Under the pieces are notes generated by a model. It made no database searches and was not told the DNA's origin. It saw only the letters and a program-made list of their open reading frames with translations. A program made the translations under genes and the position numbers. From IMG/VR virus record IMGVR_UViG_3300005805_000360, positions 1-28,105 of that record: a stretch of DNA of 28,105 nucleotides, one strand, 5' to 3'. Positions 1 through 28,105 of this stretch are shown here, in pieces. How positions within the stretch are numbered: position 1 is the first letter of the stretch; each line of letters begins with the position of its first letter. The stretch comes from a virus. Taxonomy: Duplodnaviria; Caudoviricetes.

Positions 1-80
1 CCTGGCGCACCTGATATGTTTAAGACACAACCAACAATGCCAGATGTTAATGCTCCTGGCGCACCTGATATGTTTAAGAC
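1..80 (+). repeat. In-frame direct repeat, 54-bp period (PGAPDMFKT)
   Basis: CCTGGCGCACCTGATATGTTTAAGAC occurs identically at 1-26 and 55-80. Confidence 0.9.
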
Positions 81-705
81 TGATAAACAAACTCCTAAGG
101 GCGATGGTGCTTATGCAGATCAGAGTCAGGCCCGAGATCGTGCTAAACTTCAAGAAGGAATGTCGCGCAATCCGATAACCGGAGAAAAGTTAAAAGGAAC
201 AGGAACGCCAGCTTTACGTCAACGAGCTCGAGGTCAAGTCATAGCTAATGCAGGTCGAGAAAACAAAGCTGGATTTGAAAGAATACAATTTGGTGCTGGT
301 GGAGAAGATTATGGTGCGCGCAATCAAACCACGTACGGCGAAAAAACTATTGGTGGTATGAAAACGAGCGTTCCGATATATTACAATCCAGTAACTGATA
401 AATCATTTTCTCCGGAAGCAGTAATCAAATCTTCGGAACGCACACGTCCAGAAATGCTTCGTGGTAGAATGGAACAATTTGATAGACAACAAGCTACAGC
501 TGCTATACAAGCAGGAGAAAACTCACGCATACGTTCTTCTGTGAAACCCTTACAGCCAGTCGTCATGAACAATTCTTCTTCAACGAACAACGGCTCGACC
601 GCAGGATCAGAAGCTGATAATATGTCTGGACAAAATTTTCCTATGAACGCAAATAATCCTAATCTACAGAAGATTATAGCTCAACAGAACGTTCATTATC
701 AATAA
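1..705 (+). CDS. 3' part of a low-complexity protein, possibly virion/baseplate-associated; ORF is open past the left edge of the window
   Basis: Frame 1 is open from base 1 (PGAPDMFKT...) to TAA at 703-705. It has an 18-aa repeat and an N/S-rich C-terminus (PVVMNNSSSTNN), and converges on the gp32 terminator. Confidence 0.6.
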   Translation, partial: PGAPDMFKTQPTMPDVNAPGAPDMFKTDKQTPKGDGAYADQSQARDRAKLQEGMSRNPITGEKLKGTGTPALRQRARGQVIANAGRENKAGFERIQFGAGGEDYGARNQTTYGEKTIGGMKTSVPIYYNPVTDKSFSPEAVIKSSERTRPEMLRGRMEQFDRQQATAAIQAGENSRIRSSVKPLQPVVMNNSSSTNNGSTAGSEADNMSGQNFPMNANNPNLQKIIAQQNVHYQ

Positions 706-728
706 AAAAAGGGGAGCCGAAGCTCCCC
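704..728 (-). terminator. Intrinsic terminator with C(UUCG)G tetraloop ending the gp32 transcript
   Basis: Minus strand reads GGGGAGC-TTCG-GCTCCCC-TTTTTTT; CUUCGG hairpins are typical of T4-like terminators. Confidence 0.9.
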
Positions 729-763
729 AGTTAAATCACAGGTGAAAGGAATAATTCCTGTGA

Positions 764-1672
764 CTATTCGTCATCCTCAGCGAGCTTATTGAAAAACTCG
801 AGATCGTCATCATCCGACTTAATAGTCTTCGGAGCAGAAGCCGTCTTACCAACTGAAGGCGATGCAGCTGGACGAGAAGTCCTCTCGAACGGCATATCAT
901 CGGTTTCATCATTACGACGCGGAGAAGAAGCTTCCGAAAGAACCTTATCGAGCTTGCGCTTCAGTTCATCATAGCTCTTGAACTTATCAGGGGCAACCAT
1001 TTCAGACAACGAGTACTGTGTCTTCCACAGAGCTTCCATGTTGTCGTCATCATCAGACAGCGGAGCCGGATCTTCGAACTCTGACTTGTCGTAGTTGCGA
1101 TAACCCTCAACCTTACGAATCTTGAGCTTGAAGTTAGCACCAGCCCAAAGATCGAATGGATTAGTTGGAGTTTCATCCTCGAACTGAGGATTCATCTTCT
1201 CGTTGATCTTATCGAAGATCTTCTTACCAAACTTATAGAGGAATACCTTACCCTCGTTCTCAGGATGAGCAGGATCCTTAACGATATAGATATTGGCGAT
1301 GTAAGTCAAACGACGCTTGCGCTGACGAACAATATCCTTATCCTTATCATTACCTGAGTTCCACAGCTTGGTGTTCATTTCTGAAACTGGATCAGGCTGA
1401 TTAAGAGTCGTCAGTGAGTTTTCGATATACCATCCACCTGGACCTTGGAATCCATGATTCCACAGACGAACCCAGGGCAGTTCTTCATTCTGCGGTGCAG
1501 GAAGGAAGCGAATGACAGCATAGCCGTTACCAGCCTTATCAACTTCGGGCTGCCAGAAACGATCATCTGCTGACGAAGATCCTTCCTTATTAGCGAGCTT
1601 GTTGATTTCTTTAGTAAGGCGCTCGAGCGAAGAAGTGCGTTGACGCTTGAGAGCTGAGAAAGATTCGTTCAT
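764..1672 (-). CDS. gp32: T4-like single-stranded DNA-binding protein gp32
   Basis: DDRFW, GNGYAVIRFLPAP, GGWYIENSLTTL, EGKVFLYKFGKKIFDKI, NPFDLWAGANFKLKIRKV motifs and an acidic C-terminal tail. Confidence 0.97.
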   Translation of the reverse strand: MNESFSALKRQRTSSLERLTKEINKLANKEGSSSADDRFWQPEVDKAGNGYAVIRFLPAPQNEELPWVRLWNHGFQGPGGWYIENSLTTLNQPDPVSEMNTKLWNSGNDKDKDIVRQRKRRLTYIANIYIVKDPAHPENEGKVFLYKFGKKIFDKINEKMNPQFEDETPTNPFDLWAGANFKLKIRKVEGYRNYDKSEFEDPAPLSDDDDNMEALWKTQYSLSEMVAPDKFKSYDELKRKLDKVLSEASSPRRNDETDDMPFERTSRPAASPSVGKTASAPKTIKSDDDDLEFFNKLAEDDE

Positions 1673-1722
1673 TTGTATGTCTCCGTTGTATGTGTTGTAT
1701 GGTAGATATTCGTCTTATCCAC
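1673..1722 (-). promoter_or_regulatory. gp32 leader: hairpin followed by three CATACAA repeats around the RBS (candidate autogenous translational operator)
   Basis: GTGGATA/TATCTAC stem (1702-1722); CATACAA at 1695-1701, 1686-1692 and 1673-1679; GGAG RBS lies between the repeats. Confidence 0.5.
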
Positions 1723-1729
1723 AGTAATC

Positions 1730-1758
1730 ATAATATATCTTATATAGCTCGATGTCAA
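1730..1758 (-). promoter_or_regulatory. Sigma70-type promoter for gp32
   Basis: TTGACA(1758-1753)-17 nt-TATTAT(1735-1730); the -35 box contains the gp59 TGA stop. Confidence 0.75.
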
Positions 1759-2351
1759 GACGAAAATACATCTCGCATAACTTTTTTTATCGCAGACTTT
1801 TCGATATGCACGAAGGGGCGATACTTGTTTAATTGGCGATACATCTCTGGCCAGATAATTGTGTCATCTATTTCATTGTTCCATTTGTTGAGAACATCAA
1901 ACGCAATATCAAAAGCGATAACAGTTTCAGCTGTGATCTTACTAGCCATATAGAACTTCAGTAGGATGGGATGAGTATCTTCTACTAGCAAGATGCGAGA
2001 TGCACTATTGTTACAGTTATCCATTATCTTTTCGAGATCATCTTTTAAGAAATATGAAAATGACTCGATACGCTTACACCATGCTAGATAAACCTTTTCG
2101 GATTCTGGACCAGACATTTCACCGATCCAGCGAACACCAGCTTGGGATACGAAGTTAGCAACGAAGAAGTTAGTTAACTCGTCGTCATTATATTTGCGTT
2201 CTAACTTACGGAATAGAAACTGATCGCGACGTTTGAGGAATGATTCTTCACTGATCTTGCGAATCTTACCACCATACTTCACGAAGTCATAGTCGCTTGT
2301 GAAATGCAGTTTCAGAGCTTGATATCGCTGATATGCTTTCATTCCTTCCAT
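1755..2351 (-). CDS. gp59: T4-like helicase loader gp59
   Basis: AYQRYQALKLHFTSDYDFVKYGGK, SFLKRRDQFLFRKL, FFVANF motifs; gp33-gp59-gp32 gene order. Confidence 0.92.
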   Translation of the reverse strand: MEGMKAYQRYQALKLHFTSDYDFVKYGGKIRKISEESFLKRRDQFLFRKLERKYNDDELTNFFVANFVSQAGVRWIGEMSGPESEKVYLAWCKRIESFSYFLKDDLEKIMDNCNNSASRILLVEDTHPILLKFYMASKITAETVIAFDIAFDVLNKWNNEIDDTIIWPEMYRQLNKYRPFVHIEKSAIKKVMRDVFSS

Positions 2352-2593
2352 CAGATTGGCAATCGCGATCCAGTACGTTTCATGAGATTAAGGGAAGTCG
2401 CTTCAGCGGAAAGCAGCTTGCGCATTGTAGGAGTCATGAGCTTTGACACGCTTTCGAATTCGAGCCCAGTCTTTTCACACACATCTGTAATAGCTTCTAG
2501 ATAGCTCATTCGCTTTTCGGAAATACGAAATTCTACCATGCTGCAGAATGTGTTTGTACTCAATATGCTTGCTACTTGCTGAGATTCATTCAC
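2351..2593 (-). CDS. gp33: Late-promoter transcription coactivator gp33
   Basis: SYLEAITDVCEKTGLEFESVSKLMTPTMRKLLSAEATSLNL matches the gp33 pattern; synteny with gp59 and gp32. Confidence 0.88.
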   Translation of the reverse strand: MNESQQVASILSTNTFCSMVEFRISEKRMSYLEAITDVCEKTGLEFESVSKLMTPTMRKLLSAEATSLNLMKRTGSRLPI

Positions 2594-3003
2594 TTATCAT
2601 ATCCTTCGTATGGAGTTTGCGGACGACGAGTTTCTTCAAGCGCACCGAGAATCCCAGTTGCTCCGCCGTGATCTTTACGAACGATATCTTCAGATAATGC
2701 TTCTGGATAATATAGTTCTAATGCGACGCAATCTTGGATGCAAACAAATTTATGAAATTCGCCAGGACGAACAGTAGTAAAGTCACCTGCTCTGAGAACA
2801 GTGATGTCGGTGAGCTTGTAATTACTTTTTGATACATGAATTTCCAACACTCCGCTGATGACATAGAATCCGTTCCACTTATGTTCATGCTTATGCTCCG
2901 AGCAACGATAGCCAGCCTTGATGTTAATCTTATGCAGTTCGACCAAGCTGTTCTGAATAAGAACGCTCGTGTCTCCCCAAACTTTTCCTACGATATTAGC
3001 CAC
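2590..3003 (-). CDS. Cupin-domain protein (sugar isomerase-like)
   Basis: GKVWG start and cupin motifs SEHKHEHKWNGFYVISG and GDFTTVRPGEFHKF. Confidence 0.75.
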   Translation of the reverse strand: MANIVGKVWGDTSVLIQNSLVELHKINIKAGYRCSEHKHEHKWNGFYVISGVLEIHVSKSNYKLTDITVLRAGDFTTVRPGEFHKFVCIQDCVALELYYPEALSEDIVRKDHGGATGILGALEETRRPQTPYEGYDK

Positions 3004-3823
3004 GATTCAAACTCCGCTTTGAGATATAATCCAACTCAACTATATCATATAGTAGTTTCTCGAAGTTGTCAAGACGAATCATATTTGGACCATCACTAGG
3101 CGCATTGTCTGGATCATCATGAACTTCCATGAACAATGCAGCAACACCAACAGCAACAGCAGCGCGAGCCATGGTAGAAACATACTGTCGTTGTCCGCCA
3201 GAACTTGTGCCATTACCACCAGGAAGCTGAACAGCATGAGTACAATCCATAACGACTGGATAGTTCATCTGCTTCATAATCTCAAGTGATCTCATATCAA
3301 CGACTAGATTGTTATATCCAAACGTGGTGCCTCGTTCAGTGACCATGATCTTATTGCAGCCGAACTTCTCGAGCTTCTTTACTACATTGGTCATTTCTTG
3401 AGGCGAAAGGAATTGTCCTTTCTTTACGTTGACCGGTCGTCCGCTTTCAGCAGCAGCTTGAAGGAGATCAGTCTGTCGGCAGAGGAACGCAGGGATCTGA
3501 ATGATATCAGCATTAACTGCATCACATTGCCAGGATTCGTGAACGTCCGTGAGTACTTGGATACCCCGACCACGGACGGCCTCCATTCCGTAAAACGCCT
3601 CGTCGAAGCCGCTACCTCTGTAACTATCTGCGGAACTTCGATTCGCTTTATCGAAAGAGGTCTTATAGATGAAGTTGATTTCACTATCAAACTTTTGTCC
3701 GACAGTAGTACATGCTTCTTTCAGAGCAAGCGCCATTTCAACCGCATGTGCTGGATCTTCAAAGATACAAGGTCCAGCAATTATGCTTAGAGGTTTATCA
3801 TTTCCACAGTTATCATAGAACAT
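2996..3823 (-). CDS. kdsA: 3-deoxy-D-manno-octulosonate 8-phosphate (KDO8P) synthase
   Basis: IIAGPC, KTSFDKANRSS, LTDVHE, QIPAFLCRQTDLL, NVKKGQFL, ERGTTFGYNNLVVD, DCTHAVQLPG, SDGPN motifs. Start placed at the ATG at 3823, just after the upstream stop. Confidence 0.95.
   Translation of the reverse strand: MFYDNCGNDKPLSIIAGPCIFEDPAHAVEMALALKEACTTVGQKFDSEINFIYKTSFDKANRSSADSYRGSGFDEAFYGMEAVRGRGIQVLTDVHESWQCDAVNADIIQIPAFLCRQTDLLQAAAESGRPVNVKKGQFLSPQEMTNVVKKLEKFGCNKIMVTERGTTFGYNNLVVDMRSLEIMKQMNYPVVMDCTHAVQLPGGNGTSSGGQRQYVSTMARAAVAVGVAALFMEVHDDPDNAPSDGPNMIRLDNFEKLLYDIVELDYISKRSLNRG
3044..3072 (-). promoter_or_regulatory. Sigma70-type promoter inside the kdsA 3' end, upstream of cupin-gp33-gp59
   Basis: TTGACA(3072-3067)-17 nt-TATGAT(3049-3044). 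Confidence 0.6.
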
Positions 3824-3825
3824 GT

Positions 3826-4437
3826 TTAATCCCACAAATTTTGATAGTATTTACCAAACAAGCGCAAACCATTAGTCATGCGATCCTGAACTACTTTACG
3901 ACCTTCCCAATCAACCTTACCTTCAGAAGCTTCTACCTGCAACGTGTGGAACGCATCATCCCAATCAGTATTGATTGTTTCGAACGTCCAGATCATTTCA
4001 TCGAGAACCCAATCCCAACGATCAAAATGAAATTCGTCTGTATCCCATTCTTCTGTTTTAGGTTTAGCAGAGGTGGAGCGAATATGCTCAGGAACATCCT
4101 CGTCAGTTATATATGGCGCACCATGCTTTGTTGCTTTGAGCTGCACAAGCATAGGATGAATGATATAAGCGAGAGTAGAGTCCATAGACCATGTGTCGTA
4201 AGGATCGATACGAATCTTTACTTTCCGCTTCTTACGCTCGTGGATCCAATTACAGAACTTCCCGACGCATGTACCGCTGAGCCACTTACCAAACTTATCG
4301 CACGCTCTATAATCCCAACGATTATATATCGCAGGATCGTCAGAAGAAATGCCTCGACGATCAACCCAAAAGAAGATTTTGTCTGCGATCTGATATGGTC
4401 CGATCCAGTTTGTGTAAGGACCAATGCGAACTTTCAT
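3826..4437 (-). CDS. Hypothetical Trp-rich phage protein
   Basis: Likely start MKVRIG at 4437 with a GGAG RBS; the longer ORF-track start runs into the tRNA. Confidence 0.75.
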   Translation of the reverse strand: MKVRIGPYTNWIGPYQIADKIFFWVDRRGISSDDPAIYNRWDYRACDKFGKWLSGTCVGKFCNWIHERKKRKVKIRIDPYDTWSMDSTLAYIIHPMLVQLKATKHGAPYITDEDVPEHIRSTSAKPKTEEWDTDEFHFDRWDWVLDEMIWTFETINTDWDDAFHTLQVEASEGKVDWEGRKVVQDRMTNGLRLFGKYYQNLWD

Positions 4438-4452
4438 AACAAACTCCAAGAG

Positions 4453-4526
4453 TGGTTCGGGAACTAGGATTCGAATCCAGATTCGCAGATTCAAAGTCCG
4501 CTGTTCTGCCTTTGAACTATTCCCGA
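4453..4526 (-). tRNA. tRNA-Gln (anticodon UUG) with encoded CCA
   Basis: Acceptor TCGGGAA/TTCCCGA, D stem GTTC/GAAC, anticodon stem GCGGA/TCTGC with loop CT-TTG-AA, T loop TTCGAAT, then A-CCA. Confidence 0.9.
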
Positions 4527-4530
4527 ATGA

Positions 4531-4788
4531 TCATAAATTTTCAGAAGTTCTCACTTGATTTTCAGTTAGAAACTCTTGCGAAATTTTCGCTGGCGTTTCG
4601 TCAACGAACGCCATAAGCTTCTTAGCTTTAGCAATAACTTCTTCGTCGGTTGGATACGGAGTATGCGCACGAAGCTTAGGTTTCGCTTCGCGTTCTATTT
4701 CTTGAGCGACCATATGTTCGTGATCGCACATACTTACAGCCATCCGAAGAACTGATAGTCGAATATTTTTATCACTTTCGCTGGTCAT
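4531..4788 (-). CDS. Hypothetical protein between tmRNA and tRNA
   Basis: 85-aa ORF with an AAGGA RBS; IRLSVLRMA...YPTDEEVIAKAKKLMAFV. Confidence 0.7.
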   Translation of the reverse strand: MTSESDKNIRLSVLRMAVSMCDHEHMVAQEIEREAKPKLRAHTPYPTDEEVIAKAKKLMAFVDETPAKISQEFLTENQVRTSENL

Positions 4789-4809
4789 GATATATCCTTT
4801 GTGAATTAA

Positions 4810-5145
4810 GTGGTGAGTTTATTCTGTTTCCAAGGAAACTCACCGAAAACTCATTCAGACTAAGCCGCTAGGCGAACCTGAGATGCAACATTATCGTTGG
4901 CTGCATTTAGTTTTTTGCTTTGGTCTCCTCAAGCCTTTATCACGCCTGTCGATCCTAGTTTCGTCCCCAGCATAATAGACCAAGCATGGTTTATGGAATA
5001 ATTGTTGATACATATGTATCTTATACAATCCTGTTGAAACTTCCAAAGCGAATACGATTCATCCATGTCTTATCTCTATTATGGTGGAGACGGCGGGTAC
5101 TGCCCCCGCGTCCAGAACGCTTATTTCGTTTGTCTCAACGACCTT
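4810..5145 (-). ncRNA. ssrA: Circularly permuted two-piece tmRNA (alphaproteobacterial type); outer ends approximate
   Basis: The acceptor piece ends GCGGG-GGCAGTA-CCCGC-CGTCTCC-A-CCA (3' end 5082) upstream of a coding piece starting GGGGACG (4968). The two strands form a 7-bp stem with G3.U70. The tag ORF 4901-4860 reads ANDNVASQVRLAA-stop. Terminal stem GGTGAGTTT/AAACTCACC. Confidence 0.93.
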
Positions 5146-5155
5146 AGCATAGTAT

Positions 5156-5184
5156 ATATTAACTGGCTTTGCTCTGTTTGTCAA
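5156..5184 (-). promoter_or_regulatory. Candidate promoter for the tmRNA
   Basis: TTGACA(5184-5179)-17 nt-TAATAT within an AT-rich TAATATATACT stretch, directly upstream of the acceptor piece. Confidence 0.55.
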
Positions 5185-5860
5185 GAACAATACTTCTCCG
5201 CCATTCATATTGATCACGAATTCGTATAAGCGGACGCACATAGTCGTTACGATCGCCTTCGAACACTTCTATCTCGCCTTCATCTGAAACCATGATGATG
5301 GCAAACTTCCGAGTCAATATGCCAGTATGCTCTTCGAACATAATCGAGTATGCAGTAGCCTGTATGAAGTAATCCTGGATCATGTCAGCCTTTTTGATTT
5401 GTCTGGCTGTCTTGAAGTCGATTACTGTAGGCTCGCCTTTCCATTCACAGATAAGATCTGCTGTGCCTGCGACGCGAAGAATGTCTGAGAACATAGGGGA
5501 TTCTGACGAATATATCAATCCTAGATGCTCGTCGATCAAAGGCTTCACTAGCTTGAATCGAGCATATTGATCTGGCATCGTATTCTGTGGAGTGACTTCA
5601 TCACCCAACACATACTTCTCCATAACAGCATGCAGAGCAGTTCCGCGCCTAGCAGCCTGAGAACTAATCTTATTAGCCTCCGCTTCTCCCACGCGAGCGC
5701 GCCACTCGGCGATCATCTTTTTCTTTTCAGGCTGATCGCCAAGCAATGTTGTTATGGATGGATAGACGTTACCATCTGGGGTCTGATATCTTCTCCCAGA
5801 TGGTGTATTGATTTGTTTCGCACGCGGCAAGTCAATGTGAGGATCATGATTAAATTTCAT
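5159..5860 (-). CDS. PD-(D/E)XK (Cas4/RecB-like) exonuclease of T4-like phages
   Basis: RRYQTPDGNVYPSITTLL, EWRARVGEAEANKIS, RGTALH, AGTADLI, IDFKT, YFIQATAY motifs; adjacent to phoH. Confidence 0.88.
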   Translation of the reverse strand: MKFNHDPHIDLPRAKQINTPSGRRYQTPDGNVYPSITTLLGDQPEKKKMIAEWRARVGEAEANKISSQAARRGTALHAVMEKYVLGDEVTPQNTMPDQYARFKLVKPLIDEHLGLIYSSESPMFSDILRVAGTADLICEWKGEPTVIDFKTARQIKKADMIQDYFIQATAYSIMFEEHTGILTRKFAIIMVSDEGEIEVFEGDRNDYVRPLIRIRDQYEWRRSIVLDKQSKAS

Positions 5861-5871
5861 ACTATTATATA

Positions 5872-6654
5872 TTACACGACTAGGCCGCGCTCCTCGAGAT
5901 CTGCTCTTGTTATGATATAATCTTTAACGAATCCAGAGCGTACTACATCATTCTTGTCAAACTTCACGATCTCAAATGACTTCATTCGTTCTGCAATCTT
6001 AAGAAGATTACCCATACCACTACCTTCGCGAGTATAGTCTTTCTGATTAAAATCACCACAGAAGATAACACGACATCCTTCGCCAACGCGAGTCATTACC
6101 GTATGGATTTCATGATCCGATAGATTCTGACACTCGTCAATGATAATGATGTTATCACGGAACGTGGTACCACGCAGGAACGATGTTGTATCAAAGTGAA
6201 TATATCCATTCTGCTTCATCGTCTCGTATGATTTATCACAGAGCTCTAAAATGATACCTTGATATGGGCCTTCGTATGCAGCAGCTTTATCTTTTGCTGA
6301 GCCTGGTAAAAATCCCATATCTCTAGTAGGCACAACGCTGCGCAGGATCATGATGGGTCTTGGTCCATCACCATTAAGCATAGCGTTCAGAGCAAGATAC
6401 ATTGCTAAGAATGTCTTACCTGTTCCGGCACAACCGTGAAGAATGAGATTTTTATCATTATCGAATGCTTCAACGACTAATCGCTGAGCAGCAGTTTTAG
6501 GGACTACGCGACGAAGAATAGGAACAGCAGGTTGTCGATAACCTGTGGACTTTATCTTCTTTTTTGTTTTTCGTTCTTTTCTTGTCAAATACTTACTGGC
6601 TTCAGCTTCAAGGAATTGTTCGTCGATGATTGCAGCTACCGATTGAGGTATCAT
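5872..6654 (-). CDS. phoH: PhoH-family ATPase
   Basis: Walker A GCAGTGKT, RDMGFLPG, FLRGTTF, IIDECQN, TRVGEGCRVIFCGD, DVVRSGFVK. Confidence 0.95.
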   Translation of the reverse strand: MIPQSVAAIIDEQFLEAEASKYLTRKERKTKKKIKSTGYRQPAVPILRRVVPKTAAQRLVVEAFDNDKNLILHGCAGTGKTFLAMYLALNAMLNGDGPRPIMILRSVVPTRDMGFLPGSAKDKAAAYEGPYQGIILELCDKSYETMKQNGYIHFDTTSFLRGTTFRDNIIIIDECQNLSDHEIHTVMTRVGEGCRVIFCGDFNQKDYTREGSGMGNLLKIAERMKSFEIVKFDKNDVVRSGFVKDYIITRADLEERGLVV

Positions 6655-6729
6655 GTCTGCTCCGCTGTGTTATAATTGTTATAGGGAACATAACGAAATG
6701 TGAACGATTTACTGGTCGCGTGGTCCTCC

Positions 6730-6963
6730 TTAGAATGTGTTGACTGTGCTGCGGGGATGGCGTTTCTTAATCGTCTTAAGAATGTCGCGGAAGCCCGAGT
6801 CCGGCTTATTTTTGCCAGACGAAACGCCGCTAACGATAAGGGGTGCACCAATTTCTTGACGAATGTGTGTATTTTCCTCCAGATAGGTTTCCATCTGGGA
6901 GATTGTCATGAACTCATCAAAGACTTCGTCGGTCTTTGTGTTGACGAAAGTGTACCTTGGCAT
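6730..6963 (-). CDS. Small FmdB-like protein (lacks the Zn cysteines)
   Basis: MPRYTF...DEVFDEFM start resembles the FmdB MPxYxY pattern; KPDSGFRDILKTIKKRHP C-terminus; lies directly upstream of phoH. Confidence 0.6.
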   Translation of the reverse strand: MPRYTFVNTKTDEVFDEFMTISQMETYLEENTHIRQEIGAPLIVSGVSSGKNKPDSGFRDILKTIKKRHPRSTVNTF

Positions 6964-6968
6964 ACGAC

Positions 6969-7646
6969 TTATTTAGCTTCCTGTTGAAATACGTCTGAGA
7001 GCGATGGAAATACTTTTACGATTTCTTCCCAAGCTGCGAGCGCGAGCTCGCGATGCTCTTTCTGAGTAGAAATATCCATACGAACCTGACAGTAATGAAT
7101 CCAACTACGAAGCGAACCCTTCATATACATACGTGACATTGTAAGACCTTCAGGAAGAACAGCACGAGCCTGTTCCTTAGCGATACCATTTTGAATCGCC
7201 CATACATATGCAATTCTAGCCTCATCTAGAACTGTAGTCTGATATTCTTCCCACTCATTCTGAAGAGATTCGTCGTCGGTCTCGACGCTATTCTGACGAT
7301 TCTTCGTATCCTGTAGGCGAGCTTCACGAATAGAGAAACCCATATCCTTGGTAGGATCTGCGTAACGCTGACTAAACTCCTGAAAACTGAATGATCGATG
7401 ACGAAGAACTTGGCGCCCAATATCACGAGTGGTATTGATTTCCATCACTACGTCAACCATCTCAAACGGCGACCAATGATTATGCTTCACGAGATAACGA
7501 AGGAGCTTTGGAGCAGATTCGCTATTCATCTGATTAGATGGATTACTTACACGAGCAACATAAGCGATGAACTCATCAGCGGTCATGTTACCATCTTTAG
7601 TATTAATCCACGATTCAGTAACCGCAACAATTTCAGCAGTGTTCAT
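6969..7646 (-). CDS. thyX: Flavin-dependent thymidylate synthase
   Basis: ARVSNP, HWSPFEM, RQVLRHRSFSFQEFSQRY signature, EQARAVLP, RSWIHY, TQKEHR. Confidence 0.97.
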   Translation of the reverse strand: MNTAEIVAVTESWINTKDGNMTADEFIAYVARVSNPSNQMNSESAPKLLRYLVKHNHWSPFEMVDVVMEINTTRDIGRQVLRHRSFSFQEFSQRYADPTKDMGFSIREARLQDTKNRQNSVETDDESLQNEWEEYQTTVLDEARIAYVWAIQNGIAKEQARAVLPEGLTMSRMYMKGSLRSWIHYCQVRMDISTQKEHRELALAAWEEIVKVFPSLSDVFQQEAK

Positions 7647-7660
7647 AATAAATCAGTTCC

Positions 7661-7879
7661 TTATTTGTTTTTCGTTTGATTATTCAGCTCGAGCAACTTC
7701 AGTACCTGTCCAGATGTTTCTTCTACTTCCCACGCAACACCAGTAGAACCATAAATGAAAGTCGTCAAACTTCCGCCTGGAGTTTTTGACCATTCGTAGA
7801 CTGCAAGGATACAGTCAGCCTTAATCCAAATAGGATCGCCCTTATATTGCTCAACGGTGTTTGTTAATTTTAAGAACAT
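7661..7879 (-). CDS. Small protein resembling the FlbD/SwrD family
   Basis: MFLKLT...IWIKADCILAVYE...T.I...G..WEVEETSGQVLKLL follows the FlbD pattern; start at ATG 7879. Confidence 0.45.
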   Translation of the reverse strand: MFLKLTNTVEQYKGDPIWIKADCILAVYEWSKTPGGSLTTFIYGSTGVAWEVEETSGQVLKLLELNNQTKNK

Positions 7880-8406
7880 GTGAACCAATCTGGTACTGGC
7901 CGATTCGTCCATTTTGCGAATCGCGCCTTATGATTTATATAGTAAGCGCGATAGCCGTCTACAGGACTTTCGCGCTTACAATCTTCTGGCATCGCCTGAG
8001 GGAACTGAGTCAGTGGACCGAAGCTGATATTCCTCGGAGGCTTAGACAACAGATCAAACAGTTCGCCGCACTTGTGTTGTTTGCCATAACGATATGTGTA
8101 TTCTTTCAGAAGAGCAGCAAGCAAACACACAGACCAGTTGTAGTTGTTGTTCGTTTGCATCGACCACTGAGTGCAAGGATGATTGACATGAGTCGCCTGA
8201 TACAACGAATCATTGCGCTCATCAGTCAGAGTCCATCGCTTGACATTGCGACCTGTCTTAGACTTACCCAAGACTTCAGCGCCATCGATGATACGATGGG
8301 CCGAGGAAAGCATCTGTGCTTCCTCGAGAATCATCTTGACGACATGTTTGTCGCAGTGCTGTTGTGCAGCTGCGATTGGATCTTTATCCAGGATGAATCT
8401 GTTCAT
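7870..8406 (-). CDS. Pyrimidine-dimer DNA glycosylase (DenV/endonuclease V superfamily)-like protein
   Basis: MNRFILDKDP..AAQQHCDKHVVKMILEEAQMLS, YQATHVNHPC, EYTYRYGKQH, PQAMP motifs. Confidence 0.8.
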   Translation of the reverse strand: MNRFILDKDPIAAAQQHCDKHVVKMILEEAQMLSSAHRIIDGAEVLGKSKTGRNVKRWTLTDERNDSLYQATHVNHPCTQWSMQTNNNYNWSVCLLAALLKEYTYRYGKQHKCGELFDLLSKPPRNISFGPLTQFPQAMPEDCKRESPVDGYRAYYINHKARFAKWTNRPVPDWFTCS

Positions 8407-8609
8407 GCGAGCTCTTCTTCGTCGATTTCAGTTTCCCAGTATCTGCAGTAGAAACTGCTTTTCAGCTTATCAATTTCCCACTGAGGATAACCTTGCTCAA
8501 GAAGCCATTCAAGACCGCGCCCTTGTGCTTCTTTCGGTATGATTTTTGGGAATCCATACTTCCAGCCAGAAGGCGGATCGATCATCGTCACTTTCACTTT
8601 AGCCATCAC
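8403..8609 (-). CDS. Hypothetical phage protein
   Basis: 68-aa ORF (MIDPPSGWKYGFPK) overlapping its neighbours by 4 nt. Confidence 0.75.
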   Translation of the reverse strand: MMAKVKVTMIDPPSGWKYGFPKIIPKEAQGRGLEWLLEQGYPQWEIDKLKSSFYCRYWETEIDEEELA

Positions 8610-8842
8610 ATTACTCCGTAGTGCTGAAACAGACCAGCAACATATATTATAGTCACTACAACTTGAATTGTCAAGAGCGAATATTTACGCCACATCCACC
8701 CAACAACAAACCAACCCAGATTTCCAACTAGGGAAAAGTAGATGTTCAGTGGGTAGATGTTCCATGCGGTAAGTCCGACCCCAATAATCAAGATGGCTGT
8801 CGAAATCCATTCCGTCCATAATTCCGTCGATTTGCTTACCAA
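8606..8842 (-). CDS. Small multi-pass membrane protein
   Basis: Three hydrophobic segments (WISTAILIIGVGLTAW, YPLNIYFSLVGNLGWFVVG, LLTIQVVVTIIYVAGLF); probable TTG start at 8842 after AGGAG. Confidence 0.7.
   Translation of the reverse strand: MVSKSTELWTEWISTAILIIGVGLTAWNIYPLNIYFSLVGNLGWFVVGWMWRKYSLLTIQVVVTIIYVAGLFQHYGVM
8646..8674 (-). promoter_or_regulatory. Perfect-consensus sigma70 promoter inside a coding region
   Basis: TTGACA(8674-8669)-17 nt-TATAAT(8651-8646). Confidence 0.75.
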
Positions 8843-8985
8843 TGTCGAATGACTCCTGCGATGATAAAGAAGTTTGTGATAACGTAACACAACACAATAA
8901 CAGTTCTGATGATTGCCACATTGTCAGCTTCCCTATCATCGCTTCCGGATTTTTCTCCGAGAGATTTAGCCCACAGTCTCCACAT
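8836..8985 (-). CDS. 49-aa membrane protein (not in the ORF track)
   Basis: MWRLWAKSLGEKSGSDDREADNVAIIRTVIVLCYVITNFFIIAGVIRHW; fills the gap between neighbours and has one transmembrane segment. Confidence 0.75.
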   Translation of the reverse strand: MWRLWAKSLGEKSGSDDREADNVAIIRTVIVLCYVITNFFIIAGVIRHW

Positions 8986-9088
8986 TCAATCTCTCGTCCC
9001 AATATTCGACAACATCAGCCCAAGTTTTTGGGTCATATCCCGCATCGATCATATCGATGTTGATCATAATCTCAAGATCACTGTTCAT
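8966..9088 (-). CDS. 40-aa hypothetical protein (not in the ORF track)
   Basis: MNSDLEIMINIDMIDAGYDPKTWADVVEYWDERLNVETVG, preceded by GAGGA. Confidence 0.6.
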   Translation of the reverse strand: MNSDLEIMINIDMIDAGYDPKTWADVVEYWDERLNVETVG

Positions 9089-9323
9089 TAAAAAAATCCT
9101 CGGCTTCTTCGTATGTCATGAAATACTTCAGAGTCTTCTTGATAGCCTTACGATTTTTCTTATAGTCCTTAAGATCTTGCAGCTGAAATCCTTCGAGCGT
9201 ATCCAAGTCGTCCAACAAACTTTCGATATCTTCGTGAATTCTGATGTAAGAATCTTTTAGATTTTCAACAGTGATCTTATCAGCCATTTCGTGATCAAGA
9301 TCGAGAGAAAAATTCAAGCTCAT
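9078..9323 (-). CDS. Hypothetical protein
   Basis: 81-aa ORF with a GGAG RBS, tightly packed. Confidence 0.7.
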   Translation of the reverse strand: MSLNFSLDLDHEMADKITVENLKDSYIRIHEDIESLLDDLDTLEGFQLQDLKDYKKNRKAIKKTLKYFMTYEEAEDFFNEQ

Positions 9324-9469
9324 TTAACTTCTCCTTCAGTTTCTAACTGTTTGATGCGGATTCTTAGTTCTTCGTTTTCTTTTTCTAATCTAGAAATATC
9401 GAGAATGAATTTCTCAATTTCTTTTTCCAGACTATCGAGCATTTGTGCGTATGAATCTTTCAGTCTCAT
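9320..9469 (-). CDS. 49-aa coiled-coil protein (not in the ORF track)
   Basis: MRLKDSYAQMLDSLEKEIEKFILDISRLEKENEELRIRIKQLETEGEVK; ATGA overlaps at both ends. Confidence 0.7.
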   Translation of the reverse strand: MRLKDSYAQMLDSLEKEIEKFILDISRLEKENEELRIRIKQLETEGEVK

Positions 9470-9675
9470 GACATAATATCCACAACACGATTGCTCTGTT
9501 CACTCACTATACGTACCCGAGCTTGACGGCTTTCTCCAGAAAATCTATTCTTGAGTTGAAGCGCGCGAGGTGCATATATTTGAGCGTCGTTCTGAACGGA
9601 CCCTTCTGCATTAGTCCAATTTTGGATAACAGAAGAGCCATTCAATATCATATATTCGATTCTCACAGTATCCAT
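9466..9675 (-). CDS. Hypothetical protein
   Basis: Start MDTVRIEY after AGGAG; 69 aa. Confidence 0.6.
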   Translation of the reverse strand: MDTVRIEYMILNGSSVIQNWTNAEGSVQNDAQIYAPRALQLKNRFSGESRQARVRIVSEQSNRVVDIMS

Positions 9676-9676
9676 C

Positions 9677-9895
9677 TTACTTGTACTCCTGATAGTGATC
9701 ACTGACTTCTGGAGGATCGATATTGATCACTTCATTGTCTCTATCAACAACATTGATAGACATCCACTCACCATCATTGCGCTTGATTTGAATCTCGTAT
9801 CTGACTGCTTGCCACACTTTTTTAGGATTTTCATCATCACAATGACAATCAACCCAATCCCAGAAGTTAACTGCACGAATATCAGTAATCATCAC
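9677..9895 (-). CDS. Hypothetical protein
   Basis: 72-aa ORF with a GAGGA RBS. Confidence 0.65.
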   Translation of the reverse strand: MMITDIRAVNFWDWVDCHCDDENPKKVWQAVRYEIQIKRNDGEWMSINVVDRDNEVINIDPPEVSDHYQEYK

Positions 9896-10080
9896 TTATC
9901 CTCGCGATGATATTTTACGCTATCTCTAATAGACATACCAACACCCCACGTCACGATCATCAGCAATCCTACGACGATCATCTCTTGACCAACAAGCATC
10001 AGTAAAATCCAAAATACGAACACAACCAACATGATTGCGATCATACCATATGAAAATGCTATAAGGTGTTCTTTCATCAA
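9892..10080 (-). CDS. Small membrane protein
   Basis: Two hydrophobic helices in 62 aa. Confidence 0.65.
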   Translation of the reverse strand: MMKEHLIAFSYGMIAIMLVVFVFWILLMLVGQEMIVVGLLMIVTWGVGMSIRDSVKYHREDK

Positions 10081-10365
10081 TCAAAACTCTTTCCACGTAT
10101 ATGTCGAGCTTCGTGTCTTGAACCTCACAGTCCAATAACCTTCATCGTTGATATACTCCTGAAGGATTTCAGTGACAGGCGAAGTCTGCCACCAATCTTG
10201 GCCTGTGTATGTGCGAGCATTTAGCGAGCCGACACGAACACCACAACCAACACGAGGATATGTTACATCAGGAATTGGCTTGTAGCTTTCAGCATCAAGA
10301 ATTTCACACATAAGACCAGAGTCACCAACACCATCACTGTCACGCACCAATGAATATCTAGTCAT
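10081..10365 (-). CDS. Hypothetical phage protein
   Basis: Start MTRYSL; VRVGSLNARTY..QDWWQTSPVTEIL, VRFKTRSSTYTW. Confidence 0.75.
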   Translation of the reverse strand: MTRYSLVRDSDGVGDSGLMCEILDAESYKPIPDVTYPRVGCGVRVGSLNARTYTGQDWWQTSPVTEILQEYINDEGYWTVRFKTRSSTYTWKEF

Positions 10366-10523
10366 CACTTTTGCACACAAGTTGCGAGGGCGACAGTTGC
10401 CCATCTACTGTTAGATTTGACGGCATCCAAAGCAATCATACAGTTCTTTTCAGAGGTAAACTCTTGCGTGGTTACTGTTTGACCACCATTAATCGCTGAT
10501 ATAACAATCAAAACATACAGCAT
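10365..10523 (-). CDS. 52-aa protein with a hydrophobic N-terminus and two Cys (not in the ORF track)
   Basis: MLYVLIVISAINGGQTVTTQEFTSEKNCMIALDAVKSNSRWATVALATCVQK fills the gap exactly. Confidence 0.65.
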   Translation of the reverse strand: MLYVLIVISAINGGQTVTTQEFTSEKNCMIALDAVKSNSRWATVALATCVQK

Positions 10524-10527
10524 CACT

Positions 10528-10827
10528 TCACCACTCCGGTCCCGTTATCTTTTCGGTACGCTCATAGATATAACTGAAGTCTGCACCGTATGTAGGAATA
10601 ACCATCAGTTTCTCAGGCATACCATTCTGATCTTTATCGCCTAGTGTACCGTGAATAAAGAATGTACCAGGGTGTGTCTCAGGTGTCAACCGACGAAGGA
10701 TCGTTGTCTGCATATCACACTTCTTGGTGAGGCGCTCGATCTCGTCGGCGGCTTCTTGTTTAATTTTGTAGTCAGCAGCCGTTTGATACGCTGGACCGCG
10801 CAGCCGCTTCACAAGATCATCGCTCAT
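10528..10827 (-). CDS. Hypothetical protein with an N-terminal DLVKRLR...EAADEIERL module
   Basis: 99-aa ORF; N-terminus paralogous to the neighbouring gene. Confidence 0.75.
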   Translation of the reverse strand: MSDDLVKRLRGPAYQTAADYKIKQEAADEIERLTKKCDMQTTILRRLTPETHPGTFFIHGTLGDKDQNGMPEKLMVIPTYGADFSYIYERTEKITGPEW

Positions 10828-11024
10828 TGTCTGCTCTCTAGCTCGCGCATTTCGTAACCCAAATTCACAATTTCTTCTTCCAAGTATTCTATCCGCGCAT
10901 TCGCCTCAGCCAATTCCCGTTGCAGCTCCTCGATGCGATTGGCACACTCTTGCTTTATCTTAAATCCTGCAATCGTATCGTAGCCTTCTGCACGCAGCCG
11001 TTTCACAAGATCATTCATTTGCAT
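10824..11024 (-). CDS. Coiled-coil protein with a DLVKRLR module
   Basis: 66-aa ORF; DLVKRLR..GY.T.A..KIKQE.A..IE.L. Confidence 0.75.
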   Translation of the reverse strand: MQMNDLVKRLRAEGYDTIAGFKIKQECANRIEELQRELAEANARIEYLEEEIVNLGYEMRELESRQ

Positions 11025-11395
11025 TCCCTCACATGCTTACAATCTTTACGGAATCCGAAGCCAACGCAAGTACAACTCCACTGAGTATCATCGCGAGTGA
11101 CTGTGTATGTAGTTCCTGGCTTTGATCCATTGACTATGAACGACGCGCGATTGAGCTTCAGCTCACGCGGGAGCGCAAGACTGATATCAAGCCCAACAAT
11201 ACGATCACGATCGATCACACGAAACGGAAACTGCGAATCACCAGTCGAGACGCATATAGCATCACTGGCGATCCACTTAGGATTAGGAAGAATCTGACCT
11301 GTATACTCATTGATAGGATTGATTACGCCCGCAGCAAACACAGCAGCATTACGGGCGTCACGAACACGAATGGTAACCACTTCGCCTACATTCAT
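11015..11395 (-). CDS. SWIM-type zinc-finger protein
   Basis: C-terminal GSKPGTTYTVT...WSCTCVGFGFRKDCKH (CxC-x7-CxH); AGGAG RBS before ATG 11395. Confidence 0.75.
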   Translation of the reverse strand: MNVGEVVTIRVRDARNAAVFAAGVINPINEYTGQILPNPKWIASDAICVSTGDSQFPFRVIDRDRIVGLDISLALPRELKLNRASFIVNGSKPGTTYTVTRDDTQWSCTCVGFGFRKDCKHVRECK

Positions 11396-11418
11396 ACCCA
11401 ATCTCCTATCTATGACTT

Positions 11419-11447
11419 ATTATAGCTCACTCAGAGCTGGTTGTCAA
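11419..11447 (-). promoter_or_regulatory. Perfect-consensus sigma70 (early) promoter
   Basis: TTGACA(11447-11442)-17 nt-TATAAT(11424-11419). Confidence 0.85.
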
Positions 11448-11765
11448 GTCAGTAGCATCATGCTCATACAAGAACATCAGACAGCACATAGCGTGGGCTA
11501 AATGATTCTTACCGGTTTCAGGATCATTCTTTTCGCCAATTTTCCAAGCCCACAAATGACGTTGAAGTGCGTCAAAATAACGCCTCTTGGCGTCAGGTAC
11601 TTGTTTCCAATTATCACGTTCATACTTCTTAGCGCCTAGAGTGAGGACATCTACTGTAGCTGTAAGCGCGTTCGCAGGGAGCAATCCAAACTCTAACTTA
11701 TCGCCATCAAATTTCCTTCCACCAGTCGTGGCTATTTGCGACATTTTTACTGCATCATCACTCAA
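11427..11765 (-). CDS. DUF5664-type dATP/dGTP diphosphohydrolase domain protein
   Basis: GGRKFDGDKLEFGLLP, LTLGAKKYERDNWK, RYFDALQRHL, DPETGKNHLAHAMCCLMFL. Confidence 0.8.
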   Translation of the reverse strand: MSDDAVKMSQIATTGGRKFDGDKLEFGLLPANALTATVDVLTLGAKKYERDNWKQVPDAKRRYFDALQRHLWAWKIGEKNDPETGKNHLAHAMCCLMFLYEHDATDLTTSSE

Positions 11766-11992
11766 ATCAAATTCTCCATATTAGATCGTTCCACCAATTC
11801 ATCTGCTATCCGATAGAAATATTCCGCCATGTACTTAGATCCATGAGCACTCTCCCATGTTGTTAAGATGAGATCAAATACAGTAGACGTGACGTATCTA
11901 GCGTTGTCGCCAGGTGTTCCACAATCTACCGTATCCATAGTGCGGAATATGAAATCGAGAAAGTCTTTCTTAATTCGTTCTTCATCTGTCAT
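11762..11992 (-). CDS. Hypothetical protein
   Basis: 76-aa ORF coupled to its neighbours by 4-nt overlaps. Confidence 0.65.
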   Translation of the reverse strand: MTDEERIKKDFLDFIFRTMDTVDCGTPGDNARYVTSTVFDLILTTWESAHGSKYMAEYFYRIADELVERSNMENLI

Positions 11993-12204
11993 ACTGGCAT
12001 ACCAGCTTCAGATAGCATACGTTCAATTATTTTGCGGAACTCGTCAGGGCTCTCCAAGATATACGCCTGACGGATCTTGTATAGATCCGAATTTATTTCG
12101 CGATTATCGACGACTGTGAATTTACCACGACCTTCGATTTCATCGATCAGCTCATCGTCATCTAGTTCCCGAAGATCAAATTCCACATTCACGTATGCCA
12201 TCAC
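11989..12204 (-). CDS. Hypothetical acidic protein
   Basis: VNVEFDLRELDDDELIDEIEGRG; AGGAG RBS. Confidence 0.7.
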   Translation of the reverse strand: MMAYVNVEFDLRELDDDELIDEIEGRGKFTVVDNREINSDLYKIRQAYILESPDEFRKIIERMLSEAGMPV

Positions 12205-12217
12205 ATAATCTCCTATA

Positions 12218-12703
12218 CTATTCCGCTTCTCTCAGCGCGTCTTCTTCCCACTCAGCCATAGTCTCGCTGATAGAGAAAGTCGTGTCGATATCGACAGGAA
12301 TGTTTTCCGTAACCCATATCGAATCGCCTTCGATATCATAGAATTCTTCTATTCCATCAACGTATTTACCGCAGAAATTCATGCCGCACTCATAGAAATA
12401 CGCTTCAATGGTAAATCCGAGCGACTCGAGATGATTATAGAATCCGATAGGAGGACCCCATGCAGAATCGAACCATAGATTTAGTGGGCCCGATCCTTCG
12501 TCGAGATTATCGATCGCAGAGCTACACTCTACGTCCCATTTCGTACCCCAATTATCAGAGCACCAACCATATTCCCACTCGCCGTTAGGCGGAGGCATGA
12601 ACGTATCCATAGGATTCTTATCGACGAACGCTTGTGCGAGACGCCTAAGCTCGACTGGATTCTCGTGAGTGATCGTTGTATTGTTCTGGCACCAATTGGG
12701 CAT
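12218..12703 (-). CDS. DUF1281/Api92-like ferredoxin-fold protein
   Basis: MPNWCQN start, WCSDNWGTKWD, FDSAWGPP, FYECGMNFCG motifs. Confidence 0.75.
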   Translation of the reverse strand: MPNWCQNNTTITHENPVELRRLAQAFVDKNPMDTFMPPPNGEWEYGWCSDNWGTKWDVECSSAIDNLDEGSGPLNLWFDSAWGPPIGFYNHLESLGFTIEAYFYECGMNFCGKYVDGIEEFYDIEGDSIWVTENIPVDIDTTFSISETMAEWEEDALREAE

Positions 12704-12717
12704 TTGATGATCTCCGA

Positions 12718-12957
12718 TTAAGCGGCTTCGAGCATTTCGTTATGAACCATACGACAGTAATCAAACGCGACGTCTGCGGCCTGTCTGATATCACGGACAT
12801 CATAATCCGTGATTGTATCAATGTTACGATATCCACGTTCGCCGCGAAGCTCGAAGATATTGAACGTTGCGGAGCCGTTCCAGGCGATAGTAAAGCCCAA
12901 GTTCTCATCGGTGTGAACGATATAACCATAATTCTCGAGGATTTCATGAACAGTCAT
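12718..12957 (-). CDS. Hypothetical early protein
   Basis: Start MTVHEIL downstream of the 12983-13011 promoter and a GAAGGG RBS. Confidence 0.7.
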   Translation of the reverse strand: MTVHEILENYGYIVHTDENLGFTIAWNGSATFNIFELRGERGYRNIDTITDYDVRDIRQAADVAFDYCRMVHNEMLEAA

Positions 12958-12982
12958 TGGGTTTCCCTTCATCATATATTTC

Positions 12983-13011
12983 ATTGTAGCTGGCTTGGGG
13001 ACGATTGTCAA
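12983..13011 (-). promoter_or_regulatory. Sigma70-type early promoter
   Basis: TTGACA(13011-13006)-17 nt-TACAAT(12988-12983); the -35 box contains the upstream TGA stop. Confidence 0.8.
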
Positions 13012-13211
13012 GTGGAAGATTGACGCTGAAGCTTGAGCGTGAGATTAGCTAGATAACGCCCACAATCCTTATCGGCTAAGGCTGCGACTAAAAGCATATC
13101 GGGCGAGGTTTTGGTGATACGGCTTATGTGCTTAAGAACACCATCTAGCTGGGAATATTCGAGCTCCGGATAACGCATCAAGAAACCCTGCATCCTGCTT
13201 GCTAAGCGCAT
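13008..13211 (-). CDS. Hypothetical protein
   Basis: Start MRLASRMQ after AAGGA; 67 aa. Confidence 0.65.
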   Translation of the reverse strand: MRLASRMQGFLMRYPELEYSQLDGVLKHISRITKTSPDMLLVAALADKDCGRYLANLTLKLQRQSST

Positions 13212-13360
13212 TGAATAATTTCCTTCTTCTGGAGCTCTGACATAAGCCAATCGATCTTATCTTTGAATGCACGAGCTAGACCATACTCCTTATAGTCCAT
13301 GGCTAAGCCATAGTTCTCTTCCATATGATCCAGAGCGATACGGATTTGTTCAACAGTCAT
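13202..13360 (-). CDS. 52-aa hypothetical protein (not in the ORF track)
   Basis: MTVEQIRIALDHMEENYGLAMDYKEYGLARAFKDKIDWLMSELQKKEIIQCA, preceded by AGGAGG. Confidence 0.7.
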   Translation of the reverse strand: MTVEQIRIALDHMEENYGLAMDYKEYGLARAFKDKIDWLMSELQKKEIIQCA

Positions 13361-13363
13361 GGT

Positions 13364-13579
13364 CTAGTCCTCCTGCGCTTCGAGATGAAACGTGAATTCT
13401 TCTTCGTCTTCGAAGATATAAGAAATCGTCGATCCGTCCAGGATAAGAACGAATTTATCAGTATTGCAAATCATCGGATTTCCTGACGTAACCCCAGCGA
13501 AACTATCGAAGTCATACATATCGAAGGGTTCGAACGTGGACGTAGCAACGAGACGGAGAACTTGGGCTTCAGTGATCAT
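13364..13579 (-). CDS. Hypothetical acidic early protein
   Basis: Start MITEAQV after AAAGGA, downstream of the 13607-13635 promoter. Confidence 0.7.
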   Translation of the reverse strand: MITEAQVLRLVATSTFEPFDMYDFDSFAGVTSGNPMICNTDKFVLILDGSTISYIFEDEEEFTFHLEAQED

Positions 13580-13606
13580 TTCGTTTCCTTTCATCATCAT
13601 ATATTG

Positions 13607-13635
13607 ATTATAGCGCGAAAAGAGCTGATTGTCAA
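13607..13635 (-). promoter_or_regulatory. Perfect-consensus sigma70 (early) promoter
   Basis: TTGACA(13635-13630)-17 nt-TATAAT(13612-13607). Confidence 0.85.
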
Positions 13636-13638
13636 GGG

Positions 13639-13680
13639 TAGCAAAATCAGTGACTTAGGGATAAATCACTGATTTTGCTA
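13639..13680. repeat. Perfect 15-bp inverted repeat just upstream of a promoter
   Basis: TAGCAAAATCAGTGA (13639-13653) and TCACTGATTTTGCTA (13666-13680) with a 12-nt spacer. Confidence 0.9.
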
Positions 13681-13692
13681 GGAAAACTTTTT

Positions 13693-13986
13693 TTAGATTT
13701 TTAATAATTTTCGGGCGCGCTTGAACTCAGCTGTAGCTATAGCTAAGTTGAAGTCTTTGTGCTTATAGTGATAGTCAAGCTTACGTTCGATGATTTTTAT
13801 TATAGCTAAGATCGAGTATTTATCCGTAAAGCTAAGTTCACGATCGTGTAGCATAGCTTTAGCTTCAACTAGAGCTAGACTGTGTTCGACGTATTTAATA
13901 GTAGGGGAAAACTTACAAACCTTTACGATACGTTTTCCAGCGACTTGAACTTGAGTATAGCGCGATTTAAGCTGAACTATAGACAT
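13693..13986 (-). CDS. Hypothetical basic protein with its own promoter
   Basis: 97-aa ORF with an AGGGAG RBS, flanked by the 14017-14045 promoter and the inverted repeat. Confidence 0.7.
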   Translation of the reverse strand: MSIVQLKSRYTQVQVAGKRIVKVCKFSPTIKYVEHSLALVEAKAMLHDRELSFTDKYSILAIIKIIERKLDYHYKHKDFNLAIATAEFKRARKLLKI

Positions 13987-14016
13987 TTTTCAAACTCCCT
14001 GATATCCCTATTACTG

Positions 14017-14045
14017 ATTATAGGGGGTTAAGGAATAATTGTCAA
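14017..14045 (-). promoter_or_regulatory. Perfect-consensus sigma70 (early) promoter
   Basis: TTGACA(14045-14040)-17 nt-TATAAT(14022-14017). Confidence 0.85.
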
Positions 14046-14049
14046 GGCC

Positions 14050-14403
14050 TTATTTCTTAGGAGGTTTTTCGATCGCAAACTCAAGCCTAAGCCCGATTTG
14101 TTGCAGCACATTTTCGTGGGCCATTTTATGAAGTTCTTCTACCTTCGGCGCTTGTCCAATGAATTTATCGTTGGATTTGAACCACGCATAATACTGTCCA
14201 TGCTCTTTGATGATTTTCACGGGAATGTATGCGCGCTCGCTGCTGTCCCAATCTATAATGTCGTCAGAGGATACAGAGCTTATGTGTCCAACGTCTTCTG
14301 ATGTATCAACCCATCCAAAGAATCTTTTCATAGCCCAACGAGCAAGAACAATACCAGCAATCCAAGAGCAGGCTGAGATTAGTACGTATGTAAGATATTC
14401 CAT
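14050..14403 (-). CDS. Hypothetical protein with an N-terminal membrane anchor
   Basis: Hydrophobic N-terminus, then IPVKIIKEHGQYYAW...DKFIGQA; AAGGA RBS. Confidence 0.7.
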   Translation of the reverse strand: MEYLTYVLISACSWIAGIVLARWAMKRFFGWVDTSEDVGHISSVSSDDIIDWDSSERAYIPVKIIKEHGQYYAWFKSNDKFIGQAPKVEELHKMAHENVLQQIGLRLEFAIEKPPKK

Positions 14404-14413
14404 ATGTTTTCCT

Positions 14414-15250
14414 TTAGGACATAAATGATTCTAGAGTATTAGAGAACTGTGAGCTCTGATGAGCTTTCTGCCACTGGATGCGGACTTCCTTACGATTATC
14501 CATTCCCATCTTACCCCACGAGCCTTCTTTCGTTTCGATCGACACGAACTGTGGGAAATACTTTCTGAGTTCTTCTGCAGCTTGCTCTTGTAGTTCTAAT
14601 GTACGGAATGTGGAATTTCCTCCGACATTGTTGTGAACATAGTTGAAGAAGAAGTTATAGAGGATAGCGTTCTTATGCCCTTTGGTGAGCATAGAAAGAG
14701 TGATCCAATAGTCTTCGTACAACTTAATCTTCGGATTCGCGCGATACATCCCATCGAATCGGATATCAGCTTCTTCCATCCAGTCGGTGCGCAATCCGTA
14801 TGTCGTGTATGCTCGACCAACTTCCTTGAAGTCTTCACGAACGTGATTGTTCCCGCCACGAGCAGAAAACCCAACCTGCATGTAAGAGTCGAGCATCTTG
14901 TCTAATCTATCATACATCATCATGAATAGAGGTTCTGGCATATCGTTGTATTGCTTCAACTCTGTATCGCGCCAACCAAACGTAGCGAGATCGTCGATGA
15001 ACCAGACCTTTCCCTTTCCGATAGCAGGATGCTCAATACAACGTTGACGGATATCAGCAATCCCATCAATATCCATTGGATTACCAATGATTCGAATAGT
15101 TTCGGGGATATGCTTACGAAGTTCTTCTACACGATCCTCGCGTGTGAACATGTATACTTGATCATGAAGCGAAGCAGGAATCTGAAACACAGCTTTCTGC
15201 TTATCCTCGCGCATGAACGTTGTTATGATAATCTTAGGGGTTGAATTCAT
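14414..15250 (-). CDS. TET-associated-type (GREB1-like, GT-A fold) glycosyltransferase
   Basis: IIITTFMR start, GIADIRQ, acidic WFIDD motif, YEDYWITLSMLTKG, GGNSTFRT, L...FPQFV, EVRIQWQKA; lies downstream of a TET/JBP gene. Confidence 0.8.
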   Translation of the reverse strand: MNSTPKIIITTFMREDKQKAVFQIPASLHDQVYMFTREDRVEELRKHIPETIRIIGNPMDIDGIADIRQRCIEHPAIGKGKVWFIDDLATFGWRDTELKQYNDMPEPLFMMMYDRLDKMLDSYMQVGFSARGGNNHVREDFKEVGRAYTTYGLRTDWMEEADIRFDGMYRANPKIKLYEDYWITLSMLTKGHKNAILYNFFFNYVHNNVGGNSTFRTLELQEQAAEELRKYFPQFVSIETKEGSWGKMGMDNRKEVRIQWQKAHQSSQFSNTLESFMS

Positions 15251-15590
15251 CTACAAAGGTTTCCAATGTCATTGCTTTATCATCGATATACCACACACCG
15301 TATGGCTTACCAAACACGAGCTGATCGAACGGAACGTCATTGCGATCAAGCCATTCTTCAGTGATTTTACTGAGCTTGCTGAAAGCAAACTCCACATCAT
15401 TTCCACACGTGCGCATGTGACGCGCAGTAAGGATGGTGATGTACCAACCCTTATCACGCGCCTCACGAAGTTTATTGATTGTTGCTGGGATAGGTGTCGA
15501 TGACGCATAACGAACGACTGAACTCTCGATCAGAAGATCGTTCATACACAGAGTATGATCTAGATCAACGACTAGGCTTTGATCAAACAA
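15234..15590 (-). CDS. Minimal HAD-superfamily phosphatase (capsule-biosynthesis EcbF/BcbF-like)
   Basis: Motif I VVDLDHTL, motif II ILTARHM, motifs III/IV FGKPYGVWYIDDKA. Probable TTG start at 15590 (the ORF track extends to 15659). Confidence 0.85.
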   Translation of the reverse strand: MFDQSLVVDLDHTLCMNDLLIESSVVRYASSTPIPATINKLREARDKGWYITILTARHMRTCGNDVEFAFSKLSKITEEWLDRNDVPFDQLVFGKPYGVWYIDDKAMTLETFVDEFNP

Positions 15591-17157
15591 TTCCGCTGTC
15601 TGAGCGCGCCTGACGATAGAGGGCATAATACAACTCCTGATTTCTTTCACTGTGATCATGTAATGGTATCATAGTCAAAAACAGAGACGCTGTCAAGAAC
15701 AAAGTGATCCGCCAAGTCTTTTCACCATACTTATCGATGAATAGAGTCTTATATGCGTTCCTGGCTGCTTCTTTGCCAGCATCGAAGTAGATAGTCTTGC
15801 CATCTTTATTTAGATAAAGCTCTGCATCCACATAATCATATGGATAATAGGCTGAATGAGTAATCTTGGCTAAGTCGTATAGGATATTACCATAAGCTTC
15901 ACCACGAGGATCAATCAGCTTGATTTGCTTGCTGCCGGGATGATAAAAGATGTTCGAGAAGCATAGATCACCGTGAAACAAAGAATCTTGGAAAACATCA
16001 AACTCACCGTCGGCGGTCATATTAGCAAACTTCGACAGAAATTCTGAATCAAATTCTGAATCATCTTCATACGCGAACTTATGACTGATCGTAATGTATC
16101 TTTCGTAGTTCTTAGTCGCTACATTATGAAAGAACTGAGGCTTGCCTGGCTTGAAGTAGAACTTGAATTTATCAGTCACTTTGAATAACTTCGTGTAGAT
16201 TTCAGCCCAGAAGATAGGATCTGATTCGAGATATAGATACAGCTCGCGAAGAGTCGGACTATCGACACGTTCCATTGTGTATGTCGGACGATCACCATAC
16301 AAGTTCTTATCCAGGATGCGAGGCGTCATCACCTTAATTGAAGTCGGAAGATTATCATACCAATTAGCTTCAGCATGAATCTTGCTGGGTTGTACGATAG
16401 ACGTCTTCGTGATCGTAGCACCATCGCTGGATGGAAACAATTGATTGAACGATCGAGAATTCTTTATTCCACGATTCTCAAGATACTCCTGCAACGTACC
16501 AAAGTCAACGATCTTAACTGATTTAGAGTAGATTGATTCTTTCTTCATGTATCGAGTCATCGCAGAAGATATCTGAACTTCTCCTTCTTTTGTGCCATGA
16601 ATTGCGTCAATCATACAACTACGAAACCAAGAAGCATCAGTGAAATAATAAACTCCGCTAACAGCAGTATCTGTTGCTGGCATATCTCGCGGTTTGTCGT
16701 GGAATTTAACTACAGCTCCTGCGTTGAGTTCAGCCATACACCAGCGTTCCCAATCAGGAACCTTTTGTACTGAAATCCAAGATGTACGAGAATCAGTAAA
16801 CGGTGCGTGATTCACAACGATATCACTGAGTAGAATCAATACAGCTTCTTCACCGATGTCTTCCGGAAGACCAGAATAGATAGAAACACCAGGACCATCC
16901 CTTCCCGCAGCTTCAGCGTATTCCGCAAAGCGAACTCGCGAGTCGTCAGGAAAATACATTCCGACGATCTCGCGAATCTTATTTGCTTGATGTCCGACAA
17001 CGATACATACTTCACGAGCACCGCTATCAAATGCGAGCCTAATGTTATGTACGATGATAGGAATATCTTGATACGGTAAAACGCACTTCGGATAGTTCTT
17101 ACCTAGTTCATTGAAACGAACACCACGTCCAGCGGCAGGAATCACACAATACATCAT
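15583..17157 (-). CDS. Fusion of sugar-phosphate nucleotidyltransferase and APH/choline-kinase-like phosphotransferase
   Basis: N-terminal IPAAGRGVRF..LGKNYPKCVLP, LSD, DKP, SGVYYF, GEVQIS, DFGT; C-terminal RSFN, EANWY, FHGDLCFSNI, KLIDPRG, YDLAKI. Confidence 0.88.
   Translation of the reverse strand: MMYCVIPAAGRGVRFNELGKNYPKCVLPYQDIPIIVHNIRLAFDSGAREVCIVVGHQANKIREIVGMYFPDDSRVRFAEYAEAAGRDGPGVSIYSGLPEDIGEEAVLILLSDIVVNHAPFTDSRTSWISVQKVPDWERWCMAELNAGAVVKFHDKPRDMPATDTAVSGVYYFTDASWFRSCMIDAIHGTKEGEVQISSAMTRYMKKESIYSKSVKIVDFGTLQEYLENRGIKNSRSFNQLFPSSDGATITKTSIVQPSKIHAEANWYDNLPTSIKVMTPRILDKNLYGDRPTYTMERVDSPTLRELYLYLESDPIFWAEIYTKLFKVTDKFKFYFKPGKPQFFHNVATKNYERYITISHKFAYEDDSEFDSEFLSKFANMTADGEFDVFQDSLFHGDLCFSNIFYHPGSKQIKLIDPRGEAYGNILYDLAKITHSAYYPYDYVDAELYLNKDGKTIYFDAGKEAARNAYKTLFIDKYGEKTWRITLFLTASLFLTMIPLHDHSERNQELYYALYRQARSDSGIV
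15668..15696 (-). promoter_or_regulatory. Candidate internal promoter for the HAD and glycosyltransferase genes
   Basis: TTGACA(15696-15691)-17 nt-TATGAT(15673-15668) in the 3' end of the kinase gene. Confidence 0.55.
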
Positions 17158-17167
17158 AAGCCCTTTT

Positions 17168-18553
17168 CTAATGAACTTGATCAAGTCCTAATTTATATAG
17201 GATTCCGTTTGCTTCTTCAGCAAATCCATTATGTCCTAAGAAATTAGCCCACTCTTCGGTGTCCCACATGTTAGGAGAAACACCATTCCATCCTTGATGC
17301 CATAGCTTATGTTCTTTATCATCACGACGAGAATAAACAAATCGCCTGCGCGTATCCTCATACTTTGCTGAACCGCAATTCAACATAGACTCTCGGAAAT
17401 ACATCACGACCGACATACGCTCGAAGCCTTCTTCATGATTGAAAGCAGGGGAGTTAGAATGGATACGATGAGCGTTCATCATAATCAAATCACCGGCGCG
17501 AATGTTAGCTGCCACACGAAACTCCGGAAAGCACAAATAGAATCCGTCATAGTCTTTGCCGTTATCTAAGACTAGAAGATTACTGAATCCTTTCGGATTT
17601 TCATGCGACTCCCACGACTCACATAGATCACCGACGTCACGATGCGCTGCTGTACGGAAATCGCGATTGATAGTTAGAGTGGTGTAAACAGTATCGCCTA
17701 TGCGCCAATCTTCACCGAGTTGTTCCATAGCAGCTGCTTGTCCAGCCCAACGCACAGGCACTTCGCGCTTGAACACTTCGTTTGCTGCGTGAAACAGAGG
17801 GAGAGAAGTCTTATACAAATCTTTATGATTTGCGCTCCAACCTGTTTCACGGCAGAATGGAATGCGTGGATATCTATCCATGAATCCACCGACTCCCGAA
17901 CGAACACCATTAGCATATGTCGAGGAAGAAATTAATTCATCAAGAATAAACTGAGATCTTTCTACTCGTTCAGTAGCGGATAGATCTTTGATACTATGAA
18001 ACCATTCGTCAAAATTAAATTCTGTGGTCTTATGAACAATCCAGATAGCTCCAGATCCAATCTCTGCGAGATTCTTATTAGCACCAGAGCCTCTTCCCTG
18101 CAAAGGCTTATTCGGAGTGTTCTCGTATATTTCTAGCAGACGATCATTACCATTAACAGTAGGTGGACTACCAGCCATAATATATTGAAGAACAGCCTTT
18201 TCTCGCTGTGTGACCCAACGACGCTGTCCTTGACCATCTGGAAGTTTTTGGAATTCAGTATCCCTCTCGATACCAGCAGCCAAACCACGATTGTCTGACA
18301 TCATTGCGCCAGAACGAAGAGCGGTGTATGCGCTATCTGTCATTTCCTTAGAAAAAACATTCTTACGAAACTTACACAACAAATTCTTTTCGCTGTGTGT
18401 TTCGCCCATCATGATTTGAAGTGGCGTCAGTGGCTCGTACACATCAGTGTCTTCATTCAAGACAAGATCGTAACAATCGTGATCCAAAAACTTACCCAGA
18501 ACATGATCCATCTGATCGCGGAAAGACTTTTCGAGATAGATTACTTTTACCAT
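17168..18553 (-). CDS. TET/JBP-family 2-oxoglutarate/Fe(II) nucleic-acid dioxygenase
   Basis: YTTLTINRDFRTAAHRDVGD (HxD), YLCFPEFRVAANIRAGDLIMMNAHRIHSN (distal His), ERMSVVMYFRESM (2OG-binding Arg), and DRYPRIPFCRET. Confidence 0.88.
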   Translation of the reverse strand: MVKVIYLEKSFRDQMDHVLGKFLDHDCYDLVLNEDTDVYEPLTPLQIMMGETHSEKNLLCKFRKNVFSKEMTDSAYTALRSGAMMSDNRGLAAGIERDTEFQKLPDGQGQRRWVTQREKAVLQYIMAGSPPTVNGNDRLLEIYENTPNKPLQGRGSGANKNLAEIGSGAIWIVHKTTEFNFDEWFHSIKDLSATERVERSQFILDELISSSTYANGVRSGVGGFMDRYPRIPFCRETGWSANHKDLYKTSLPLFHAANEVFKREVPVRWAGQAAAMEQLGEDWRIGDTVYTTLTINRDFRTAAHRDVGDLCESWESHENPKGFSNLLVLDNGKDYDGFYLCFPEFRVAANIRAGDLIMMNAHRIHSNSPAFNHEEGFERMSVVMYFRESMLNCGSAKYEDTRRRFVYSRRDDKEHKLWHQGWNGVSPNMWDTEEWANFLGHNGFAEEANGILYKLGLDQVH

Positions 18554-18576
18554 AAATGCTCCTTAAAATCCTATCT

Positions 18577-19155
18577 CTATGTATGCTTCAGAAGATTTTC
18601 ATATGTGTTATAATACACATTTATAGCACAAATTTTGCTAATTGTCAAGTCACTTGGAAAAAGAAAGATGAAGTCTACATCAGGATTTTTATTCACGAGC
18701 CATGTCAAATAATTTAGGCGACCAGGATTATCTGCTGCGTTCGCTCGCGTGCTAGGACCATAATTATCGGAGCCATCATAGATGTTCGAAAGGAGCTGAT
18801 TGTCATCTTCAATAAGAAAATCAAATCCCAAACAAATTAACTGATCATGACCAGCCTTGATAGATTCGATCATAGCATTCATTCCTGCGTTGCTACGAGG
18901 CCTCCCGATATTGCATTCGGAAGGCTCCCATCGCTCATCGATAGGCGGAATAACAACTTTCGATGACGGAAAATCGCTACGCTCTATCTCTTGAATAATG
19001 CCGTCATCAATAGCAACAAGCACATCAGGAATAGAATGATCCGGAAAATCGCGATACAAGGCGTTACAGCCATATATCGTCCCATATTGTTTGAGTCTAG
19101 ATAAATCTATTCCCTCGCGAGAAGTGCCATTACCAATGATGAAAGCAGTATTCAT
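18577..19155 (-). CDS. DUF115/Maf-like (GNGxS motif) putative glycosyltransferase-fold protein
   Basis: AFIIGNGTSR, YGCNALYRD, PDVLVAID, SNAGMNA, ICLGFDF motifs. Confidence 0.65.
   Translation of the reverse strand: MNTAFIIGNGTSREGIDLSRLKQYGTIYGCNALYRDFPDHSIPDVLVAIDDGIIQEIERSDFPSSKVVIPPIDERWEPSECNIGRPRSNAGMNAMIESIKAGHDQLICLGFDFLIEDDNQLLSNIYDGSDNYGPSTRANAADNPGRLNYLTWLVNKNPDVDFIFLFPSDLTISKICAINVYYNTYENLLKHT
18620..18648 (-). promoter_or_regulatory. Candidate promoter for the TET/JBP operon
   Basis: TTGACA(18648-18643)-17 nt-TATAAA; the -10 region TATAAATG is also a 7/8 match to the T4 late promoter TATAAATA. Confidence 0.6.
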
Positions 19156-19634
19156 TTCTTCGCCTTTATCTTCTTATCATTAATCTCTACATTATCATCA
19201 ACAATTGGCCAATTCGCTGTTAGAGTAGGAAACGCTTCCCTGACAGCATCCATACGAATAGTCAGTTTTCTGTTTTTCATTCTAAGAAGCAATAGCGCAT
19301 CACGAGGATCGATAGATTCTAAAACTTGAATGAATAGATTTTCTCTACGCAATTGATTGACTTCACGTCCTTCATCACTATCTACAAAATATATCAGTTT
19401 CTTGCATTCAATGTAAAGTCGTCCTTCCTGATCTGCTGCATCAAACAATGGCTTGTATGGAGGATCTCCAGGAGGAAGCAACCACTTGCATCCAGGATCC
19501 ATACCATAACCAATTATCGTCTTCAGCGCATATGAACTATGCAATCTTAGAAAGTCGATTTGTCTTTCTTTAGTAGTCTGAGCTTCGATCTTCCCAATGA
19601 TACTGGAAAGAGCAACGTTAGTATTAATTGCCAT
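19152..19634 (-). CDS. Conserved T4-like hypothetical protein (DUF6433-like)
   Basis: WLLPPGDPPYKP and RRENLFIQVLESIDPRDALLL; start MAINT after AAGGAG. Confidence 0.75.
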   Translation of the reverse strand: MAINTNVALSSIIGKIEAQTTKERQIDFLRLHSSYALKTIIGYGMDPGCKWLLPPGDPPYKPLFDAADQEGRLYIECKKLIYFVDSDEGREVNQLRRENLFIQVLESIDPRDALLLLRMKNRKLTIRMDAVREAFPTLTANWPIVDDNVEINDKKIKAKK

Positions 19635-19926
19635 CAATGTTCTCCTTGTTGTAGTCAATTACATTTATAAACTTTTTCTTGTCTTTATCTGACCAACTGC
19701 GCAAATAATCATTGTCTTGATTAAAAATATCAAGATATTGTTCTTCTGAGATTTCTCTATGAGAACATATAAGATAACCAAGATGTTGCTGACTAAACTC
19801 TTCGAAGTCTACGTCGTCTTCACGACACACAACTTCATCAAGCGCATGATTAATGTCATCTTCTACTTCTACAACAAAACGAACTCGATGCTGTGAAATA
19901 GTTTCGACAAGAACAAGTTTCTTCAT
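19624..19926 (-). CDS. Hypothetical phage protein
   Basis: MKKLVLVETISQHRVRFVVEV, EFSQQHLG; 100 aa. Confidence 0.75.
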   Translation of the reverse strand: MKKLVLVETISQHRVRFVVEVEDDINHALDEVVCREDDVDFEEFSQQHLGYLICSHREISEEQYLDIFNQDNDYLRSWSDKDKKKFINVIDYNKENIDGN

Positions 19927-20411
19927 TAAATATCGCCTTCCTTACGATTCTCAGAATAAAATGCATCAAACGTTCCACCAGGATATCGCGACTTCAGCTT
20001 CTCTACATTCTGGGCAACAACTTCGTTAGGATCGAGCTGGAGCGCATTGCAAGCATTAGCCCAATACCAAATAACATCACCAAGTTCTTTCTTGAGATGC
20101 TCTCGCGTTTCGTCGGTGTACGGCTTACCCTGGAACAATACCTTCTTGACGATTTCTTGCGCTTCACCAGCTTCGCTTGTCAGACCGATGAGGGATGTCA
20201 GCAGCAGCGAAACATTAAGATGATCATTCGTATAATGTAACTGCGCTGCACGAGCGATAAAGTCACCCATCGAACGACTTTCCACACTCGTCACACCCAT
20301 AACGAATTTAGAATATCGACTCATATCAATAGCGGCATTAGTCGGAACGGAAATCGCTTCAATCAATTCAGCTGCATTATTATTCAAGTTAGTAGATTCG
20401 TTCATGTTCAT
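19926..20411 (-). CDS. MazG-like nucleotide pyrophosphohydrolase
   Basis: GLTSEAGEAQEIVKK, KELGDVIWY, NVEKLKSRYPGG; start adjusted to MNMN after AAGGA. Confidence 0.88.
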   Translation of the reverse strand: MNMNESTNLNNNAAELIEAISVPTNAAIDMSRYSKFVMGVTSVESRSMGDFIARAAQLHYTNDHLNVSLLLTSLIGLTSEAGEAQEIVKKVLFQGKPYTDETREHLKKELGDVIWYWANACNALQLDPNEVVAQNVEKLKSRYPGGTFDAFYSENRKEGDI

Positions 20412-20472
20412 TATCAGTTCCTTGTTGTTGTAGGGATATTGAATGAAATTGGCTTCAACGGCGAAACTCATT

Positions 20473-21333
20473 TTAGAACTCCGATATGGCTTCAGTCAAG
20501 GTACGAAGTCGATGCTTTACGAAATAATTGAATATCTTATTTCTAGGCTGACGTTCATAGCTATCATATGTTTCTATGATATGATTCTGTAAAGTATCAG
20601 GAATGCAATCTAGATCAACTAGCATCTTATTGCGATAATAGTTGCGCAACATTTCTCCTGTGCAATATGCTTCAGGTTCCATCAGAGTCCATTCTTCTAG
20701 CTTCTTTTTAGACAAAGGCTTTTGTCTAGCGCCCGAAACAAACGTATCGTCTGCTGATAGGAAGTTCGGTACACCATCACCACTATCTCCCTGCAAGATG
20801 TGATACTGTTTGAATCGCTCTGGATTTACGTCAGGCGTGACATACTTCTTACCTACGGGTGAATACTGAACAACGTTCGAGAACTTCTGCAGTTGTGCGA
20901 AATCTTTGTCGCCAGACACAATGAGGATCTTTTCGTTTCCGCCTAGAAACACTCCGCGAGTATTACAGATAGCTCCGATGATATCATCTGCTTCTGCGCC
21001 TTCAAAACGAAGAACGGGATATGGCATATTTTCTTGAATTTCGTCGCGGATCTTATGGAGCGATTCGAAGATCAGCGACCAGTTGTGCTCAGACTTATCA
21101 CGAGACTTTTTACGATTAGCCTTATAGTGTGGGAAAGTTGTACGCCTCCAATATGAAGGTCCGTCACAACAGATCACAAGCTCGCCGTAGGTACTACCAA
21201 ACTTCTGCTTGTACATACGCAAGCTCGACAGAACCATATGGCGAACCATATCCTCATCGAGCTTGCTTTCATTATTAGCCAACTGCATCATGATATTTGA
21301 TATCATCACCTGGCTGAAATCAACGAGAATCAT
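20473..21333 (-). CDS. rnh: T4-like RNase H (5'-3' exonuclease/flap endonuclease)
   Basis: MILVDFSQ, YWRR..FPHYKANRKK, EADDIIG, SGDKDFAQLQ, GDSGDGVPN, NYYRNKMLVDL. Confidence 0.95.
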   Translation of the reverse strand: MILVDFSQVMISNIMMQLANNESKLDEDMVRHMVLSSLRMYKQKFGSTYGELVICCDGPSYWRRTTFPHYKANRKKSRDKSEHNWSLIFESLHKIRDEIQENMPYPVLRFEGAEADDIIGAICNTRGVFLGGNEKILIVSGDKDFAQLQKFSNVVQYSPVGKKYVTPDVNPERFKQYHILQGDSGDGVPNFLSADDTFVSGARQKPLSKKKLEEWTLMEPEAYCTGEMLRNYYRNKMLVDLDCIPDTLQNHIIETYDSYERQPRNKIFNYFVKHRLRTLTEAISEF

Positions 21334-21355
21334 GCTTCACTCCATTTCATAACAT

Positions 21356-21384
21356 ATAGTACCATATCAAAGGGAGAATGTCAA
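21356..21384 (-). promoter_or_regulatory. Sigma70-type promoter for rnh
   Basis: TTGACA(21384-21379)-17 nt-TACTAT(21361-21356), with TG just upstream of the -10 box. Confidence 0.7.
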
Positions 21385-21388
21385 CAAC

Positions 21389-21769
21389 TTAATTGTCGTT
21401 GTCACCATCTTCATCATCATTGCAGCCAATAAAATCAGTGTATACCGTTGGAGGCTTAACATTCACAGCAGCTTTTACGACTTCCTGTAATGGATGAGAC
21501 ACGCCCATAGTATTAAGGAGCGTAGAACGTAAAGCCTCAACTGTAAAGCCAAAATGCTTATCGAAATCCTCATTGAATATGTCAAACCCCTGTTGGGCTA
21601 ACATATTCACCATATCAATGGCGTAGGTTTCAATAACTTCGTCGATGTATTTACGACGATTCAATTCTTTAGCAGCTTCATCATCAACGGACAGAATAGT
21701 CCTCACGCGAGGACCGGGAAAAATCAAGACGTTGTTATTTGATTGCTCGGAGGAGAATTGTTTGTTCAT
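21389..21769 (-). CDS. Hypothetical protein
   Basis: NVLIFP motif, EALRSTLL..MG..HPLQ, acidic tail. Confidence 0.7.
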   Translation of the reverse strand: MNKQFSSEQSNNNVLIFPGPRVRTILSVDDEAAKELNRRKYIDEVIETYAIDMVNMLAQQGFDIFNEDFDKHFGFTVEALRSTLLNTMGVSHPLQEVVKAAVNVKPPTVYTDFIGCNDDEDGDNDN

Positions 21770-22862
21770 TGATTCTTCCATTCGTGTTTGACGCCTTCGT
21801 TGTTAGGGATTCAAAAGCTCGTTCCGCGGCCTTCGCTGTAGACGTCGTGATAGCAAACAAACTATCCGCTGGCTTACGAAGCTTCTTCTGCTGTGATTTG
21901 TCGGAGTAACCAATAATGGTCGTTCCCTTAACAGACAACCCTTTCGCATCAGACGCAACGTAATGAGCTAGAACATTCGTCTTAGTATTTAGAGCCCAAA
22001 GAGCAGACGCGCCTACGATCTTAGACGGATCAATAGAAACAATCTTAAGATCAGTATGCTCTTTCTGGAACTTAATCTTGGACACAACCTTATCAGCTGT
22101 CTTAGGTTTCTTCAGTCTCTTCTTGCGAACAACAACCTTGCGATTGTTAGAAACCATTGACTCACAATCAGACATCATGCTCTTAAAGAACGATATGCGA
22201 TCCTTGAGCTGCTTCTTATTCATATTACGATAAGCATACTTGAGATCGTCGTCTTTGGTCGTTAGAACTTCTTCTAGCTCTTGCAACCAAGGCTGATAGT
22301 ATTCGGATATGGCTTTAGCTTGAGCAGGCTTGACTTCTTTTTCTTTCAGCCACGTATAGAAGTTCTCGATATTGATAGTACCCTTATCGAGAGCTTCTTC
22401 GACGACACAGATCATGTCGTTTGACGTATTCCGCGCAACAGAAATGGCGTTGGATTTCTTTTCTAGCTTCATGAGCGCTGCGCTCTTACGACACATAGTC
22501 AAGATGCGCTCTTCGAGCTTATTCTTACGATCGTCGTCAGCAAGACCCATAAGGTACATGCGAGCCATAGAAGTCACAGAACTCGACACATGCACGTCAG
22601 GCAAACGATTGAACATAGCCACAGAGGCCTTAGACATATTAGATTCTTTCATGAATTCTAAGATGTACTTGCGACCTTCCTTTGGCTCATAGAAATAGTT
22701 GTACCAGTTATAGGCCTGCATCTCGCGCGAGCGAATCTCGGAATCGTTCAGAAAAGCGATGTCGTCCCACACGGGCTCTCCGCCCATATGATTCGAATCT
22801 AGTCCTCTCGGCAGAATAGCTTTACGTTTCTTGATCTTGACTGTAAGCAAACTCTTAGCCAT
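21735..22862 (-). CDS. Conserved hypothetical T4-like protein, basic
   Basis: 375-aa ORF; GEPVW, AYNWYNY, SIDPSKIVGA..LWALNTK, NGRINEQTILL; AGGAG RBS. Confidence 0.8.
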   Translation of the reverse strand: MAKSLLTVKIKKRKAILPRGLDSNHMGGEPVWDDIAFLNDSEIRSREMQAYNWYNYFYEPKEGRKYILEFMKESNMSKASVAMFNRLPDVHVSSSVTSMARMYLMGLADDDRKNKLEERILTMCRKSAALMKLEKKSNAISVARNTSNDMICVVEEALDKGTINIENFYTWLKEKEVKPAQAKAISEYYQPWLQELEEVLTTKDDDLKYAYRNMNKKQLKDRISFFKSMMSDCESMVSNNRKVVVRKKRLKKPKTADKVVSKIKFQKEHTDLKIVSIDPSKIVGASALWALNTKTNVLAHYVASDAKGLSVKGTTIIGYSDKSQQKKLRKPADSLFAITTSTAKAAERAFESLTTKASNTNGRINEQTILLRAIK

Positions 22863-22885
22863 GTGAATCTCCTACCACTATTACA

Positions 22886-22914
22886 AGTATATCATACGAC
22901 TAGGTGATTGTCAA
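22886..22914 (-). promoter_or_regulatory. Sigma70-type promoter
   Basis: TTGACA(22914-22909)-17 nt-TATACT(22891-22886); the -35 box contains the upstream TGA stop. Confidence 0.8.
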
Positions 22915-23897
22915 GAGTTATTAGTCATTGAGCTTAGGAAATCTTGCCATTGAGAAGCCCGCAAATCCCAGTTGTAATACTTATCGAAATATATCTTCTG
23001 GAGCTTGAGTGTATTCTGATTATGATCTTGCCAAAATCCCTGGATAAGCATATTGAGGATTCCTGCGAACTGATTGGCATGTCGCCCATTATCTTCATCG
23101 AAATTATACATTACGCCAAAATTGGCACATGTTTCGGGAAGAGCTTGGAAATTAGGGCATATCACGCTGCATCCGGCGCTCATAGCCTCGATCACCGAGA
23201 TCGCGCTAGTCTCTGGCCAGATGTTCGGATACGCATAGATGTGCGCTTTCTTGAGAGCTTCGCGCACGACTTCGTTTGACTGATATCCGTGATATGTGAT
23301 GTTAGGACTTCTATTGCATCGATCGAAGAGAGCTTTGTATGGCTCATCGCGTTGCTGCCATCCATAGATCTTGAACGAAGAAAATACGTCAAGATGAAAA
23401 TCTACACCGCGCTCGGCTAGAAATTCTGCAACAGGAACGAGAAGCTCTAATCCTCGATGAGGCGTCGTATGATAAATAAGTCGAATTGTTCCTTTAGGCT
23501 TTTCGTGCTTCTCAATAGGAACAACAGCATTCTGTAGGACTATCCCCTTGGAATAGGGTACATTCAGTCCCATGTTATATGTTGCTTGCTGGTGATTGGA
23601 AACGAACACGAGCTTCTCGAATCGTGCGAGACTCTTAGGATCTTTCAGATGCTGCGACTCTGGATCATCCCATGTGTCATGAAGCCATAAGATGTTTTTC
23701 TTATTGGGATCGATCGCGCGCACGCGAGAACAGATAATGTTGAACTGATCAGTAAGATCTTTAGGAAGTCGCTGCATCAATCCCTGATACATTTGCTCAG
23801 TTCCACCCTTCGAGCCGATATGCTCGAAGGTACCATTATTAGACGGATCGATTTGCGTAGAAGATTCTTTTAGACCAGTGATATTCAGTTTAGTCAT
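22911..23897 (-). CDS. GT4-like (GT-B fold) glycosyltransferase
   Basis: GGTE, WLHD, VFVSNHQ, TPHRGL, and YPNIWPETSAISVIEAMSAGC (ExxxxxxxE). Confidence 0.85.
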   Translation of the reverse strand: MTKLNITGLKESSTQIDPSNNGTFEHIGSKGGTEQMYQGLMQRLPKDLTDQFNIICSRVRAIDPNKKNILWLHDTWDDPESQHLKDPKSLARFEKLVFVSNHQQATYNMGLNVPYSKGIVLQNAVVPIEKHEKPKGTIRLIYHTTPHRGLELLVPVAEFLAERGVDFHLDVFSSFKIYGWQQRDEPYKALFDRCNRSPNITYHGYQSNEVVREALKKAHIYAYPNIWPETSAISVIEAMSAGCSVICPNFQALPETCANFGVMYNFDEDNGRHANQFAGILNMLIQGFWQDHNQNTLKLQKIYFDKYYNWDLRASQWQDFLSSMTNNS

Positions 23898-24144
23898 TCA
23901 CTCGCTCCATATGCGATACACTGTCAATACGGAAAGAACGCCAGCCGGCAGCAACAATATCAAAGACAGCCAAAACATTAGGATTATCCTTCGTTGTAGT
24001 TTCAGAATCGTTCATCAGAGGAGGTAGATACTTATCTTGCAAGGAGCATCGCATAAGGCGTTGCGTACCATCCTTCTTAAGAAACGACACTTCGATCACA
24101 CCATTCTTTGCAGCTTCGCGAAGTTCTTCTTTAGTATATAGCAT
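23890..24144 (-). CDS. SH3/WYL-like beta-barrel protein (DUF2693-like)
   Basis: VSFLKKDGTQRLMRCSL and VFDIVAAGWRSFRIDS. Confidence 0.75.
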   Translation of the reverse strand: MLYTKEELREAAKNGVIEVSFLKKDGTQRLMRCSLQDKYLPPLMNDSETTTKDNPNVLAVFDIVAAGWRSFRIDSVSHMERVND

Positions 24145-24536
24145 TACAATTTCCTTCCGAGATGTTTGGCATCAGTGCCGTCAGTGATATATTGATATGC
24201 GCCCTTTGAATACGCCGGTGCGGTGCGCGCAGCCTTATCTTGCATAGCCTGTACAGTAGCAGCAGACTCAGCTGATTCACGTTTCCATTTATGATCATTG
24301 AGCTTATCGCGCTTTGCAGCTATTCCGCCAGGAATAGTGTTAGTCATGGGCGCAGCATTAGATTCTACTGCAAGGCTATATGAGAACTTCTTATTGGATT
24401 GAGTAGGCTTGACGTAGCCCACTTTCTTGAGTAACTCTTCAGTCATACGCCTAGACTCAATCATAGCCTGTGTTGGCTTGCTAGTCTTACGCTTACGTGT
24501 ATTCGTAGTGGTAAAGTAGATTGGAAGTATCGGCAT
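24144..24536 (-). CDS. Hypothetical basic protein
   Basis: MPILPIYFTT start and APAYSKGAYQYI C-terminus. Confidence 0.75.
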   Translation of the reverse strand: MPILPIYFTTTNTRKRKTSKPTQAMIESRRMTEELLKKVGYVKPTQSNKKFSYSLAVESNAAPMTNTIPGGIAAKRDKLNDHKWKRESAESAATVQAMQDKAARTAPAYSKGAYQYITDGTDAKHLGRKL

Positions 24537-24560
24537 AACTGACCCCTCATCACATTATTC

Positions 24561-24589
24561 ATTATATGCTAGAATAGGTTGATTGTCAA
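24561..24589 (-). promoter_or_regulatory. Perfect-consensus sigma70 promoter
   Basis: TTGACA(24589-24584)-17 nt-TATAAT(24566-24561); the -35 box contains the upstream TGA stop. Confidence 0.85.
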
Positions 24590-25281
24590 GACCTATTTAT
24601 CCACTCGTGCATATCGTCACGAATAAGCCCAGCTTGAGAAGATGGTAGCCCTTTAAATGGTAAATTCATATCCCAATATTCTGGCTGTATTTTGTGTTTG
24701 CGTAGATTGCTTTGGAGTAAATGCTCACCTAGCATCCAACGCTTTTCGCTGAAATAATACTCGTCGATGTGTATGTATGTTGAAGAATATTTATCCATCA
24801 TATCAGAACTGGAAAACGCAAACTGATCGCATGCTGCATTAAGGCCCTTCTCCCTCTGAGGCGCATATAGTTTCTTATTGTCTAATCTTTTGAACGGAAT
24901 AACAACATTAAGGGCATAATCAAATCTAGTTCTAATTGCCCAATCGTATCTAAAATCAAAGTCTCGTTCATAGGCACATTTCAACATATTGGATTCATAT
25001 ATCGAATAAAATCCAGACAAAGTATTGCGAGGTGGCCACAACTTATGTCCTATCGGATCAAAATATTTACCATAGGTTTTATCATCTTCTGCAGTAAACT
25101 TAGGATATTCAAATTTATGTGCTATTGGTTTATATAGATCAACTATCTTCTTGTTGTGTTTGCTATTCCACGAATGCAAAAACACGTCCACTTGATAGTA
25201 GTCAAATAAGTTCATCTCATAGAACTTATATGCTGCTTCAAATGAACGTGCTTGCCCAGACAAACATAACGCTATCTTCAT
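24586..25281 (-). CDS. Putative glycosyltransferase (MKIALCLSGQxR family), paralog 2
   Basis: MKIALCLSGQARS, DVFLHSW, YDWAIRTRFD, CDQFAFSS, GEHLL; start at ATG 25281. Confidence 0.7.
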   Translation of the reverse strand: MKIALCLSGQARSFEAAYKFYEMNLFDYYQVDVFLHSWNSKHNKKIVDLYKPIAHKFEYPKFTAEDDKTYGKYFDPIGHKLWPPRNTLSGFYSIYESNMLKCAYERDFDFRYDWAIRTRFDYALNVVIPFKRLDNKKLYAPQREKGLNAACDQFAFSSSDMMDKYSSTYIHIDEYYFSEKRWMLGEHLLQSNLRKHKIQPEYWDMNLPFKGLPSSQAGLIRDDMHEWINRS

Positions 25282-26072
25282 TTTTTTTCTTTTGTGTTCC
25301 AAAATTCTAAATCATGATTTAGCCAATATGTTCTGGTGCTCCAATCATGACGTATGAGACTATAGACCCATCTTCTTCCATCAGATTCTGGATGGCCGAT
25401 AAACGGATCTTGCATATCAACGTATCGTACCTTTTCATTTTCTCGTTCAGGATATCCGTGATGATTTCTGAGACCAGTCTCGACTAGGGTGGTAGAAACT
25501 AAATGTTCTCCGTAGAATTTGTATCCCGGTATCTTAGAATATTTTTCTATGTGTTCATAAACAGACATATACTTGTTCATGTTTTCACTAGACCCAAAAG
25601 CAAATAGATCACAAAAACCGCAATCGTAAGTATTATCTGCTTTTATATATTTTCTTTTTGGTAAGTATACGAATGTGTTGTCTAGATTATTAAAATCAAA
25701 GTGTGTGTTTAAGGCATAATCAAATCTACCCCTAATCACCCAGTCATATCTAAAATCAAAATCTCGTTCGTAAACATTTTTTAAATTTCTTGATTGTAGT
25801 ATAGAATAAAATTGAGCCAAAGAATATCTAGGTAAACTAGTTACATGATTACAGTTCTTTTCATATATCTTATCATGCTCAGGAGAAAATTTGTAATCTT
25901 CAAATGTTCGCATAACAGGACCATACAATCCTATTATGTCTTTGTTGAGATGAGAATTCCAAGAATGAACGAATACATCAACTTCATAATGATCTAGAAG
26001 ATTCTTCTTCCAATAAGAATATCCTTCTTCAAGTTCGCGAGGTTGTCCGGAAAGGCAAAGGGCTATCTTCAT
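25278..26072 (-). CDS. Putative glycosyltransferase (MKIALCLSGQxR family), paralog 1
   Basis: MKIALCLSGQPRE, DVFVHSW, YDWVIRGRFD, CDLFAFGSS, GEHLV. Confidence 0.7.
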   Translation of the reverse strand: MKIALCLSGQPRELEEGYSYWKKNLLDHYEVDVFVHSWNSHLNKDIIGLYGPVMRTFEDYKFSPEHDKIYEKNCNHVTSLPRYSLAQFYSILQSRNLKNVYERDFDFRYDWVIRGRFDYALNTHFDFNNLDNTFVYLPKRKYIKADNTYDCGFCDLFAFGSSENMNKYMSVYEHIEKYSKIPGYKFYGEHLVSTTLVETGLRNHHGYPERENEKVRYVDMQDPFIGHPESDGRRWVYSLIRHDWSTRTYWLNHDLEFWNTKEKK

Positions 26073-26960
26073 CTAATAATCGATTTTTGCATTCTTGGTG
26101 AATTCAATTGCTTTTTCTCGAGTGTCTATTATTCCTAAATCGTCGCTAAACCAACACGCAGCACGACATTGCATTTCTATAGGTAACCAGACTTGCATTT
26201 GAGCAGTTATCCCGTCCCCTCCGCCATACTCTAGAGCTTTACTGTGTCGATATTCTTCGATCTGTTCTGAAGAATAGTTAGAATAGAGCATGAGATTGCG
26301 AACCACCCTATCCCACAAACACTTATAGCATTTCTCGCAACTCTCATAGTTTTTTGTAGGCATCGTACAAGATAAAGCCATTTGTGCGTATTGCTCGGGT
26401 AGATATTTAAATACATGCCATCGAGTGAAGTTCTGATGATATTCGTGAGTCAATAGTGGCGTAAACAATGTCACATTAGGAGCGCGATCAGTGATCCATT
26501 TCTTAAGATAATTGACCTTATCTATTCCCTGTTCAGATGAAAGATTATCTTTGTTATTATGAAATTTCTTCTGCATTTGCTCCCATGTTATTCCGGAAAC
26601 AATCATATCGAAATTGTCTTTATTAGCCACAGCATAGTATGCAATATAATTCCATGGTCCTTTTGATACCACTTTTCTTTTTTTATAAACCGAAAGGATA
26701 TCTGCGTCAAAATCGGACGCAGATATTACATGTATATTGTATGTGAAATTGCGGATCTTTTGTAATTCTTCAACAAGTAGATCTACATTAGAAAGATTGG
26801 TTTCTAACGGAGCAAAATAAACCCCTATATCTTTCATGTGATCATGATCTTTGTTTCTTACTAGAATCGTTGCTGTTACTTCGTGATCAGTTTCAGTCAG
26901 TAATTTGTATAGGATATAAGTAGAATCATATCCACCAGTAAAAAATAAACAAACTCTCAT
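26073..26960 (-). CDS. QueC-like PP-loop ATPase with a Cys cluster
   Basis: N-terminal FTGGYDST (variant of SGGxDS), TPLL, and SC-x9-CEKCYKC. Confidence 0.65.
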   Translation of the reverse strand: MRVCLFFTGGYDSTYILYKLLTETDHEVTATILVRNKDHDHMKDIGVYFAPLETNLSNVDLLVEELQKIRNFTYNIHVISASDFDADILSVYKKRKVVSKGPWNYIAYYAVANKDNFDMIVSGITWEQMQKKFHNNKDNLSSEQGIDKVNYLKKWITDRAPNVTLFTPLLTHEYHQNFTRWHVFKYLPEQYAQMALSCTMPTKNYESCEKCYKCLWDRVVRNLMLYSNYSSEQIEEYRHSKALEYGGGDGITAQMQVWLPIEMQCRAACWFSDDLGIIDTREKAIEFTKNAKIDY

Positions 26961-26961
26961 C

Positions 26962-27555
26962 TTAACTCATTTCTACCCAACCGGTCATGATATACTTAGT
27001 GTTGCTGATCGGAGGATTGCCGCGATGGGTGTGAGTGTATCCGGCTGGCCACAAGATCAATCGTCCCTCTTTAGACTTAACGCGGCGAGAATAGTATAGG
27101 AATTCAGATTCTCCGCCTTCATCAACATCGTTGAGATAGAGAATAAATGTCATCATTCTACGCATGTTAGTCGGACTATCATCTTCGCAATGCCATTGAT
27201 GATATCCACCACCAATTTCAGTTTTCTGTAGTTTAAGCAAACGAATTGTATGATGACTTAACGTCGTTAGGATACTGAATTTATCAGAGTAGATTGGATA
27301 TATTATATCCCAGAATTTTCTATTGAATAGATGACAAGGCTCCATATCAGAAACGTCCATCTCGGTGCGCGAAAGTATCGATGACCAATACAACTGATCA
27401 TCAGATTTTTCGTGCTTCTTGTTTCCTTGTGTTTGTCTATTAACAGTAAATCCATTTTTCTCAAATCTATTAAAGCAATCAATAGTCCTGCGACATTCTT
27501 CCGAAGAGAAAAAATTGTCATAGGTCATTACGAAATCGTCTATTGTATAACTCAT
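26962..27555 (-). CDS. 2OG-Fe(II) oxygenase (prolyl-4-hydroxylase-like, phage type)
   Basis: GGGYHQWHCE, YLNDVDEGGESEF, WPAGYTHTHRGNPP, KYIMTGW. Confidence 0.9.
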   Translation of the reverse strand: MSYTIDDFVMTYDNFFSSEECRRTIDCFNRFEKNGFTVNRQTQGNKKHEKSDDQLYWSSILSRTEMDVSDMEPCHLFNRKFWDIIYPIYSDKFSILTTLSHHTIRLLKLQKTEIGGGYHQWHCEDDSPTNMRRMMTFILYLNDVDEGGESEFLYYSRRVKSKEGRLILWPAGYTHTHRGNPPISNTKYIMTGWVEMS

Positions 27556-28025
27556 GATGCTAATAGCTCCTTCATTCTGTCAGCTGCATAACTTGCAGCA
27601 AATGCTTTGGGTTTAATCATAGGAGTAACATTGCATGTTCCGCGAATGTAGCCAACCGCTTGCTGAACAACACAAGAACTTCCGTGAACTATATTTGGAT
27701 TGATATCTAGATGTACTTCTGCGTGACGATCGCCGATAGATTCTGCGAGATCCATATAAAGCTGTGCAGCCTTATACACTTCGTTCATTAGCCTATATGC
27801 TGGGCGATCTTTACGCTGATCGTAATCGCGCTCTCTGGATACGGATCCAAAAACTTTGCATCCACGAGACCCGTCATAGTGTACCACGACGGCGAGAGTG
27901 TAGTCTGCATACCAAAGTTCATCTTTACCTCTATATCGTTCAGAATCTGCACCAATGTAAATACAAGTTGTTTCAGAGCAATTCATAATAAACTCGCGCA
28001 CTTCATCAAGATCCATATTGTTCAT
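27552..28025 (-). CDS. RNase H-like YkuK (DUF458) family protein
   Basis: IYIGADS, RLMNEV, EVHLDIN, IKPKAFAASYAAD. Confidence 0.8.
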   Translation of the reverse strand: MNNMDLDEVREFIMNCSETTCIYIGADSERYRGKDELWYADYTLAVVVHYDGSRGCKVFGSVSRERDYDQRKDRPAYRLMNEVYKAAQLYMDLAESIGDRHAEVHLDINPNIVHGSSCVVQQAVGYIRGTCNVTPMIKPKAFAASYAADRMKELLAS

Positions 28026-28030
28026 AACTT

Positions 28031-28038
28031 TATTTATG
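28031..28038 (-). promoter_or_regulatory. Possible T4-type late promoter
   Basis: CATAAATA is a 7/8 match to TATAAATA, a few nt upstream of the ATG; gp33 is present in the window. Confidence 0.35.
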
Positions 28039-28105
28039 GGAGATATATTTTGTGTTAAATTTTCAAATCAAATGATAGTCAATAATAATGATACTACTAT
28101 AAAAA

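Follow-up and report, generated by a model that had tools for sequence, protein, structure and literature searches.

Several phage gene clusters have been described in which DNA is oxidized after replication by a TET-type (5mYOX) dioxygenase and then glycosylated (Burke et al., PMC8256090; Pyle et al., bioRxiv 10.1101/2023.12.21.572611). In contig 53 of the latter study (subclass III), a HAD/APH enzyme, a CTP-transferase nucleotidyltransferase and a glycosyltransferase give rise to mono- and di-heptosyl-hmC. The locus analysed here would follow the same succession of oxidation and glycosylation, but the published clusters act on cytosine and contain an adjacent C5-methyltransferase (C5-MTase), which the present cassette does not; in contig 53 the HAD is fused to the APH domain and the glycosyltransferase is of the GT-B type, whereas here the nucleotidyltransferase is fused to APH and the transferase is a GT-A enzyme of the TET-associated family (TAGT). 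A second precedent is the AfhE/AfhF system of phages HY126, RB69, DLP3 and Maestro, which makes UDP-D-arabinose by consecutive kinase, phosphatase and pyrophosphorylase reactions (Lee et al., PMC13326640; He et al. and Mahler et al., as cited there). It shares with the present locus a nucleotidyltransferase–APH-kinase fusion with intact nucleotidyltransferase motifs, a small HAD and detectable homology, but the pathway is pre-replicative and employs a 5-hydroxy-dCMP synthase, GT-B transferases and its own arabinose-5-phosphate (Ara5P) isomerase, none of which is found in the cassette. That synthase has the ThyA fold with the substitution D169N; among 25 aligned synthases, asparagine at position 169 is seen only in RB69 and Maestro. 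Next, the clade C1 and C2 T-dioxygenases (O'Toole et al., PMC13229309) likewise have no adjacent C5-MTase; that paper links ADDT, P-loop kinase and GATase to the clade C1 enzymes, lists APH and HAD among the co-occurring domains in the legend to its Fig. 9, and, in the sections read, characterizes neither a glycosylated hmU product nor a pathway supplying its donor. Finally, the trypanosome base J system (JBP1/2 and JGT) offers a parallel: T is converted to hmU and then to an O-glycoside on DNA, and the GT-A enzyme involved belongs to the superfamily of the TAGT. The base J donor is host UDP-glucose; since the cassette has a dedicated donor pathway, its sugar would differ from that of base J.

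The locus lies within a 28,105-nt stretch of viral DNA (the window), in which an ORF check found four intact minus-strand ORFs at 14414..18553, so that the four genes read from the sequence in a preliminary description are real. They encode a TET/JBP dioxygenase, a nucleotidyltransferase–kinase fusion, a HAD phosphatase and a TAGT. We consider it somewhat probable that the cassette is a post-replicative DNA glycosylation module, in which an oxidized thymine is capped with a sugar activated by the phage itself.

The fusion protein (15583..17157, minus strand) divides into a nucleotidyltransferase at residues ~1-230, where the NTP_transferase and NTP_transf_3 profiles score above cut-off (Pfam/NCBIfam), and an APH-fold sugar-phosphate kinase at ~231-523, where APH PF01636 falls below cut-off (E 0.0012). 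Across 87 homologues, residues G9, G11, R13, K23, D111 and D217 (523-aa numbering) vary little or not at all, as do the HGD..N and DPRG motifs, and the confident AlphaFold model (pLDDT 93) matches sugar nucleotidyltransferases with Z 24.6 and APH kinases with Z 18.8, choline kinases being matched as well (VIA-align). Alignment and model agree with the fusion with intact motifs that had been noticed earlier. The HAD phosphatase (15234..15626, minus strand) is a small protein of 130 aa from the EcbF/BcbF/AfhF family; it matches the EcbF-BcbF profile TIGR01689 with E 2e-16 and 60 bits, below the cut-off of 162, and by this score is a homologue and not a formal member. It is matched to PDB 1XPJ with E 2e-12, against E 0.0017 for 9IQW, an RB69 gp51-like protein, and its DxD, T, K and DD motifs align, in keeping with the identity and motifs first assigned to it. 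The three activities had also been compared with the HddA/GmhB/HddC route to GDP-heptose, in which HddA is a GHMP-fold kinase and GmhA a SIS isomerase. The pathway logic of the comparison holds, but not its components: a GHMP-fold kinase of the HddA type was rejected, the modelled kinase domain matching APH and choline kinases, and a SIS domain was found in 0/5 related genomes.

The closest bacterial homologues of the donor genes are the HAD, kinase and nucleotidyltransferase trios of the E. coli K4 kfo, EcbF/BcbF and Vibrio wav loci, with 27-31% identity in the kinase and 29-42% in the HAD; no isomerase was seen beside them among recurrent gene clusters. Their acceptors are LPS or capsule, and the N-terminal domain of their kinase protein is degenerate and retains 9-13 of 46 conserved residues, a separate nucleotidyltransferase being predicted to carry out the coupling, whereas the window fusion has an intact N-terminal domain and the cassette no separate nucleotidyltransferase. 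Against the K4-locus kinase the fusion shows 27% identity (E 1e-23), against AfhE-type proteins 22% (E 1.6e-7), with differing pocket residues. A set of 57 conserved kinase residues was drawn up from the family of the window protein. Of these, 41 are present in the K4-locus protein, 42-43 in five further bacterial proteins and 46 in the DLP6 protein, compared with 28 and 25 in the AfhE-types, although rapid evolution of AfhE might by itself account for a reduced number. The window family and the bacterial set have HGD[LF]CFSN, H433 and M[IL]PLH in common where the AfhE-types have HGDPNFSN, Y and [LA]GYF, and K..H[ST] is also common to the window kinase and the six bacterial proteins. BLASTP and profile scores likewise place the bacterial set closer to the window kinase. 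The kinase tree does not settle the sugar. By maximum likelihood, a 96/99 split sets the bacterial proteins apart, and the AfhE pair, whose branch is very long (3.28), sits on the same side of it as the window kinase; the FastTree path lengths are about equal (4.97-4.99 versus 5.14-5.25).

A possible link to fructose is provided by the K4 capsule. One locus (L242) encodes a chondroitin synthase (E 1e-155) together with HAD, kinase and nucleotidyltransferase genes, and the 522-aa gene of the K4 locus is, judging from gene order, presumably kfoE. Fructosylation of the K4 capsule has been assigned to kfoE, and KfoE is described as a fructosyltransferase. On these residue comparisons the evidence leans towards a ketofuranose such as fructose, which was not among the donors considered in the preliminary description. 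Fructose itself, activated from Fru6P through Fru-2,6-P2 and Fru-2-P to NDP-fructofuranose, would be the leading, though tentative, assignment; D-arabinose or another aldopentose is possible but doubtful, another ketose (xylulose, ribulose or sedoheptulose) unlikely, and any other sugar improbable.

In a special case of the glycosylation module, host Ara5P might be turned into a UDP-D-arabinofuranose donor exactly along the AfhE/AfhF route, and the product would be arabinosyl-hmU; we regard this as rather unlikely. The fused architecture and the HAD family are those of the only biochemically characterized homologues, and the tree fails to separate the window from AfhE. The window encodes KdsA, so the host is likely Gram-negative; Ara5P is probably present in it, and the phage may do without an isomerase of its own. 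On the other hand, the AfhE-types have exchanged the residues conserved in the window family and the bacterial set, the similarity scores favour the bacterial proteins, and an Ara5P isomerase was found neither in the window, a 28-kb fragment, nor in eight related records (DLP6, S-CBWM1, G001-G004, Enterococcus phage 9183 and XG4), three of them incomplete (G002, G003 and G004), in a search that recovered the RB69 positive control. The isomerase-negative records include a phage of a Gram-positive host.

The identity of the dioxygenase (17168..18553, minus strand, 461 aa) is clear. In the Pfam profile search Tet_JBP PF12851 scores 52.7 bits (cut-off 34.9), H304-x-D306, H365 and R379 are shared by all of 83 homologues, and the AlphaFold model (pLDDT 90) has CcTet, CMD1, NgTET1 and TET2 as its top Foldseek matches; the TET assignment and its HRD...H...R motif are thereby borne out. 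The protein represents a long, T4-like subfamily, and a by-eye comparison with Dataset S11 of PMC13229309 suggests clade C1-like motifs and a C-terminal extension. It is nevertheless larger, with large insertions, than the T-dioxygenases tested so far (~290-330 aa). Several clade C1 enzymes are ParB-dependent or inactive according to the same source, whereas ParB (PF02195) was found in none of the 5 records searched, two of them complete genomes. A ThyA-type hydroxymethylase (PF00303) was likewise found in 0/5 records.

The preliminary description left the base open, and the evidence now favours thymine, the likely substrate by genomic context, with T converted to 5hmU in DNA. Thymine is favoured because none of 126 TET loci contains a C5-MTase, and ADDT, P-loop kinase or GATase, the enzymes of hmU hypermodification, neighbour 30 of 87 TET homologues. 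Alternatively, a distant phage C5-MTase might supply 5mC, and the sites it methylates would then carry glycosyl-hmC, as reported for the Burke and Pyle clusters. An intact C5-MTase is encoded 60-100 kb away in each of the two most complete close relatives (G001, 90%; G004, 78%), which makes 5mC available to the window's clade; T-dioxygenases can also oxidize 5mC (PMC13229309, and a passage on TET89); and, as weak evidence, no 4-mer in the window is more depleted than GGCC (44 occurrences, 64 expected). This alternative appears unlikely, as the methyltransferase is never adjacent and the TET family neighbours hmU-specific enzymes. Profile searches (Pfam/PHROG) found no C5-MTase in the window, nor does one occur in the complete genomes of DLP6, S-CBWM1, C48C1 and Cr30, the first two of which carry the full cassette.

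The TAGT (14414..15250, minus strand, 278 aa) matches PF20691 with 30.4 bits against a cut-off of 27.5 and phrog_842 with E 4e-42, and its top three ESM Atlas clusters are viral TAGTs (score 0.98). It carries R..DD..EDY, a form of the R..DD..ED[YF] motif that Pyle et al. (bioRxiv 10.1101/2023.12.21.572611) report in GT-A enzymes acting on DNA, and so has this motif in common with the clusters of that study. These matches place it with viral DNA glycosyltransferases and not capsule enzymes, as had been thought. Its C-terminal tail, ..TLESFMS (14414..14443, minus strand), resembles T4-type sliding-clamp-binding tails, and clamp binding is putative. The pattern occurs in 12/19 distinct TAGT12 tails and 31/74 TET tails, compared with 0/39 HAD and 0/45 kinase-fusion tails; the window's own TET has no such tail.

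The four-gene set recurs, as anticipated. Fusion, HAD and TAGT genes lie within 6 kb of 17/87 distinct TET homologues, many of which are close kin, and take five gene orders: that of the window clade, that of DLP6 with L072-L075, L078 and L082, and those of L086, L217 and S-CBWM1, the last with nucleotidyltransferase and kinase split. DLP6 and S-CBWM1 are among the cultured phages with the cassette. At the same locus in four relatives (L034, L036, L171 and L187), a GalE epimerase and two TAGTs instead come after a TET that is 75% identical to the window's, while in C48C1 a UDP-galactopyranose mutase lies two genes after TET. Relatives of the fusion without a TET lie next to GT-B genes and dCMP-hydroxymethylase-like synthases, and the one in RSL1 next to TAGTs and hmU genes. 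Gene orders, module swap and published precedents support the proposed post-replicative TET and TAGT pathway with a phage-made donor. That the trio instead feeds surface glycans (virion proteins, host LPS or capsule) and only adjoins DNA-modification genes is very unlikely, since all five gene orders have it directly alongside TET and TAGT, epimerase and TAGT substitute at the same slot, and the TAGT groups with viral DNA enzymes and has a clamp-like tail, even though the bacterial homologues occupy LPS-core, O-antigen and capsule loci, the window has further glycan genes (KdsA, GT-B, DUF7796 and an MptE-like protein) and a few viral homologues (L068, L069 and L008) lie in glycan islands with neither TET nor synthase.

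In the glycosylation module, the dioxygenase, whose family is established and whose substrate is suggested by context, would hydroxylate the 5-methyl of some thymines in replicated DNA to 5hmU, and normal dTMP would still be made, as ThyX is kept in the window. By analogy with AfhE/AfhF, the APH domain would phosphorylate the anomeric hydroxyl of a furanose phosphate drawn directly from host metabolism and the HAD would strip the terminal phosphate to leave an anomeric phosphate, whereupon the N-terminal domain may join the sugar to an NMP, most likely from UTP, to give an NDP-furanose. The TAGT, judging from family, synteny and module swap, would move the sugar onto the hydroxymethyl group, with the enzyme probably anchored on the sliding clamp, and the resulting O-glycosylated hmU, an analogue of base J, would block restriction enzymes. 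The more specific version, in which a universal sugar phosphate of the host is converted to NDP-fructofuranose (or another ketofuranose) and a ketose is placed on TET-made 5hmU in DNA, is conceivable but doubtful. If true, the same chemistry would explain how fructose is activated for LPS cores and for capsules of the E. coli K4 type, and KfoE would be a kinase and not a fructosyltransferase. The novelty first claimed was overstated, as the Pyle cluster of TET, HAD/APH, nucleotidyltransferase and glycosyltransferase and the AfhE/AfhF fusion with HAD precede it; the strategy is already known, and a fructose-like sugar may make a DNA base not yet described. DLP6 virion DNA would be direct test material for the cassette product. 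In a review table DLP6 DNA is given as restriction resistant, while the digest sentence of the DLP6 paper itself is garbled.

The preliminary description regarded the genes as a self-contained operon, which is not established, as they belong to an extended series of co-oriented genes, with the start of the following gene 11 nt beyond the TAGT stop codon. They are co-oriented as claimed, but the overlap between TET and fusion disappears with the likely starts. The longest fusion ORF (15583-17184) begins at a TTG and has 533 aa; the true start is probably 17154 or 17157 (523-524 aa; P0001 has 523 aa), so that the two genes abut. Similarly, the longest HAD ORF extends to 15659 (141 aa), and the start is probably 15626, which is preceded by AGGAG, the same in relatives. 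The sigma70-like promoter candidate TTGACA-N17-TATAAA is present (18620..18648, minus strand) but poorly conserved, with a loose match in 10/23 distinct upstream regions of relatives and the exact -10 box in 2/23, and it lies inside an upstream 192-aa ORF. An internal promoter-like site, TTGACA-N17-TATGAT (15668..15696, minus strand), ~40 nt before the HAD start, matches 11/12 consensus positions and is kept in 10/10 relatives; it overlaps conserved codons of LTASLFL.MIPLH, and protein constraint may explain its conservation. Across the window, TTGACA-17-TATAA[AT] sites number six on the minus strand versus none on the plus strand.

The four-gene cassette is real, intact and conserved. The preliminary description placed all four open reading frames, the motifs in them and the promoter-like site correctly, in a 28-kb piece of a T4-like phage that also encodes gp32, gp59, RNase H, PhoH, ThyX, MazG and KdsA. 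First, the dioxygenase matches the TET/JBP profile (52.7 bits against a cut-off of 34.9) and its AlphaFold model (pLDDT 90.4, from an 83-row alignment) has the fold of the TET family, which was seen by structure search, a phmmer comparison with PDB sequences giving three chance matches and no more. Next, the fusion protein has profile matches to a nucleotidyltransferase (NTase) and, weakly, to an APH kinase, and its model (pLDDT 93.3, 87 rows) matches RmlA, GalU and GlmU (Z 24.6) as well as APH kinases (Z 18.8) in structure searches, with no solved structure of a fusion like the phage protein AfhE among the matches. Finally, the HAD phosphatase gives an EcbF/BcbF-type match at E 2e-16 that lies under the profile cut-off, and the TET-associated glycosyltransferase (TAGT) scores 30.4 bits against a cut-off of 27.5. 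The real starts are probably at 17154/17157 for the fusion and 15626 for the HAD gene.

The same four-gene synteny is found in other phages, among them the cultured DLP6 and S-CBWM1. In DLP6 the order is TAGT-HAD-fusion-TET, with identities to the window of 42, 38, 31 and 40%, respectively, and among the IMG/VR matches listed this order recurs in L072-L075, L078 and L082; S-CBWM1 has TET-TAGT-HAD-NTase-APH, and the orders TET-TAGT-HAD-fusion (L086) and TAGT-fusion-HAD-TET (L217) are also among the matches listed. The 87 distinct full-length TET homologues, which include many close kin and some contigs that stop early, have the fusion at most 6 kb away in 24 cases, and fusion, HAD and TAGT in 17. 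Other modules occur behind the dioxygenase as well. At four loci (L034 5438-7873; L036 7818-10313; L171; L187) the same genomic position holds a TET 75% identical to that of the window, and behind it lie a GalE epimerase and two TAGTs, the layout of subclass II in Pyle (bioRxiv); in C48C1 the TET is paired with a UDP-galactopyranose mutase. Without a TET, the fusion mostly has a homologue of thymidylate synthase and a GT-B-like gene as neighbours; under the residue code of Lee 2026 (PMC13326640) these synthases read mostly as dCMP hydroxymethylases, D169N being restricted to RB69 and Maestro among 25 aligned synthases. A few homologues, at L008, L068 and L069, lie in glycan islands with neither a TET nor a synthase near. 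Judging from its neighbours, either TET and TAGT or a synthase and GT-B, the trio acts like a module that supplies DNA glycosyltransferases with their donor.

Several related loci carry additional features. L176 has another gene set, an amino acid:DNA transferase (ADDT) and a P-loop kinase, behind its TET, and an additional GT-B gene after the TAGT in one relative (L028 8086-9198) may add a second sugar. Enterococcus phage 9183 (L005 8412-14424), L006, L053-L066 and L071 have the fusion and HAD near dCMP-hydroxymethylase-like genes and a GT-B gene, with no isomerase; these loci, cultured phages among them, read as a pre-replicative hmC pathway, probably using the same sugar as the window cassette, and in several a C5-methyltransferase-like gene immediately follows the glycosyltransferase. 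The Ralstonia phage RSL1 (L007 7858-16252) encodes three TAGTs, a kinase, an NTase, an APS kinase, a sulfotransferase, an hmdU kinase helical domain and a dUMP hydroxymethylase, suggesting a complex sugar modification, possibly sulfated, of 5-hydroxymethyluracil (hmU). The DLP6 fusion, AAY80_029 (L001 10235-11926), is named a ModA ADP-ribosyltransferase in the DLP6 paper, the HAD gene before it (L001 9895-10275) lacks annotation, and several phages have their TET annotated as 'SNF2 DNA repair protein'.

The substrate base is quite probably thymine. A C5-methyltransferase lies near the TET in none of 126 loci, and four complete genomes (DLP6, S-CBWM1, C48C1 and Cr30) and four partial records yielded none; the two most complete close relatives, G001 and G004, do encode one, 60-100 kb from the cassette. 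An ADDT, P-loop kinase or GATase adjoins the TET in 30 of the 87 homologues, and O'Toole et al. (PMC13229309) tie such neighbours to clade C1 T-dioxygenases. Compared by eye with Dataset S11, parts 1-2 of 4, of the same work, the window TET is closer to clade C1 than to clade C2 sequences, and is about 150 residues longer than the former. ParB, considered in the clade C1 comparison, is present in 0 of five records, as is a ThyA-type hydroxymethylase. In G001 (L038 1441-3260) the C5-methyltransferase is followed by a CmoA-like SAM-dependent protein, recognized by eye, and lies beside a peptide deformylase at a distance of about 60 kb to the cassette. In Cr30 (L003 12196-16474), L185, L204, L219, L226 and L228, members of the TET family are linked to an ADDT and a myo-inositol-1-phosphate synthase, hinting at inositol-modified thymine.

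With regard to the sugar, the fusion and HAD of the window have homologues of the AfhE/AfhF type (22% and 32% identity, respectively) in Maestro and RB69, the fusion homology being seen in direct comparison only, as a tblastn search against phages at E 1e-5 missed both. AfhE and AfhF convert arabinose 5-phosphate (Ara5P) through the 1,5-bisphosphate to UDP-D-arabinofuranose, according to Lee 2026 (PMC13326640), and this homology fixes the likely chemistry of the fusion and HAD. No Ara5P isomerase was found in DLP6, S-CBWM1, G001-G003, G004, Enterococcus phage 9183 or XG4 by a search that recovered the RB69 control. Bacterial and archaeal relatives number 579, and the best 80 of them belong for the most part to trios of HAD, kinase and separate NTase in LPS or capsule loci. 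Through these relatives an E. coli locus (L242) was reached that is K4-like, its glycosyltransferase matching chondroitin synthase at E 1e-155; the K4 capsule carries fructose, for which kfoE is needed according to published work that includes PMC2889854. Compared with AfhE, the K4-locus protein is the nearer relative of the window kinase, both in BLASTP (E 1e-23 versus 3e-6) and in profile score (167 versus 65 bits), and the HAD is also nearer the K4 locus (E 9e-19) than the AfhF types (E 5e-11 and 7e-7). Of 57 conserved kinase residues, 41-43 are kept in the bacterial proteins, 46 in DLP6, and 28 and 25 in the AfhE types, where RB69 gp52 is without the first four positions. Fructose is found in the core of Vibrio cholerae and in Pasteurella B/E capsules, and xylulose in some O-antigens. 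A ketofuranose leads, with a slightly better than even likelihood, and fructose itself is a tentative assignment.

The 522-residue kinase of the K4 locus (L242 9053-11720), which may be KfoE by gene order and length, combines an intact APH kinase domain with an N-terminal part that is NTase-like but degenerate; if it is KfoE, that protein would seem to be a kinase that activates the donor and not a fructosyltransferase. Phylogeny did not settle the sugar and weighs against the K4-locus comparison: in an IQ-TREE analysis of 27 hand-picked kinase domains out of 125, a 96/99 split leaves AfhE, with a branch of 3.28, on the same side as the window, and FastTree distances from the window to AfhE and to the bacterial proteins are about equal. 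The trees omit S-CBWM1 gp12 and the HAD-kinase of Agathobaculum, as the matched domain in each is shorter than 180 residues.

An aldopentose, as made by AfhE/AfhF, is the less likely alternative. The window does encode KdsA, a KDO8P synthase above the NCBIfam cut-off (2590-3835, minus strand, adjoining a cupin gene), which implies a Gram-negative host that has and uses Ara5P and weighs against the ketose lead. Sedoheptulose may be a further candidate by analogy, since Pyle's contig 53, with HAD/APH and CTP transferase genes, gave a heptose (bioRxiv). A polyol-phosphate donor of the LicC/TarI type is less likely: the NTase domain has its best matches among sugar-1-phosphate enzymes, and the pairing of kinase with phosphatase fits anomeric activation. 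The HddA/GmhB/HddC-type GDP-heptose route of the preliminary description fails, as the kinase fold differs and no such isomerase was found in five records.

From the families and synteny observed we infer a function in DNA glycosylation, with base, sugar and nucleotide as predictions: TET would convert T to 5hmU on replicated DNA, the kinase, HAD and NTase would take a sugar phosphate through a bisphosphate and an anomeric monophosphate to an NDP-furanose, and TAGT would O-glycosylate the hydroxymethyl group. Glycosylated hmU from a phage-made NDP-furanose is moderately likely, and a ketosylated base doubtful. At its C-terminus the TAGT has a tail of the clamp type, such tails being present in 12 of 19 TAGT12 and 31 of 74 TET proteins and in no HAD or fusion protein, a distribution that fits TAGT action at the fork through predicted clamp binding. 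Modification is probably partial, because the T-dioxygenases assayed in E. coli gave levels of 1-35%. DLP6 DNA is listed as restriction resistant in a review table, the sentence of the original paper being garbled.

The general strategy is already published, and the cassette would work like Pyle's contig 53 and AfhE/AfhF, yet it belongs to neither. Searches of mostly non-subscription literature, worded more broadly than for fructosylated bases, gave no report of the product of this cassette, nor of TET-made hmU carrying a pentose or ketose; 'pentose' and 'arabinos' do not occur in the available text of Pyle (bioRxiv), nor 'arabinos' in that of O'Toole (PMC13229309). The prediction is of a specific modified base, so far unmeasured in the literature examined, in T4-like phages that form a widespread group, with the cassette at hand in the cultured DLP6 and S-CBWM1. 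It would add a 461-residue ParB-free subfamily to the phage T-dioxygenases, a group with few known downstream products, and the exchange of donor modules behind a constant dioxygenase is as expected of an arms race against modification-dependent nucleases. A ketose, if true, would hint at an activation route for the fructose branches of bacterial surface glycans.

The preliminary description regarded the cassette as a candidate self-contained operon behind a promoter. The promoter-like site is present, but a loose match is kept in just 10 of 23 relatives, so a self-contained operon is not established. A promoter scan of the window gave 13 sites against 17 in shuffles, i.e. no excess, and passed over this site because it requires T at position 6. 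Six TTGACA-17-TATAA[AT] sites lie on the minus strand (8674, 11447, 13635, 14045, 18648 and 24589) and none on the plus strand, and they are likely early promoters. A T4 late promoter was dropped, as TATAAATA does not occur in the window and TATAAAT[AG] lies upstream in only 3 of 23 relatives, and 4-mer and 6-mer counts across the window gave no clear modification motif. A 192-residue gene (18577-19155, minus strand) immediately precedes the TET and does so in almost every close relative (67-99% identity), not adjoining it in DLP6 or S-CBWM1; it has the motif GNGxS...GCNAxYRD and no Pfam match, its nearest named Atlas cluster being MptE-like (34% of members). By resemblance it could be a CMP-sugar transferase, of note beside KdsA in the window. 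Elsewhere in the window (22911-27555, minus strand), a second set, with probable glycan- or protein-modifying function, consists of a GT-B glycosyltransferase, a PP-loop protein resembling QueC, a 2OG-Fe(II) oxygenase and two DUF7796 proteins.
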